64,000 bases of DNA, taken from contig CAWJWJ010000001.1 in NCBI GenBank assembly GCA_963846575.1, forward strand, positions 832,001 to 896,000, given 5' to 3'. Position numbers and translations under genes: made by a program. Origin of the DNA: an uncultured Nitrospiraceae bacterium (GTDB lineage Bacteria; Nitrospirota; Nitrospiria; Nitrospirales; Nitrospiraceae). The notes below the pieces were generated by a model. That model was not told the DNA's origin, ran no database searches, and saw nothing but the letters and a program-made list of their open reading frames with translations. This document shows positions 1 to 64,000 of this stretch, in pieces (positions within the stretch are counted from its first letter, which is position 1; each line of letters starts with the position of its first letter).

Positions 1-603
1 ATTCCACTCATACAGTTGCATTAACAGCGAGATACTGTACATAAGATCCTGGGCTCGTTAGAGCTAGGGAGTTCCCTAGTCTTTCCTCCAGGCCTAAGAG
101 GTTCACCTGGCACGCAGGCAGGGCACGCCCAGGTGGACGCATCCAGCAGGAACGGGCATGGCTTTTCATACCCGATCCAGACCGCCCAAGATGTGAGCAG
201 ACTTCGAAGTCGAGGTTAGGCGCTCCGATTCATTCGTGGATCTTGAGTTTTTGACTAGGTGTGGTAGGGAAGTGTCAATTGCCTCAATGAGTACAGCGCT
301 TCCCCTTCTATGGCAGCGAATGAAAGATTTTGGCATCAAGTGCGCCCTCGGCATGAGCAGCGATACCCAGTCCATGCTCGCGAAATTCTGTACGTGGGCG
401 ACGGCCCATTGCGAATGTCATGCGCTGGCGCTACATATCAACCGTACAACCAGCCCGGACATGCGCTTACTGAGAGACAGCCTTATACTTTGCAAGCAAG
501 GGGCCTCTAGCGGAGAGATAGGGTCGATTGTCAGAGGGACCCGGTGACTGTCTGGCGACCGGCGTATGGAAATGATCCAGAACAAAGGAGGATTGCTACA
601 ACT

Positions 604-1848
604 ATGAGCAGCTTATCGCGGAGACGTTTCTTGCAATTGTCGGCCATAACGGGGGGAGCCCTCATTTTTAGTGATCTAGCCAGCCAGGTAGTTGGTCTCA
701 CAGGGACGGGGTCGACTGCCTCTGCGGCGGAGCCGATCAAGGTCGGCATTCTCGATCCGCTCTCGAGTCCCTACAAGACGTCCTCGATCCACGATGTTCA
801 TGGGGCGAATGTGGCCGTGGACCTCTTCAACAAAAGGGGCGGTGTATTGGGACGACCGGTGGTGATACTCGAGGCTGATGATGCATCCAATCCCGAGACT
901 GCGCTCAAAGCCGCGACGAAGTTCGTAAAGGAGGATCGTGTCGATGTCCTAATGGGCACGTTTAACGCCGATTGTGCGCTTGTGGTATCTGACTATGCGA
1001 GGAAGGAAAATAAGTTGTTCATGGTCACGGGCTCTCATCTCCCCGAATTGAGCGGGGCGGCCTGCAATTCACACACCTTCGTATTCATGCCGAATGCGTC
1101 GATGCTGGCACAGGCAGTCGTTCCACAACTAGTAAAGGCGTATGGAAACCGCTGGTATATGCTCACCACTGATTCGCTCGATGGGAAAGCCAGCGCGCAG
1201 GCTATGGTCACTGTTGCCGGGACTCATGGAGTTGACCTCGTGGGGGAAACCCTGATGCCATTCGGCTCCACGGACTTTACCTCGGCGTTGACGGCCGCAA
1301 AAGACCGACAGCCCACGCTCGTTGTGCTCAATCTCTATGGTTGGGACTTAGTTCACGCCCTCAAGGCCTATACCAAGATGGAATTGGCGAAGGACAAAAT
1401 CGGTGTCGGAGGTCTACTCAGCGGCGAGCAAATTGGTCGTCCGTTGGGTTACCCGAATAACGCGGGAATCTGGGGACTAATCTGGGATCCTAAGGTCAAC
1501 ACGGATGGATCTAGGCGGTTTATTCAAAGCGTCGTCGATAAGTATAACCATACGCCGACGTCGCGTTGCTACCTCGGCTATGCTGCGATGACTCAGATAT
1601 TGGAAGCGATTCAGCGAGCGGGCAGTACCGATCCTGGCGCATTGATCAAGGCGCTGGAAGGACACGAATTCGACGGGTTGAAAGAAGGACGGTCATATTT
1701 CCGAGGCTCTGACCATCAGCATATGCAGGATGTATTGGTGGGGCAAGCCTACGGAAAAGAACTGGGTCTTGGGCACTACAAAATCCTGGAGACGGTTTCA
1801 TTCGCCTCTGCCGCGCCGGCTGGTGCAGCGGGTGCCTGCCGGCTGTAA
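604..1848 (+). CDS. ABC transporter periplasmic substrate-binding protein, branched-chain amino acid/amide (LivJ/UrtA-like) family, Tat-exported
   Basis: Tat motif SRRRFLQ after ATG 604 with AGGAGG upstream; IKVGILDPLS...GGVLGRPV..DDASNP motifs; no permease genes adjacent. Confidence 0.85.
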   Translation: MSSLSRRRFLQLSAITGGALIFSDLASQVVGLTGTGSTASAAEPIKVGILDPLSSPYKTSSIHDVHGANVAVDLFNKRGGVLGRPVVILEADDASNPETALKAATKFVKEDRVDVLMGTFNADCALVVSDYARKENKLFMVTGSHLPELSGAACNSHTFVFMPNASMLAQAVVPQLVKAYGNRWYMLTTDSLDGKASAQAMVTVAGTHGVDLVGETLMPFGSTDFTSALTAAKDRQPTLVVLNLYGWDLVHALKAYTKMELAKDKIGVGGLLSGEQIGRPLGYPNNAGIWGLIWDPKVNTDGSRRFIQSVVDKYNHTPTSRCYLGYAAMTQILEAIQRAGSTDPGALIKALEGHEFDGLKEGRSYFRGSDHQHMQDVLVGQAYGKELGLGHYKILETVSFASAAPAGAAGACRL

Positions 1849-1896
1849 CTCCGGGATCAGGAACAGCTCCGCGCGTGATTCTACCGGAAGCTGACT

Positions 1897-3444
1897 TCAG
1901 CGCGAGGAACTGAGGGCTGCGAAGCGAGCAGGGTCTTGCGACGTCTCCCCGGCGGAGGCGACCGCAGGGCTCTGCACGATGACTAACTCCAGCCGTCGAT
2001 TTTTCTGACGGCCCTGTTCCGTGGCATTAGAGGCGAGCGGCCGTGAATCGGCCATACCGATGGCCTTGGTTCTGTCAGGGGGTATCCCGCCGTTGATTAA
2101 GGCACGCCGGGCATTTTCAGCGCGAGCCCAGGAGAGCGCTTTATTATCGGGAAATGTCTTTTGAAGCGCCTTGCTGATCGCTTGGTTGTCCGTATGACCT
2201 GTTACCTGCACAAACCTGTCAGGAACCTGCCCCAAGACAGTACCGATCCGCTTGAGCATGGTCAGGGCATCAGGGGTAAGCGTGGCATCGCCGGAATTGA
2301 ACATCCAGTTGGACGCCAAGGCCACTAGTAACCGGTTCCCGTCCTGCCTCACGCCAATCAGTTTGCGGCCTCCCTCATCCGGCAAAACCTGGAGGACTTC
2401 CGCTTTCATGGCGGCGAAGCTTCCATCGCGAGCAGCTGCTTGGGCTGATATGGTTGGTGCCAAAGCTCCCGTGCTCTCGTCTCTGTTTCCGGACGGAGCC
2501 GTTTTGCCAGATGGCCTTTGTTTCGCGTTTGAGCCAGATGACTGCTTGGATGAGGCAAAGTCTTTCGTGCGAGGCGCCACAGGCGCGCGTTCGGCAGACG
2601 AAACGGCTGGTTGACTGTTTGAGGCGGCTCTGTCCTGAGCGGATTTTTGTCGAGCCGAAACATCGCGCGCCTTTTCACTGACCTGCTGCTCGAGGGCGGC
2701 GATGCGGTGTCGTGCCTGGTAGACCTCGGCGATCATGGCATTGTATTGAGGGATCAACTTCTCGCGCTCGACGAGCCGTGTGCGAACGGCCTCATACGCT
2801 TGATCCCGTTCCTTCAGGCGTTGATCGAGCGTGACGGCTCGTGCCTTTAAGGAGCCAATTGTCGTGGTTGCGGCCTGCAGCTGAGCCGCCAGGCTGTCTC
2901 GTTCTGCCGTGCCTGTCCGGGTTGCACGCAGATCGGAGTCCAGCCGGATGATGTTCGCTTCCATTTCACTGATCCGGCGGCGTGCCAGCTCGAGGTCCGC
3001 GACGACGGCCGCATGCGTTTGAAGTGCGGCCATGTCCTTTTCTCGCGTGGCTGCCTGTTGCTCCAGTGCCGCGATGCGTTGACGCGCCTGATGTAATTCG
3101 CTGGTGGTGACCGCGACCTGGCCGGTTAGTCGGTCTCGTTCCGGTCCCAATTTTTTCAACTCAGCGAGCTCGGCATCTTTGGCACTGAGCAGTTGCTCGT
3201 AGGACGTAGTGGCCACGCGCTCCTCGCGATCTCCCAATTTGCTCTCCAAGTCGCGAATGCGGTCATGAAATTCGCCGAGTGTGGCAAGCAATTGGTTTCG
3301 CTCCTGTTGAAGAGCCTGGAGCTGCACTTCCGCCGGCGAGGGACTCGATGAGTTCGATGCAATTGGTTGAACCCGCGGAGTCGTGGTTTCACATCCTACA
3401 GCGAGGGAACTGAGTAGAATGAGCGTCCGTGCAGCTCGTTTCAT
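1897..3444 (-). CDS. OmpA-C/MotB-like peptidoglycan-binding lipoprotein with long coiled coil
   Basis: Lipobox LAVGC, AAGGAG RBS, heptad coiled coil, C-terminal F.SG...VTGHTDN...LSWARA...NRRLEL. Confidence 0.85.
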   Translation of the reverse strand: MKRAARTLILLSSLAVGCETTTPRVQPIASNSSSPSPAEVQLQALQQERNQLLATLGEFHDRIRDLESKLGDREERVATTSYEQLLSAKDAELAELKKLGPERDRLTGQVAVTTSELHQARQRIAALEQQAATREKDMAALQTHAAVVADLELARRRISEMEANIIRLDSDLRATRTGTAERDSLAAQLQAATTTIGSLKARAVTLDQRLKERDQAYEAVRTRLVEREKLIPQYNAMIAEVYQARHRIAALEQQVSEKARDVSARQKSAQDRAASNSQPAVSSAERAPVAPRTKDFASSKQSSGSNAKQRPSGKTAPSGNRDESTGALAPTISAQAAARDGSFAAMKAEVLQVLPDEGGRKLIGVRQDGNRLLVALASNWMFNSGDATLTPDALTMLKRIGTVLGQVPDRFVQVTGHTDNQAISKALQKTFPDNKALSWARAENARRALINGGIPPDRTKAIGMADSRPLASNATEQGRQKNRRLELVIVQSPAVASAGETSQDPARFAALSSSR

Positions 3445-3615
3445 AAGAGCGCTCCTTGTAGCTGGTGGCGAGATAGCCTGGATCGTAGGAGGCCGGTCGT
3501 AGGGCGAAAGCCGTGGCGGGCTGCAGGTGGAGACGACTGAAGCCAAGCTGACAGAAGAGGATCAGCCGGTCTGAACATGCGTGCCTAGTGTCGGTGGTTA
3601 AAGAAATGCACGCCC

Positions 3616-3648
3616 CAAGAACACGCCAGGCACTCTAGCGTGTTCTTG
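3616..3648 (-). terminator. Stem-loop between the two OmpA/MotB genes (possible terminator or processing site)
   Basis: CAAGAACACGC ... GCGTGTTCTTG 11-bp inverted repeat. Confidence 0.45.
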
Positions 3649-3685
3649 AGAATGATGCAAGCCGCACCGAGCGGATGCCCGATGG

Positions 3686-5002
3686 TCAGTGGCCGACGAC
3701 GATTTCGACACGGCGATTCTTCTGTCGCCCCTCGGGTGTCGAGTTGCTGGCAATGGGCCGGCTATCGGCATGTCCCTTCGTCTCGATTTTGTCGGAGGTC
3801 ATGCCGCCTTCAATCAGGGCTTGGCGAGCACTTTCGGCACGAGCTTGAGAGAGCTCGAGATTGGTCGGGAACCTTTTTGCCAACCGGCCCCTGATGGGAA
3901 CATTGTCGGCGTGACCCGCCACATGAATCGCACGATTCGGGTATTGCTTCAGTACCCCCCCGATGCGACGCAAGACGTCCACGCCTCCGGGTTTGAGCGT
4001 AGGTTCTCCGGAGTCGAACAGCAAGGTAGTGGCCAGGCCGAGTGTGAGCTGGTCGCCCAGCTGTTTCATGGTGACGTTGCCTTTGGCGACTTCGGACTGA
4101 AGGAGTTTCGACAGGTCATCCTTGGCCTCGGCGAGGCTGGTATTTTGTTGTTCCAGCGCTTGTTTGAGACCGGCCATCTCTTGATCTCTTCGTGTAATCT
4201 CGCTGTCCAGATCCGAGGACCGCTGTTTTGCAGCGGCCAGTTCTGCGATGAGTCGTTCACGATCCCCGGCGGTGCTTTTCAAGCCCGCAAGTTCGTGATC
4301 CCGGTTGGTTAATTGCCGTTCCAAATCAGCGACGCGTTGCTTCGCTTGCGAGAGTTCGGATGAAAGGCGATCTCGATCGCCGGCGTTGCTCTGGAGCGCT
4401 GCGAGCTGTTGATCCTTCGAGGAGAGCTGTTCCTGCGCTGAGGTCAGCTCTGCAGCGAGACGGTCCTTGTCCCCCGCGCTGTTTTTAAGGGCCGTAATTT
4501 CGCTCTCTTTCGAGGACAGTTGCGCCTGCAAGGCAGCTATTTCGCCCGCCAGACGGTCCTTCTCTGCGGCACTTGCGCGCAAAGTCGCGAGTTCTTGCTG
4601 CTTGGCTGAGAGCTGCCGTTGGGCATCGGACAACTGACTCGCCAGGCCCTCCTTGTCCGCCGATACGGCGCGGAGGGCGGTCAACTCCCGATCACGCTGA
4701 CTGAGTTGGGACTCGAGCTCGCTGGCTCGGGATTTGGCCTGGTCCACCTCGCCCGTGAGGGAGGCGCGCACTCGGGCGAGTTCCGCGTCGAGTTCCTCGT
4801 TCCGGCGTTGCAAATCGGCGAGCTTTTGTTGCAGCTCGGCGATCGTGTTGTCTCGGGGATCCTGCTTTGGGGGAATCGGCCGAGCCAGCGCTTTCATTTC
4901 GTTCAAGACCCGGCTCGCACTGTCGTTCGGCGCCGGACTGGTGGTGCAAGAAGCCGTAAGCAGGACACCCAGTACTAGAGCGATGGTGCGAACGTTTGTC
5001 AT
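3686..5002 (-). CDS. OmpA-C/MotB-like peptidoglycan-binding lipoprotein with repeated coiled coil
   Basis: Lipobox LTASC, GGAGG RBS, 31/38-aa repeats, C-terminal FDSG..GHADN..LSQARA..NRRVEI. Confidence 0.87.
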   Translation of the reverse strand: MTNVRTIALVLGVLLTASCTTSPAPNDSASRVLNEMKALARPIPPKQDPRDNTIAELQQKLADLQRRNEELDAELARVRASLTGEVDQAKSRASELESQLSQRDRELTALRAVSADKEGLASQLSDAQRQLSAKQQELATLRASAAEKDRLAGEIAALQAQLSSKESEITALKNSAGDKDRLAAELTSAQEQLSSKDQQLAALQSNAGDRDRLSSELSQAKQRVADLERQLTNRDHELAGLKSTAGDRERLIAELAAAKQRSSDLDSEITRRDQEMAGLKQALEQQNTSLAEAKDDLSKLLQSEVAKGNVTMKQLGDQLTLGLATTLLFDSGEPTLKPGGVDVLRRIGGVLKQYPNRAIHVAGHADNVPIRGRLAKRFPTNLELSQARAESARQALIEGGMTSDKIETKGHADSRPIASNSTPEGRQKNRRVEIVVGH

Positions 5003-5077
5003 TGAATCCTCCTTCCCAAAGCATTGATGCCGCTGAAGAGGTCCAAGCGGCCAAGCCATTGTAAGAGTCGCGATAAT

Positions 5078-5503
5078 TTAGCGACGGGATGTTTTCAAGA
5101 GATCCCGAATCTCCGTGAGCAGCACCTCTTCTTTCGGCGGGGCAGGAGGTGGGCCCGGAACGGTAGTTTTTTTGAATCGGTTCATTTGTTTGACCACGAG
5201 AAAGATGATGACGGCCAGAATCGTAAAGTCTAAGACGGTTTGAACGAAAACGCCGTAGTTGATAGTGGCCGCTCCCGCCGCCTTGGCGGCCGCAAGTGAT
5301 TTTCCAACGCCTTCCTCAGTGAGTGGGATAAACAAACTGGAAAAGTCGACGTGCCCCAGCAGGAGTCCAATCGGTGGCATGAGAATGTCACTCACGATGG
5401 AGGACACGATCTTTCCGAATGCGCCCCCGATAATGACCCCCACCGCCATATCCAGTGCATTGCCTTTCACGGCAAACTCTTTGAACTCCCCCATCATGCT
5501 CAT
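5078..5503 (-). CDS. mscL: Large-conductance mechanosensitive channel
   Basis: [30 protein letters not shown]...LLTEIRDLL signature. Confidence 0.97.
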
Positions 5504-5985
5504 CGCGACGCCTCCTCCTGTGAACCAGATCTAGATCAACTGATATCTCCCGCTGCTCTCTCATAATGCTTACGCTGCCTCCAGCAGGATCGAGAAGAGG
5601 CTACTTGGTCTCAACCTTCGGGGGCATGGTTGTGATGTCGAATGGTCCGACAATCTTCCTCATCAACTCATCCAGGTTCGATCGGAAGCTAGTGTCCCTC
5701 CTCCAGTCGCTGCTTGTAATCCGCCGACGAGTTGAGCCTGCATGAGCCGAGGCAGGCTCACCGATCGCCGCCGATCTGCCGCAACCGGAGGTGTTACACG
5801 CCGGACTTAGTCTCGAGGGTGGTGCGTACTTTCAAATCTGAACGGTGGTCGGTCCGAAATATGCGTAGGCAACTCATACAACCTCTTCGCAAAAAAGAAG
5901 TCAAGTTGGATTCTGCCCCTGCCGTCCCGAACGCCGAGCCTTCCGCTGGATACCCGAGGGGCAGCGATGGGAATGCTTTGCGGGA

Positions 5986-8088
5986 TTATCTCCCGAACAG
6001 ATCCTTCAGCAGGTCCTTGCCTTGCTGTTTCAGGTCCTCCGGCTGTGCGGAACCTTTCAACAGGTTCCCGATGGCGCTTTTGGCTCTTTCCCTGGCCTTC
6101 TCCTGAATCTTGCCGGCGAACATTTTCGTGTCGAGCCCGTAGGAAGGGGTTTTCGTACTCCCGGTAATAAGCAACGGGAGCGATAGCCGCCCACCATTTA
6201 ATGCGACTCTGGCGATGGGCGATCCGGCTGCAATCTTCTGGCTGAGGGTTTGGGAGAGATGCGTATTGAGTTTCAGATTGAGCGATTGGTCGAGACCGAT
6301 CGTGCCGGCTCCGGTGGCCTGAAAATCGTGACTCTCTATGAGGAGCTGGTGAATGGCGATCAGCCCCTCCTTGATTGCAAATTCGGTTTCGATGGTAGAG
6401 AAGGCCGTGGCGTTGACCGTATCAAGTGACACGCCTGCGACTTTCAGTAACGCGGCTGCCTCCCGCAGTAGATTGATGCCGTCGACCCGTCCGTCTTTTG
6501 CCGCTGCGCGCCCGGATCCTGCCAGCGCCTTGACCAGATCGGGATGGGTAAATCCTCGCCCACTTAAGGCCAGCTCGGCTCCAGCTGTGCCGCTGATTGA
6601 AATGTGATCGGTACCGACAGCCTGGAGGGCTGGCCCGAGTTGAAGCCCTTGCAGGGAGACAGTTCCGCTGAAGGGCGGCGTTGCCGTGCCTAGACCGAGC
6701 GTTCCTTGCGTACGCAGCAACCCGCCGAAGAGCTGAAGTGAAAGGTTGTTGAGGCGAGCTTCTTGTCCTTTCATTTCTGCAGTGGCCTGCAGCTCCTTGA
6801 TCTCCACTGGTTTTTTTAAGGGCAGTGCCAGCGGGAGGTCGGCGGTATTCACGAGTTTCGACGTGGCAGTGACTTTGGCCAGTCCCCCTACGACAGATCC
6901 CTTCACATCGATGCGGGAACTCCCCAGGGCGACGATGAGTCCCAGGTCCTGGATGTCTGCCCATTCAAGGGGCGGGGCTGCTTCCTTGAATGGATATTTG
7001 CTGCGCGCGCTGACATGAAAGTTTTTTAGTTCAATCGGTTTGGTGAAAGGCACCGCGACGGGCAGATCTGTTGAGTTGATGCTGCCTGACGCCGCTGTGA
7101 AATTGGCTACGCCCTTTGCGGCCGTGCCTTTGATATTGATCGCAGATCCGCCCATCACCAAGGTCAGGCCTAGATCGGTTACATCGATCTGATTGGTGGC
7201 GGGAGCGTCAGGTGAAATCGGGTACGGGGCGTGGAGTGTGAGGTGGAGGTCCTTGACCTGGACCGAGTTCGTCAGTGGAAGCTTAACAGGCAATTCGGCG
7301 GTGTCGATCTGGAGCGCGGAGATGGTCGCATCCAGGTTCCCTCCCAGAGCTCGTCCTTTTAGGCTTAACGCAGTCCGGCCCAAGGCGAGGTTGAAGCTGA
7401 AGGTTTTGAGATCGAGCGTTTCTACCAGGGGACCAAACGTGCCGTCGACACGAATCGGGAGATTATAGGGCTGTACGGTCGCGCTCGCCTGTACGCGGGG
7501 ACTGTCACCGAGATGTACCGAGGTGAGTAGAAATTCAAGATCTTTGACGGTGTATTCCGTCGGCTTCGTGGTGGATTCATCGCGGTAGGTCAGTATGCCG
7601 CCGTCGATTGAGACTCGGTCCACGGCAAAGAGGGCCAGGGCTTGGAGAGGAGTTCCACCGGCCTTCTCCGGCACTTCAGGTTTCGGTGATGAAGCCTGTG
7701 GTTTGGCACCAATGGTGGATATATTCAACTGGCCCTGGGCGTTTTTTAGGATGGTAATGACCGGATCCCGCAGGGTGATTTCTTCTACATCGACCTTGCC
7801 ACCCAGCAACGGAAGCAGTTTTACTCCGACATCCAGCGACGAGAGGGAGGCGAAGGGGCCCGGGCGGAAGGACGGATCGTCCTGAACAATAAACCCCCCG
7901 ATCCGCGCGCCGATGCGTGGCCAAATGGTCAGGCGGATATCCTTGAGTTCAATTTTGCGGTTCAGCGCCTCTTCAATTAACGGCCGGTAGCGATCCTGGT
8001 ACCTGTTCAGGTCAACCAAAAAGGGCAGCGCCACAATCAGGATGATGAGCAGCAGTATGAGCACACCGATCCCGATCAGGATTTTCAC
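5986..8088 (-). CDS. AsmA family protein
   Basis: N-terminal TM anchor followed by LPFLVDLNRY..IEEALNR; beta-rich body; AsmA-like C-terminus. Confidence 0.8.
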   Translation of the reverse strand: MKILIGIGVLILLLIILIVALPFLVDLNRYQDRYRPLIEEALNRKIELKDIRLTIWPRIGARIGGFIVQDDPSFRPGPFASLSSLDVGVKLLPLLGGKVDVEEITLRDPVITILKNAQGQLNISTIGAKPQASSPKPEVPEKAGGTPLQALALFAVDRVSIDGGILTYRDESTTKPTEYTVKDLEFLLTSVHLGDSPRVQASATVQPYNLPIRVDGTFGPLVETLDLKTFSFNLALGRTALSLKGRALGGNLDATISALQIDTAELPVKLPLTNSVQVKDLHLTLHAPYPISPDAPATNQIDVTDLGLTLVMGGSAINIKGTAAKGVANFTAASGSINSTDLPVAVPFTKPIELKNFHVSARSKYPFKEAAPPLEWADIQDLGLIVALGSSRIDVKGSVVGGLAKVTATSKLVNTADLPLALPLKKPVEIKELQATAEMKGQEARLNNLSLQLFGGLLRTQGTLGLGTATPPFSGTVSLQGLQLGPALQAVGTDHISISGTAGAELALSGRGFTHPDLVKALAGSGRAAAKDGRVDGINLLREAAALLKVAGVSLDTVNATAFSTIETEFAIKEGLIAIHQLLIESHDFQATGAGTIGLDQSLNLKLNTHLSQTLSQKIAAGSPIARVALNGGRLSLPLLITGSTKTPSYGLDTKMFAGKIQEKARERAKSAIGNLLKGSAQPEDLKQQGKDLLKDLFGR

Positions 8089-8309
8089 CGAGCACCTCCG
8101 CTAGAATAGTTTCGCAGTATAGAAACGCCCGACAGGTGGGTCAATGGTTCCGTTGGAGGCCTGGGGCATCGAGTAATTAAGCTCAGAGCTTGAAGCCGGA
8201 ACGGCAAGTGCGTTACGCGCCATGGCCGGTTGCCTCTCAGGCCGTCGCCTTACCTTGCCGCTCGCATACCTGCGTGATAAGATGCCACCCCTTGGAGTCG
8301 TCCGATCGC

Positions 8310-8399
<90 letters not shown>

Positions 8400-8466
8400 T
8401 ACAGCGCTCGTTTGATACCGGCAGGGGCCTGGTTGACCATGAGCGCAGGAAGCCTGCAATATTATC

Positions 8467-8567
8467 GGGGCCGGGCCCTGTGCAATAGAACTCTGTGAAT
8501 CCCGCCAGGTCCGGAAGGAAGCAACGGTAAGCGGTCCGTTCTGTGTGCCGCAGGATCACCTGGCCCC
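8467..8567 (+). ncRNA. ffs: Small SRP RNA (4.5S)
   Basis: Conserved CAGGTCCGGAAGGAAGCAAC domain IV; GGGGCC/GGCCCC closing stem; typical position before dnaX. Confidence 0.93.
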
Positions 8568-8665
8568 ACTTTTCTCGATGCCCGTTTCTACGTGACAGAA
8601 TGCACGTCACACGGGTTCATCACGGACGAGACATGCATCACCCACGGTAGAATCGACGCAGCGAC

Positions 8666-10537
8666 ATGGATTATCAAGTTTCAGCAAGAAAATATCGGCC
8701 TGGGACGTTTGACGACGTGATCGGGCAGCCGCACGTCGTCCAGACGTTAATGAACTCGATCGCGACCAAACGGATCGCGCATGCGTTTTTGTTCTCAGGC
8801 ACGCGCGGCGTCGGGAAAACGACGATTGCGAGGATCTTGGCGAAGGCCCTCAATTGTGAACAAGGGCCGACTGGCACTCCTTGTAACGCTTGTGCGAATT
8901 GTGCGGAAATCACACAGGGAACGTCGGTGGATGTAGTGGAGATCGACGGGGCGTCGAATACCAGCGTCGACGATGTGCGCGAGATTCGCGAGAACGTCAA
9001 GTTCACGCCGTTCCGCGGACAGTATCGGGTGTACATTATCGATGAAGTGCACATGCTCTCGAACTCCGCGTTCAACGCGCTGTTGAAAACGCTGGAAGAG
9101 CCGCCGGCCCATGTGGTGTTTATTTTCGCCACGACGGAAATCCATAAGATTCCTGCGACGATCCTATCGCGCTGCCAGCACTACAACTTTCGTCGTATCG
9201 CGAAAGGCGAGATTGTGCGGCGGCTTCGGCATGTCGCGGAGCAGGACGGGCTGGCCATTGAGGATCGTAGCCTTATGGCTCTGGCGCGGGCCAGCGAAGG
9301 CAGCATGCGTGATGGATTGAGTCTATTGGATCAGATTATTGCATTTGGCGGGAAGACGATATGCCATCAGGATCTCGAAGCTCTTCTGGGCGCGGTCCCT
9401 CAGGAACGGGTACGGGCCCTAGTCGAGGCCGTCATTGAGCAAGACAGTCCCAAAGCCCTACAGGTCATCGCCGGTTTAATGGACCAGGGACATGATGTGC
9501 GCGCCTATTGTGCCGATCTTGTGGAGTACGTGAGGAATATGTTGGTTGCTGCGGTAGTGCCTTCCGGGCCCGACCTGCGGGGCTTGATTGAGGCATCTGA
9601 AGAAGATGTGGTTCAACTGGGGCATGATGCGGAACGGTTCACCGTCGACCAATTACAAGAATTGTTTCGAATGTGTACTGCGGCTGAAGATAGTTTGCGG
9701 GTGAGTGCCCATCCACGATTTGTCTTGGAAACGATGGCGGTGCGTGCCACCCGGCTGTTACGGGTCTCCACCGGGCTGCCGGCTGCGACGGTTGCAATCA
9801 GTCAGCCGGACAAACCATCGCCAGACCATCGATTGAGTTCCCGAGAGTCTTCGCCCTCTCCGGATCGAGTCCCGACGTCTGGCGGGAACCGGGAAGACCG
9901 GACGACGGGGGGAGGACAACGTTCATCAACGGAGGTGTCTTCGTCCGGCAGAACCGCTCCGAAGCTATCACCAACTGTGCCGCACTCTTCAGTCGCCGCA
10001 TCTCCCGTCCCGAGACCCATGCCCGTGCCACCCCCAATGTCTAAACCGGCGCCTCCCGAGCCGACGCCTTCAGTACACGCCATCGCCGCCACTCCCCTCG
10101 TTTCACCGGCCGCAGTGGACGTGAGTTGGGAGCAGTTTCAAGAAGCGGTTACCCTCAATCATCCGAATATTGCCCCGTTCCTTGAAATGGGTCGATTGGT
10201 CGGGATCGAGGGACACCTGATCACATTGGGATTTGCCCGGCAGGCGACCGTGGCACGTGCGATGTTGGAGAAGGAGGATAATCTTCGAGCGTTGGCGGCA
10301 TTGGGACAGACACTCTACGGTTGTGCGTTGCGGGTTCGAATTATCGAAGTGGCGGAGCAGGACCCCCTGGCTACCCCCACGATGAAGCAGATGCGGATAG
10401 CGAAGGAGCAAGAACAGCGCCTCATTCTGACGCAACAGGCAAAGGCGCATCCCCTGGTCAAGCAAGCACTGGAGATGTTCGGTGGAGAACTCGCAGAGGT
10501 TCGCACGACCGTTCCGGTGCAGGAGGTGCAGGAATGA
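8666..10537 (+). CDS. dnaX: DNA polymerase III subunit gamma/tau
   Basis: ARKYRP, GTRGVGKTT, C-x-C zinc module, IIDEVHML, SRC motif. Confidence 0.97.
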   Translation: MDYQVSARKYRPGTFDDVIGQPHVVQTLMNSIATKRIAHAFLFSGTRGVGKTTIARILAKALNCEQGPTGTPCNACANCAEITQGTSVDVVEIDGASNTSVDDVREIRENVKFTPFRGQYRVYIIDEVHMLSNSAFNALLKTLEEPPAHVVFIFATTEIHKIPATILSRCQHYNFRRIAKGEIVRRLRHVAEQDGLAIEDRSLMALARASEGSMRDGLSLLDQIIAFGGKTICHQDLEALLGAVPQERVRALVEAVIEQDSPKALQVIAGLMDQGHDVRAYCADLVEYVRNMLVAAVVPSGPDLRGLIEASEEDVVQLGHDAERFTVDQLQELFRMCTAAEDSLRVSAHPRFVLETMAVRATRLLRVSTGLPAATVAISQPDKPSPDHRLSSRESSPSPDRVPTSGGNREDRTTGGGQRSSTEVSSSGRTAPKLSPTVPHSSVAASPVPRPMPVPPPMSKPAPPEPTPSVHAIAATPLVSPAAVDVSWEQFQEAVTLNHPNIAPFLEMGRLVGIEGHLITLGFARQATVARAMLEKEDNLRALAALGQTLYGCALRVRIIEVAEQDPLATPTMKQMRIAKEQEQRLILTQQAKAHPLVKQALEMFGGELAEVRTTVPVQEVQE

Positions 10538-10857
10538 AGAGTCCTTTCGGGAACATGTCGAATATCTTGAAGCAAGCGCAAGCCATGCAGGAGCAAATGG
10601 CCAAAGTTCAGGAACAAGCGGCGGCCAAGACTGTCTCAGGGACTGCAGGTGGCGGGATAGTCACCGTAACCGTGAATGGGGCGATGGACTTGTTGAGCGT
10701 GAAGATTGATCCGGAAGTCGTGAAATCAGGCGATGTTGATATGCTGCAGGACCTGGTGGTGGCGGCGGGTAATGATGCGCTCAAGAAATCCCGGGAGATG
10801 ATGGCTGAAGAGATGAAAGCCGTGACGGGCGGGATGAAGATTCCCGGTCTTTTTTGA
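10534..10857 (+). CDS. ybaB: YbaB/EbfC nucleoid-associated protein
   Basis: KQAQAMQ..GTAGGG.V.V..NG..DMLQDLV; ATGA overlap with dnaX. Confidence 0.93.
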   Translation: MKSPFGNMSNILKQAQAMQEQMAKVQEQAAAKTVSGTAGGGIVTVTVNGAMDLLSVKIDPEVVKSGDVDMLQDLVVAAGNDALKKSREMMAEEMKAVTGGMKIPGLF

Positions 10858-10930
10858 GTTTCCCGGATGCCCTCTTCGGATGGACGGTAGCATGGCAGTC
10901 GGTACTCCGCATTCCAGGTGAATAGGTTTC

Positions 10931-11533
10931 ATGAGTATTGATCAACAGGGGCTTTTGGCGAAATTGGTGCGCGAGCTGGTCCGTCTACCTGGAATCGGCC
11001 AAAAAAGTGGGCAACGGTTGGCGTTTCATATCCTGAAGTCGGAGCGAGAGGATGCGCTTCGCCTGGCTGAAGCAATCCAGGCGGTGAAGGAGGGCCTATC
11101 CTTCTGTCGTCAATGCCGCAATATCGCCGAAGAAGAGCTGTGCGAATTCTGCCGGGATTCCAGGCGCGATCGATCCAAGATTCTCGTTATTGAAGAGCCG
11201 AGCACGCTCTACGCGATCGAGCGCGCCGGCGGGTATCGGGGTCTATATCACGTTCTGTTAGGGGTGTTGTCCCCGCTAGACGGTGTCGGGCCGTCCGATA
11301 TACGTGCGGATGAACTACTTGATCGGGTCAAGGCGGGCGGGGTGGAGGAAGTGATTGTCGCCACGAACCCCACAATCGAGGGCGAGGCGACGGCTATCTA
11401 TTTGACCCGCTTATTGAAGCCTCATCATGTGAGAGTCTCTCGCATTGCGTACGGAATTCCAGTGGGTATGGATATCGAGTACGCGGATGAGGTCACCCTG
11501 GTGAAGTCCATTGAAGGTCGGCGGGACCTTTGA
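10931..11533 (+). CDS. recR: Recombination mediator RecR
   Basis: LPGIGQKS HhH, C4 zinc finger, YHVLLG, ATNPTIEGEATA toprim. Confidence 0.97.
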   Translation: MSIDQQGLLAKLVRELVRLPGIGQKSGQRLAFHILKSEREDALRLAEAIQAVKEGLSFCRQCRNIAEEELCEFCRDSRRDRSKILVIEEPSTLYAIERAGGYRGLYHVLLGVLSPLDGVGPSDIRADELLDRVKAGGVEEVIVATNPTIEGEATAIYLTRLLKPHHVRVSRIAYGIPVGMDIEYADEVTLVKSIEGRRDL

Positions 11534-11548
11534 AATGGGCAGCCCCGA

Positions 11549-11578
11549 TTGACCCTCTTCGTTTGAGCCTGTTATATT
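11549..11578 (+). promoter_or_regulatory. Putative sigma70 promoter for dksA
   Basis: TTGACC-N18-TATATT with extended TG. Confidence 0.45.
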
Positions 11579-11631
11579 CGAATTCCTGCGCGGTCTGAGG
11601 CCATTACCGGCGTAATCAAATCGAGTATTCG

Positions 11632-12039
11632 ATGAAGGCTCCGGCAAAAAAAACCACTCCTGATCGACGGAAGCCCGCGAAGGCCAATGGAGTTAAGTAT
11701 CCGGACATTCTGCGTGACCTGGAAGGTCAGCGTGCCGCAATTCTGGCTGAAGCCGGAGTGGTGTTGACAAGTCCTACCGGTCTGGAGATTTTCCCGGACG
11801 TGAGCGACCAGGCTTCTGCTGAAGCCGACCAGCATTTTTCATTTCGGATACGAGAGCGGGAGCAAAAACTGCTCAAGAAAATTGACGAGGCGTTGAGTCG
11901 ATTTGCCGCCAAGACCTATGGAATTTGTGAGCGCTGCAAGGGAGACATCCCCTATAAGCGTCTGAAAGCCCGCCCAGTTACCACGTTGTGTATCGAGTGT
12001 AAGACGAGCCAGGAAGAAGAAGAAAGATCCCACCGCTAA
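11632..12039 (+). CDS. dksA: RNA polymerase-binding protein DksA
   Basis: DVSDQA coiled-coil tip, YGICERC..RLKARPVTTLCIEC. Confidence 0.9.
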   Translation: MKAPAKKTTPDRRKPAKANGVKYPDILRDLEGQRAAILAEAGVVLTSPTGLEIFPDVSDQASAEADQHFSFRIREREQKLLKKIDEALSRFAAKTYGICERCKGDIPYKRLKARPVTTLCIECKTSQEEEERSHR

Positions 12040-12106
12040 GATTCCATCCGGTACGCTGAGTTCAGCCGACCCCCTGTCCTTTCGTGCAATCCTTGTGCAA
12101 CCTGCC

Positions 12107-13249
12107 CTAATGTTTGAGCGCCTTCACGCGTGTCTTGGCAAGTGCGGATCGGTCCGCTTCTTCAGGAATGCCTTCAACGAGGGCCAGATAGGTCTCATAT
12201 TCAGTAAGGGCTCGTTTAGGGTTGGTGTCCGCGATCGCTTCGGCCACGTTGAAGCGAGCAATCGCATAGTTGGGACGCAGCAACACCGCCTTCTCGAATG
12301 AAGCCAGGGCATTGGGCTTATCCCCTAATTTCCCATACACGGAGCCGAGGTTGTTATACACCTCCGGAGAATTTGGCCGTTTCGCCAAGGATGCCAGCAG
12401 TTCGCTCTTGGCCTTCTCCAGGTTACCTGTGGATTCCCACGAAACCCCCAGTCGGTGGTGAAGCTCTGCCTGCCAGACCTTGTTGGTAAATCCCGAGACG
12501 CTCGCCTTTTGGTATGCATCCAGCGCAACGACATGGTTTTTTTCTCCACAGTAGGCAAGCTGAGCCGCCTGGCCGCGCGCGAATTGCTGAAGGGATGCGA
12601 AGGGTTCTTTGTCTTCAGCACCCTGAGAATCTAACCGCTGGCCGTCTGATTGCTGCGCCGTATTGCGCAGACGGTCGAGAAATTCCTTCCGGTAAGGGGA
12701 GAAGAGTGCGACATACGGATCAATCGTAAAGGAGGCTTCAAGCAGGCGGGGCTCGGTTTTATCGGCCAGTACGAGATACCGTGTGGTGGTTTTTTCCTCG
12801 CCTGTATCGTAGAGCGTGCTGCCAGCCATATTCTGGCGATCGGCCAAATGTGCGACGGTGAGATAGAACTCTAGGGTCGGTTTGAGTTGACTCAGTGTGC
12901 GCCTCAGCGTCTTGTACGGTGCCAGATCGAGACCTGAACGAAAGACGAAGAGCGCACCCACCAACGTTCCATCCTCATCAAAAAAGTATGACTCCTCGCC
13001 CTTGGAGAGGCTTTGTTCGGGTGCGATGCGTAATTCTTCACCGGTGCCCCACGCCTGGACGCGGTGCGACAGGCCGGGATGTGCTTTCAGGAACGTCTTG
13101 CGTGAATCACAGAGTTTGGTCGTCTTGAGCAAGTCGAGATCGCTTTCTGACGGAGGAAGCGGTGCTCGAGGAGGTGGTGGAGTCTCACAACTCGTCAACA
13201 GGACAGACAGGGTGAACAGTAGTGATGCCAGATATGGTCGACAATGCAT
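12107..13249 (-). CDS. TPR-repeat lipoprotein
   Basis: Lipobox LTSC; C-terminal TPRs (PEVYNNLGSVY..., PNYAIARFN). Confidence 0.75.
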   Translation of the reverse strand: MHCRPYLASLLFTLSVLLTSCETPPPPRAPLPPSESDLDLLKTTKLCDSRKTFLKAHPGLSHRVQAWGTGEELRIAPEQSLSKGEESYFFDEDGTLVGALFVFRSGLDLAPYKTLRRTLSQLKPTLEFYLTVAHLADRQNMAGSTLYDTGEEKTTTRYLVLADKTEPRLLEASFTIDPYVALFSPYRKEFLDRLRNTAQQSDGQRLDSQGAEDKEPFASLQQFARGQAAQLAYCGEKNHVVALDAYQKASVSGFTNKVWQAELHHRLGVSWESTGNLEKAKSELLASLAKRPNSPEVYNNLGSVYGKLGDKPNALASFEKAVLLRPNYAIARFNVAEAIADTNPKRALTEYETYLALVEGIPEEADRSALAKTRVKALKH

Positions 13250-13412
13250 GGTCAGGTTGCTAAGCCTCCGGTCGAGCTGTGGGCAGTATGGGATGGACGA
13301 GCATACCGTAATGAATGGGGTGGATGCGACTGGCAGTGGGTGGAGCGGAAAGCCGCCAGAATGCCTTGTTTCGCCGGCCAGAATCGACACGGCCGGCGAA
13401 ACTTGAAGCGGC

Positions 13413-13739
13413 TTATCGACGTTGTGAGTCGATCATCGAGTCTTCGGCGGTATAGCCGAACAGGTAGGGGGCCGTTCTCGCAATGGCATAGAGCGGACGG
13501 TTCACCGTATAGTCGACGAGGACACCGACCGGGTGGAGGATAAATCCAAGCCATCGAAACGGATTGTCATTGGACTGGGAGGCGGCCATCGGATCGGAAT
13601 AGACCAGCGAAGTGCTGTCCATCGCGCTGTAGATGCTGAGTGGCGCATTGTAGTTCTGATCCTGCGCGACCATCTGGTTGGTGGAGCAACCGGTCGTCAG
13701 AACGAGGCTCAATATGATGGTTGCCACAGTCCCGCGCAT
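13413..13739 (-). CDS. Hypothetical lipoprotein
   Basis: Lipobox TTGC, GAGGA RBS. Confidence 0.65.
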   Translation of the reverse strand: MRGTVATIILSLVLTTGCSTNQMVAQDQNYNAPLSIYSAMDSTSLVYSDPMAASQSNDNPFRWLGFILHPVGVLVDYTVNRPLYAIARTAPYLFGYTAEDSMIDSQRR

Positions 13740-13913
13740 ACAATCCTCTCTTTCTTCGGTAGGAACCTTCGAAATAATGGATCTGTTCCTTGTGAGAAAA
13801 GTCTAGCGCAGGGTCGTGATTCTGTCCAGTCTAGGAACTCACCGGTCGGCTTCAGACGGAAGCGAGATAAATTAGTCTGTTATGGACAATGACGCGAAGC
13901 CATCGACCGGCGG

Positions 13914-13962
13914 GATGGTGGGCGATACTGGTATCGAACCAGTGGCCTCTTCCGTGTGAAGG
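13914..13962 (-). repeat. att site: duplicated 3' part of tRNA-Val
   Basis: GATGGTGGGCGATACTGGTATCGAACCAGTGGCCTCTTCCGTGTGAAGG, identical to 20242-20290. Confidence 0.95.
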
Positions 13963-14091
13963 TAAAAAGCTAGATTTTCGAATTGCTCGCTGTTGCAACG
14001 GTTTCCCCACAAAACCTTTCAATGTCATGTGGTTAAGAGCTTTCTATCGCGTCTACTGTGTACAGGAGATTTTAAGGTTTTGGCTTATTTC

Positions 14092-14113
14092 TGACACAAA
14101 AATGACCACAGTG
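14092..14113 (+). repeat. 22-bp direct repeat, putative integrase arm site (copy 1)
   Basis: TGACACAAAAATGACCACAGTG, identical to 20179-20200. Confidence 0.75.
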
Positions 14114-14278
14114 CCTCGGAAGACAGGATCGTTAATCAGCGGGGAGGGTCAAAAAATCGGGCAGTCCGAACACTCCAGCAATGAACGACGGTCGAGCGGC
14201 TCGCAAAATCGCTGACCGCTGACTACAGAGCCGTACCACCATGGTATACTGCCTGCGGATACACTGGATGTGCTGCCG

Positions 14279-14533
14279 ATGAAAGCCGTGAAGTACACCA
14301 AAGAAGGCGTAGTGATTCCCTCCTCCTGGATGAAGGGGTGGGGAAAAGCCGTCGTGGCACATCGCGACTCCGACGTCCTGATCTTGGAGTCCCCGGCCAG
14401 AGCGGCGAGTCGCAAGAAGTTGGCCCGTATGGTCAGCAAGCTACGCCGCGCCACCCGCGAACTGGGCGTCACCCCCGAACAGATTGCCGCTGAGGTTGCA
14501 GCGGTTCGGCGCGAGCGTGCGCGTCCTTCTTGA
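14279..14533 (+). CDS. Putative antitoxin (AbrB/VapB-like) of PIN TA pair
   Basis: Small ORF overlapping the PIN gene; GVVIP motif; LGVTPEQIAAEVAAVR tail. Confidence 0.65.
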   Translation: MKAVKYTKEGVVIPSSWMKGWGKAVVAHRDSDVLILESPARAASRKKLARMVSKLRRATRELGVTPEQIAAEVAAVRRERARPS

Positions 14534-14936
14534 TACCAATATATTCGTGTCCGGCCTGTTGTCCGCCGCAGGGCCTCCTGCCCGGATCATTCAGGCTGTC
14601 TTACAGCGCCGCCTCATCCCCCTCATGAGCTCCGATACTTTCGCGGAACTGGAAGCCGTCCTGCGGCGGCCCAAACTCCAACGGGCGTTCACCCGCGCTG
14701 GGGTGAATATCACGAGCTTTCTAGCGACCATCCAAGCTGAAGTGCAGTTCGTCGATCCCCATCCCACGAATACTCCGTTGCGTGATGCGCATGATCGACC
14801 GTTCCTCGATCTCATGGCGACCTCACCTCCACCGCAATATTTCGTCACCGGAGATAAGGATTTCGAGGCCTCACACTACAGTGGCGTGCCGGTCATTTCA
14901 GCTGCCGAGTTTGCCCGCCTGCTCACACATCGCTAG
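14517..14936 (+). CDS. PIN-domain (VapC-like) toxin
   Basis: RVLLDTNIFVSGLL..E...RDAHDRPF..FVTGDKD. Confidence 0.88.
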   Translation: MRVLLDTNIFVSGLLSAAGPPARIIQAVLQRRLIPLMSSDTFAELEAVLRRPKLQRAFTRAGVNITSFLATIQAEVQFVDPHPTNTPLRDAHDRPFLDLMATSPPPQYFVTGDKDFEASHYSGVPVISAAEFARLLTHR

Positions 14937-15126
14937 TGGATTCTTGTCTTGCTCACAATGCGAAGCTACGCGCGCCGTTGCTTCGATCTCCGCTGGCAGC
15001 GAGGTATTCAGCGTCCATTCGGACTACCGTAATTGGGTGAACCGCCGTGAGAGCTCGAGAGAGCCTGTCTGGGGAAGCGTGCCTGCTAGCTGTAGAAGTG
15101 GACGCCTCATTCACCCACTTCTTCGC

Positions 15127-15537
15127 TCAAAGCTCGGAACGCTCACTCAGGAAAGGAGAGAATAATCTTGTTCTGGCACCAGCAGGCACCACAACAGCCA
15201 AGGTATACGCAGTGGCAGATGAGACCATGGCGGTCACCCCATTGAACTTCACGACATTGTTGGAGGGAACCGGATCAAATCCGTAGCCTTGCACGCGACA
15301 GAGTTCCGTGACTGGTCCACTGCCGGGATTCACGAGATAGATCCCGATGCCACTGCCATGCGGCGTGAAGCGATCGATCGAGAGAAGATTGCCGACTGGA
15401 TCGTAGTTGTAGACGGCGGTCGCGCCAGTACTGTCGCTCACACTTGTGAGGCGACCCTGGTCATCATAGAGATATTGGGCTTGATCGGCTTGGAGTGACG
15501 AAACGAGACAAAACAAAAAAATAACCGTCGGAATCAT
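15127..15537 (-). pseudogene. Truncated N-terminal fragment of a secreted YD/Rhs protein with IPT/TIG domain
   Basis: Signal peptide, YLYDDQGRL and YNYDPVGNL YD repeats, PGSGP..GYGF..NVVKFNG..VVVP IPT domain, then abrupt end. Confidence 0.7.
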
Positions 15538-15625
15538 TCGACCTTCGACGGCTAGCTGTTTTCCTGATAACACTTAGTTTCCTCGTTTTTCATGAGGATT
15601 TACATTGATGGTGACTTGCATCTAG

Positions 15626-16141
15626 TTATTTCTTAGACATGTTCGGCTCAACAAATTGAACGGCCAACATGTCTACAACTCCTGATAGATTTTCTATACT
15701 GTGCCCAATTTCAGCCCGTTGGTTAACCGAAAGTTGAAACAATTCGCTTGTCTTTTCTCGAAGCACCCTTCCATGAAAGTCGACAAAAAAGGTGTCGTCC
15801 GGGGATTTCAGTTTGAGTTTTATCGCTCCATCTTCCAGAGGGACAGATCCCCGAGTCGCCGTGAGCATTTTTTTTAACTTGCGAAGGAGAGGGTGTTCAC
15901 CAGACGGATTAAAAGAGGTAGGGGTTCCCGTAATAATCTGAATCTTAAACGAGCTTCTCTCCTCTATTTCTGTCATTCGAATCCCAACCAACATGGAGGC
16001 CTCAAACGGGTCATAGAAAACTTTCGCCACTGCTGGCGCATTTGGCCTATCATTCTTCGATTGTCCTGAAACGTTCCCGACGAAAAATACACAAAACAAA
16101 TAGAAGAGAAGACAACAAATCTTTACAGCGCTACTTCTCAC
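15626..16141 (-). CDS. Putative immunity protein (exported) for the Rhs toxin tip
   Basis: Overlaps the Rhs ORF end, AT-rich, N-terminal signal peptide, no recognisable family. Confidence 0.55.
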   Translation of the reverse strand: MRSSAVKICCLLFYLFCVFFVGNVSGQSKNDRPNAPAVAKVFYDPFEASMLVGIRMTEIEERSSFKIQIITGTPTSFNPSGEHPLLRKLKKMLTATRGSVPLEDGAIKLKLKSPDDTFFVDFHGRVLREKTSELFQLSVNQRAEIGHSIENLSGVVDMLAVQFVEPNMSKK

Positions 16142-17402
16142 TGTTGCTCCTTTTGCATGGCAAATCGATATGTTGAGTGCGAATAGGTTCGTTTAGATCT
16201 TGAGACACGGGGTTTTCGTACTGGCCAATTATGCGCACTTCGTATTCCCTTATCGTCTCAGTCTGATTCATTTTGTAATCAATTAGGTGGCCCATTTCAT
16301 GAGCCAATGCTCGCTCCAGGGAGAAAGTGAATTTTCGACCTCCCGAGCAGCTGCTAAGGCCTTGCACGTAAGTGGGGTCTATTTCTATCCAAAGATATGC
16401 GGCCCGACTAACTTTCCACCCAGTCCTATCTATGACTTGGTAATGAGTCAATGAGTTCTGAAGCTCGGTAATCATTCGAAGGCCGGATGGGCTCTTCGCA
16501 ATAAGATTGCCGAAAGCTACTTGAAACACGGGGTTTGAAGGAATGTCTAATATCAATCCAAACGGATCAACGAAGGACAGTGGCCGATTGGCAACATAGA
16601 CATATAAATTCATGGCACTGCTACCAAACTCAATAGGATCCTCACCGACAAACCGCTGGATCTTCGGGTGATAGTACCGCGCCCCATAGAAGTAGAGTCC
16701 CGTCCCATCATTCTCCCGCCCTGTGTACTGAAACTCATTACTGCTGACAGTGCCTGCTTGCGTGGAATTGCCGAAGGGCTCATAAGTGTACGTGGTCTGA
16801 CTCGTCCCGGCGGGATTCGTGAGCGCGATGGAGGTCCCGAGCGCATCGGTCTCGTAGAACTCATCGCTAGCGCCTTTGCGAATGTAGGGCTCATCAATGC
16901 TCAATCCACGGATATAGGTGACCGACGGGGTCGCCCCCGTCAATTCGGCATATACGTCACTCCCGTCGTACCAGAACCCGGCGGTGGTACCGTTGATCGT
17001 CTTGCTTTGTCTTCGTCCCAATCCGTCATAGATGAAGCTTGCCGTCAAACCGGTTCGGCTGATTCCTGTCAGTCTGTTTCTGGCATCCCACGTATAGGTC
17101 GTGGTCACCCCGGCTTGCGTCTCGGTCGCGAGATTGCCATTGCTGTCATATGTCAAATTGGTAGTCGCGCTGTTCCACCGTGTTAGCTCATTCGCCACGT
17201 CGTACCCAATATTGGCGGCGGCCACGGCTGTAGGAAGGTTAGAAGCAACCGCGTTCTGACGTAACTGCGTGATCCGATTTCCCTGCTTATCGTACGTATA
17301 GGTGAGCGCTTCAATCGTCGTCGGCGTCAGGGTTTTACTTCCCTCTGATCCTATCCCAGAACGCGGGGAATGCCTCCCAAACTGTTTTTCGCGCACGGTC
17401 AA
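16131..17402 (-). CDS. Orphan Rhs C-terminal module: YD repeats, Rhs core, HExxH metallopeptidase toxin tip (5' truncated)
   Basis: YTGRENDGTGLYFYGARYY, NLYVYVANRPLSFVDPFGL cleavage motif, tip with LAHEMGH. Confidence 0.85.
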   Translation of the reverse strand: MTVREKQFGRHSPRSGIGSEGSKTLTPTTIEALTYTYDKQGNRITQLRQNAVASNLPTAVAAANIGYDVANELTRWNSATTNLTYDSNGNLATETQAGVTTTYTWDARNRLTGISRTGLTASFIYDGLGRRQSKTINGTTAGFWYDGSDVYAELTGATPSVTYIRGLSIDEPYIRKGASDEFYETDALGTSIALTNPAGTSQTTYTYEPFGNSTQAGTVSSNEFQYTGRENDGTGLYFYGARYYHPKIQRFVGEDPIEFGSSAMNLYVYVANRPLSFVDPFGLILDIPSNPVFQVAFGNLIAKSPSGLRMITELQNSLTHYQVIDRTGWKVSRAAYLWIEIDPTYVQGLSSCSGGRKFTFSLERALAHEMGHLIDYKMNQTETIREYEVRIIGQYENPVSQDLNEPIRTQHIDLPCKRSNSEK

Positions 17403-17750
17403 AAAACCGGTCGATTTTTGGTTACTGCATGTTCCGGCTCTGAACGATGCTCACAATTGCCGCTCTGAGCGCACTAAAACGCACATACGCCTCCTTATGC
17501 CTACTTCCTTTCGTGCCTCATCTGTCCCAAAATCTGTCCTCTCCTGTCCCCGCGTGACCCCTAGTGGCCCCTTCAGGGGCCTTTGCTTCACTCCGGTGAT
17601 TCGCCTAGGGTGAGACGAACGGGAACAGGGCTCAAATGGAGGGAATGATGTCCGAGTCGGAACGCGTCAGACAGGAACACCGTCGTCCGTGGAAGGGAGA
17701 CAAAGCCGGTCCGCGCCGCATGCCGTCAGGCTGGGGCGCGGAGCGGAATG

Positions 17751-17775
17751 GCCCCCGTCTTGGTAACACGGGGGC
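17751..17775 (+). promoter_or_regulatory. Putative rolling-circle nick site (dso/oriT) hairpin
   Basis: GCCCCCGT-CTTGGTAAC-ACGGGGGC, 40 bp upstream of the Rep_trans gene. Confidence 0.6.
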
Positions 17776-17814
17776 GCTACCCACAGCGCTCCGTACAGGA
17801 GTTCGATAGATTCC

Positions 17815-18822
17815 ATGGATTCTAGCTTCACCCTCTCGATTGATTGGCTGGCCTTTACCGTCTTGGCGAGCAACCCCCAAGAGACCATGAAGGTTCTTGG
17901 CGGCGATTGGAGTAGGGCCAAAGGGGACTTCCGAGGGTATCCCTTGTCCTGGATGCGGGTAGACGGCCTGCGCGGGGTCGGCAAACTGGGCACCAATGCC
18001 CCTCGTCGTCCGAATGAAATCCATGTGGACTTGTCGGGCGGCCTCGCGTCCGCCATGACACTGGATCAGATCCGAACCCTGCTCAAGTGGGTACATGCCC
18101 AACAGGGGCATGTCACACGCATCGACTGTGCACTCGATGACCGAGCGGGAACGGTGCCGGTCTCGACCATCCGAGAAGCGGTATCGGCAGGCCAATGTGT
18201 CACGAGGGCGGCTCAGGTCCGGCATATCGTGTCCAATCTGACGCATGGGACAGGAGCCACCACGGGCGAGACGATGTACTTCGGGAGTCCGCAGAGTCAG
18301 ACCTTGCTCCGTATCTACGACAAGCGCTTGGAACTGCAGAGCAAGGGCCAGGAAAACTACCAGGACTACGGGACTCGGTGGGAGTTGGAACTCAAGAAGG
18401 ACCGCGCCGAGCAATGTGCAAGAGCATTGGCGACCTTAGACGAAGCCGATTGGAAGGAGTTAGTAGTCGGCTTGCTTCGCTCCTATGTGGATTTCAGACA
18501 GATTACCAAAGAGACAGAGGATGAAGACCGATACCGGGCTCCAGTCTTGGAGTGGTACGCCCTCCTGACGGAGGGATTTCAGAAGGGGCGATTGGCCCAG
18601 GAGAAGCAGGTACAGACCCTGCAGTATGTGAAACGATGGGTGAGTGACACCCTGACGCCGATGTTGGCGGTTATTTGTGCCACCCCTGGAGGGGAAGAAT
18701 GGCTACAGCAGGAAATTGTCAGGGGCATTGCTCGGTGGAAAGACCGACACCGCAATTTGCTCAAACAACCACCCAATCGGTTTCACCGGTCTGCCGGCGG
18801 TCACGCGGGCAGCCCATGTTAG
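17815..18822 (+). CDS. Rep_trans family replication initiator / MOBT-like relaxase
   Basis: IDWLAFT, TRIDCALD, GETMYFGS, RIYDK, RWELELK motifs. Confidence 0.88.
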   Translation: MDSSFTLSIDWLAFTVLASNPQETMKVLGGDWSRAKGDFRGYPLSWMRVDGLRGVGKLGTNAPRRPNEIHVDLSGGLASAMTLDQIRTLLKWVHAQQGHVTRIDCALDDRAGTVPVSTIREAVSAGQCVTRAAQVRHIVSNLTHGTGATTGETMYFGSPQSQTLLRIYDKRLELQSKGQENYQDYGTRWELELKKDRAEQCARALATLDEADWKELVVGLLRSYVDFRQITKETEDEDRYRAPVLEWYALLTEGFQKGRLAQEKQVQTLQYVKRWVSDTLTPMLAVICATPGGEEWLQQEIVRGIARWKDRHRNLLKQPPNRFHRSAGGHAGSPC

Positions 18823-18864
18823 GGGGACTGGGGGTGTCGGCAGACTCCCCCGGTGTATCTGCAC

Positions 18865-19179
18865 ATGCTCACCGTCAAAGAGCTCTCGGCTTGGCTCAAC
18901 ATCAAGCCGTCCACACTCTACCTCTGGGTTTCCAAGAAAAAGATTCCGTGCCGTCGCATTCATGGCCTCGTCCGCTTTGAACCTGAGGCGATCCAGGCCT
19001 GGCTAAACGGCTTTTCTTCTACGTCGAATATGAGGCCTCACCGCGTGCCTCGGCGTAAAGCTGGTGACGTAGACCACCTCATTGAAGCGGCTAAACGTGC
19101 CGTCTATACTTCCCGCCACGGGGAAACCAGACCAACAGCGAGCCCTCTTGGAAAGGAGAACAACGATGGGGCTCGTTAA
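18865..19179 (+). CDS. Excisionase-like HTH DNA-binding protein
   Basis: MLTVKELSAWLNIKPSTLYLWV...IP..RI..LVRF; directly before int. Confidence 0.85.
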   Translation: MLTVKELSAWLNIKPSTLYLWVSKKKIPCRRIHGLVRFEPEAIQAWLNGFSSTSNMRPHRVPRRKAGDVDHLIEAAKRAVYTSRHGETRPTASPLGKENNDGAR

Positions 19180-20287
19180 GCGTGGGAGTATTTGGTGGAT
19201 GAATATTGTGTTTCAAGGGCAACGCATTCGCCGCTCGACAGGGTCATCGAATCGAGCTTTGGCTGACGCCATTATGGCGAAGGTGAAGGTGCAATTGATC
19301 GAGGGGCAGTATTTTGATCGAGCGGAGGAACAATCTCGGACCTTCGCGGAATTGATGGATCGTTTTGAGCGAGAACACCTGGTGAAACTGGCCAGCCGAC
19401 AAACCGGACAAGCCTTCGTCAAGCGCTTCCGGGCCTTCTTCGGAGACCGGACGCTCGGCGAGATTACCCCTAAGCTGATCGCGGAGTATAAAAGTCGACG
19501 GTACGCTACCGGGGTGAAACCTGCCTCGATCAATCGAGAGCTCACCTGTTTGCGAAAGGCCTTCAACCTGGCGAGGCGGGAGTGGGAATGGTGTCGAGAC
19601 AATCCCGTCAGTCGCGTGTCTCTCGAAAAGGGCGCGACGAAACGAGACCGATGGCTGATGGAAGACGAGGAGGCACGATTGCTCGATGCCTGTCCGTCTT
19701 GGTTACGCGAGCTCGTGGTGTTCGCGCTGCATAGCGGGATGCGGTTGGGCGAGATCCTGTCACTGACCTGTGCCGGAGTGGATCTGTTCCGAAGAACGGC
19801 GACCGTGTTTGAGTCGAAAAACGGCGAGCGACGGACAGTGCCATTGAATCACACCGTGATGACGCTCCTGACGGAGAAGGCCAAAGTGCGGCATATCAAA
19901 ACCGCACTGGTCTTTCCGAGTCTCGCTGGTACACGGTTAGATCCTAACCATCTGCGACGGGCGTTGCGGCCTGCGATGGCAAAAGCGGGGATTGTGAACT
20001 GCCATTTCCATGACCTCCGCCACACCTTTGCGACGCGGCTGGTCCAGGCGGGAGTCGATCTTTACAAGGTGCAACGGCTCCTCGGGCACAAGTCGCCGAT
20101 GATGACGCAACGTTATGCTCATCATTACCCGGAAAGCCTGCGGGATGGAGTGGAGATTTTGGACCGACGATCACACTGTGACACAAAAATGACCACAGTG
20201 TTGCGCGTATCAGAGAGTGCTGTCGTGGAAGTCGTTGAAAAGATGGTGGGCGATACTGGTATCGAACCAGTGGCCTCTTCCGTGTGA
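19166..20287 (+). CDS. Tyrosine recombinase (phage-type integrase)
   Basis: AAGGAG RBS; SGMRLGEI, HDLRHTFA, LLGH, TQRY catalytic residues; arm-binding N-terminus. Confidence 0.95.
   Translation: MGLVKRGSIWWMNIVFQGQRIRRSTGSSNRALADAIMAKVKVQLIEGQYFDRAEEQSRTFAELMDRFEREHLVKLASRQTGQAFVKRFRAFFGDRTLGEITPKLIAEYKSRRYATGVKPASINRELTCLRKAFNLARREWEWCRDNPVSRVSLEKGATKRDRWLMEDEEARLLDACPSWLRELVVFALHSGMRLGEILSLTCAGVDLFRRTATVFESKNGERRTVPLNHTVMTLLTEKAKVRHIKTALVFPSLAGTRLDPNHLRRALRPAMAKAGIVNCHFHDLRHTFATRLVQAGVDLYKVQRLLGHKSPMMTQRYAHHYPESLRDGVEILDRRSHCDTKMTTVLRVSESAVVEVVEKMVGDTGIEPVASSV
20179..20200 (+). repeat. 22-bp direct repeat, putative integrase arm site (copy 2)
   Basis: Identical to 14092-14113. Confidence 0.75.
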
Positions 20288-20318
20288 AGGAAGCGCTCTC
20301 CCCCTGAGCTAATCGCCC
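20244..20318 (-). tRNA. tRNA-Val(CAC), integration target
   Basis: Reverse complement GGGCGATTAGCTCAG...CTTCC-TTCACAC-GGAAG...GGTTCGATACC...CGCCCACCA. Confidence 0.95.
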
Positions 20319-20453
20319 ACGCGAGGTGAGTCTAGCATGGTCTAGCAAAACGGAGCAACAAACCTAGCTAGTTAGATTCATCCCGCCACATTGGTCGAAG
20401 TTCCTGAGAAGATGTAACTTCGAGAACATGGTTAGGAAATACCCAGCGGTTTC

Positions 20454-20483
20454 TTGACATCGAGAAAAGGCCATTCCTACAAT
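20454..20483 (+). promoter_or_regulatory. Putative sigma70 promoter of the trmFO-xerC-hslVU operon
   Basis: TTGACA-N18-TACAAT. Confidence 0.55.
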
Positions 20484-20518
20484 GGGCTTCCTTCCATTAT
20501 TCAAAGGCTTTCCCATTC

Positions 20519-21835
20519 ATGCGTGAAGACATCGTGATCATTGGGGGCGGCCTGGCCGGCTCAGAAGCGGCCTGGCAAGCGGCCAACCACGGGGCGAAGG
20601 TGACGCTCTACGAGATGCGTCCGAAGCAGCCGACGAAGGCCCATAAGACAGGTGATCTGGCGGAACTCGTGTGCTCGAATTCACTCGGATCGGCCGACCC
20701 CCTCAATGCACCCGGCATCCTGAAGGCTGAGATGCGTCGCCTGAACTCCCTCGTGATTCGTGCAGCGGAGGAGGCCAGGGTACCGGCGGGTTCCGCCCTG
20801 GCCGTCGATCGTGACCAGTTCGCACGTGCCATCACCAGCGCGTTGGAAGGACATCCGAACATTCGGATCATCCGGGAAGAAGTGACGGAGGTGCCCTCGG
20901 ATGCCGTCAGCATCATCGCGACGGGGCCGCTCACGTCCGAGAAGTTGTCCCAGGCCATCAGCGAATTGACCCACGAGCGGCATCTCTATTTCTTTGATGC
21001 CATTTCGCCTATCGTTGATGCGGATTCGATTAACATGGACATCGTCTATCGCGCATCGCGGTACGGGAAAGGGGGTGCCGACTACCTCAACTGCCCCCTG
21101 GATGAAGCCGCCTATAATGCTTTGTATGAGGCCATGATGGCGGCGGAGAAGGTGCAGCCGAAGGAGTTCGAGAAAATAGCCTATTTCGAGAGTTGCATTC
21201 CTATCGAAGTCATGGCCGAACGAGGCCGGCAGACCATGCAGTTCGGGCCGCTGAAGCCTGTCGGGCTGGAACATCCGACAACCGGAGTCCGCCCCTATGC
21301 CGTGGTTCAGCTACGCACGGAGAACGCGCACGGAACCTGCTACAACATGGTGGGTTTCCAGACCAAACTGACCTATCCTGAGCAGCGTCGGGTGTTCCGT
21401 CTCATACCCGGGCTGGAGCAAGCTGAGTTTTTACGGCTCGGCAGTCTCCATCGCAACACCTTCATCAATTCGCCACAACTGTTGCGAGACACCCTGCAAC
21501 TGAAGTCTCGTGGAACGGTCTTCTTTGCCGGGCAGTTGGTTGGTGTCGAAGGATATACAGAGTCCGCTGCGATGGGAGGCCTCGCCGGCATCAATGCCGC
21601 CCGAGGTTTGGCAGGACAATCGCTGGTCACTCCACCGCCGACCAGCGCTCATGGCTGCTTGATGGCCCACATCACCAAAAGCGACCCGGCGCATTTTCAG
21701 CCTATGAACACAAATTTCGGCTTGTTTCCGCCCCCCTCGGTCAGGACGCGCGACAAGGAACAGAAGCGGCGTCTTATCCAGCAACGAGCCCTTGAGGATT
21801 TTGACGCATGGATCGCGCAATCCGGGCTTTCTTAG
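20519..21835 (+). CDS. trmFO: tRNA (uracil-54) methyltransferase TrmFO/Gid
   Basis: IIGGGLAGSEAA, AELVCSNS, FFDAISPI, VGFQT, HRNTF, GVEGY. Confidence 0.96.
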   Translation: MREDIVIIGGGLAGSEAAWQAANHGAKVTLYEMRPKQPTKAHKTGDLAELVCSNSLGSADPLNAPGILKAEMRRLNSLVIRAAEEARVPAGSALAVDRDQFARAITSALEGHPNIRIIREEVTEVPSDAVSIIATGPLTSEKLSQAISELTHERHLYFFDAISPIVDADSINMDIVYRASRYGKGGADYLNCPLDEAAYNALYEAMMAAEKVQPKEFEKIAYFESCIPIEVMAERGRQTMQFGPLKPVGLEHPTTGVRPYAVVQLRTENAHGTCYNMVGFQTKLTYPEQRRVFRLIPGLEQAEFLRLGSLHRNTFINSPQLLRDTLQLKSRGTVFFAGQLVGVEGYTESAAMGGLAGINAARGLAGQSLVTPPPTSAHGCLMAHITKSDPAHFQPMNTNFGLFPPPSVRTRDKEQKRRLIQQRALEDFDAWIAQSGLS

Positions 21836-22764
21836 ACGCCCTGGCTGTTCAGCAGGGCGCCTCCCCCCAGACGATTCGTGCCTACGCCTCGGACTTGGCT
21901 CAATTCCAAGTTTTTGCGCGCAATGCCCTGGATCCACGCGTGCCCCTCGTCCCTGAATCGATAGAGCCGGCGCTGATCCGTGCCTTCCTCGCCTCGCTTG
22001 ATCGCAGGGGTGAGAAGAAGGCTTCCCTATCGAGAAAACTGGCTTGCCTGCGAAGCTGGTTCCGTTATCTGGTTCGTGCCGGGCAGCTGGAAGCAAACCC
22101 GGCTGAGGGTGTACGGGCACCAAAACTTCCGAAACACCTCCCCCGCGTTCTCACCAAGGATGATGCGGGAGCATTGATGGAGTTCCCCGCCGGTCAGGGA
22201 CAGGATGTGTTGCGTGATCGCGCGATTTTGGAAACGCTCTATTCAACGGGCGCTCGAGTCAGTGAACTGGTGGGGATGAATCGCGGCGATATCAGCCGCA
22301 GCGACGGATTGGTGCGCGTGCGCGGCAAGGGTGCGAAAGAGCGTATCATCCCTCTAGGCGATGTGGCGCTGGAAGCCATCGATGAGTATCTGGCACAAGC
22401 GGCTCAGAAGGCTGACCGATCATCGCAATCAGCGTTGCATGCTCTGCCGGTGTTCCGTAACCGCCGCGGAGGTCGCTTGACCACCCGGACCATTGCGCGC
22501 ATCGTGGCCAAATATTCGAGCCGGCTTGCCGGAGGAACGATTCACCCGCATACATTGCGGCATTCGTTTGCCACCCATCTGCTGGATGAGGGCGCCGATT
22601 TGCGCGCCATTCAAGAAATGCTGGGCCATGTCTCGCTCAGTACGACACAAAAGTACACACACCTGGCGACTGATCAGTTGCTTGCGCTATACGATCGCAC
22701 ACATCCCCGCGCCATGGCGGCAACAGGCCTACCGGGCGGCGCAAAGCAGAAGGACTCGCGATGA
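21808..22764 (+). CDS. xerC: Tyrosine recombinase XerC
   Basis: [41 protein letters not shown]; trmFO-xerC-hslVU context. Confidence 0.9.
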
Positions 22765-23297
22765 TTATTCGATCCACGACGGTGCTCTGTGTCCGGCGAG
22801 GCAGTCAGGTGACGATGGGCTCCGACGGACAGGTCACAGTCGGCACGACGGTTATGAAGCACAATGCAAGAAAAATGCGGCGCATGCATAACGACACGGT
22901 CCTGGCAGGGTTTGCCGGGGCGACGGCCGATGCCTTTACCCTGTTTGAGAAGTTCGAGGCCAAACTGGCCGAATACCGCGGCAATCTCACTCGTGCCGCC
23001 GTCGAACTGGCGAAAGACTGGCGGACCGATCGTGTCTTGAGGCGGTTGGAGGCATTGCTCGCCGTCGCGGACCTTGATCACTCATTCATCATCTCCGGTA
23101 CCGGGGACGTAGTCGAGCCGGAGGACGGCATCCTCGCCATTGGTTCAGGCGGTCCCTATGCCTTGGCTGCGGCGCGCGCGTTACTGGCGCATTCCGAACT
23201 GGTTGCTGAACTCGTGGTCCGGGAATCCCTCATGATTGCCGGCGGGATCGACATTTATACCAATCAACAGATTGTGATCGAATCGCTCACTCGGTAG
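22761..23297 (+). CDS. hslV: ATP-dependent protease subunit HslV
   Basis: [25 protein letters not shown]. Confidence 0.97.
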
Positions 23298-23309
23298 GAT
23301 CTATTTACC

Positions 23310-24713
23310 ATGACGACTGAACCCATGCCTCGTCCGCTCAATGTGAATAGTCTGACCCCACGGCAAATCGTTGAAGCCTTGGATCGGTATGTGATCGGCC
23401 AGCAAGACGCCAAGCGCATGGTGGCCATTGCACTCCGGAACCGCTGGCGTCGGCAACAGCTGCCTCCTGAGCTGCGTGACGAGGTCATGCCGAAGAACAT
23501 TATTATGATCGGGCCGACCGGCGTGGGAAAGACAGAAATCGCCAGACGCCTGGCCAAACTGGCCGAAGCGCCTTTCATTAAGGTGGAGGCGTCAAAATTC
23601 ACGGAAGTCGGTTATGTCGGCCGCGATGTCGAATCGATCATTCGGGATCTCACGGAGTTGGCGATAAATCTGGTGAAGACGAAACATCTCGAAGAGGTTC
23701 AGGAAAAGGCGTCTCGGCTCGGGGAAGAGCGGATTCTCGATCTGCTGCTGCCTGGTGTTCCTCCACGGTCCACTCCGCCAGGCTTCGATCACTCTGGACA
23801 GCGCTCGGAGACTATCGAGCCGACGGATTCACCTGATGCCACTCGATCCAAGCTCCGGCTACAACTGCGTGAAGGAAAATTAGATCAGCGTTCCGTCGAG
23901 GTGGAGGTGAAAGAGCGGGCATTGCCGCTGGGGGTCATTTCCAACGCGGGCGGCATGGAAGAACTCGAAGGGAATTTGCGCGACATGCTGGGTGGCATGT
24001 TTCAAGGCAAAAAGAAGAAACGATCCATGAAAGTGCCGGATGCGCTGAAGCATCTCACTCAGGAAGAGGCGCAAAAACTCATCGATATGGATGAGGTCGT
24101 GCGGGAGGCGATCGGAAAAGTCGAACAGACCGGCATCGTGTTTCTGGATGAGATTGATAAAATTGCCGGTCGCGAGCGCACAATGGGACCGGACGTGTCC
24201 CGGGAGGGCGTGCAGCGAGATCTGCTGCCGATAGTGGAGGGGGCCACCGTCAGTACGAAGCATGGGGCGGTCCAGACGGATCATATCCTGTTCATCGCCG
24301 CCGGCGCATTTCACGTGGCCAAACCCTCGGATTTGATTCCGGAACTGCAAGGCCGTTTTCCCATCCGTGTAGAGTTGGCGCCCCTGACCAAAGAGGATTT
24401 CGTAAGGATCTTGACCGAACCCCGAGGATCACTGGTTCGTCAATATCACGCCTTGCTGGCGACCGAAGGCCTTACGGTAGAATTCACCGCGGATGGGCTC
24501 GCCGAAATCGCAGCGACCGCAGTGCAGGTGAATGAGCGTACCGAAAATATCGGCGCGCGCCGTCTTTTCACGATCATGGAGCGATTGCTTGAGCAGGTCT
24601 CGTTCGAAGGCGCTGAGATGCAACTCAAGACCATCGTCGTGGATGCGGCCTATGTTCGGGAACGCCTGCAGGACATTGTGAAGGATCAAGACTTGAGCCG
24701 GTATATTCTGTAG
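23310..24713 (+). CDS. hslU: ATP-dependent protease ATPase HslU
   Basis: [37 protein letters not shown]. Confidence 0.97.
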
Positions 24714-24740
24714 GCGGCCATCAGGAGCGAGGAGTGACGC

Positions 24741-25637
24741 ATGCACAAACTGATTAAGAAGGCCGACGTCCTCATTGAGGCGTTGCCCTACATCCGTACC
24801 TTCAAGGGCAAAACCGTGGTCATCAAGTATGGCGGCCATGCGATGACGGATCCGTCGCTCAAGGGACGTTTCGCGCAAAACGTCGTGTTACTGAAGTATG
24901 TCGGACTCAATCCGGTCATCGTACATGGAGGAGGCCCTCAGATCGATCAGATGCTTGACCGGCTGGGCATGGAAGCAAAATTTCGCCATGGGGTTCGGGT
25001 GACTGACGCGGCCACCATGGAAATTGTCGAGATGGTGCTGGCCGGCCGGATCAACATGGAAATCGTGGATCTGCTGAATCGGCACGGCGGTCAGGCGGTC
25101 GGACTCAGCGGGAAAGACGGCGGGCTGATGTTGACGAAGCCCTTAACGGCCAAGGCCTGGGCAGAGAGCATCGAGAAGGACTTCGATGCCGCAGAGTCGG
25201 ATGCGGATTTCGGGTTTGTCGGGGATGTGAAATCGATCGACCCCACGCTTCTGCTCAAGTTGCAAGAGGACAGTTACATCCCCGTCATTGCGCCCATCGG
25301 GACTGACCGAGAAGGCAATACCTATAATATTAATGCCGACCTGGTGGCGGGGGCTATTGCGGCAGCCTTGAAGGCTGAAAAACTTGTCATGTTGACCGAT
25401 GTGAAAGGCATTCGTGACGCCAACGGCCGCCACCTGTCGACGGTCTCTCGTAAGGATGTGCAGCGGATGGTCAAACGCGGCACAATCAGCGAGGGAATGC
25501 TGCCGAAAGTGCATGCTTGTCTGGATGCTCTGGCCGAGGGCGTAGGCAAAGCGCACATCGTCGATGGCCGTATCCCCCATGCCATTCTTTTGGAGATATT
25601 CACCCATAAGGGTATCGGCACCGAGATCGTGGCATAG
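24741..25637 (+). CDS. argB: Acetylglutamate kinase
   Basis: VVIKYGGHAM, VHGGGPQI, NINAD, GMLPKV. Confidence 0.96.
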   Translation: MHKLIKKADVLIEALPYIRTFKGKTVVIKYGGHAMTDPSLKGRFAQNVVLLKYVGLNPVIVHGGGPQIDQMLDRLGMEAKFRHGVRVTDAATMEIVEMVLAGRINMEIVDLLNRHGGQAVGLSGKDGGLMLTKPLTAKAWAESIEKDFDAAESDADFGFVGDVKSIDPTLLLKLQEDSYIPVIAPIGTDREGNTYNINADLVAGAIAAALKAEKLVMLTDVKGIRDANGRHLSTVSRKDVQRMVKRGTISEGMLPKVHACLDALAEGVGKAHIVDGRIPHAILLEIFTHKGIGTEIVA

Positions 25638-25640
25638 CGT

Positions 25641-26501
25641 GTGACCTCACGGATCCTTACCCACCTTCAGGCGCTAGTTGGAGAGCGGCATCCAGTGACG
25701 GCGCCGACACACCTGGCTGTGGTCGAAGACTATCTTGCCGCCGGCTTTAAGGCCATGGGGTATGAGGTCGCTCGGCAGCCCTTCGAGGCCTTGGGTGGAA
25801 CCTATTACAACGTGGTCGCAACCAGGCACGATCGTATTACCTCCGGCAGGTTCCCACCACTAGTCATCGGCGCGCACTACGATACAGTGCCCGGTTCGCC
25901 AGGGGCCGACGATAATGCGAGTGCGCTGGCGGTATTGCTGGAGACAGCGGAGGCCCTCGTCGGGGCATCCCTCATACGACCGCTTCGGTTCGTCGCTTTC
26001 TGCCTGGAGGAGCAAGGCCTGCTGGGAAGCTCGGCCTATGTGGCGATGTTACGACGGCAGCAGGAGGCGCTCGCGGGTGCGATTATCTTGGAATGTGTCG
26101 GTTATGCGCAGTTGGAAGAAGGGACGCAGCGTGTCCCTTCAGGTGTACCGGTCGTTGTTCCCACGGTCGGCAATTTTTTAGCTGTCGTCGGTAACGAAGC
26201 CTCCAAAGGCTTGACCAGGGCTGTCGAACAGACGATGCGGGCGTATGTTCCCATGGTCCAGTTGGTAGTTCCTGGCCAGGGAGAAATTCTGCCGGATACC
26301 AGGCGGAGTGATCATGTGGCATTCTGGGAACAGGGATTTTCTGCCGTCATGCTGACTGATACAGCGAATTTCAGGAATCCACACTATCATCAATCGAGCG
26401 ATACGCTGGAGACCTTGAATCTGGACTTCATGAGCCAGATCGCGAACGGGGTTGCGGCGACCGCGATCCAACTGGCCGGAATCGGAGACCATGCCTCGTA
26501 G
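25641..26501 (+). CDS. M28 family peptidase
   Basis: GAHYDT, PGADDNAS, EE.G, RSDH, YH..SD. Confidence 0.88.
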   Translation: MTSRILTHLQALVGERHPVTAPTHLAVVEDYLAAGFKAMGYEVARQPFEALGGTYYNVVATRHDRITSGRFPPLVIGAHYDTVPGSPGADDNASALAVLLETAEALVGASLIRPLRFVAFCLEEQGLLGSSAYVAMLRRQQEALAGAIILECVGYAQLEEGTQRVPSGVPVVVPTVGNFLAVVGNEASKGLTRAVEQTMRAYVPMVQLVVPGQGEILPDTRRSDHVAFWEQGFSAVMLTDTANFRNPHYHQSSDTLETLNLDFMSQIANGVAATAIQLAGIGDHAS

Positions 26502-27189
26502 CAGCGTGACGGTTCAGAAGGCTACCCGACGTGTAATCAGGGAACTCTTCGCACGTCTCGATTATGGGCAATTGGGGCCCATCTATTGCGATGAAGGCGG
26601 AGATGAATTTTGGATGGCCAAACGTGGGCCCTGTCTGCGTCTGGGTATGGCTGTCGCGAACGTGCTTGTGACGCGTCTTACGCCCGGGGGCACGAGCCTG
26701 TACGTGGGAGCCGGGGTTCCGGAGATTCCGCCTATTGTCGCGGAAAGTTTAGACCTGGGGCGACGAGTAGTGGCCTGCAATCTACGAAGACAAGAAGTGC
26801 GGATCCTGAATCGTGCCTGCACCGGCCTTTCAGTGCGTTTTCAGCATCGAGACGCCGGCTCCGTTAGAGACCGGGTGGATCATCTCTGGCTGGTCAGTGT
26901 CCTGAACGATCCGGAGCGGTTTCCGGAACTGTCGACGCTGTCGTACGGGCAGGCCAATCCTGTGACATTCAAGGCACGCAAATTCCTTCTGCAGCAGCGG
27001 ACGGTCGCGAGGCTGGTTGACCGGTGTCTCAGTCGACTCACCGTCCCTGGATTGGTGACAACAACGGTGGAAGAGGCCGTGTGGATCGCTGAATGGTGCC
27101 ACCGAACAGGAACCCCCTACCGCATCGAACCCCGGACGTTTGCTTCGCCTACGGTCGGGGATCCGATATGCCTGATGCGGATCGGATAG
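26491..27189 (+). CDS. Hypothetical protein, possibly SAM-dependent methyltransferase fold
   Basis: SLYVGAG glycine motif; overlaps the upstream gene. Confidence 0.55.
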   Translation: MPRSSVTVQKATRRVIRELFARLDYGQLGPIYCDEGGDEFWMAKRGPCLRLGMAVANVLVTRLTPGGTSLYVGAGVPEIPPIVAESLDLGRRVVACNLRRQEVRILNRACTGLSVRFQHRDAGSVRDRVDHLWLVSVLNDPERFPELSTLSYGQANPVTFKARKFLLQQRTVARLVDRCLSRLTVPGLVTTTVEEAVWIAEWCHRTGTPYRIEPRTFASPTVGDPICLMRIG

Positions 27190-27232
27190 GAGAACGAGGG
27201 GGCACTGTGGCAGAACCGGCCGTGGCGGGGAG

Positions 27233-27772
27233 TTACACCCAGAATCCCGGAGCCGGCTTATCCGGGCCGAAGAGGTACTGGCGGGAGTAGCCCACATAGT
27301 TCTGCGCCGATTCACGGATCCAGGCGAGTTCCTGCTCGGTCACGGGACGTTTGACCTTCGCCGGTGATCCCAAAACCAGACTCTTGGGCTCAACGATGGT
27401 GCCGGGCGTGACTAGAGCGCCGGCGGCGACCACGGAATCTTCGCCGATGACGACGCCATCCATGATGATCGCCCCCATTCCGACCAAGACACGGTCCTGA
27501 ATGGTGCAGCCATGCAGCACGACATGGTGCCCGATGGTTACGTCGCTACCGATGATCAGAGGATGCGTGTCATGCGTGACGTGCAGCGCGCAGAGATCCT
27601 GCACGTTCGTCCGGTCGCCGATCCTGATGTAGTTCACGTCTCCGCGAATGACCGCGTGAAACCAGGCGCTACTGTCTTCGCCCATGACGACATCACCAAT
27701 GACTACGGCGGTTTCTTCGATATAGCAGGACTGAGGGATGGTCGGCTTGACACCACGAAATGTCCGAATCAT
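27233..27772 (-). CDS. Gamma carbonic anhydrase family protein (YrdA-like)
   Basis: Hexapeptide repeats; RGD, NVQD..H, GH..LHGC. Confidence 0.92.
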   Translation of the reverse strand: MIRTFRGVKPTIPQSCYIEETAVVIGDVVMGEDSSAWFHAVIRGDVNYIRIGDRTNVQDLCALHVTHDTHPLIIGSDVTIGHHVVLHGCTIQDRVLVGMGAIIMDGVVIGEDSVVAAGALVTPGTIVEPKSLVLGSPAKVKRPVTEQELAWIRESAQNYVGYSRQYLFGPDKPAPGFWV

Positions 27773-27855
27773 GAGCACAATTTAGGATAGCTTCGAATGG
27801 AATAGCAAGCTTGACGTTTGACAGGCTTTTCAAGCGTCTCGTAGACTGCCGGGAT

Positions 27856-29310
27856 ATGGCTTCATCACTTATCACACCATCACGCCTCAAGCAGGGTAAA
27901 CCCACGATCGGTTTCGTGAACCTCGGCTGCTCCAAAAATCAGGTGGATTCCGAGGTCATGCTCGGCACGCTGGTCGCGGGGGGGTTCCAACTCACGGGCG
28001 ATGCGCGCGCCGCCGAAGTGGTCATCATCAATACCTGCGGCTTCATTGAGGAGGCGAAACAGGAATCGATCAACAGCATCATTGAACATGGGCGTCTGAA
28101 AAAGTCCGGTTCGTGCCGGGTGTTGATTGCGGCCGGCTGCCTGGCGCAACGGTACCAGGGAGAGTTGCTAAAGGAGTTGCCGGAACTGGACGGGGTGGTC
28201 GGAACGGGAGAATTCGGGCGCATTGCGGAGATCTGTCGTAGTCTGCTGACTCCCAAGGCGCGTCAACAACGAGTGTGGCTCGGGCAGCCCCCGTATCTCT
28301 ATGACGCGGAGACGCCGCGCATCCGCCTCGGAACTCCCCATAGTGCCTATTTAAAAATCGCCGAAGGCTGTAACCGCAATTGCGCCTTCTGTGCGATTCC
28401 CATTATGCGAGGTAAGCAACGGAGCCGACCGATCGAATCAATCGTCACGGAGGCGAAGCGACTGGCTCAAGAAGGAGTCAAGGAGCTTAACCTCATTTCA
28501 CAGGACACGATCAATTACGGGGTGGATCTCGGCCTCCGGCAAGGCCTGACGACTCTCTTGCGTGAGTTGGTCACGGTTAAAGGCGTGCGATGGATTAGGC
28601 CGTTTTACCTCTATCCGCAGCAGGTCACCGACGAACTGTTGGCGCTCTATGCCGGAGAAGCACAGATTACGAAGTATCTCGATATGCCCTTGCAACACAT
28701 CAGTGATGGCATGCTCAAACGCATGCATCGGTTAGGCGATCGCAAGCATTTGACCGGGCTGGTTGAGCGCATCCGTGCCAGGATTCCGGGCGTATTTTTC
28801 CGCACAGCCTTTATCGTCGGATTTCCTGGTGAGACCGATGACATGTTCGAGGAACTGAAGCAGTTCATGATCGACATGGAGTTTGACCGCGCCGCGGTAT
28901 TTCTCTATTCCGATGAAGAGGGCACATCTGCGGTGGACCTCGATCGCAAGGTCGATCGTGCGGTCATGGAGGAGCGTCGCAATGAACTCCTGGCCGTACA
29001 AGATTCCATCTCGGCGGCAAAAAACCGTGATTACCTGGGGCGCACCGTTGAAGTGCTTGTGGATGGGAGATCCGAGGAATCCGACCGGTTACTCGAGGCG
29101 AGGCATGAAGGCCTGGCTCCGGAAATAGACGGGGTGGTCTATTGCGAGTCTGGAACCGCCCTGCCCGGTGAGTTTGTCTCGGTGACGGTGACTGATGTGG
29201 TGGGGTACGATTTGATCACTCAACCGGTCGACCGGACTGCTGCCCCAGGGCCTGCTCCCGTTTCGCCGTCGCTTCTCATGCCCAAAAAAGCCGGGGCAGG
29301 CTACCGGTAG
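27856..29310 (+). CDS. rimO: Ribosomal protein S12 methylthiotransferase
   Basis: LGCSKNQVDSE, NTCGFI, CNRNCAFC radical SAM, APEIDG TRAM. Confidence 0.95.
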   Translation: MASSLITPSRLKQGKPTIGFVNLGCSKNQVDSEVMLGTLVAGGFQLTGDARAAEVVIINTCGFIEEAKQESINSIIEHGRLKKSGSCRVLIAAGCLAQRYQGELLKELPELDGVVGTGEFGRIAEICRSLLTPKARQQRVWLGQPPYLYDAETPRIRLGTPHSAYLKIAEGCNRNCAFCAIPIMRGKQRSRPIESIVTEAKRLAQEGVKELNLISQDTINYGVDLGLRQGLTTLLRELVTVKGVRWIRPFYLYPQQVTDELLALYAGEAQITKYLDMPLQHISDGMLKRMHRLGDRKHLTGLVERIRARIPGVFFRTAFIVGFPGETDDMFEELKQFMIDMEFDRAAVFLYSDEEGTSAVDLDRKVDRAVMEERRNELLAVQDSISAAKNRDYLGRTVEVLVDGRSEESDRLLEARHEGLAPEIDGVVYCESGTALPGEFVSVTVTDVVGYDLITQPVDRTAAPGPAPVSPSLLMPKKAGAGYR

Positions 29311-29339
29311 ATGTTCCTCTCCCGACAGCCTGCCCCGGT
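29290..29339. terminator. Inverted repeat between convergent rimO and degP
   Basis: GCCGGGGCAGGCT ... AGCCTGCCCCGGT. Confidence 0.55.
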
Positions 29340-29342
29340 TCG

Positions 29343-30815
29343 TTACACCTTGGCGCTTAGATACAGCGATGCACCACGCCGATTAACCAAGACCAGTACG
29401 TTCTGTCCCTTCTTGAGGTCTGAGGAGACTCGATCGTAATCCTTGATCGACGTGACCGGCTTACGATTGATCTCCCGGATGACGTCACCCGGCATCAACC
29501 CGGCTCGCTCGGCTTCGCTCTCCGGATCCACAGAGGTCACGACCACGCCTTGAATCTTCCCCTTGAGACCCAGTTCCTGAGCGGTCTCTCGATCAAGCTC
29601 CTGCACCGCGAGTCCGGCCAGAGGTTGATCCGATGATCCCGCCTCCGCCTTTGCGACTTGCTGGTTCTCCGGGAGCTCGCCGATCATAACGGACAAATCC
29701 TTTTCCCGACCATCGCGAATGACCTTCAATGAAGCTGTGCTGCCGACGCTGCTGCGGGTCACCGCCCGTTGAAGCGTGACGGCATCTTCGATCGGAGTGC
29801 CTTGAAATAAAGTGATCACGTCGCCTTGTTTGAGGCCCGCTTTCTCGGCCGGTCCGTCTTCCTTGATGTCGGTCACGAGGGCCCCGTTGTTGCCTTTGAG
29901 GTCAAAGGATTTAGCCAAGTCCTGATTCAGGTCCTGTATTCCGATGCCGAGATACCCCCGCACGACCTTGCCGGTCTTGACCAGGCTTTCATAGATGGGC
30001 TTGCTCATGCTGGTCGGCACCGCGAATCCTACACCCTGGTATCCCCCGCTCTGGGAGAAAATCGCGGTGTTGATGCCGATCAGCTCTCCCCTGGTGTTGA
30101 CCAATGCGCCGCCGCTGTTTCCGGGGTTAATGGCGGCATCGGTCTGGATGAAGTCTTCGTACTGCGTAATCCCCATGTGCCCACGACCCAGGGCGCTCAC
30201 GATTCCCAGGGTTACCGTGGAATTCAATCCGAAGGGGTTGCCGACCGCCAGCACATATTCTCCAACCTGCAGGCGGCTGGAATCGCCCCAGGGGACGGAT
30301 GGCAGGTTTTGAGCATCGATCTTTACCACCGCGATGTCGCTCTTGGGATCGCTACCGACGATGCGACCCTTGAATTCCCGTTTGTCGGGCAGTGTGATGG
30401 TGACGGTTTTGGCACCATCGATCACATGGTTGTTGGTCAGGACATACCCGTCCGGTGTAACGATCACACCCGACCCCTGCCCGCCTCCGCGCCGCTCCCG
30501 AGGTTCCGGTCCGAATCGGCGAGGTCCGAACGGAGAGCCGAAGAATTCGTCCATTCGCCCTCGAGGGTGCGTCGAATCAGTCACCTGTTCTGCTGCACTC
30601 GTGGTGATATTCACCACGGCGGGTGTGACGGTCTTCGCCACATCTGCGAATCCCGCGGACGGGAGGACGCCGGATGGGACGGTGGAATGTTCGGCGACAA
30701 CCGGTGCAGGGTTCGAGGCGTGCGAGGTCGTGAGCGAAGCATAGCTCCAAATGAGGGTTGCGCCGAGAACGGCGACGCCGGCAAAGGTGCCCGCGGATGG
30801 CATAGGTCGATTCAT
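29343..30815 (-). CDS. DegP/DegQ (HtrA) serine endoprotease with two PDZ domains
   Basis: TNNHV, DIAV, QTDAAINPGNSGGAL. Confidence 0.95.
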   Translation of the reverse strand: MNRPMPSAGTFAGVAVLGATLIWSYASLTTSHASNPAPVVAEHSTVPSGVLPSAGFADVAKTVTPAVVNITTSAAEQVTDSTHPRGRMDEFFGSPFGPRRFGPEPRERRGGGQGSGVIVTPDGYVLTNNHVIDGAKTVTITLPDKREFKGRIVGSDPKSDIAVVKIDAQNLPSVPWGDSSRLQVGEYVLAVGNPFGLNSTVTLGIVSALGRGHMGITQYEDFIQTDAAINPGNSGGALVNTRGELIGINTAIFSQSGGYQGVGFAVPTSMSKPIYESLVKTGKVVRGYLGIGIQDLNQDLAKSFDLKGNNGALVTDIKEDGPAEKAGLKQGDVITLFQGTPIEDAVTLQRAVTRSSVGSTASLKVIRDGREKDLSVMIGELPENQQVAKAEAGSSDQPLAGLAVQELDRETAQELGLKGKIQGVVVTSVDPESEAERAGLMPGDVIREINRKPVTSIKDYDRVSSDLKKGQNVLVLVNRRGASLYLSAKV

Positions 30816-30920
30816 ACGTTCCTCCTCCAGGTAAACATTAGTCCGTGCGGATCAGGTCACATGAGTGTGACCGTCATGTGGAGGGTAACAATCTGGAATG
30901 AGAAGCGTATTAGCTGGGGA

Positions 30921-32333
30921 TTAGAAGTCGTTAAGCTGACTGGGCGCCAACGGAAGCACAATGGTAAAGGTCGATCCCTTCCCGACCTCGCTTTGAACGT
31001 CGATGTGTCCGTGGTGCGACTCCGCGATCCAGGCGCAGATGGCCAGTCCGAGACCGGTGCCTTTTTTCGTATGGGCCCGCGCGTCGTCTGTTCGAAAGAA
31101 CCGATCGAAAATCTGTCTGTGCGCCTCCTGAGGGATCCCGATGCCATGGTCGCGAACGGAAAGCCGGACCGTCTGGGCTTCCACCTGGAGATCGATCTCC
31201 ACGCGCCCTTGCGGATAGGAGTACTTTACGGCATTGTCGACGATATTCAGAATAAGCTCCCTCAAGCGCAATTCGTCACCGCGGACCGTGGCCGGCTGAA
31301 TTGTGCCGAGCACGACTTCCACTCCACGGCCTTGGTCGAGGAGCCCGGCCTGGCGCTGGATATCCTCCACCAGGACATCCAACCGAACCGGCTCACATTC
31401 CGTTTTGATTTGTCCCAGATCGGCTCGCGACAGAAACAACAATTCCTCGACAATGCGTGACATGCGATCGATTTCTTCGAGATTGCTCTCCAGCACCGCA
31501 ATATAATCTTCTACCGGGCGGGCACGGCGAAGCACGAGTTCGCTTTCGCCCTTCATCACGGTCAGTGGTGTGCGCAGTTCGTGGGAGGCATCGCTGCTAA
31601 ACTGCCTGATTTGCGCAAAGGAGGTTTCCAGGCGCGCAATCATGTCGTTGAAGGTGTCGGTGAGGCGCCCGATTTCGTCCGAGCTCCGTTCAGACGTGAG
31701 GCGTTGCGTGAGGTCACCCGCCGCGATACGTTGCGCAGCGATGGTGATCGAGTCGACCGGCCGAAGCGCACGTCCGGCCAGAAACCACCCTCCCGCCAAC
31801 GAGACCACCAGCGCGATGGGGGCCATGACCACCAGGACCAGGAGGAAGCGCCGCAACGTTTCCTCGACGCCCTCGAGAGTGGTACCGACCTGCACGATGT
31901 AGAGGAGGGATCCGCGATAGATAATGGGAACGGAAACCAGGCGCAGAGGCGGTTCATTGGGGTACCGGGCCGATTCGAACACGGTGCTACCTGTAAAGGC
32001 GGCTTCCAGCGCGTGGCGGCTCAACGGCACGTCATGCTGCCGGATGTTGGGAGAGCGGATGGTAATGGTGCCGGAGGGACTAAAGATCTGGAAGAATTTG
32101 TCGATGCGGGTCAGCTCGGGAAACTGGCTGAGCAGCGCCCCCTCGTCGATGAGGGGGAGAAATCCGCGTGTCTCCAGGGATCGCACGGCAGTCGATGCGG
32201 TTTCTTCCAAAGATTCGTCAACCTGATCACGGAGACCGCGGGCTGTGATGGTGTAGAGAACGACGGAAAATGTCAGGAGGATGAGCGCTAGTGCCGTGCC
32301 GTACCAGAGTGTGAGCCGGACTCGAAGCGGCAT
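30921..32333 (-). CDS. Sensor histidine kinase (CusS/heavy-metal-type architecture)
   Basis: Two TMs, HAMP, ASHELRTPL, DNAVKY, D.GIG, GTGLGL. Confidence 0.93.
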   Translation of the reverse strand: MPLRVRLTLWYGTALALILLTFSVVLYTITARGLRDQVDESLEETASTAVRSLETRGFLPLIDEGALLSQFPELTRIDKFFQIFSPSGTITIRSPNIRQHDVPLSRHALEAAFTGSTVFESARYPNEPPLRLVSVPIIYRGSLLYIVQVGTTLEGVEETLRRFLLVLVVMAPIALVVSLAGGWFLAGRALRPVDSITIAAQRIAAGDLTQRLTSERSSDEIGRLTDTFNDMIARLETSFAQIRQFSSDASHELRTPLTVMKGESELVLRRARPVEDYIAVLESNLEEIDRMSRIVEELLFLSRADLGQIKTECEPVRLDVLVEDIQRQAGLLDQGRGVEVVLGTIQPATVRGDELRLRELILNIVDNAVKYSYPQGRVEIDLQVEAQTVRLSVRDHGIGIPQEAHRQIFDRFFRTDDARAHTKKGTGLGLAICAWIAESHHGHIDVQSEVGKGSTFTIVLPLAPSQLNDF

Positions 32334-33004
32334 CAGTCGACCTTGAGCATGTACCCGCTCCCTCGAACGGTATGGATCAACTTTCGTGCGCGGCCGCGAT
32401 CGATTTTATTGCGGAGGTAATTCACATACACGTCGATGACATTGGTGAAGGTATCGAAATCCTGATTCCACACGTGATCGGAAATCATCGGACGAGTCAA
32501 CACGCGACCGGCATGGCGCATGAAGTACTCCAATAGCGCATATTCTTTCACCGTGAGCTCAATGCGTTGTCCTCCCCGCGTTACCTCCCGCGTGGCCGGA
32601 TTGAGCACGAGATCGTCGATTTGGAAGATCCCGGAAGATTCGGTAGGTCCGCGCCTCAACAGAGCCCGCACACGGGCAAGCAGTTCGTCGATGGCGAATG
32701 GTTTGGTGAGATAATCGTCTGCACCGGCATCGAGGCCTTTGACCCGCTGGTCCACCTTCGACTGCGCGGTGAGGATTAGCACCGGCGTGTGAATTTTTCC
32801 CTTCCGAAGGCGAGTCAACACTTCCAACCCCGGGAGACCGGGCAACATCAAATCGATCATGATGAGGTCGTAACTGCCGCTCAACGCCATGTCGAGGCCT
32901 TGAGCGCCGTCCTCACAGAGGTCGACGGCATAGCTTTCCTCTTCCAAGGCTCGCTTGATGAAGGAGCCTACCTTGGTTTCATCTTCAATGACGAGCACAC
33001 GCAT
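32333..33004 (-). CDS. OmpR-family response regulator
   Basis: MRVLVIEDE, DLMLP, GADDYLTKPF, winged helix TVRGSGY. Confidence 0.94.
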   Translation of the reverse strand: MRVLVIEDETKVGSFIKRALEEESYAVDLCEDGAQGLDMALSGSYDLIMIDLMLPGLPGLEVLTRLRKGKIHTPVLILTAQSKVDQRVKGLDAGADDYLTKPFAIDELLARVRALLRRGPTESSGIFQIDDLVLNPATREVTRGGQRIELTVKEYALLEYFMRHAGRVLTRPMISDHVWNQDFDTFTNVIDVYVNYLRNKIDRGRARKLIHTVRGSGYMLKVD

Positions 33005-33083
33005 AAATAGACTCGTGGGTGAGAGGATTATATCAGAGGTGGCCCTGTCTATGAGAAGCGCAACTTGGCAAGGGAAGAATGGG

Positions 33084-34217
33084 TCACGTGCGGCCGGCAA
33101 GGACATCGGTATGGGAGTGCAGTCGGCAGAGCGAGCGGATGTCTGTCCAGTCTTCCCCCGGGAGGAGCGTGCGGGCCCCGGTGAGCGGGGAACCAGCCAG
33201 GGCGGCCAGTGTGGCCAGCCGCTTCTCCATGTCCGGATGAGTCGCGAGAAACTCCGGCGGGCCGCCATGGCCCTCCGTATCCTGCTGCATGAGTTCATAA
33301 AACGAAATCATGGCGGCGGGATCGAGGCGGGCGGCCTTCATCATGTGAAGCCCTTCGATATCGGCCTCGGTCTCATGAGTCCGGCTGTAGTGCAGTGAGC
33401 TCATGGTTCGGGCACCGTCAACCCCCAAGGCCAGCCCCCCTGACACATCTCCGGACATGATGGTGAGCAGAAAGGTTGCGGCGGTCTGCTCGAGAATGGC
33501 CCGAGTGGCATGGCGTTGATAGACATGTTGAAGCTCGTGCGCCATCACGCCTGCGAGTTGTTCCGGATTAGCGGTGTGCTCCAACAGGCCGCGAAGAATC
33601 ACAACCTGTCCCCCGGGTACGGCGAACGCGTTGATGGCGGGCGCATCCACAACCGCAAGCCTGATGCGATAGGGCGATTCCGGACGTGTTGCGAGGAGGG
33701 GTTGCACCACCTGCTCGAGTTTGCGCAGACGTTCCGGGTCGCGGCATTGGCGTGCCTCCGGCGCCAGATGCCGAGTCACCTGCTGCCCGAGCGTTTCTTC
33801 CCAGGCCGGCGGCACATAGTGTGTGGCCACGGCGGCCATGCCTGGGATACCCCACCGATACAGGCCGGCCATCATGAGCAGGACCCCCAGCGCAGCACAG
33901 AACGTCCAACGCCCGCGACCCCTTCGCCGGGACGGATCATGAAAGTGCTGAACCAGGGTGGGGGCGGCCTGGTGAAGGGCGGTCAACAGGGCTGGTGAGG
34001 TCACGACGACCGCCTCCGCCGGTTCGGGCCCGAACTCCAAACGGACCGGCTCACCGTGATACGTGCCTTGTGTCTGGCGAATCTGATCGTAGGGCCACCG
34101 TTTGAGTGCTCCGTCTGGCCAGCGAAGGTGCAAGGCAGCCGGAGCGATGGTGAGGGTGACAGGGTGACGCGTGGCCGTACGGCCATCGAGATAGTGGGCG
34201 GTCCAGTCAGTGGGCAT
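33084..34217 (-). CDS. M48 family metallopeptidase
   Basis: NAFAVPGG, AHELQH, ETEAD, THP. Confidence 0.9.
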   Translation of the reverse strand: MPTDWTAHYLDGRTATRHPVTLTIAPAALHLRWPDGALKRWPYDQIRQTQGTYHGEPVRLEFGPEPAEAVVVTSPALLTALHQAAPTLVQHFHDPSRRRGRGRWTFCAALGVLLMMAGLYRWGIPGMAAVATHYVPPAWEETLGQQVTRHLAPEARQCRDPERLRKLEQVVQPLLATRPESPYRIRLAVVDAPAINAFAVPGGQVVILRGLLEHTANPEQLAGVMAHELQHVYQRHATRAILEQTAATFLLTIMSGDVSGGLALGVDGARTMSSLHYSRTHETEADIEGLHMMKAARLDPAAMISFYELMQQDTEGHGGPPEFLATHPDMEKRLATLAALAGSPLTGARTLLPGEDWTDIRSLCRLHSHTDVLAGRT

Positions 34218-34220
34218 GGG

Positions 34221-35501
34221 CTAATCCATATCAAAACCGGTGTCAAGCAGGTTGGACAGCCCCTCTCCGGTGACCGATGACACGGTGAGGTCTTGCAGGA
34301 TGTTGTCGAAATTCGCAGCGCCCCGTAAGGACAAGGTACTGGTATAGAACCGGGCGTTCCGGGCTGTTACCCAGGGCCATGCGAAGCCCAAGGTGACGAG
34401 CAGCAGACCGATGTTGCCAAGGTATAGACTCAGGAGCTTTTGCCAGGTGATCCCGGACGAAAAGCAGGCCGAGCCGAAGGTGGTGTGGTCCCAGAAGTAT
34501 TTGTGTTTTTGTCCGAGGAGCCAGATCCAGACCGGTCCTAACACCAAAGGAATCAGGAGCAAAGTCAGGCCGGCATTGGTCAGTTGAAAGGCCAGGGTAA
34601 GGCCGCACAGCAGCAGCACCGCGTAGGTCACAAAGAGTGTGACCGCAAAGGGAACCATGAGACCCGAGCCATGACCCGTGAAGTCGAAGCGTTGGTTCCC
34701 CACATAGGTATGCGAGTATAGGAACGCCTGCCGTCGGGTTTGGAAGTAGGGGTAGTAGGTGCCCAGAGTGAGGACCGTGAAGCACCATCCACGAATATAG
34801 AGCGTCATGAAGTCTTTCGTTCTTCCCCGGAACGAGAAACGGATTCCTCTCCAGGACGTGCGCGTTAGGCGATAGCGTCTCGCGTTGATCATGGCAATGG
34901 GGACATAGAGGGACAGCACCAGACCACCTAGGACCTGGGACAACATGTCGATCCAGGTGGGGAGCGCGAGAAACGTATGGACGGCAACCAGTAGGAAGTA
35001 GGGGATGCCGAACACCAGCATGGCTTTGAGAAATCCCTGATAGAGCTCTTTGCCGGTACCGTGATAGACGAATCGGTCTCCGGCGAAGGCGGTTTGGCTG
35101 AACAGATAACGGCGGATCTTGGCCTTTCCCCAAAAATGATATACGCCCAGCGTCGCCATACTGAAGCAGATATTCACGATCTGCATGCCGAGGAGAGTGC
35201 TGCCGGTTCCGTGGAAGGAGCAGTGCTTCTCGGCAGTGGCGTCTTCCGCCGCCTCGGTTGCGTGTGGGTGAAGATCGGCGAGGGAACGCTCGCATTGAGA
35301 CGTGACCTGGTCGAGGGGGCCGGGGGAGGAGGCGGGTTTGAGGCTCACCACTGCGAATCTCGCGCCGCAGGTCCGGCAGGTGCTGTGTGCCGAAGGTCTG
35401 AGACGGTTTGGCTGGTGCAGGCGGTAACGGGTGAGGCACTGGTGGCAATCTATTGTTAAGGCTTGGCCTGGCGTGTCCAGGGAAGTGCCGATCGTCGTCA
35501 T
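34221..35501 (-). CDS. YjgN/DUF898 membrane protein with N-terminal zinc ribbon
   Basis: CHQC..CRTC; FHGTG, TLGVYHFW, RTSWRGIRFSF. Confidence 0.82.
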   Translation of the reverse strand: MTTIGTSLDTPGQALTIDCHQCLTRYRLHQPNRLRPSAHSTCRTCGARFAVVSLKPASSPGPLDQVTSQCERSLADLHPHATEAAEDATAEKHCSFHGTGSTLLGMQIVNICFSMATLGVYHFWGKAKIRRYLFSQTAFAGDRFVYHGTGKELYQGFLKAMLVFGIPYFLLVAVHTFLALPTWIDMLSQVLGGLVLSLYVPIAMINARRYRLTRTSWRGIRFSFRGRTKDFMTLYIRGWCFTVLTLGTYYPYFQTRRQAFLYSHTYVGNQRFDFTGHGSGLMVPFAVTLFVTYAVLLLCGLTLAFQLTNAGLTLLLIPLVLGPVWIWLLGQKHKYFWDHTTFGSACFSSGITWQKLLSLYLGNIGLLLVTLGFAWPWVTARNARFYTSTLSLRGAANFDNILQDLTVSSVTGEGLSNLLDTGFDMD

Positions 35502-35504
35502 GGT

Positions 35505-36824
35505 TCAACAGGCCTGTTGGAAGCCGGATGCACAGGCTCGCTGGAGGTCCTGCAGGAAGCCCGGGGTGTCTCCCTTGGCTCGCCTGATGACCGAGCGTTC
35601 GAAATGGGCGCGGCCGTTCTGCGGCTGCCGGGCGATATAGTGATCCCACAGGACCAGCGCCTGATCCCACTGTTGACGTTGTCTGTGGATTTGGGCAGCG
35701 GCACCGTAGGCCTCCAGGAACGTCGGATCCAGATTGATCGCGGCATGGAAGGCAACGAGGGCCTCTTCCGAGGCTTCTTTTTGGACGAGGGCGGTGCCGC
35801 GTGCGTGATAGGCCAGTGGATCATCCGGATCCAGGTTCAGCGCTTCGGCGTAGGCAAACAGCGCCCTATCAAGTTGCCCCAGTTTTTGGAAGGTCCTCCC
35901 TTTTTCGCGATGCGCTTTGGCCTGGGAAAAGTCCTTTCCGCCATGTTCACGCAGCAGTTGGATGAGGGCAGGGTCTTCGTCCGCCTGGGCAATCTCCAGC
36001 GCGGTCTGACCGTGGCTTTTCCGGTTTATAGGGATGCCGTGTTCAAGCAGGACATGGACGGCGGCCAGATGGCCCTGGCGCACGGCTCGATGCAACGCCG
36101 AATCGCCGTCGCTGTGGGTCGCTCGGAGATCGGCTCTCTGGGACAAGAGCACGGTTATCGTGTCCGCATGCCCCCCTTCCGCGGCAGCCAGGAGCGCTGT
36201 GTCCCCTTGCCTGGTCTTAGCGTTCGGGTTGGCCCCCTGTTGCAACAGCAAGGCCACGACGGCTGTGTGGCCCCGCCGCGCCGCTTCATGCAGGGCCGTT
36301 CGCCCCTTGCCATTCCGCCGATCGATTTGCCCCGGTTCTGCGAGCAGCAGGGCGGTTGTAGCCAGATCTCCTCGTGCCGCTGCCAGATGAAGCGGAGTCC
36401 ACGCGTTCGTTTTGAGAATGAAAGGGGATAGCATCAATTCATCGATATGGTACGGATCGTGAGTCGTTTTGATTTGGGCGAACATCCAGTAGGCCACCCC
36501 CGAGAGCAGGGCATAGTTGAGCAGGCAGGCCAGGACCGCTACCGCGAGGCCGGCCACGCGTCGGGACAGATCGGGTGAGCCCGCCGCATTATCGGCATGC
36601 GGACCAACAGTCTCTATATCGGCTGGTTTCCCATCAGGATTGAGAATGATCAAGTTCTCAGCACATGCGGGGCAAGAAACCTGCTGCAGGGCAACATCAG
36701 GCACGAGGCGGCAATCGACCGCTGCTTTGCAAAATGGACAGGTGAGAGTCTGCGCCCCTTCCGCAGGCACACCGGACGTATAGGCAGATGCGGGGGATGT
36801 CATGCCTGGGTGAACGGTTGCCAT
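35505..36824 (-). CDS. Zinc-ribbon / TM / ankyrin / TPR protein (start uncertain, up to 36908)
   Basis: CPFC..CPAC, TM helix, TPLHLAA/TALHEAA/SALHRAV repeats, C-terminal TPRs. Confidence 0.82.
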   Translation of the reverse strand: MATVHPGMTSPASAYTSGVPAEGAQTLTCPFCKAAVDCRLVPDVALQQVSCPACAENLIILNPDGKPADIETVGPHADNAAGSPDLSRRVAGLAVAVLACLLNYALLSGVAYWMFAQIKTTHDPYHIDELMLSPFILKTNAWTPLHLAAARGDLATTALLLAEPGQIDRRNGKGRTALHEAARRGHTAVVALLLQQGANPNAKTRQGDTALLAAAEGGHADTITVLLSQRADLRATHSDGDSALHRAVRQGHLAAVHVLLEHGIPINRKSHGQTALEIAQADEDPALIQLLREHGGKDFSQAKAHREKGRTFQKLGQLDRALFAYAEALNLDPDDPLAYHARGTALVQKEASEEALVAFHAAINLDPTFLEAYGAAAQIHRQRQQWDQALVLWDHYIARQPQNGRAHFERSVIRRAKGDTPGFLQDLQRACASGFQQAC

Positions 36825-36962
36825 ACTGCCTGAAGACCCTTCGCCCGGGCGCAATCCGACAATCACGAGGGAAATGTCTCTCACTGACCATTTGAAAGGA
36901 TAGCGCAAAACCGCAGAAGCACAACCGGACGCGGGCGGTCGGCTGCCGCAGGGAGACAGCCG

Positions 36963-38618
36963 TTATGCCGGCGGAAATTTGGTAATGGTGACGGGGCTGT
37001 AAGTAAGCAGTGGGCCATCCGGACGCCGATAGCTGAGGGTATGACGGAGCCAGGCCCCGTCGTTCCGAGTGGGAAAGTCGGCTCGATAATGAGCTCCGCG
37101 GCTTTCCTCACGCCCCAGTGCGCTCACCACGATGGCATGTGCGATCTCCAGCAGGCAGTGGACTTCAAGTGCCTGGATGAGATCGGTGTTAAAAACTTTT
37201 CCTTTGTCCTGTACGCACATCTGTTGCGCGCGAACCTTCAGTGATTCGATGGCGGCCACAGCTTCGGACATCGATTGCCGCGTGCGGAAAATTCCGAGGT
37301 TGAGGCTCATGGTTTTGCCGAGATCATCGCGGATTTGCCAGGCTCGCTCTGGTCCGGTACTCGTCAGGATGTTTGCGATTCGTTGTTCTTCCTGCTGCAG
37401 CATCGTTCCGGGAACGGGTTGGTGAGTACAATGCCGGACGGATTCCGCCGCTCTTGTTCCCGTGCGGCGCCCGAACACGATGGTTTCAAGAAGGGAATTT
37501 CCTCCCAGGCGATTGGCTCCATGCACACTCAGGCAGGCGCATTCGCCTGCAGCGAATAACCCCGGCAAATCGGTTTCCCCCCAGGCATTGGCTTTCACGC
37601 CGCCCATTTGATAATGGGCACCAGGCCGAATGGGAATGGGCGTTTCGATGGGATCCAACCCGGCGAACTGCAGTGACAATTCCCGAATCTGCGGGAGCCG
37701 CTCGAGAATGCGGCTGCGGCCGAGGTGACGAAGGTCCAGGAGGACACACCCATCGACTCCCCGTCCTTCTTGAATTTCTTGGCCGATGGCCAACGATACC
37801 GTGGAACGGGTCGCGAGTTCCATTTGCTCCGGCGCATACCGTTTCATGAATCGCTCACCGAGCGTGTTCAGTAAATACGCGCCCTCTCCTCTCGCGCCTT
37901 CGGTGATCAGGATGCCGGTATCTTTGAGTGTGGTGGGATGGAACTGCACAAATTCCATGTCCTCCAGAGGAAGTCCCGCCTGATACGCCAAGGCCATGCC
38001 GTCGCCGGTATTGATCACGGCATTCGTGCTGGTTGAGAAGACCCTGCCGCACCCCCCCGTGGCGAGGATGACTGCCTTTGCGCGGATGGCCTGCAATCCG
38101 CCATGGACCAGATCCCAGGCGATGACGCCGCAACAACGGCCCGCTTCCACCATCAGTGCCGTGACATACCATTCTTCGTAGACGCGGCAGCGGCGCTTCA
38201 ACAGTTGTTCGTACATGGCATGCAACAGCGCATGTCCCGTGCGGTCCTCGGCATAGCAGGTTCTTGGAAATCCCGCTCCTCCGAACGGCCGTTGAGCAAT
38301 GCGGCCCTCCGGCGTACGGCTGAAGATGACGCCCATGCGTTCAAGTTCTAGAATGTCCTGGGGTGCTTCCCGGCACATGGCTTCGATGGCATCCTGATCA
38401 CCCAGATAAAGGCCTCCCTTGGCCGTATCATAGGCATGGGCTTCCCAGGAATCTTCTTCGCCAATGGCCGCGTTGATGCCTCCCTGGGCGGCCACCGAAT
38501 GACTGCGAACCGGGTGAACTTTTGAGAGGAGGGCGACATCGACGTCGGCCGGGACCGCAATGGCGGCTCGCATGCCGGCGAGTCCCGCTCCGACGATCAG
38601 GATATCATGGGTGATCAT
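36963..38618 (-). CDS. sdhA: Succinate dehydrogenase/fumarate reductase flavoprotein subunit
   Basis: GAGLAG, RSHSVAAQGG FAD-His, QFHPT, EGARGEG, HGANRLGGNSL, ESRGAH. Confidence 0.9.
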   Translation of the reverse strand: MITHDILIVGAGLAGMRAAIAVPADVDVALLSKVHPVRSHSVAAQGGINAAIGEEDSWEAHAYDTAKGGLYLGDQDAIEAMCREAPQDILELERMGVIFSRTPEGRIAQRPFGGAGFPRTCYAEDRTGHALLHAMYEQLLKRRCRVYEEWYVTALMVEAGRCCGVIAWDLVHGGLQAIRAKAVILATGGCGRVFSTSTNAVINTGDGMALAYQAGLPLEDMEFVQFHPTTLKDTGILITEGARGEGAYLLNTLGERFMKRYAPEQMELATRSTVSLAIGQEIQEGRGVDGCVLLDLRHLGRSRILERLPQIRELSLQFAGLDPIETPIPIRPGAHYQMGGVKANAWGETDLPGLFAAGECACLSVHGANRLGGNSLLETIVFGRRTGTRAAESVRHCTHQPVPGTMLQQEEQRIANILTSTGPERAWQIRDDLGKTMSLNLGIFRTRQSMSEAVAAIESLKVRAQQMCVQDKGKVFNTDLIQALEVHCLLEIAHAIVVSALGREESRGAHYRADFPTRNDGAWLRHTLSYRRPDGPLLTYSPVTITKFPPA

Positions 38619-38821
38619 GTGCCATTGTATCGTGTCAGGGGTGCCATGGCGCGGTGAACGGTGATTGAAGTCCGGGCAACGACACTAATACCGCACGAAA
38701 CCACGGAAAACAAGAGAGAGGGATTCAAGTCGGACGCTTGGAAAACTCGCGCCTGCATGATAGGTTACTTGACGCTGCTTTCTATGAACTCGTGTCCCAA
38801 CTTTTAGTAGGATTCACTTCC

Positions 38822-41707
38822 ATGCCACACTCTCACTTTCTTGAGCCTAACGACATGTTTGTGCCTCGTCATATCGGTCCTTCGGAGGCCGACATTCAGG
38901 AGATGCTGGCCGCATTAAGTCTGCCGTCGCTGGAGGCGCTCGTGGAGGCGACCGTTCCAGCTGACATCAGGCTCCAAGGATCCCTCACCCTGCCTTCTTC
39001 TCGCGGCGAGCAGGATGTGCTGGCAGAATTGCGCGGCCTGGCTCAGCAAAATCATGTCTGGCGGTCCCTTATCGGGATGGGTTACTACGATTGCGTCACC
39101 CCGCTGGTGATCCAACGTAATATTCTCGAAAATCCCGGGTGGTATACCCAATACACTCCCTATCAGGCCGAGATTGCGCAGGGTCGTCTCGAAGCGTTGG
39201 TCAATTTTCAGACTATGATTGCCGACCTGAGCGGGCTACCGCTCGCTAACGCATCCCTCCTTGACGAGGCCACCGCGGCGGCGGAGGCGATGACGATGTG
39301 TGCGGCCATGTGCAAAGCGGCGGGACGTGAGCGTAAAAAATTTTTCGTTTCCGAGGATTGTCACCCCCAGACGATGGCTGTGATACAGACCCGCTCGGAA
39401 CCCATGGGCATTGCAGTCCACATCGGGGCGATCAAGTCGGTGGATCTTTCTCAGGGAGAGTTTTTCGGGGCCTTGCTCCAGTATCCGACGACGGACGGCT
39501 ACGTCGGCGATTATAGCGAGTTTGTCGCCCAGGCGCATAACGTCGGTGCCTATGTCGTGGTGGCGACCGATTTGCTGGCGTTGACGATGCTGCGGCCTCC
39601 AGGAGAGTTTGGTGCAGATGTGGCGGTCGGATCGAGTCAGCGGTTCGGTGTCCCGCTGGGGTTTGGCGGGCCGCATGCAGCCTTTCTTGCGACCAAAGAA
39701 GAATTTCGTCGACAAATGCCCGGACGAATCGTGGGCGTGTCAAAAGATGTCACGGGACGCCCGGCCTATCGGCTTGCGCTACAGACCCGAGAACAACATA
39801 TCCGCCGGGAGAAGGCCACGAGTAATATCTGCACCGCGCAGGTGCTGCTCGCGGTGATGGCCGGCATGTACGCCGTGTACCATGGGCCTCAGGGACTGCG
39901 GAAGATTGCGGAACGGATTCACGGCCTCACATTGGTACTGGCTGCGGGACTTCGCCGGCATGGCTGTGAAGTCAGTCTGGAGCCTGTGTTCGATACGTTG
40001 CGAGTCCCGCTTTCGCAGGTGCAATCGGAGGCGATCCTCAATCGGGCGAGACAGCAGAGAATCAATCTCCGGCGTTACGATGACCATAGTCTCGGTCTCT
40101 CTCTGGACGAGTGGAGTACATTAGACGAAGTGCAGCAGGTATTGGCGCTGTTTGGAGGTCATCACATTTCCGGTGAGGAGTTGCAGACTCTCGTGCAATC
40201 CATCGATGGCCGCTATCCTGCGACACTAGCCCGTACGACCCCATACCTCACGCATCCGGTCTTTAACCGGTACCATTCCGAACATGAAATGCTGCGGTAC
40301 ATCCACCGGCTTCAGTCACGGGATCTCTCGCTGGTGCATTCCATGATTCCGCTGGGCTCCTGCACGATGAAATTGAACGCGACAGCCGAAATGCTTCCAG
40401 TGACGTGGCCTGAGTTTGGCCGACTGCACCCCTTCGCGCCAGCCGAGCAGACGCAGGGCTATCAGGCTCTGTTCCAGCAGCTGGAATCCTGGCTGGCGGA
40501 TATGACAGGGTTCGCGGCCGTCTCGCTTCAACCCAACGCCGGCTCGCAGGGCGAGTATGCCGGCCTGATGGTGATCCGGGCCTACCACCGTCATCGGGGA
40601 GAGACCCAACGCGATGTCTGCCTGATTCCCGTTTCGGCACACGGAACGAATCCGGCGAGCGCGTCTATGTGCGGGATGACGGTCATTCCTGTTGCTTGCG
40701 ATCAGCGAGGGAACGTCGATTTAGCCGATCTCGAAGCCAAGGCCACCCAGTACCGCACCCGCCTGGCCGCTCTCATGATCACCTATCCTTCGACGCATGG
40801 CGTGTTCGAGGAAGGGATTCGCCGGATTTGCCAACTCGTGCATACGCATGGAGGGCAGGTTTACATGGACGGTGCCAACATGAATGCCCAAGTCGGACTT
40901 TGCCGACCGGCTGATTTCGGCGCCGACGTGTGCCATTTAAATCTTCACAAGACCTTTTGTATCCCACACGGCGGTGGCGGGCCGGGCATGGGGCCCATCG
41001 GTGTCGCACGACATTTGGCCCCGTTTATGCCGGGCCATCCCATCACCAACCTGGGTGGGGCGCAGTCAATCGGGCCGATCTCAGCCGCTGCTTACGGGAG
41101 CCCCAGCATCTTGACGATTCCATGGGTCTATATCGCACTGATGGGACGGGAGGGATTGACCAAGGCGACTCAAATTGCCATTTTGAACGCCAATTACATG
41201 GCCAAACGATTGGAAAAGTATTACCCGGTCTTGTATAGCGGAAACCGCGGGTTCGTTGCGCACGAGTTCATTCTAGATTTGCGCCCGCTGAAAGAAAGCA
41301 GCGGCGTTGAGGCGATGGATGTGGCGAAGCGTTTGATGGACTATGGATTTCATGCGCCTACGGTTTCGTTTCCCGTGGCAGGGACCTTAATGATCGAGCC
41401 GACCGAAAGCGAAGTAAAGGCAGAGTTGGATCGCTTGTGCGATGCCTTGATTGCGATCCGGGCCGAGATTCAGGACATTGCGGATGGACGGCAGCCACGC
41501 ACGGGTAATCTGTTGAAGAACGCCCCTCATACGGCGCTCGCGGTGACGGCATCCGAATGGGACAAACCCTACTCGCGTGAGCAGGCATCGTTTCCCGCTC
41601 CCTGGGTGCGAGAGAATAAGTTTTGGCCGAGTGTGGCCCGTATTGATGAGGCCTATGGGGACCGCAATCTGTTCTGTACCTGTCCGCCGATGGATGATGC
41701 CCATTGA
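38822..41707 (+). CDS. gcvP: Glycine dehydrogenase (decarboxylating), single-chain P protein
   Basis: [43 protein letters not shown]. Confidence 0.97.
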
Positions 41708-42356
41708 TGCCCACGATTCCGGGAATGCTATGGTCGGATCGCCGCCGTCTTGTTGGGCCCTGGTATGGGTTGTCCTTCCGTTAGTCGTCTGCTGTACGCT
41801 GCTCGCTTCCCCTGTATACAGCCCCGTTTGGGCCAGTCTCGAATCGGTCGTGGCTGATGACGGCCGACCAGGCCAACACCCGCTCGACGTCGATCCAGGC
41901 CTGACGTATCGCGCCGGCACCAGGCTGAGGATTCCAGGGACGGACTGGTCTTTCGTCGTGCCGGACCAATGGCAAAGTACTCGTCCTGAAGACTCTGAAA
42001 TGCCATTCCTGCTGGCCCAGGAGGGAAAGGGGCTGGGGATGATTTTCCCCCTTGCGGACGTAACGCGCGAGGCAATCCGCGATCACCTGAGTCAGCCGCT
42101 GTCGCTGCTCCACGGCGTATCCTTTGTTCCCGCGGGCAGTGAAGTCGAAACCGAGACGTCGATTGCCCGCTCCTATCAAGGTGAAGACATGGTTGGTCGC
42201 GCGCTTGCGACTCTCGGTCCGGAGAATGTGTGCGTCATCTATTTCATCATGGGCCCTGCAGGGGAGGCCTCAGAGTATGAGACGGTTCTCGAACGACTGC
42301 GAGCGTCTACCTGGTTTGTCGAACCAATCCGGGAAGAGGGGGTGAGGCTGCGATGA
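41694..42356 (+). CDS. Hypothetical exported protein (start uncertain)
   Basis: Hydrophobic signal-like segment; fills the gap between gcvP and the hydrolase. Confidence 0.5.
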
Positions 42357-42470
42357 GGACAGGTTGCGAGGTGAGAACCGATACATCACCTGCCACGCTG
42401 CGCAATTCTGGTACTCCTCTTTCACATGCATAGGGTATCGCAATAAATCTTCGACCCATCGGCTCTACAC

Positions 42471-43463
42471 ATGCAGTCTACAAGTCCGACCAAGGTCATT
42501 ATCGATACTGATCCCGGGGCTGACGATGCCCTGGCAATCCTGCTGGCTTTGGCCTCCCCGGAATTGGAAGTGGTGGGATTGACGACGGTGTGCGGGAATG
42601 TACCGGTCGGTCAGGCCACAAAGAATTTACTTAGAATTCTCAGTCTCGCAAAAACACCCCCGGGGCTGTTAGTGGGGCAGGGAGCAGCGAGACCGTTGGA
42701 GGAAGCGCTGGTGACAGCGCTGCAAGTCCATGGGAGCGACGGGCTTGGCGAATTGGATCGGATGCTCACCGCGGCGGGGACGCCACGGTATCCTTCGGCC
42801 CGGTTGCCGTCGGTGCTACCCACCGCCCAGGATGTGTGGACGGATTGCGTGCGTCGATATCCCGATGAAGTGACCCTGATTACGCTCGGGCCACTGACAA
42901 ATCTGGCGCTGGGCTTGAAAGTGAATTCCTTGACGGTCCAGAAGTTTCACGCGGTTATTGCAATGGGCGGCGCCCTCGGCGTGCCTGGAAATATCTCCCC
43001 CGCGGCCGAATTCAATATGTACGTAGATCCGCATGCCGCCCATCGAGTGTTTCAGGCCTTGCTCCCATTGACTCTTGTACCACTCGACGTGACGACGCGT
43101 GTAGGGGTGACCCGAGATATCCTGGCGGGCTGGGCCGCCGAGTCGCGCAGCCCGCTCGAGTGCATTGTGGCTGATGTGACGGACAAGGCATTCGGTTTTG
43201 CGGAAGAATATGAAGGTCACGGGCTGTTTTATTTCCACGATCCACTGGCCGTCCTGGCAGCGATCGATCCCTCATTGATGAGGATTGAGTCTCTCCACGT
43301 ATCGGTTGAAATGGTGGGGCAAGTGGCTCGAGGAGTCACGATTGCCGATCGGCGTCTACGGAGACCTGAACAAAAGCCAATTCCGAACATGCGCGTGGCC
43401 ATCGATGTCGATGTGGACCGCGCGTTGCACCTGCTTCGGTCCCGCCTCTGCCCATGGTCATAG
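42471..43463 (+). CDS. Nucleoside hydrolase (IU-NH family)
   Basis: IIDTDPGADD, GPLTNL, AEFN..DP, HDP. Confidence 0.93.
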   Translation: MQSTSPTKVIIDTDPGADDALAILLALASPELEVVGLTTVCGNVPVGQATKNLLRILSLAKTPPGLLVGQGAARPLEEALVTALQVHGSDGLGELDRMLTAAGTPRYPSARLPSVLPTAQDVWTDCVRRYPDEVTLITLGPLTNLALGLKVNSLTVQKFHAVIAMGGALGVPGNISPAAEFNMYVDPHAAHRVFQALLPLTLVPLDVTTRVGVTRDILAGWAAESRSPLECIVADVTDKAFGFAEEYEGHGLFYFHDPLAVLAAIDPSLMRIESLHVSVEMVGQVARGVTIADRRLRRPEQKPIPNMRVAIDVDVDRALHLLRSRLCPWS

Positions 43464-44371
43464 TTATCGGTTCCAGCAATATTGATTTCGCCGTGACGAC
43501 CGACCGATTCCCCGCATCTGGCGAAACCGTGATCGGACACTATTTCGCCCAATCGTTCGGCGGGAAAGGGGCGAATCAGGCCGTCGCCGCCGCCAGGGCG
43601 GGAGCGCAGGTCGTCTTTCTTAGCAAGATCGGCAGGGACGCTCACGGGCGATTGATTGAAGATCATTTGGCCGCTCAGGGACTGAATCACCTCGCCCTGC
43701 TTCGTGACGAACGGGCGCCGACCGGCGTGGCAATGATTCTTGTCAATGAAAGAGGTGACAATCAGATCGCAGTCGTTCCAGGCAGCAACGGTTGTCTCAC
43801 GCCTGATGAAGTCCGGCAGAACGCTACGCTGATGGCGGGCGCGCGAGTACTGCTGGTCCAGATGGAAATTCCGACAGAGACGGTTCTCGCAGCACTGACT
43901 CTCGCCAAGCAGTTGGGTCTCATCACGATTCTCAACCCAGCTCCGGCTGGTCCCTTATCGTCGGAGATTCTGCGGTTGGTGGACATCCTGACCCCCAATA
44001 GGCTGGAAGCTCAGACGCTTGCCGGATCGGCCGATGTCGCGGAGGCGGCTCATCTCCTGACGGCGCGTGGCGTAGGGGCCGTGGTGGTGACATGTGGCGT
44101 GGAGGGAGCGGTGCTGTACCGGACCAAGAGCGTGATCTCCATCCCGGCATTCCCTGTCGCTGCGATTGACTCGACCGGTGCCGGGGATGCTTTTAATGGT
44201 GCGCTTGCCTATGTTGTGGCTGATGGCATGCCATTGGAGTCGGCCATTGTGACGGCCAATGCTGCCGGAGCGTTAGCGACCACCAGACGAGGCGCCCAGG
44301 CGTCGATGCCAACCAAGCGGGAAATTGCCACGTTGCTTCATTCAGGGGAACAGAAGTTTCCGTCGGCATAG
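43454..44371 (+). CDS. rbsK: Ribokinase
   Basis: GSSNID, GGKGANQA, NPAPA, DSTGAGDAFNG. Confidence 0.92.
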   Translation: MVIVIGSSNIDFAVTTDRFPASGETVIGHYFAQSFGGKGANQAVAAARAGAQVVFLSKIGRDAHGRLIEDHLAAQGLNHLALLRDERAPTGVAMILVNERGDNQIAVVPGSNGCLTPDEVRQNATLMAGARVLLVQMEIPTETVLAALTLAKQLGLITILNPAPAGPLSSEILRLVDILTPNRLEAQTLAGSADVAEAAHLLTARGVGAVVVTCGVEGAVLYRTKSVISIPAFPVAAIDSTGAGDAFNGALAYVVADGMPLESAIVTANAAGALATTRRGAQASMPTKREIATLLHSGEQKFPSA

Positions 44372-44572
44372 GTCTGGCAGTGCGCGTCTCGCCTGATACT
44401 TGAACGGTGGTGCGGTAGGACAAGTGTCCGGGGCGAATGCCCTTCCGTAAAACGCTGCGTGCTCGCCGGTTTAAAGCTACGATTCAGTGCCTGTATCTGG
44501 CGGTGAGGTGGAGGTGTCTTACCCTCGGCAGGGTGGCGGTCCGATTCGTCGCTCACAAAGGCATTAACGACC

Positions 44573-45127
44573 CTACAGGCTACCATCTCGGCTATCTTTG
44601 TTCGTGTTCAGCCAAGGCCGTAACGTGCAAAAGGCACTTAACATCGTCTCATATAAATAAGCAGCGTTCCGTCCGCTGGGGTTGGGGAGAAGTACAACGG
44701 CGGAGTCATGCAGGAGGACTGGTTGCAGGCCTGGTTTGCGAGATTTCTGTCTTGCCTCGAGAGGGAACACAACGGGATAGAGTGTCATACCAAGCAGTGC
44801 AACTACCCGAGGACGATACCGACGAACCTTGCGCATAAGAGCCAGCCGACCCGCAGCATAGTCGTCCGAGGTTAGGCCATCCATGCCCGCGGTGGCTCTA
44901 GGGACGAGGTTGGTCAGCCCGATCCCCCACTGAGGGAGCCGGGCGTCATCGCGGTAGCTCAGTGGTTCCGGTACTAGAGCCGCCTCATACAACAGCTTCC
45001 AAAAACGATTGGTTGCACCGGCATAATGGTGTTTGAGGGCAGCGGAGCGTAACCCAGGGTTGATGCCAACGAATAAAATGCTCAGGTCGGACGCCAGATA
45101 GTCAGGGAGTACGGATCGCGATGTCAT
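44573..45127 (-). CDS. mug: G:T/U mismatch-specific DNA glycosylase
   Basis: GINPG, NRFW, GLTNL, LPNPSGRN. Confidence 0.9.
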   Translation of the reverse strand: MTSRSVLPDYLASDLSILFVGINPGLRSAALKHHYAGATNRFWKLLYEAALVPEPLSYRDDARLPQWGIGLTNLVPRATAGMDGLTSDDYAAGRLALMRKVRRYRPRVVALLGMTLYPVVFPLEARQKSRKPGLQPVLLHDSAVVLLPNPSGRNAAYLYETMLSAFCTLRPWLNTNKDSRDGSL

Positions 45128-45293
45128 ACTAGTTTCAGCGGTTCCGCCTGGTTCCGCCTCCGTGCAAGTGATTGCGCTGGTGGTCGATGCCATTGGCTGA
45201 TGAGGCAGTTTAGTTTAAGGCGCGCTATTCTGCCACAGGGCGAGAGCGGGTCCTGAATAAGAACTTCGCTCGGGTTTCGGCTGACTTTTATAA

Positions 45294-45338
45294 AAACAAC
45301 GGGTTGGAAATACATCCATGGTCGGCAAGGACTTTGCT
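45294..45338 (+). promoter_or_regulatory. Putative sigma54 promoter with upstream IHF-like site
   Basis: CGGCAAGGACTTTGCT (GG-N10-GC) at 45323-45338; AAACAACGGGTTG at 45294-45306, one mismatch to WATCAANNNNTTR. Confidence 0.55.
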
Positions 45339-45392
45339 TTACGCAGGGCAGTCGGTGTTCGGTAATCTCAACATAACAGGAGGTGAGTGAGA

Positions 45393-45611
45393 ATGAAGAA
45401 GTTGATGTTGACAGTGATGGCGGCCGCTTTGTTGGTTGTGTTCAGCGCTCCTTCTTTCGCCGGTGAGGGCAAGAAGAAGGACGAGAAGAAGGGTGGACAC
45501 TTCTCTGAGACGTTCATGGGTGAAGAGAAGAAGAAGGACGAGAAGAAGGGCGGACACCTCTCCCAGACTGTGTTCGGAGAAGAGAAGAAGAAAGATAAGG
45601 GCGGAAAGTAA
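45393..45611 (+). CDS. Small secreted Lys/Glu-rich repeat protein
   Basis: AGGAGG RBS, Sec signal ending APSFA, 2.5 copies of a 19-aa repeat. Confidence 0.8.
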   Translation: MKKLMLTVMAAALLVVFSAPSFAGEGKKKDEKKGGHFSETFMGEEKKKDEKKGGHLSQTVFGEEKKKDKGGK

Positions 45612-45673
45612 TTATCCTCTCTTGACGAGGCTAGGTGGGTTGGGAGGTCTGTCGCTCTTCTGGCGAAGACCTT

Positions 45674-46201
45674 TCAACCCGCCTCCTGACGCCGCCCTTG
45701 CCTGATGTAGACCGCCTGTAACCCGACGATAGTTTTTCCGTCTCGAATAGTCCCGTCCTCAATTTTCTGAATTGCCTCCTGCAGCGGCATTTCCACCACC
45801 TCCAAGACTTCATCCTGATCCAGGTTTTGTGTTCCAATTGTCAGGCCGGTCGCAAGGTAGATGTGGATGACTTCATCGGCAAAGCCCGGTGCGGTGAAGA
45901 TACTTGTAAGAAGTTCGAATCGCCCCGCTCTATAACCAATCTCTTCCTCCAGTTCACGTGCCGCACAGTCCAGCGGGTCTTCTTGCGGATGCAGTTTTCC
46001 GGCCGGGATTTCGTAAATAAATCCATTCGCTGCATGCCGGAATTGACGAATCAGTACGACCGTTCCGTCTGATTTTAAGGGGACAACGGCGGAGGCCCCG
46101 GGATGACGGATGACCTCCAAATCGATCGTATGGCCGTTCGGTAGGCGTACGGTATCGATGTTGAGGGTGACCACCGTGCCTTTGTAGATCGGTTTGACCA
46201 T
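45674..46201 (-). CDS. NUDIX hydrolase (ADP-ribose pyrophosphatase-like)
   Basis: EIPAGK..AARELEEEIG Nudix box. Confidence 0.9.
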   Translation of the reverse strand: MVKPIYKGTVVTLNIDTVRLPNGHTIDLEVIRHPGASAVVPLKSDGTVVLIRQFRHAANGFIYEIPAGKLHPQEDPLDCAARELEEEIGYRAGRFELLTSIFTAPGFADEVIHIYLATGLTIGTQNLDQDEVLEVVEMPLQEAIQKIEDGTIRDGKTIVGLQAVYIRQGRRQEAG

Positions 46202-46205
46202 GATT

Positions 46206-47315
46206 CTAAGGAGCCCCGTAGACTTTTCTGTAAAATGGCGGTTTCACAACAACGGCCGGACAAGATTTGCCTCGAATATCAATCAGGATGGGAGAGCCGG
46301 GCTGGGCGTCCGCAGGTGGGACATAGCCCATGCCGATACCTTTTTGCAGAATGGGGGATAGGTTTCCGCTGGTGACCTCACCCATCTCGTCATGTGGAGC
46401 CTCTGCCCTCAAAATTTTGAATCCATGGCGTGGTACAGCTTTTTCCACGAGTTCGAAGGCGACCAATTGCCGACTCACTCCACGGGATTGTTGGGCCAGG
46501 AGTTCAGCGCGGCCGACAAACTCGCCCTTATCGAACTTCACCACCCATTCCGCACCGGCTTCGAGAGGTGTCCTCTCCTCGGTCATGTCGTTGCCGTACA
46601 GCAGATAAGCCATTTCGAGACGCAACAGATCTCGTGCTCCTAAACCTGCGGGCTTGATACCGAGGGGACTGCCAGTGTTGAGTAGTCGATGCCAGACCTC
46701 AGGCGCGCCTTCCGCGGGGAGATATAGTTCGTAGCCCAATTCACCAGTGTAGCCTGTGCGCGTAAGAAGCACCGATCGCCCACACAGACTCGCGTTCAGG
46801 CAATGACGAACCTTCAGGGTCTCGAGATCTGCGAGGCCAGCTCGAGTCAGGATCTCACGTGAGGCAGGACCTTGAATGGCAATTTGCGCGAGTGTGGAGG
46901 ACAGGTCCTGAACTTTGCAGTCCTGAGCCGGTGAGAGTTGCTCGTGCAGCCATGCGACGATCTTTGCTCGATTGGACGCGTTGACACAGACGAGAAACTC
47001 GAATGGCTTCACGTGATAGACAAAAATGTCATCCATGATGCCCCCGGTTGGGGCACAGATCATGGAGTAGTGAGACTGGCCCACAGATAACTTCGAAACG
47101 TCGTTGGTGGTGACGCCTTGTAAGAAGGTGAACGCTCCCTGTCCGGTCACACCGACGCGGCCCATGTGACTGACGTCAAACAGGCCGGCATGGTGGCGGA
47201 CAGTTAAGTATTCATCGACGACGCCCGAATACTGGATGGGCATTTCCCATCCGGCGAAGTCCACGAGCTTACCCTGTAGCTTCCGATGAGCGTCGATTAA
47301 AGGGGTCTGTAGCAT
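46206..47315 (-). CDS. gcvT: Glycine cleavage aminomethyltransferase
   Basis: FAGWEMP, FDVSHMG, RTGYTGELGYE, GLGARDLLRLE. Confidence 0.96.
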   Translation of the reverse strand: MLQTPLIDAHRKLQGKLVDFAGWEMPIQYSGVVDEYLTVRHHAGLFDVSHMGRVGVTGQGAFTFLQGVTTNDVSKLSVGQSHYSMICAPTGGIMDDIFVYHVKPFEFLVCVNASNRAKIVAWLHEQLSPAQDCKVQDLSSTLAQIAIQGPASREILTRAGLADLETLKVRHCLNASLCGRSVLLTRTGYTGELGYELYLPAEGAPEVWHRLLNTGSPLGIKPAGLGARDLLRLEMAYLLYGNDMTEERTPLEAGAEWVVKFDKGEFVGRAELLAQQSRGVSRQLVAFELVEKAVPRHGFKILRAEAPHDEMGEVTSGNLSPILQKGIGMGYVPPADAQPGSPILIDIRGKSCPAVVVKPPFYRKVYGAP

Positions 47316-47369
47316 CGGCTGTATAGGGATTGCAGTCTTTCGGAGAGATAGACGCGCAACCAGCTCGTC

Positions 47370-47819
47370 CTATTTGACTTCCAATAGTTCGACGTCAAAT
47401 ACGAGCGTGGCGTTGGGGGGAATGACACCGCCGGCTCCCCGAGCCCCATAGCCCAACTGCGGGGGAATAGTCAGCTTTCGTTTTCCTCCAACCTTCATTC
47501 CTGCCACGCCTTCATCCCATCCACGAATCACCTTGCCCGCACCGATCGGAAAGGAGAATGGATCGCGGCGGTCCAGCGAACTGTCGAACTTGGTGCCATT
47601 GGTCAGCCAGCCTGTATAGTGGACCGTAACGAGATTTCCTGTGGCCGCTTCTCGGCCTGTTCCTACCAGAATGTCTACGTACTTCAAGCCGGAGTCCGTG
47701 GTGACCTCTGGGTTCGAGCCCGTTTGTTCACTTTGTGCCATGTTTGGCCTCCCTATATTCAGGAAAAAGAAGATTACGATAACGCAAGTGATAAGCCAGA
47801 AGCGAGTGTGAGTATTCAT
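47370..47819 (-). CDS. FKBP-type peptidyl-prolyl isomerase
   Basis: VHYTGWL, FDSS, VIRGWDEG, IPPNATLVFDVELL. Confidence 0.95.
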   Translation of the reverse strand: MNTHTRFWLITCVIVIFFFLNIGRPNMAQSEQTGSNPEVTTDSGLKYVDILVGTGREAATGNLVTVHYTGWLTNGTKFDSSLDRRDPFSFPIGAGKVIRGWDEGVAGMKVGGKRKLTIPPQLGYGARGAGGVIPPNATLVFDVELLEVK

Positions 47820-47903
47820 GAGTCCTTCCCTATGCAGCCATTGAGTCTCTCGTGGCGGGTTGCGTCAGCCAATATGGCAGTAGCGGTTACCACTGGATGT
47901 TCG

Positions 47904-49106
47904 TCATCGGGCCGGCTTTGAAAATATCGCAATGCTCGCTGTATACCCGTGGAGGAAATTCCGTCCTCCCACCGGGCCTACTTCGCCTTGAGCGAAAAAT
48001 CCTGAGACCGGAATGCCGCCGAACTGTTGCTGCAGCGCGCCTGCATCATGGTTCGGGACGCCGAACAGCCCTTTTCCGCGTCCGCAACAACTGAATAAAA
48101 GGGCGCCACGCGGGGGCGACGATTCGGTGAGCAGCGGGGATGCCAGTAGGGCGTGGAGATCCTGATCGGCGGACTGCGCATCGCGGACCTGAAATTGGAC
48201 GGTTTGTCCTTCCTGAACGACATCTCCAATGACGATGGCCCCCGTTTGCTGATCGGCTCCGATCAGATTGCGGACCAGAAAGTCTCCGCGGGTGAAGTGC
48301 GCCCGATGTTCGTCCATGGCAATGCCGATATGGAGCGCCCGCTGTGCTTGCGCCCGTTCCTCCGCGCTGAGCTGACCGAACACCGTTTGCAAGCACTGCA
48401 AGGCTGGCACACCACCGAGTTCTTGAATGACGTTGTGTTCCGCCTTAGTCACGATGAACCGATCGCCGATTGGGCGACACCCCTGAGAGATGACCGTCTG
48501 CACGGTGATGTTTCCGCCCAAGGCCACGCCGACTAGGCCATCGGTGTGCACCTGATCGTCAAGGAATAGGCGATTACCGCCGACGTCCTGTCCTCCTCCA
48601 GCCAGCCCACCGAGCGTGCGGACGCCAGGATAGCGTTCTTCGATCACGGTCAGCACATCCTGCATGGGCGTGGAGAAGGGGTCTGCAAACAGTAGCATGA
48701 CCGGTGCGGCCTCGCCGGCAACGCGCGGCTCCGGCCACCCGCGTAATGAGAAGTGGTCGTTGATGCTTGAGAAGGAGAGTCGCAACGGCTGCATACTGAC
48801 TTCTGGCAGGTGGGCGGCCCAGAGAGTGGCTGCCGGCCCCGTTTCGACTTCCCGATCCATGGCGATGATCCCTTCGCCCGTGCAGCCGAGAAATGTCTCC
48901 GGGTCGAGCGCGGTGCGGAGTGCCTGTGAGAGAGCCTCAGCCTGATCGGCGTGCTCAGCGGAGATAAACAAAAATGCGACATCGATTCGAGCCGCACCCA
49001 ATTGGTTACGGATCGCCCGCACCAATTCCTCGGCGGCGTTGTGTATGTCGCTCTGCCGCGACAGGGCAGAAGCAAACAGGAATGTCGATGGAGGAGTCAC
49101 GATCAC
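47904..49106 (-). CDS. FIST N/C domain protein
   Basis: GCTGEG, GGLAGG, SQGCRPIG, FSCCGRG, GFFAQGE. Confidence 0.88.
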   Translation of the reverse strand: MIVTPPSTFLFASALSRQSDIHNAAEELVRAIRNQLGAARIDVAFLFISAEHADQAEALSQALRTALDPETFLGCTGEGIIAMDREVETGPAATLWAAHLPEVSMQPLRLSFSSINDHFSLRGWPEPRVAGEAAPVMLLFADPFSTPMQDVLTVIEERYPGVRTLGGLAGGGQDVGGNRLFLDDQVHTDGLVGVALGGNITVQTVISQGCRPIGDRFIVTKAEHNVIQELGGVPALQCLQTVFGQLSAEERAQAQRALHIGIAMDEHRAHFTRGDFLVRNLIGADQQTGAIVIGDVVQEGQTVQFQVRDAQSADQDLHALLASPLLTESSPPRGALLFSCCGRGKGLFGVPNHDAGALQQQFGGIPVSGFFAQGEVGPVGGRNFLHGYTASIAIFSKPAR

Positions 49107-49149
49107 GGGTTGTATCTTCGCAGGCTGACCTAGGACCCTGTCGGGCGGA

Positions 49150-49377
49150 TTAAACCCCAGGGTTCGTGCGTTCAGGCCGATCCGAGGAAAGTTTTTTATA
49201 ATAGCGCCACATATACGAGTGATAATCGTCCAGTTGGGCGAGTAAGTAGTGCAATTCAGTCGGGTCTTGGGTTTCCAATGCCCGGGTCATCCGCACCTTC
49301 AAGAACTCTGCGAATTTATCGGTCTTCTCAATCGCTGTCAGAAGCGCGAGGCCGCCTCCCATATGATAATCAGACAT
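49150..49377 (-). CDS. Hypothetical protein
   Basis: GGAGG RBS, compact ORF in the minus-strand run. Confidence 0.6.
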   Translation of the reverse strand: MSDYHMGGGLALLTAIEKTDKFAEFLKVRMTRALETQDPTELHYLLAQLDDYHSYMWRYYKKLSSDRPERTNPGV

Positions 49378-49470
49378 AGACCTCCCATGCCCAACCTGAT
49401 GAGGTGGAGAATAGACGCGGACTGCTCTAAAAGCAAGGTGCCTAGTGCGCCAGGGTGATTGCTGTGCTCA

Positions 49471-50730
49471 CTAAGGCGCTCTCATAGCGTCGTGGAGCAG
49501 GGCTCGCAGGCGCGGGATGGAAATGGCGTCTGCCCGATACCCGTCCCGTCCCACGACGGTGGTGGCTCCAGTGAGTGCATTCAGGATTGCTTCTTCCGTG
49601 GCTTCCACCGTGGCGGTGATCACTGGGTTCAGATGGGTATCGGCGAGCTGAGTGAGGGGGAAGGTCGGCTCGGCAGGGTAGTGTGGAATGATGTTGCCGG
49701 TGGAGAACGCCAACATAAAATCCCCGCTCCCATGACGCGCGGTGGACCCGGTTCGGGCAAGTCCCAAGGCAGCTCGTTTTCCGAGGCGGGTCAGTTGCCG
49801 TCCGTCCAGCGGGGCGTCGGTGGCGATGACGACGATGATCGATCCTTCGGCGTTGCCCGGGGTTCCTGTGTTCAGCGCGAGCGGCGTCTCCTGCCTCCGG
49901 GTGGGTAAGAGAGTCGATGGAGCGTTCTCGGCCTCATACCGTTGACCGACGGGCACCCCTCCCATCATGAGTTCGGCGCGTCGGCCGTGGTTCGCATTGA
50001 CGAGCACGCCGACCGTGAAGCCGCCAGCGGCATCAGGGAGTCGTCGCGAAGCGGTGCCGATGCCGCCCTTAAACCCGTAGGAGATCATGCCGGTGCCGGC
50101 TCCGACGCTCCCTTCCATGACGGGTCCGGTGGACGCCTCGTCCAGTGCTTGCATGACATCAGTTTCTGAAACATGACGTCCCTGGATATCATTCAGCCGG
50201 CTGTCATCGCATTCGGCCACGACCGGGGTTAATGTATCATCGGTGATCCCGATAGCGGGGTATTGCCGGAGCATCCAGCTCATGACTCCGTTGGCCACTC
50301 GCGGCACATTTAAAGTATTCGTCAGGGCGATGGGATACTCGAGAAATCCTGACTCCGCCACCCAGGCCAAGCCGGTCATCTCGCCAGTGCCGTTTAAGAC
50401 GAACGATCCCGCCGGGACTTTCTTGTGCCAGACATCGTCTCGAGGCACGATCACCGTGACACCGGTTCTGATCGGGCCCTCTCCGGGATGCAGCGGACCA
50501 TCACCCCGCATCAACGTCACCTGTCCGACTTTCACGCCTGGCACGTCGGTGATGGCATTCAACGGCCCGGGCGGTAGCTGGCCCGGACGTAATCCCAGCT
50601 CACGCGCACGGACTCGGTTTTTGGCTAAGTCGGTTAACGGCTCCAGGCTCCAGACGGGCGTAATGGTGACATTCAAGACTGTTACGAGGCAGACCGCTAA
50701 GGCATACAAGCTGTAGTGCGACGGGGTCAT
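49471..50730 (-). CDS. DmpA/P1 family aminopeptidase (peptidase S58), exported
   Basis: NAITDVPGV, TGVT, ECDD, GAGTG, KGGIGTASR, GSIIVV.ATDAP. Confidence 0.9.
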   Translation of the reverse strand: MTPSHYSLYALAVCLVTVLNVTITPVWSLEPLTDLAKNRVRARELGLRPGQLPPGPLNAITDVPGVKVGQVTLMRGDGPLHPGEGPIRTGVTVIVPRDDVWHKKVPAGSFVLNGTGEMTGLAWVAESGFLEYPIALTNTLNVPRVANGVMSWMLRQYPAIGITDDTLTPVVAECDDSRLNDIQGRHVSETDVMQALDEASTGPVMEGSVGAGTGMISYGFKGGIGTASRRLPDAAGGFTVGVLVNANHGRRAELMMGGVPVGQRYEAENAPSTLLPTRRQETPLALNTGTPGNAEGSIIVVIATDAPLDGRQLTRLGKRAALGLARTGSTARHGSGDFMLAFSTGNIIPHYPAEPTFPLTQLADTHLNPVITATVEATEEAILNALTGATTVVGRDGYRADAISIPRLRALLHDAMRAP

Positions 50731-50972
50731 GTCTACCACTCTATTCCTCCGCTCAGGATTAGCTAAAGATGTGAGCTGTTTAGATCTCCAAGTGTCGCAT
50801 CTAGTTGAACCCACCACCGTTATACAAGAATTTTCACATTGTATGGCTGCCGCCCGAGACAGCACTTGTGTGTGCTTAGCCCGGTCGACGAATCCGCTCT
50901 GAGGAGCATGGGTGATAGTGGTGACTGAGACTCATGCTTGCCGCTCCTATGCTATGCAAGCTTGGCGGATTG

Positions 50973-51395
50973 TCAGAAGGGATAGGGGGTGAACAGCGAT
51001 TCCGGCCTGTGACGCACAAAAGCCTGGTGGATAACGACCCAGTTGGAATCGCAAATGAGTTGGTAGGCGTCGGCTCCGAAGCCGGATCGTGACAGGACCA
51101 GGTCCGGATCCACCGGAGACCAGGGTTTTACCAGCCATCCAAAGTTGACCCGTGAATATTTTGCGTTGAGAAACCGGTATGTCACGGTAGTGCCTATTTC
51201 GGCCTCTGTCATGGAGTCCGGTGCGCCTAGCACGTTGACCACTTCTCTCAATGTTGTGCGGCCCTCGGTGATGAAAGCGACATGCTGTGGGGTGAGAGGT
51301 GTGTTGATCGTGAGACGCGCGACATTGCAGCCCGTTAAGGTGGCGCCCGCCACGGTCGTGAGAATCAGCACGCCTAGAAGGCGCCGGATGGTCAT
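50973..51395 (-). CDS. Lipoprotein, SmpA/BamE-like
   Basis: Lipobox LTGC; GRTT..V...LGAPD. Confidence 0.6.
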   Translation of the reverse strand: MTIRRLLGVLILTTVAGATLTGCNVARLTINTPLTPQHVAFITEGRTTLREVVNVLGAPDSMTEAEIGTTVTYRFLNAKYSRVNFGWLVKPWSPVDPDLVLSRSGFGADAYQLICDSNWVVIHQAFVRHRPESLFTPYPF

Positions 51396-51399
51396 AGGT

Positions 51400-51786
51400 T
51401 CAATCCCCGAAAGGCCAAAAGCGGAATTCAAGCCCCTCCGTTCTCTTCGAGGCGATCACCTCCTCTACTGTCCCCTCGCGACTGATCAGGACGAATAAAT
51501 CGTCGCTCTTAACCGAGACTCGGGAAAAGTTTACGAGAATGAGCAGCAGGCTCCCGACCTTGGCATCGTAACGGTAGTATTGAAACAGGTCGCGACCATT
51601 CAGTTGAAGAATCCGGTCAGGGGCTCCGAGCTGGGACAGCACCTCCGATCTCGTTGTGACGCCTTTCTTGATTGTATTGATGGACTCTGTTTTCAGCTCG
51701 TCACCCAGGGTGCCTCGGCTGAACGCGCAGGCGTTCAACGTCAGTATCATGACGGCCAGAAGTGCCACGGGAGCTCGCATGCGCAT
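51400..51786 (-). CDS. Lipoprotein, SmpA/BamE-like
   Basis: Lipobox LNAC; GVTTRSEVLSQLGAPD. Confidence 0.65.
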   Translation of the reverse strand: MRMRAPVALLAVMILTLNACAFSRGTLGDELKTESINTIKKGVTTRSEVLSQLGAPDRILQLNGRDLFQYYRYDAKVGSLLLILVNFSRVSVKSDDLFVLISREGTVEEVIASKRTEGLEFRFWPFGD

Positions 51787-51816
51787 TCCTCCTCTTAGTG
51801 TAGAAAGAAGCCTGTT

Positions 51817-52335
51817 TCAAGGCTTGTAGTCAAGGACGTGCATGTGGGGTAGCACGAAATCAGATTCATAGATTTCATAGTTTGAGGGGGACAGCCCAAC
51901 GCGCTTGTACGCACCTTTGGCGATGTTGTTGTTTCCCTCGACGTAGAGTCGGACTCCGCAGACATCCGCCCGCGACCGCGCCAGGTCCATAATGGTGTGA
52001 TGCATCCGTCGATAGATCCCTTTGCGCCGCCAGGCCGGAGGGACATACACACTTTGGATCCACCAGAATTGAGCATTCCGCCAGTCGCTCCACTCATAGG
52101 TGATGAGAAGCTGTCCGACGATGACTGTATCTGTTTGATCCTCTTGCCGCAAGTCAGCTACGTAATATTGACCTCGTGAAGGCTGTTCGATAACGGCTTG
52201 AGTCCCCAAGCGCAGCCTCGTGCGGTCCAAGGTTCGTTGTTCTGTTTCCCATGCCATGGTGGCGCTGAATTCCGTCAGAATCTCCAGATCTGCAAGCGTT
52301 GCCGGCCGAATGTTTAGACGATCGGATGGCGTCAT
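51817..52335 (-). CDS. GNAT N-acetyltransferase
   Basis: WWIQSVYV..WRRKG, RLYVE.NN..A...Y. Confidence 0.88.
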   Translation of the reverse strand: MTPSDRLNIRPATLADLEILTEFSATMAWETEQRTLDRTRLRLGTQAVIEQPSRGQYYVADLRQEDQTDTVIVGQLLITYEWSDWRNAQFWWIQSVYVPPAWRRKGIYRRMHHTIMDLARSRADVCGVRLYVEGNNNIAKGAYKRVGLSPSNYEIYESDFVLPHMHVLDYKP

Positions 52336-52964
52336 GACGGGTTTCCGGTCGGAGATGTGAGCCAACCCGGTAAGGGACGATACAATCCGGCGGAAAATTC
52401 CAGTTTTAATGCCTCTTCAGGAAGTAGGCTCAATGGGCGCAACTGGGTTTTCGGGATTAGCGCCAGGTAGCCGGTAAACGGATGGATGGCCGTAGGGACG
52501 AACACCATCACCAGCTCGACCATCGGTGCGATTTGAAGGGCGCGTGGCGGAGCGCCCATAACAAGTCCAAGAGCCCAGAGTCCGTCTCGTGGGAACGGGA
52601 AGGCGACCACAGTGCTTTGCCCGAAGCGGGCTTTGTAATTCAATAGGTCGGTCATACTCTTCAGCGTGAGATAAATGCTGCGGATCAATGGAATGCGTTC
52701 GAGGGTGGCTTCGGTCCAACGGAGGAGCCGCTGTCCGATCACGTGCGTCGCGATGGCGCCGACTGTCAACACCATGCCGGTAAGCAGCAAGATGCCCAAT
52801 CCTGGGATATAAGCTTCCATCCGGTTGCCGATGAGGTTGATCAGGATTGAATCTAACGTCTCGAAGAGGGCCGCCAAAATCAGGAAAGTAGTCCAAGCAG
52901 GAAGCAGGATCAGGAGTCCGGTAATGAAGATGCGTCCGAGCCGATGGGAAGAAGCCACGCTCAA
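52332..52964 (-). CDS. DUF502 membrane protein
   Basis: FITGLL.LLP, RIPLIRSIY, VFVPT..P.TG. Confidence 0.85.
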   Translation of the reverse strand: MSVASSHRLGRIFITGLLILLPAWTTFLILAALFETLDSILINLIGNRMEAYIPGLGILLLTGMVLTVGAIATHVIGQRLLRWTEATLERIPLIRSIYLTLKSMTDLLNYKARFGQSTVVAFPFPRDGLWALGLVMGAPPRALQIAPMVELVMVFVPTAIHPFTGYLALIPKTQLRPLSLLPEEALKLEFSAGLYRPLPGWLTSPTGNPS

Positions 52965-53126
52965 TCCTGGGTTCGATAATCGGATGTGACAGAGATAATC
53001 TACGATACCAGATATAAAATGCGATTTGGTATCTTCTTGATCTACCAGTTCATTTGGACTATCTTTCCCCTAACCTTTCAGTCACCCGATTTGGGTGAGA
53101 TTGTGGGAGATACTGTGACCAACGAT

Positions 53127-53399
53127 ATGCCCAAAAAAGTGAACCTTGATAAGGATCTCTTAGCCATTCTCTGTTGCCCCGAGACGAAGCAGGCTGTAAT
53201 TCTCGCCGACGATGTGTTGATTCAGAAAGTAAATGGCGCCATCGAGCGGGGAGCCCTCAAGAACAAAGCCGATAAGCCTGTCACAGAAAGACTCGACGGG
53301 GGTCTTATCCGCTCAGATCTCCAAGTGCTTTATCCTATCCGCGAGGACATCCCGGTCATGCTCATAGACGAAGGAATCCCGCTCGCGCAGCTTTCGTAA
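53127..53399 (+). CDS. Trm112/YcaR-like protein
   Basis: LLAILCCPETK...YPIREDIPVML. Confidence 0.8.
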   Translation: MPKKVNLDKDLLAILCCPETKQAVILADDVLIQKVNGAIERGALKNKADKPVTERLDGGLIRSDLQVLYPIREDIPVMLIDEGIPLAQLS

Positions 53400-53556
53400 T
53401 CGAGCCTTCTCGACATTGTGCGCTCCCCTACTGCGGTCACACAATCCTTACCCACTTCGAAATGCACAGACGGCCCAACATCTACACGGGGCTGGCACGG
53501 TCATGGTCGTAGTGCACGCCGCAAAAGGCACGGGGGTTGCTTTGTTGGCCGAGCTT

Positions 53557-53856
53557 TCAGGGAGCGAGCAGTCCGCCCTCTGCTGAGGATTTTTCTGTCT
53601 TCGATCCCGTAGAACATCCGCATTGGACGCAGAGATATTCAAAGAGATTGCCGGTTGGCAACACCAGCAGCAGACGTTGACGGGTGGGGGTAGCTTGGCG
53701 GCAATTCCCACAGTAGAGCAAGGAGGCGTTGAACGAATCGTATTGGTCCGTCCCCTGTTGTCGTCCTTCCGATGGAGGCATCGATCGGGGGCGGACGGGA
53801 CGTGGAGGCCAATTAGGTGACGAGGGTCTGTTTGGCAATCGTGACATGGGAGCCAT
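53557..53856 (-). CDS. Small zinc-ribbon hypothetical protein
   Basis: CGNC...RLLLVLP...YLCVQCG. Confidence 0.6.
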   Translation of the reverse strand: MAPMSRLPNRPSSPNWPPRPVRPRSMPPSEGRQQGTDQYDSFNASLLYCGNCRQATPTRQRLLLVLPTGNLFEYLCVQCGCSTGSKTEKSSAEGGLLAP

Positions 53857-53899
53857 TTTACTTATAGAGGAGTATGCGACGCAATGGGAGGAGTAGTTC

Positions 53900-54139
53900 T
53901 TATGGATGACCGACGCGTTGGTCGATAGGTGATTCTGGCTCCTCACCGCTTCTGCCCCGGCAAACCCACCAGAGCGATCGTGCAACCTGCACCACAATGT
54001 ACAGTGCGAATCCTGAGAGAAGTCCGTATAGCCAGGCCTTACTCCACGGCCACAGGTCTGGTGCATGTAGCACTACGGCAAGCGCAACATGGCCCCCCAA
54101 TCCGAGACAGATGGCAAAGATGATCCATTCACGGGCCAT
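53900..54139 (-). CDS. Small membrane hypothetical protein
   Basis: Two TM helices, GAGG RBS. Confidence 0.6.
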   Translation of the reverse strand: MAREWIIFAICLGLGGHVALAVVLHAPDLWPWSKAWLYGLLSGFALYIVVQVARSLWWVCRGRSGEEPESPIDQRVGHP

Positions 54140-54196
54140 AGTCGCCCTCGGAGGAGGCCATGACGAAGGTTAAGCCTAGAGACAATCGACGGGCGG

Positions 54197-54565
54197 TCAA
54201 ACGGAGGTCTTGGCAGATTCGATTTCGGTTGCCGTAATCAAGCTGGACAAATAATCTGCCACGAAGGTCAGGGCCTCCTCCCGTCCATCGGCTCGTCGAC
54301 CCTTTTCGCGACGCTGCACCGAGAGCTCATGGTCCAAGTCTGATTTCACCTCGGTCAGCACTCGCTGGAGCGTGGTGGGAGTGATATTGGCATCCATGTC
54401 CTCGAGTTCCTGGCATCGGTCCAGGACCCAGTTCAACCCTTCAATACGGCCGGCATAATGTTCCTGCTCGGCAGTATCGATTCGAGACATGGTCGTCGCG
54501 AATGTTTGCGCTTCATAGACCAGGTTATAGAAACTCGTAACGGCACGCTGCAACGTGGGATTCAT
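54197..54565 (-). CDS. Hypothetical protein
   Basis: AAGGAG RBS; helical with an internal GR.E.L..V repeat. Confidence 0.65.
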   Translation of the reverse strand: MNPTLQRAVTSFYNLVYEAQTFATTMSRIDTAEQEHYAGRIEGLNWVLDRCQELEDMDANITPTTLQRVLTEVKSDLDHELSVQRREKGRRADGREEALTFVADYLSSLITATEIESAKTSV

Positions 54566-54651
54566 AGTGCTCCTTGGCTCGTGAATAGGTTCTCGTGATT
54601 ATACCTGAGATTGAAGGGGCGACAAGGTATTTTTTTGGGTCGAAGACTGAT

Positions 54652-54981
54652 CTATGTGAACAGAAGCGAGTGAAACTCGTTCATGAACCCATAGTAGAGG
54701 GGGGCAAAATCCTTCAGACTGTCCGGACTGTTTTCCTTAAGGCGTTTGAAAAAAAACACCTGAGCACGCGGGTCCAACTGTTCGAGGAGTCGACTGAGCT
54801 GTGCCATCGTATAGCTGCCCGCAGGGACACTCAGCACGTAATGCACCAACCGCTCGACGAACTGTTGCCCTACATACTCGCTGGTGATAAGGCCTTCAGG
54901 AATCTTGCCCGATGCCAGATACTCATCGAAGGGGATCGCTTGTGCAGCAAAAGGAGAAGACTGCTGCGGACGAGAGGTCAC
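54652..54981 (-). CDS. Hypothetical protein
   Basis: GAGG RBS before the GTG start; globular composition. Confidence 0.6.
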   Translation of the reverse strand: MTSRPQQSSPFAAQAIPFDEYLASGKIPEGLITSEYVGQQFVERLVHYVLSVPAGSYTMAQLSRLLEQLDPRAQVFFFKRLKENSPDSLKDFAPLYYGFMNEFHSLLFT

Positions 54982-55173
54982 GCTGGGGGTACCTCGTTAA
55001 TAAGTAGAAAGGCACAAGCACACAATACGGTCACTCTACTCAAGCCCCTTGGGTCCGTCAAGTGGACAGAAGCCGCAGATCCACCTGAGCCGAAAGGCTT
55101 GGACCATGAAGAGTAGAAGGGGTAAGACGTGTTACAAGGTCGGAAGAGAACGTCGACAATCGCAGCGCCTGGC

Positions 55174-55203
55174 TTGACAGTCCTCACGCCTGGCCGGTAG
55201 AAT
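55174..55203 (+). promoter_or_regulatory. Putative sigma70 promoter of tRNA-Gly
   Basis: TTGACA-N18-TAGAAT. Confidence 0.6.
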
Positions 55204-55230
55204 CCCGCTTCTCCGATCTGGTCTGACGAA

Positions 55231-55305
55231 GCGGGAATAGCTCAGTGGTAGAGCATCGCCTTGCCAAGGCGAGGGTCGCGGGTTCAAATCCCGTTTCCCG
55301 CTCCA
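55231..55305 (+). tRNA. tRNA-Gly(GCC)
   Basis: GCGGGAA acceptor stem, TCGCC-TTGCCAA-GGCGA anticodon arm, GGTTCAAATCC, CCA. Confidence 0.96.
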
Positions 55306-55510
55306 ATTTTCTTTCGCACTTGCACAAGCCCCCCGACGCCAACACCCTCACGGTGATACTTTTTGAGGCTCGGCGGCTGAATGCGCTCCAGATTAACACA
55401 CACTCTTTGAGACTCTCCCGCGAGTGATGCACGTAGCGTTGCGTCATGGCCGCTGGTTTATGTCCCCGCAGGCGTTGCATTGGGGGGCACCGATACCTCA
55501 GTCGGGTCGA
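55306..55510 (-). pseudogene. Degenerate 3' remnant of a tyrosine integrase
   Basis: QRLRGHKPAAMTQRYVHHSRESLKECV aligns with QRLLGHKSPMMTQRYAHHYPESLRDGV of the 19166-20287 integrase. Confidence 0.75.
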
Positions 55511-55565
55511 GCGGCAGTTCCGTCGTTTCGCGGGTGTCCCTCGGGTTGTCTCCCGGCAGGTGGTG

Positions 55566-56537
55566 TCAGAGTTCTCCTTCCGGCTTAGGGGGTGGGGCTG
55601 CCGGGTGGTCTGATGTCGTCGTTGGCTCCTCGCCGGGCCGCGCGGACCTCCGTCGATGCTCAAAGATCCAGGCTGCCTCTGCGCCCAACACAAAGACTAT
55701 TGATGCGTAGTAGAGCCAGAGGAAAAAGAATAAAAAGGCTCCCAGGGCTCCATACAGAACAACGCTGGCCTGCGCGAATTCCACGTACCAGCCAAACGCT
55801 TGCTTGGCAAGCGCGAATAGGGCGACTGCCACCGCGGCTCCTACCGCAAGGGAGCTTGGCTTCAACGTTCTGACTGGCGAGAATCGATAGAGTCCCAAGA
55901 TCAGGCCGACCCCCAAGGCAATTCCCAGGACGCGATGAATCATGCCAATGCCCTGCCCGAACCAGAGGCCCGTTCCTGGCAGCTGGCCGCCGGTCCGACC
56001 GAACAGCGCAAACAATGCCGCCAGGCCAATTGCGACGACCAGCAGCCCCACGCAGAACGCCATCATGAGAAGATCGTGAGCGGTGCCGCGTAGCAAACTT
56101 CGGGCGGGGCCGGCTCGGAACACCGTATTCAACACATGTCGAATGAAACCAAATACGGTGGTACTGAACGCCACAAAGAATGTAAACCCCACCACCCCAA
56201 GCAATCCTCGGTCAGCTACGACTGCGGCTACATTTTCTGAAAACAGGTGTTGAGACTGAGGGAAGAACTGTTGGAGTACGGATTGAACCTCTTCCATGGC
56301 CTGCTTGGATTCAAGCAGAGTATATCCCAGCATAGAGATCATCACGAGGGTCAAGGGTATGGAGTACAGTACCAGGCTGAAGGCCAATCCACCCGCAAGA
56401 AATAATCCGTTATCCCTGCCAAATTTTAGCAGCACCTCAACGGCGAGCCTCCAGGCCAGAACCCCTCCCCGCCCCACGCGTATGAGCACCGACAATTCGT
56501 TCCAACCTTTCTGCGCAGTGGAGTTATTCGAGCTCAC
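55566..56537 (-). CDS. YihY/BrkB family membrane protein
   Basis: LAFSLVLYSIP, YGALGA...WLYY....LGAE. Confidence 0.87.
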   Translation of the reverse strand: MSSNNSTAQKGWNELSVLIRVGRGGVLAWRLAVEVLLKFGRDNGLFLAGGLAFSLVLYSIPLTLVMISMLGYTLLESKQAMEEVQSVLQQFFPQSQHLFSENVAAVVADRGLLGVVGFTFFVAFSTTVFGFIRHVLNTVFRAGPARSLLRGTAHDLLMMAFCVGLLVVAIGLAALFALFGRTGGQLPGTGLWFGQGIGMIHRVLGIALGVGLILGLYRFSPVRTLKPSSLAVGAAVAVALFALAKQAFGWYVEFAQASVVLYGALGAFLFFFLWLYYASIVFVLGAEAAWIFEHRRRSARPGEEPTTTSDHPAAPPPKPEGEL

Positions 56538-57041
56538 TGCGCGCTACGCGTCGGGCGCAGCATTTGGCTTTGGACGGTGATTCCGTCTGATGCTTTGACC
56601 TAGTGAGATTCCAGCGTCACGACCATGGGTCCCGTCATGAGGAAAAGAACCCCTCAATACCGAAGACCCTCTTCAGGATGCCGCTCCTAGGATCGGCTAG
56701 AGGAAAGATAGAGGGGCCAAGAACGCGGTTTCCCGACCGGATGCAGCGGCCACTTATTCTAATCGAACTGCTGGCTCTCAATATACGTGTGGCAATAGCG
56801 AGGCTGCTATTTATCCAGAGGGGGCAGCTGAAAGGGCTGGAGATGACTGCCAGTTCATGCGCAATCAGGTGTTGGAGGCATTCTAGAACAGTAGAATAGG
56901 TGCCATTTGCGAGAGGAGAAATCTCCGTGCCCGTTCAGGTTTTCAGTACAAAAGTATCCATATGTATGGGGGAACGTCCTTGGCAGACCCATAGAAGATG
57001 GCCACTTTTGAATAGCCTGGGCACGGCATCGGTCGAGTCGC

Positions 57042-59282
57042 TTAAGGCGATGATGGAAAGCAGGTTTGAGACTGGCCAGGCTTTTTTGAAGAAGAGCTCG
57101 ATCGAACAAGTTTTCGGAGCGTGTGCAGGTGGCCCTCAGCGTAGGAGCGTTCTTCTGCTGTCAAAGGAGCCTCTCCGAACCGGACTCGGGCATAGAGATG
57201 CGTCAGTGCGCCGGCTGCGGGCCAGGCCTCGCCCCATTGCTCATGAATATGCTGCAGAAACTCCAGGGGTGTGGCGCTTGCACTTTTTGCGATGCCGTGC
57301 CGGGCAAAACAATCGACCATGCTGCGGTAGAGAGCGATGACGATGCGCTGATCGGATGAATACAGGTCCTCGCGCAACCGCTTCCCCCCATAACGTCGAA
57401 ACCGGTGCAGCAGCAGGTAGCTTGTTACAAGGGCCAGCGCGAGAAGGAGAGCCACATGTGGAATGGTAGATGGGGTGAGCGTTTTAAGGAGTGTGCCGAG
57501 CATCCTGGCACCGTTCGCGAGCATGCTGGTCAGGGAGTTGGACAGTTTCGTGCGTACAGCATCTCCGCTTTCCCGCAGACCCTGTACGACGGCGAATTGG
57601 TCGCTTGCACTGTAACTCACGAAAAGACTGTCCCATTGGAGGCGGGCCGAATCCACTACACTGCCGGCGGATTCCCACCAACTCTGAGTCGTCGCTTCTG
57701 CCGAGGAAGGGGTAGGATCCAGTGTGAGCCAGCCCGATTGTGGGAAATAGACCTCTACCCAGGCGTGGGCGTCCCGTTGGCGCACCGTGTAGTACTGCCC
57801 GAATTCGTTCCATTCGGTCGCCAGAAATCCCGTCACCAACCGGGCGGGGATTCCGACCGCGCGGAGCAACATCACCATAGCAGTCGCATAGTGTTCACAG
57901 TATCCCGTTTTCCGTGTCAGGAGAAAGTCTTCCAGCGGATGAGCAGACTGGAGGGATGACACATCCAGGGTATAGCGGTAGTTACTGAGCAGGTGTGAGC
58001 GGATCAGCTGGACGGTTGCCGAGACGCTGATGGCTGGCTCAGTGACTCGACGTGCGAGATCCATGATCCGTGGGTCCAGAAAAGGTAGCTGCAAATACTG
58101 TTGGACGATGAATTCGGGGTATACAAAGGCAGTGGCCGAGCTCTCTGACGTGGCTAGATCAGTCGGGAGCGAATAGGCCGTATAGTGGATGCGGGTGTGC
58201 GAAGGAAAGGGCAGGTGCAGGGATCCCATCAGGTCGGCCTGTACCGAGAGAAAATTGCCTTTGATGGAAACCGGGGTGGACACTCCAAAAAGCACTGCCG
58301 TATCGAGCGGCTCGAGCAGTATGTCTTGGCGGAGCCCTCTGGCTGCCATAGAGGATTGAAGGCCAGGTATTGGGAGCGTAAAGGTGCCCTGAGGAAGTTC
58401 CGTAAGCGTGCGGCGAAGGGGCAAACTATTGCTCCAGGATTTTCCGTTGTAACGATTGTAGGCGACCCCCCGGACATACAGAGGGTCTCGCCTGGAGGTG
58501 TCTCCCACCGCCTTCGGCAATTCGATCCGCATCACGATGCTGGGATCTTGTTTGACCGGGCCAATGGCTCCCAGGTCGACGCGCTCCGTAAATCCTGTCG
58601 TCCGCAGGCTCTTCCCGTCCTCTTGGTGAAGAAATCCCGTACCGATTCGGGGAATCATGAAAAAAAACAGCAACGTGAGGCCGAATGCCACAGCCGCCAT
58701 CGCGTTGGCAGTCCAGAAGAAGCTGGCTGTGATGCGGGGTGACGATGAGGTTGCCTGCGCCTGGTTAGGAGTGATCGATTGGCGTAAGGCGTACTCATCC
58801 TGTTCTTTCACGAGGTGGTAAAGAAGCAGCGTCCAGACTCCGGTCACGAGGTAGAGGAAGAACAGTGGCGCATACCATATCTGGGTAACGAGGGCGGCAG
58901 AGGCCAGCAGCATGATTAGGCTGATTGCGTAGAGATGCAAGACGTCCTGTCCTTGATCGAGAGTCGCGAGCTTGTTGACCATGAGAAGTATGAGAAAGTG
59001 GACCCCGGCTGAGAGGAGCTCCTGCGAGAGGAGTAAGAGGTCGATCCAAAACCCCACGAACGCGAGGAGGAGAAAAACGTTCCACGTGACCGCAGAGAAA
59101 TGGAGGCGTAGGGAGAGACCGGCGATCCATGACGCGCGATATACGCGCAGGAGTGAAAGAATAAACGCAATGCTGGTCAAGATAAAAAGCCAGGGAGGAA
59201 GCACAAGCGCAAGTGCAAGGCTCGTGAAACTCGTAGTGGCCAGCAGGATTGCGCTAAGCCTGAAGGCGTGATCCAGCAGCAT
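57042..59282 (-). CDS. DUF3488/transglutaminase-like membrane protein (TgpA-like)
   Basis: Multiple TMs; GYCEHYATAM, GIPARLVTGF, DAHAWVE, DPTP. Confidence 0.9.
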   Translation of the reverse strand: MLLDHAFRLSAILLATTSFTSLALALVLPPWLFILTSIAFILSLLRVYRASWIAGLSLRLHFSAVTWNVFLLLAFVGFWIDLLLLSQELLSAGVHFLILLMVNKLATLDQGQDVLHLYAISLIMLLASAALVTQIWYAPLFFLYLVTGVWTLLLYHLVKEQDEYALRQSITPNQAQATSSSPRITASFFWTANAMAAVAFGLTLLFFFMIPRIGTGFLHQEDGKSLRTTGFTERVDLGAIGPVKQDPSIVMRIELPKAVGDTSRRDPLYVRGVAYNRYNGKSWSNSLPLRRTLTELPQGTFTLPIPGLQSSMAARGLRQDILLEPLDTAVLFGVSTPVSIKGNFLSVQADLMGSLHLPFPSHTRIHYTAYSLPTDLATSESSATAFVYPEFIVQQYLQLPFLDPRIMDLARRVTEPAISVSATVQLIRSHLLSNYRYTLDVSSLQSAHPLEDFLLTRKTGYCEHYATAMVMLLRAVGIPARLVTGFLATEWNEFGQYYTVRQRDAHAWVEVYFPQSGWLTLDPTPSSAEATTQSWWESAGSVVDSARLQWDSLFVSYSASDQFAVVQGLRESGDAVRTKLSNSLTSMLANGARMLGTLLKTLTPSTIPHVALLLALALVTSYLLLHRFRRYGGKRLREDLYSSDQRIVIALYRSMVDCFARHGIAKSASATPLEFLQHIHEQWGEAWPAAGALTHLYARVRFGEAPLTAEERSYAEGHLHTLRKLVRSSSSSKKPGQSQTCFPSSP

Positions 59283-60426
59283 TGAAGAGGTCTCTATGAG
59301 ACTGAGGAGAAATGAGGTGATCAACTGCATGCCAATGTTCATGATGGTCCGGGCCGGTCCGGGGCAGCAGCAAGACCGTCAGACTGCCATCCGACTGTGC
59401 GAGTGACTGTGACATGCCTTCGTGAATGGCAAAAGCCGATGTCACAGGCTGTCGCTCGCAGAGAGCGAGTGAATGGAGGAGTTGATGGATCTGTTCCGGT
59501 CCGCTGGCGAGAAGCTCCGGCCCATCTCCAAGCAGGAGGCGAACGTGGAACTCGCGGTTCAGCCAAAAGTCGAGAAGTGATGCGGCGATGGAGAGTGTTC
59601 GTTCGAAGGCCTCATCCTCGTCGATAGTGGCGACGGTTGAGACTGCAAGGGTGACCCATCGCCGGTTTTCTGCTTCGGTTTCCTTGAGCATCAGCCTCGA
59701 GGTCCGCGCCGTCGTCATCCAATGAATGGCACGTGAGTCGTCACCTGGGCGAAACTCCCGCAGGTTATAGAGCGAGTTGCCTTGCCCACGTCGAGCCGCT
59801 ACGTGATGCTGTCCCAGTGTTCGCAATTCCTGCAGCCGCAGCGGTGGCAGGGGGATCATTGCGGGGCAGACGAGGAGGCTGGCCTCGAACGAATAGAAAG
59901 CGGTCTTCTGAAACAGTCTGAAGGGAAATGCCGTCACGACTCCGACTCCGTCAAACCGGTACCGGCCGCGCCGAGAGACCAGCAGCGGATAGGAGATCAG
60001 CGTGGAGGAACGGGGTGCGAGGTGCGGGAGGCGAATTCCGCGGTCGAGATCCTGGCCGGCCACGCGATCGTAGAGAGATAGGGACACGCTCGGCAGGTGC
60101 GACTTGTGATTGGCTACCCGGAGCGTCACAGTCGCCGGTTGATTGGCACAAAGATGTTCCGGAAGGTGGCGATAAAATTCCAATCCCCGGAGACTTTGTT
60201 CGGACAGGACACTGGACAGGACAATCAGACTCAGCATCATGGCCATGAGGAGATAGAATAAATTGTTGCCGGTGTTGACCGCGGCGATCCCGACGGCTAC
60301 CGTCAGCAACAGAAAGCGGGTCCCTTCGCTGGTCAATCGAATGGCGCGGTGGTGATACAGATGTCTGATCCCTGCCGGAAAGGTGCCGGGCCCTGTGCCG
60401 GAATTCCCATGGTGTCCGAGTGGCAT
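59254..60426 (-). CDS. DUF58 protein
   Basis: AAVNTGNNL, RRGRY, LREFRPGDD.R.IHW..TAR. Confidence 0.88.
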   Translation of the reverse strand: MPLGHHGNSGTGPGTFPAGIRHLYHHRAIRLTSEGTRFLLLTVAVGIAAVNTGNNLFYLLMAMMLSLIVLSSVLSEQSLRGLEFYRHLPEHLCANQPATVTLRVANHKSHLPSVSLSLYDRVAGQDLDRGIRLPHLAPRSSTLISYPLLVSRRGRYRFDGVGVVTAFPFRLFQKTAFYSFEASLLVCPAMIPLPPLRLQELRTLGQHHVAARRGQGNSLYNLREFRPGDDSRAIHWMTTARTSRLMLKETEAENRRWVTLAVSTVATIDEDEAFERTLSIAASLLDFWLNREFHVRLLLGDGPELLASGPEQIHQLLHSLALCERQPVTSAFAIHEGMSQSLAQSDGSLTVLLLPRTGPDHHEHWHAVDHLISPQSHRDLFNAAGSRLQA

Positions 60427-60477
60427 CCCGGTGCGCTCCTATTTTCAGAGGACAACTGCTGGGCACCGGAAAGGCTA

Positions 60478-61419
60478 TTACAATGGGACAGGCACGCTCT
60501 CGAGAATCTCCTGAATGATTCGCTCGGTGTGGTCAAAGGCCTTCGTGCGCAGACCCTGGGACAGATTCGGCATCACTCGGTGCGCCAGGATGGTTGGAGC
60601 AAGCTCCTTGATGTCCTCAGGCAGGCAATACGCTCGATCACGCACCAAGGCTAACGCCTTCGCCGCTTTGCACAGTGCGAGCGCCCCTCGCGTGCTGACA
60701 CCCAGTGACAGCAGCTCGCTCTGGCGTGTCGCGAGCACGATGGCCAGAAGGTAATCCATGAGGCTGTCGTCCATCTGGACCTTTTCGACTTGAGCTTGAA
60801 GATCTATAACCTGTTGCGCCGTGAGCACGGGTTGAATCTCGTCTGCCGGATGCAGCAATGACGGCCGCTCCAACACCTTCTTTTCCTCGTTGGGCGTAGG
60901 ATATCCGATACGGAGCCGCATGAGGAATCGGTCCAGCTGGGACTCCGGGAGCGGGAACGTGCCGTGGTACTCAGCGGGGTTCTGTGTGGCAATGACCATG
61001 AATGGTTGCGATAGCGAATGCGTGTGGTTGTCCACTGAGATCTGGGCCTCGCTCATCGCCTCCAGCAGACTACTTTGAGTTTTTGGTGTCGTACGGTTGA
61101 TCTCGTCGGCGAGTACGATATGAGCAAAGAGGGGCCCAGGCATGAATTCAAATCCCTGTTTTTGGCGGTTGAAAACAGAGATGCCGACAATATCTGACGG
61201 GAGCAGATCGCTGGTGAATTGGATGCGTTTGAATGAGCAATCCAGAGAGCGCGCAAGGCTGTGGGCCAGCGTGGTCTTGCCAACGCCGGGAACGTCTTCG
61301 ATCAAAAGGTGTCCCCGGGCTAGCAAGCAGACGATGGCCATCTCAATCACTCGCGCCTTGCCTTTGATGACCAGCGCAATGTTCTCCTGCAGTGCTTTGA
61401 TTGATTGAGGGGAATTCAC
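60478..61419 (-). CDS. MoxR family AAA+ ATPase
   Basis: DVPGVGKT, RIQFTSDLLPSDI, DEINR, PLPESQLDRF. Confidence 0.95.
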   Translation of the reverse strand: MNSPQSIKALQENIALVIKGKARVIEMAIVCLLARGHLLIEDVPGVGKTTLAHSLARSLDCSFKRIQFTSDLLPSDIVGISVFNRQKQGFEFMPGPLFAHIVLADEINRTTPKTQSSLLEAMSEAQISVDNHTHSLSQPFMVIATQNPAEYHGTFPLPESQLDRFLMRLRIGYPTPNEEKKVLERPSLLHPADEIQPVLTAQQVIDLQAQVEKVQMDDSLMDYLLAIVLATRQSELLSLGVSTRGALALCKAAKALALVRDRAYCLPEDIKELAPTILAHRVMPNLSQGLRTKAFDHTERIIQEILESVPVPL

Positions 61420-61470
61420 GATGGGGTATTTTCGAAGGGTGTCATGCCAGGTGTGTAGTGGACTGCCCGA

Positions 61471-61499
61471 AGTCTAACAAAGGGTCCGGAGACCGTCAA
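61471..61499 (-). promoter_or_regulatory. Putative sigma70 promoter of the moxR operon
   Basis: TTGACG-N17-TAGACT on the minus strand. Confidence 0.5.
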
Positions 61500-61572
61500 T
61501 TTATACGGAGTTTCAAACGTCTCGGTGACGAGCGCTCTTCGCGAGGACACTTTTCATGACGCCCCTGGTAGG

Positions 61573-62901
61573 TTACGTAGTCGGTATCAGTTCCGGTACA
61601 AGCGTGAGAAACCATGGTGGAGTTTCCTCCGTCATGTCCCGGAATCGTCTGGCGGTACTACTTGCCGGAATGCCCTGCAGGAGTGCGCCACGCCTGATCG
61701 TGACTCGCCTGAAGCGGTAGCCGGCAGGACGACCGGTTGGTTCTGTGAGCACTGAGGGGAAAACTTGGCGCAGCGTTGTAAGATCCGACAGGTGGCACGA
61801 CCCGCCGAGCGGAAGGGCCGAGAGTCTGTCGAATATGTCCCCGAACACCGATGGAACAGTCTGTTCCGATAAAATGAGATCGTCCGGCCTCACCCGCGGA
61901 TCTTCGATCAGTTGCGAAAGGATCTCCCAGAACACTTGAGAATCAACAGCGCCCAGGATGCACAGAGTCCCCCTGGTGGCCATCAGTTCCAATAGAGCCA
62001 GAGGGCCGCGGATGTCGAACTTCCATGATGGAAAAAGAAGACTCCTGCCACCATGCTGGACCTCGAGCGCAGGCTCCCTTCCATGGGTGACCCGCCGAGA
62101 GTCTCCTTTGGTACGGCGCAGTTCATTGGTCAACACGACAGATGAGATTCGAGTCGGTTCGTAGGCAAACGTCGGTGTGGCTGGCGCCCAGCAGGTGACG
62201 ATGAGGTAACGCCGGGCGAGGCGTTGGTCTTTTACCAGGGGGTCCATATCAAACATGTCCTGGTCGCCGTAGAAACGGAACTGCACCCCGGCCCTAGAAC
62301 GCAGGCCGCTCAGTCTTGACGGGTGCGCATGCAGCGGTCCGCCGAGCTGAGAGCCAGGAGCCAGGCGATCCAGACAGTGGAGGATGAGGGCCTTTTGTTG
62401 GGCTATCAAGCGAGATTCGTAGCACGTAGCGAGTTCTTCGGCGAAAGACAAATCACCGGCTCCCAGGTCTAACACTGAGGCTGGCATCTGTTCCGTTAAG
62501 AGGTCAAAAGGATTGTGGTGCTCCCGCACGAAGCTGTCGATGACCTCCGCCCTGAGCGCCGGGATAGGCCACTTCGGTGGTTGGGGGGATTGAATTCCAA
62601 AGAGGACGCAGAGGGCGCGCAGGGCTTTCGTGGGAGGGAGTCCCGTCAGCCTCTTGAGCGAGTCTCCGGGTGATGATTTGTCTTGGGGCGTTGAAGGGTG
62701 CGATAGGGTGGTCACGAGGTCGCGTTTGATTTCGTCCGGGAATGCAGAGTCTTCCACGGCCCGAAGGAGTGACGCGAGAGTCGTTGGCCATTGGGTTGCA
62801 GCCACGAGTTGTCGTGAGGCGTCCCAGGCAGCGTCATCCGAAGCACGCGTGCCTGTAACCTGCCTGCGAAAGGTTGCCAGGATGTCAGGATCGATGCTCA
62901 T
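61573..62901 (-). CDS. Hypothetical protein with class I SAM-binding motif
   Basis: SVLDLGAGDLSF; 442-aa ORF. Confidence 0.65.
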   Translation of the reverse strand: MSIDPDILATFRRQVTGTRASDDAAWDASRQLVAATQWPTTLASLLRAVEDSAFPDEIKRDLVTTLSHPSTPQDKSSPGDSLKRLTGLPPTKALRALCVLFGIQSPQPPKWPIPALRAEVIDSFVREHHNPFDLLTEQMPASVLDLGAGDLSFAEELATCYESRLIAQQKALILHCLDRLAPGSQLGGPLHAHPSRLSGLRSRAGVQFRFYGDQDMFDMDPLVKDQRLARRYLIVTCWAPATPTFAYEPTRISSVVLTNELRRTKGDSRRVTHGREPALEVQHGGRSLLFPSWKFDIRGPLALLELMATRGTLCILGAVDSQVFWEILSQLIEDPRVRPDDLILSEQTVPSVFGDIFDRLSALPLGGSCHLSDLTTLRQVFPSVLTEPTGRPAGYRFRRVTIRRGALLQGIPASSTARRFRDMTEETPPWFLTLVPELIPTT

Positions 62902-63042
62902 GGATCGAGTTGCCGTGTAGAGGCCCGGGCATTCCCCGGATTAAAACAAATTGCATGCGCGAAGGGAGAGTATCGGCCGGCTGGAGAGCGAGTCAAGAGT
63001 CTCAGTGTTGCGGCGACTTCAGGCGTATGTTAGGTAGATGCT

Positions 63043-64000
63043 GTGCGTATTCATCCCACTGATAATTTCAAAACGGTCGGCCGTACGGCGGTCCGATTGG
63101 CTGCAGTTCTCGCAGTGCTGCTCGTCTCATTTGCCTGCCAGGGGAATGACCGTAAGTCGATGCTGACTCATCAGGTCTGGGAGGAGTGGGCGGCTGGACA
63201 GGTCCTTGATACCAGGACCGGTCACTCCGTCCCCATGAACCGGTGGCTGGAAGGGCTGGCATCATATGACACGATCTACCTGGGGGAGGAACATCACAAC
63301 CGGTTTCACATTGACGCAGCGTTGATGGTGCTGAAGACGTTGGTCGGTCAGGCACGTCGTCCGGTGCTCGCGATGGAAATGTTCGGATGGGATGGTCAAC
63401 CGGCACTGGACCAGTATCTTGGTTCTCAGGAGGGCGTCCGTGCGGGATTTCTTGAGCAATCGTTGTGGAAACAGAATTGGGGTGGGGCCTTCGAAGACTA
63501 TGAACCCTTAGTGCAGTTCGCGAAGGAGCACCAGCTCTCAGTGCTGGCGATGAACCCGCCAAAAACACTGATCAAGCAGGTCGTCAAATGGGGGATCCTT
63601 CACACCAAGGAGCAGGCGGAGTGGCGACAGTGGGGCATGGAGGGGGAAACGATCGTTGACGATCCAGCCTATCGCGCTCGAATCCTGTCTCAACTCCAGG
63701 ATTGTCATGGCGGGGGCTCTCCTGCCGATTATCAGACGATGTATGAGGCCTCCCTGGTGCGGGATGAGGGTATGGCTAAGACCCTGGTTGCCGCGCTGAA
63801 CCGAGTACAGGCTGAAGCAAACCCTGTCCTAGGGCCAGTTCTCAGCTATACAGGAGGAGGCCATGTGCAATATGGGGTGCCCGTGCCGAATCGTGTTGCA
63901 CGGCGGCTTCCCGGACGACTCAGGCAGGTGACGGTGTATCTGGCCACGTTTGAGCAGGAGAGATCGGCAGAGCTGTGGCAAGCAATGAATGAAGGGATTG
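63043..64000 (+). CDS. ChaN family (haem uptake / TraB-Tiki superfamily) lipoprotein, runs off the window
   Basis: Manual translation: lipobox VSFAC, IYLGEEHHN, LAMEMF, RDEGMA, GGGHV; absent from the ORF track because it has no stop in the window. Confidence 0.8.
   Translation, partial: MRIHPTDNFKTVGRTAVRLAAVLAVLLVSFACQGNDRKSMLTHQVWEEWAAGQVLDTRTGHSVPMNRWLEGLASYDTIYLGEEHHNRFHIDAALMVLKTLVGQARRPVLAMEMFGWDGQPALDQYLGSQEGVRAGFLEQSLWKQNWGGAFEDYEPLVQFAKEHQLSVLAMNPPKTLIKQVVKWGILHTKEQAEWRQWGMEGETIVDDPAYRARILSQLQDCHGGGSPADYQTMYEASLVRDEGMAKTLVAALNRVQAEANPVLGPVLSYTGGGHVQYGVPVPNRVARRLPGRLRQVTVYLATFEQERSAELWQAMNEGI

Follow-up and report, generated by a model that had tools for sequence, protein, structure and literature searches.

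A coat-less integrative island at tRNA-Val of a Nitrospiraceae bacterium is related to filamentous prophages and may be their satellite

The inovirus satellites found in the literature are few (RS1, TLC, and pDolos), and none of them combines its own integrase with variable cargo. RS1 of Vibrio cholerae, whose helpers are CTXphi, KSF-1phi, and VGJphi, is an element of about 3 kb (rstR, rstA, rstB, rstC) which uses the dif site via host XerC/D. It is found integrated, lacks morphogenesis genes and carries the replication region of its helper (accessible part of PMC3545932). The initiator of CTXphi is also a Rep_trans protein (PMC4797284). According to the accessible text on TLC, this element with helper fs2phi is an integrated rolling-circle element without coat genes that is packaged by a filamentous phage. 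The satellite plasmid pDolos is a rolling-circle replicon exploiting a Shewanella inovirus, and its authors anticipate that similar systems will prove common (bioRxiv 10.1101/2023.11.28.569023). The Pf prophages of Pseudomonas aeruginosa can serve as a model for a tRNA-integrating helper: these inoviruses fall into integrase classes that are site-specific, and their excisionase, an HTH_17 protein, is at the same time an activator of rep (accessible part of PMC7549136).

The island described here lies in a window of 64,000 nt from an uncultured Nitrospiraceae bacterium (GCA_963846575.1, CAWJWJ010000001.1, 832,001–896,000 forward), to which all coordinates refer (Table 1). Like RS1 and TLC it is integrated and devoid of coat and morphogenesis genes, and with pDolos it would share the exploitation of an inovirus by a rolling-circle replicon. 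We regard it as related to the filamentous prophages of the same Nitrospira genomes and suggest, with modest confidence, that it is their satellite, equipped with its own tRNA integrase and cargo. The accessible parts of PMC13230959, PMC12595487, PMC11630473, and PMC12715192 do not describe such an element.

Organization of the island

The first-pass annotation had proposed a rep–xis–int block, a PIN toxin–antitoxin pair, and Rhs DNA between 49-bp att repeats in tRNA-Val. The direct repeat is indeed perfect, with a spacing of 6328 bp, and its copy on the right forms the 3′ part of tRNA-Val(cac). Pfam matches confirm rep, xis, int, and the PIN gene, and RHS repeats were matched in two minus-strand ORFs. 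An Rfam scan returned the tRNA only, plus a sub-threshold match to narK.

Table 1. Features of the island (window coordinates)
Feature	Position	Strand	Basis or remark
att core copy, cargo-side boundary (duplicated 3′ half of tRNA-Val)	13914–13962		49-bp perfect repeat; site empty in relatives
Predicted integrase arm-type site, tandem pair, cargo-side arm	14092–14113	+	22-bp perfect repeat with 20179–20200
Putative antitoxin, 84 aa from ATG (ORF listed from 14270)	14279–14533	+	Position; overlaps PIN gene
PIN-domain (VapC-like) toxin	14517–14936	+	PIN_3 E 1.7e-16; start inferred from sequence
Rhs fragment, 148 aa: signal-peptide-like start, one RHS repeat, start of IPT/TIG domain	15127–15573	−	
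Candidate immunity protein, 171 aa, signal-peptide-like N-terminus, GC 0.44	15626–16141	−	Position
Orphan Rhs core with HExxH C-terminal tip (metallopeptidase-like), not full-length	16131–17402	−	RHS_repeat
Four 10-bp phased direct repeats, candidate operator	17534–17573	+	Sequence; alignment with phage upstream regions
Conserved GNNA-loop hairpin, upstream of nick hairpin	17706–17746	+	Fold of 17695–17800, z = −4.2
Predicted double-strand origin (nick hairpin)	17751–17775	+	Nick predicted between 17764 and 17765
Rep_trans rolling-circle initiator, 335 aa, without N-terminal HTH	17815–18822	+	Pfam Rep_trans E 4e-34
Double GNNA hairpin between rep and xis, family-wide	18792–18851	+	Candidate single-strand origin, packaging or regulatory signal
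Excisionase-like HTH_17 protein	18865–19179	+	Pfam HTH_17 E 4e-11; phrog_66
Tyrosine integrase, 373 aa	19166–20287	+	Pfam phage integrase E 4e-39
Predicted integrase arm-type site, integrase-side arm	20179–20200	+	22-bp perfect repeat with 14092–14113
att core copy inside intact tRNA	20242–20290		49-bp perfect repeat
tRNA-Val(cac), integration target	20244–20318	−	

The integrase carries the R-K-H-R-H-Y motifs. Its reading frame ends within the att core and would therefore survive excision. It is 94–98% identical among Val-site islands and 43–62% identical to the integrases of islands at other tRNAs, and six tRNA-specific classes are found across the islands. An equivalent of the arm site, a repeat of 15–22 bp at about the same offsets, is present in 25 of the 34 bounded islands.

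Capsid, Zot, and assembly genes, reported as absent in the first reading, are found neither in the window element nor in any of the 34 bounded islands; the ssb, pIII-like, pVI-like, Zot, coat, HTH, and RadC proteins of a co-resident phage gave 0 matches inside these islands, the window's included. The pI/Zot ATPase together with the major coat protein, which mark an Inoviridae prophage, are thus lacking in the island and present in its phage relatives. Among the element ORFs scanned with Pfam there is also no T4SS or coupling family, again as first claimed. A single short hydrophobic ORF occurs in the window element, and this frame of 46 aa runs antisense to one of the Rhs pieces.

Within its 335 residues the Rep protein matches Rep_trans/Phage_CRI only, and its sole match in the PDB is RepSTK1 (4CIJ, E 3e-19). 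The predicted nick hairpin differs from the phage version by two bases, and the origin fragment tested in pSTK1 contains a near match to it. In 2 of 196 sites an exact 11-nt duplication follows immediately 3′ of this predicted nick, and junctions fall there in relatives too. Synthesis by Rep_trans proteins continues 9–12 nt beyond the nick (PMC4797284), and the duplication would be the scar expected of rolling-circle replication. At the level of sequence the island has both a rolling-circle initiator and a predicted plus-strand origin. Covariation is uninformative for the origin hairpins, as the GNNA-loop hairpin upstream of the nick has a near-invariant stem and a variable loop with one compensatory pair only. 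The double hairpin after rep, on the other hand, has four pairs with compensatory change in a 41-sequence alignment, a number reached in 0 of 500 shuffles. It is universal in the islands and stands before xis in a minority of phages (4/17 genus loci, 4/11 distant loci); since most phages are without it, we rejected it as an obligatory packaging signal.

Only the origin and operator region is widely shared between phages and islands. Among the bounded genus islands, 33 of 34 are matched by a phage origin profile, as are 27 of the 32 distant loci, and the operator repeats, common to the HTH/rep promoter region of the phages, occur in 24/67 islands and 13/16 phages. Five phage intergenic profiles, searched as packaging signals, matched 0/34 and 0/32 island loci.

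The cargo between att and origin is variable in length (1.5–14 kb across islands). The same antitoxin–PIN pair is present in other Val-site islands; the antitoxin is without family match and was assigned from its position. The Rhs DNA claimed at first is real but fragmentary: the core-plus-tip piece aligns only to residues 1496–1746 of a relative's Rhs of 1906 aa, a second piece of 148 aa lies downstream of it, and a full-length Rhs with delivery domains is absent from the window island. The tip gave a Peptidase_M91 match below the cut-off (E 0.08), and its Atlas neighbours are PipA/M85/M91 peptidases at 0.95–0.96. The immunity protein has no family match and is proposed from its position, its N-terminus and its low GC. 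With fragments only at this locus, the idea of an element shuttling competition toxins is overstated, and as a theme of the family we reject it, since the cargo changes between copies and often resembles defence genes.

Distribution and relation to inovirus prophages

A search of related genomes for rep–xis–int at tRNAs with variable cargo, as the first-pass annotation had advised, was positive: 31 of the 39 genus genomes contain capsid-less islands of this type, and other Nitrospiraceae genera have them too. The host genome of the window itself has two further islands and four Zot-positive inovirus prophages. Six tRNAs are used as sites, and lengths range from 4.1 to 16.6 kb without a narrow size class. 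In 55 of 56 island rows rep and int are 340–356 bp apart with no Zot, whereas the distance is about 5 kb in phage-type rows, 18 of 19 of which have Zot. Metagenome loci holding both genes show a gap of 339–350 bp (66/66), and Zot was found in 0/80 loci.

For Val-site islands (120 pairs, 16 loci) the median dS is 0.56 for rep, 0.33 for int, and 1.21 for the neighbouring trmFO, and omega of rep and int is 0.07–0.08. Being under purifying selection and far less diverged than the neighbouring host gene, Rep and Int indicate that the islands move between species. In addition, two of three pairs of near-identical hosts carry different reps, and extra att copies show repeated insertion. An intact tRNA without island beside the flanking gene, the empty attB whose detection had been proposed, was found in relatives at 8 of 30 loci. 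A lack of any circle or empty site, together with the same block and an inactive integrase in close relatives, had been named as an argument against the proposal; empty sites exist, and the integrase is full-length in 34/34 bounded islands.

Arm sites, intact integrases, empty sites, and spread across species thus support the claimed excision-competent rolling-circle element, whereas a circle was not found. A degenerate attP-junction probe gave 0 matches in metagenome contigs. Terminal repeats were seen in 0/80 metagenome loci, and scans of IMG/VR with the island Rep and the double hairpin returned 0 loci. Among public sequencing runs the best share of the element's words was 0.17, the strain being in none. 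Four DNA and four RNA contig sets contained pieces of relatives only, plus joints across the whole island, which fit empty sites in other strains. The 49-bp core likely breaks contigs of this kind, so that they cannot reveal attP, and they carry no information on expression.

The four prophages of the window genome carry HTH, rep, ssb-like, pIII-like, pVI-like, Zot, and coat genes, and their Reps are 46–52% identical to that of the island; in the assembly each bears one or more frameshifts or deletions. Seven viral contigs of IMG/VR are of their type. After a first, quick unrooted Rep tree, in which 26 genus island Reps and three distant rows were skipped, a careful tree was built from 43 chosen rows, with L269 omitted as too short. 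In it the capsid-less Reps form one side of a 95/89 branch, with one phage clade as sister and another outside. Nesting within the phages is borderline (AU p = 0.055, with long-branch outgroups), and the island Reps form one clade, beside or within the phage Reps. Exchange with phages is seen where the radC end of a phage is joined to Reps of the island clade (L142, L144) and in phage xis–int 53–59% identical to the island's. That islands and phages never share tRNAs is true in the genus sample and was rejected family-wide because of a phage at tRNA-Met(cat) (L263).

Propagation and rival explanations

We suggest that the island would excise from tRNA-Val by its own integrase and Xis and would copy itself by rolling circle from the predicted origin hairpin, the second strand perhaps being made from the double hairpin after rep. 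A co-resident inovirus would package it as single-stranded DNA, and it would enter a recipient by the helper's route, where the integrase type would determine the tRNA. As the phage-type operator repeats are kept and the HTH gene is absent from the window island, rep may be switched on by the HTH protein of the helper or by the Xis of the island itself. A stabilising role is likely for the PIN pair, and the region between att and origin is a hotspot for cargo.

The first-pass annotation had left open whether the element is a mobilisable IME or a helper-dependent satellite. We favour the satellite, with the related Zot-positive prophages as candidate helpers, and regard as unlikely that Rep doubles as a MOBT-like relaxase and the hairpin as oriT, a conjugative plasmid or ICE carrying the strand. 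Rep_trans proteins do have both roles in ICEBs1/Tn916 and streptococcal tRNA IMEs (PMC5704250), RepSTK1, the closest solved relative, is grouped with MOBT relaxases (PMC6499999), the site-specific integrase and att sites of a MOBT IME are present, and a NikA-like ribbon-helix-helix gene, of a family also used in relaxosomes, precedes rep in 27/67 islands. VirB4 occurs in 4/39 genus genomes and long coupling-protein matches in 8/39, seven of them island carriers. Both of these markers are rarer in the genus than Zot (21/39), which favours the satellite. However, the N-terminal HTH that defines MOBT (PMC11389934) is absent from Rep, VirB4, TraG P-loop, and T4SS-DNA-transfer have no match in the window genome, where a TrwB match is of P-loop length only, 101 scanned cargo proteins include no coupling gene, and for Rep, origin, and promoter the closest relatives are those of inoviruses.

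A helper might also be dispensable, the island excising, amplifying by rolling circle and moving unspecifically by natural transformation, vesicles, or tailed-phage transduction, which we consider improbable. Ten of 31 genus carriers have neither Zot nor a conjugation marker, and the single-contig genomes G001 and G021 have islands and no Zot; within the genus, where Zot occurs in 21/39 genomes, it is not enriched with islands (17/31 carriers vs 4/8 non-carriers). The wide size range and the lack of a packaging signal matched by phage profiles point the same way, as do ComEC and two secretins of the host, although ComEC is common (10/14 control genomes) and no proof of competence. Outside the genus, on the contrary, carriers are richer in Zot (13/27 examined carriers vs 29/257 others, a hand count confounded by kinship and assembly quality), and family-wide plus-strand hairpins with compensatory changes fit a single-stranded stage, which rolling-circle replication alone has too. 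Vertically inherited remnants of decayed prophages are largely refuted and very improbable. True phage deletion derivatives exist (L158, L160, L260, L266), Rep is split in 5/34 bounded islands, and island-gene dS is weakly correlated with host dS (rho 0.27–0.33); yet these derivatives lie outside the island clade, mostly as short branches in phage clades, whereas the islands are a deep clade of their own. An omega of about 0.07 for Rep, an island dS of a quarter to half of the host's, the different reps in near-identical hosts, and the intact, site-specific integrases with repeated insertions argue against decay as well.

Implications and comparison with known systems

If packaging holds, the islands are a large, defined satellite family of a nitrite-oxidiser genus whose cells also contain candidate helpers, and they would give defence genes a non-lytic route among nitrifiers. 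As Zot-based inovirus pipelines would miss such islands, comparable ones may have gone unnoticed elsewhere. For further work the family provides a predicted nick site, a covarying hairpin pair (possibly the single-strand origin or a signal for packaging), and a cargo slot where new defence genes might be sought; it might also yield integrative tools for Nitrospira.

The islands differ from RS1 in their tRNA-targeting integrase and Xis, their variable cargo and the lack of an ssb-like gene; in RS1 the SSB role is that of rstB. This gene is retained in the RS1 gene list in the accessible part of PMC3545932. Packaging has been demonstrated for RS1, whereas for the islands we infer it. RS1 and TLC proper (IMEX) use dif via XerC/D without an integrase of their own, in contrast to the tyrosine integrase and tRNA att of the island; TLC differs further in its Cri/pII-type replicase and fixed gene set, and pDolos is a non-integrating 2.9-kb plasmid without integrase or att. 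Pf prophages are complete phages, the islands a capsid-less partner. Streptococcal MOBT/Rep_trans IMEs such as IME_Sag2603_tRNAlys share the tyrosine integrase and Rep_trans protein, some also the tRNA site (PMC5704250), but in MOBT proteins, which include the ICEBs1/Tn916 relaxases, an HTH is fused to the Rep_trans domain, and TcpA is encoded by many of these IMEs; both are absent here. The Geobacillus plasmid pSTK1 provides the only PDB match of Rep and a near-identical hairpin, yet is a free 1.9-kb plasmid with a Rep of 26% identity.

P4-like satellites, PICIs, and PICMIs are, like the islands, small integrative phage parasites with defence-gene hotspots, but they parasitise tailed dsDNA phages and are not known to use a Rep_trans rolling-circle initiator. 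A wider proposal, which we put forward tentatively, is that integrative inovirus satellites throughout the Nitrospiraceae arose once by swapping the morphogenesis block for a cargo slot, use swappable integrases at tRNAs, are triggered via operator repeats shared with the helper, and spread anti-phage and toxin–antitoxin cargo among nitrifier species by non-lytic secretion. Such Nitrospiraceae-wide satellites could then, with the same reserve, be seen as the filamentous-phage counterpart of the P4/PICI defence hotspots.

Organization of the island and its putative origin

The window island is bounded by a pair of perfect 49-bp repeats spaced 6328 bp apart, the right-hand copy of which falls within tRNA-Val(cac). 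Between the repeats we find a PIN gene with a partner upstream of it, a Rep_trans gene, an HTH_17 gene and a tyrosine integrase. The first-pass annotation had described the att repeats, the tRNA-Val site, the PIN pair and the order Rep_trans-xis-int, and all of these were borne out. Its claim of Rhs toxin/immunity DNA stood in part: Rhs DNA is present as two pieces around one gene without an assigned family, but it is fragmentary, a core with an HExxH tip that weakly resembles metallopeptidases and a separate 148-aa piece. Catalytic motifs are retained in the integrase, whose stop codon sits inside the att core; integrases of the Val class are about 16 aa longer than those of the other classes, and their last codons read antisense through the 3' half of the tRNA. 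An inner perfect repeat of 22 bp has one copy near each end of the island. Of 34 bounded relatives, 25 have repeats of 15–22 bp at similar offsets, the pattern to be expected for arm sites, and we regard them as putative integrase arm sites.

The hairpin 62 bp upstream of rep, the predicted double-strand origin, is two bases off the phage version, and an origin profile built from phages matches 33/34 and 27/32 island loci. A near-identical hairpin lies within the pSTK1 fragment that served as origin in assays of RepSTK1 (PMC3792671), and RepSTK1 is the sole PDB match of the window Rep. At two of 196 distinct sites an exact 11-nt duplication starts from the T-A step of the hairpin loop, and at two the left arm is replaced at this step. 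Since synthesis by pT181-family Reps extends 9–12 nt beyond the nick (PMC4797284), we read these changes as probable scars of real rolling-circle events and predict the nick position from them (see table). Both duplications may descend from a single event.

Four 10-bp repeats upstream of rep can be aligned to the stretch that precedes the HTH gene in phages. Of 67 islands, 24 have such operator-type repeats, as do 13 of 16 phages; a NikA-like RHH gene takes their place in 27 islands, and 16 have neither by our pattern. Islands of different genera share a double GNNA hairpin after rep; its first stem has four compensatory pairs, a number that related sequences can inflate. In phages it lies before xis in 4/17 genus loci and is present in 4/11 distant loci; as only a minority of phage loci have it, it is old, yet not needed by every phage. 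A profile search found five other phage intergenic regions absent from islands and thus, the double hairpin not being universal in phages, no packaging signal was identified in islands. Most genus phages have GC-rich conserved intergenic stretches (radC-xis and after the coat gene) that no island shows; these are candidate packaging or minus-strand signals of the phages themselves.

Coordinates of features in the window, in the window's own genome (contigs C1 and C2) and in island loci of relatives
Feature	Sequence	Position	Remark
10-bp repeats (four)	window	17534-17573	
Origin hairpin	window	17751-17775	predicted
Nick	window	17764/17765	predicted
rep	window	17815-18822	
Double GNNA hairpin	window	18792-18851	
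Integrase end antisense to tRNA	window	20242-20287	Val class
tRNA-Gly(gcc)	window	55231-55305	island target in relatives; no Rep or integrase match beside it here
Prophage L052	C2	2083773-2091140	tRNA-Phe
Prophage L053	C2	434421-441661	tRNA-Ala
Prophage L054	C2	1344247-1351546	tRNA-Arg-tct
Prophage L055	C1	1-6544	tRNA-Lys
tRNA-Arg island L056	C2	516500-528000	three att copies upstream
tRNA-Thr island L057	C2	128500-145500	two att copies upstream
Cargo	L065	5196-11379	TIR-HEAT + UbiA pair, oxidoreductase
Cargo	L078	9906-14357	radical-SAM cluster
Cargo	L013	4837-9084	patatin + metallo-beta-lactamase-fold gene

Distribution, mobility and cargo

Relatives of the window Rep at 84–96% identity were found at 43 loci, most of them titled Nitrospira; in the window's genus 36 of 39 genomes contain a Rep match, at 70% identity or more in 31 by our count. 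Either Rep type is found in 120/321 genomes and 13/37 genera of the family. A 22-nt island motif was detected in 10 of 28 sampled genomes of other family members, whereas 172 other Nitrospirota genomes yielded none. After removal of identical rep regions, 34 islands with both ends remained. They measure 4.1–16.6 kb (median 6.8 kb) and occupy tRNA-Arg(cct) (10), Glu(ctc) (7), Val(cac) (6), Thr(cgt) (6), Gly(gcc) (4) and Met(cat) (1). Integrases are 69–100% alike at the same site and 41–77% at different sites, and Rep divergence is about equal within (dS 0.63) and between sites (dS 0.67). Most of 40 further loci, 38 from other genera, have the order rep-xis-int, largely at the same tRNAs. Four capsid-less loci (L148, L149, L151, L265) have the origin and the double hairpin together with another integrase type and no xis match; L148 and L149 have identical Reps and lie in one genome.

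For islands at the Val site, 16 of the 17 loci could be used, giving 120 non-independent pairs. Median dS values are 0.56 (rep), 0.33 (int) and 1.21 (trmFO, the neighbouring host gene), and omega is 0.07–0.08; clearly different reps occur in two of three pairs with host dS below 0.1. The site beside the flanking gene was classed at 30 loci: an island-type att arm is present in 16, no clear core in six and an intact tRNA in eight, of which one lies at the end of a contig and was called by eye and one lies behind an integrase remnant. The empty attB and the rep-xis-int modules at tRNAs with variable cargo, which the first-pass annotation had suggested seeking, were both found in relatives. Extra att copies at several sites indicate repeated insertion, and we read those of L056 and L057 as tandem accretion of older insertions. 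Judged from these comparisons, the island family is real, family-wide and mobile across species, and no fossil.

Clustering of 177 ORFs of 31 islands outside the window's own genome gave 133 clusters. The scan covered four window cargo proteins and 101 out of 111 representatives at least 95 aa long (ten likely shadow ORFs were omitted), 105 proteins in all. PADLOC matches at E 1e-6 or better were obtained for 23 of these, some through generic domains only, and for none of the four window proteins; strong matches include Lamassu LmuA and LmuB, dCTP deaminase, AbiTii, type III R-M, Dsr1 and SoFic. Pfam matches further include PIN pairs, TIR, NACHT, arsenic-resistance-type genes, and Rhs and IS pieces; Rhs pieces were noticed, in an unsystematic count, in four of the 34 islands (window, L016, L072, L073). 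The multi-gene cargo of L065, L078 and L013 yielded few or no defence matches and is a candidate for new defence or biosynthetic systems.

Related filamentous prophages and the ancestry of Rep

The window's own genome has seven Rep_trans loci, namely three rep-xis-int islands (Val, Arg and Thr, the latter two with reps split in the assembly) and four filamentous prophages. The prophage gene set comprises HTH, rep, an ssb-like gene (named by us for its size and position), a pIII-like gene (likewise our label), a minor-coat gene matching phrog_306/974, Zot (PF05707, E 1e-29), a 70-aa coat protein (Atlas neighbour 'putative phage coat', 0.98), radC and an integration module. Each of the four has at least one frameshift or deletion, real or an assembly artefact; the many frameshifts are possibly assembly errors. 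Their coat proteins are nearly identical and their integration modules differ, one having a serine-recombinase-like gene by eye. Seven IMG/VR contigs belong to this prophage type, and Zot occurs in 62/321 family genomes.

Island and phage states are sharply separated. In 55 of 56 island rows, a few fetched twice, the rep-int gap is 340–356 bp and Zot is missing (one row is broken), whereas phage-type rows have a gap of about 5 kb and Zot in 18 of 19, the remaining one being truncated where its contig ends. Of 80 metagenome loci, 66 contain both rep and int, always with the short gap, and Zot is missing from the entire set of 80. Side by side, an island (L015) and a complete inovirus (L043) lie convergently on opposite sides of one tRNA-Arg(cct). 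Two phage derivatives (L160, L266) have ssb-like and coat-protein matches and no pIII-like, pVI-like or Zot match; they are possibly coat-donating satellites or decay intermediates. In L142 and L144, from one genome, an island-clade Rep is followed by phage-type radC, the double hairpin and xis-int, and these loci appear to be island/phage recombinants.

In a Rep tree of 43 rows the 20 capsid-less Reps form one side of a 95/89 branch. They are sister (94/91) to the phage clade holding the prophages of the window's genome, and another phage clade branches outside both. The AU test does not reject a topology that keeps all phages in one group (p = 0.055), and the outgroup branches are long. Phage derivatives with recent deletions are not placed in the island clade; most of them sit within phage clades. 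The topology suggests that the islands likely originated from a phage.

Mode of transfer and comparison with known systems

We are inclined, with modest confidence, to regard the island as an integrative satellite of filamentous phage. Xis and Int would excise the 6328-bp circle, Rep would nick the origin hairpin and release the plus strand, and a co-resident inovirus would coat and secrete this strand, presumably via a host secretin; two secretins are present in the genome and none was seen among the prophage genes. The double GNNA hairpin may prime the second strand, and Int would insert the circle at tRNA-Val. No island circle was found in IMG/VR, with an attP-junction probe on metagenome contigs or as terminal repeats in 80 metagenome loci. 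Within the genus, island carriage is not enriched with Zot (17/31 carriers versus 4/8 non-carriers), and 10 of the 31 carriers lack both Zot and any conjugation marker. Satellites persist in the absence of helpers, and thus this counter-evidence is weak. Outside the genus, Zot occurs in 13 of 27 examined carriers versus 29 of 257 remaining genomes, a hand count confounded by kinship and assembly.

The main rival is mobilization by conjugation as a MOBT-like element, for which the NikA-like RHH gene could supply a relaxosome component and about a fifth of genus genomes the transfer genes. However, the island Rep misses the MOBT HTH, and four family searches found no transfer genes in the window's genome. 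The first-pass annotation had left the choice between a mobilisable IME and a helper-dependent satellite; these two absences speak against the former and the related inoviruses of the same genome for the latter.

The literature searched, in which subscription papers were mostly out of reach, held no account of such elements in Nitrospira nor of inovirus satellites that encode an integrase. Neither 'satellite' nor 'Nitrosp' occurs in the main text of Roux 2019 (PMC6813254), a survey whose supplements may list these prophages. Streptococcal Rep_trans IMEs have a similar gene list (PMC5704250; PMC6499999; PMC11389934), but the island Rep fails the MOBT domain test. As a satellite the islands would work like RS1 and TLC (PMC3545932) and pDolos; they are not members of these systems, because they have their own integrase, tRNA sites and variable cargo.
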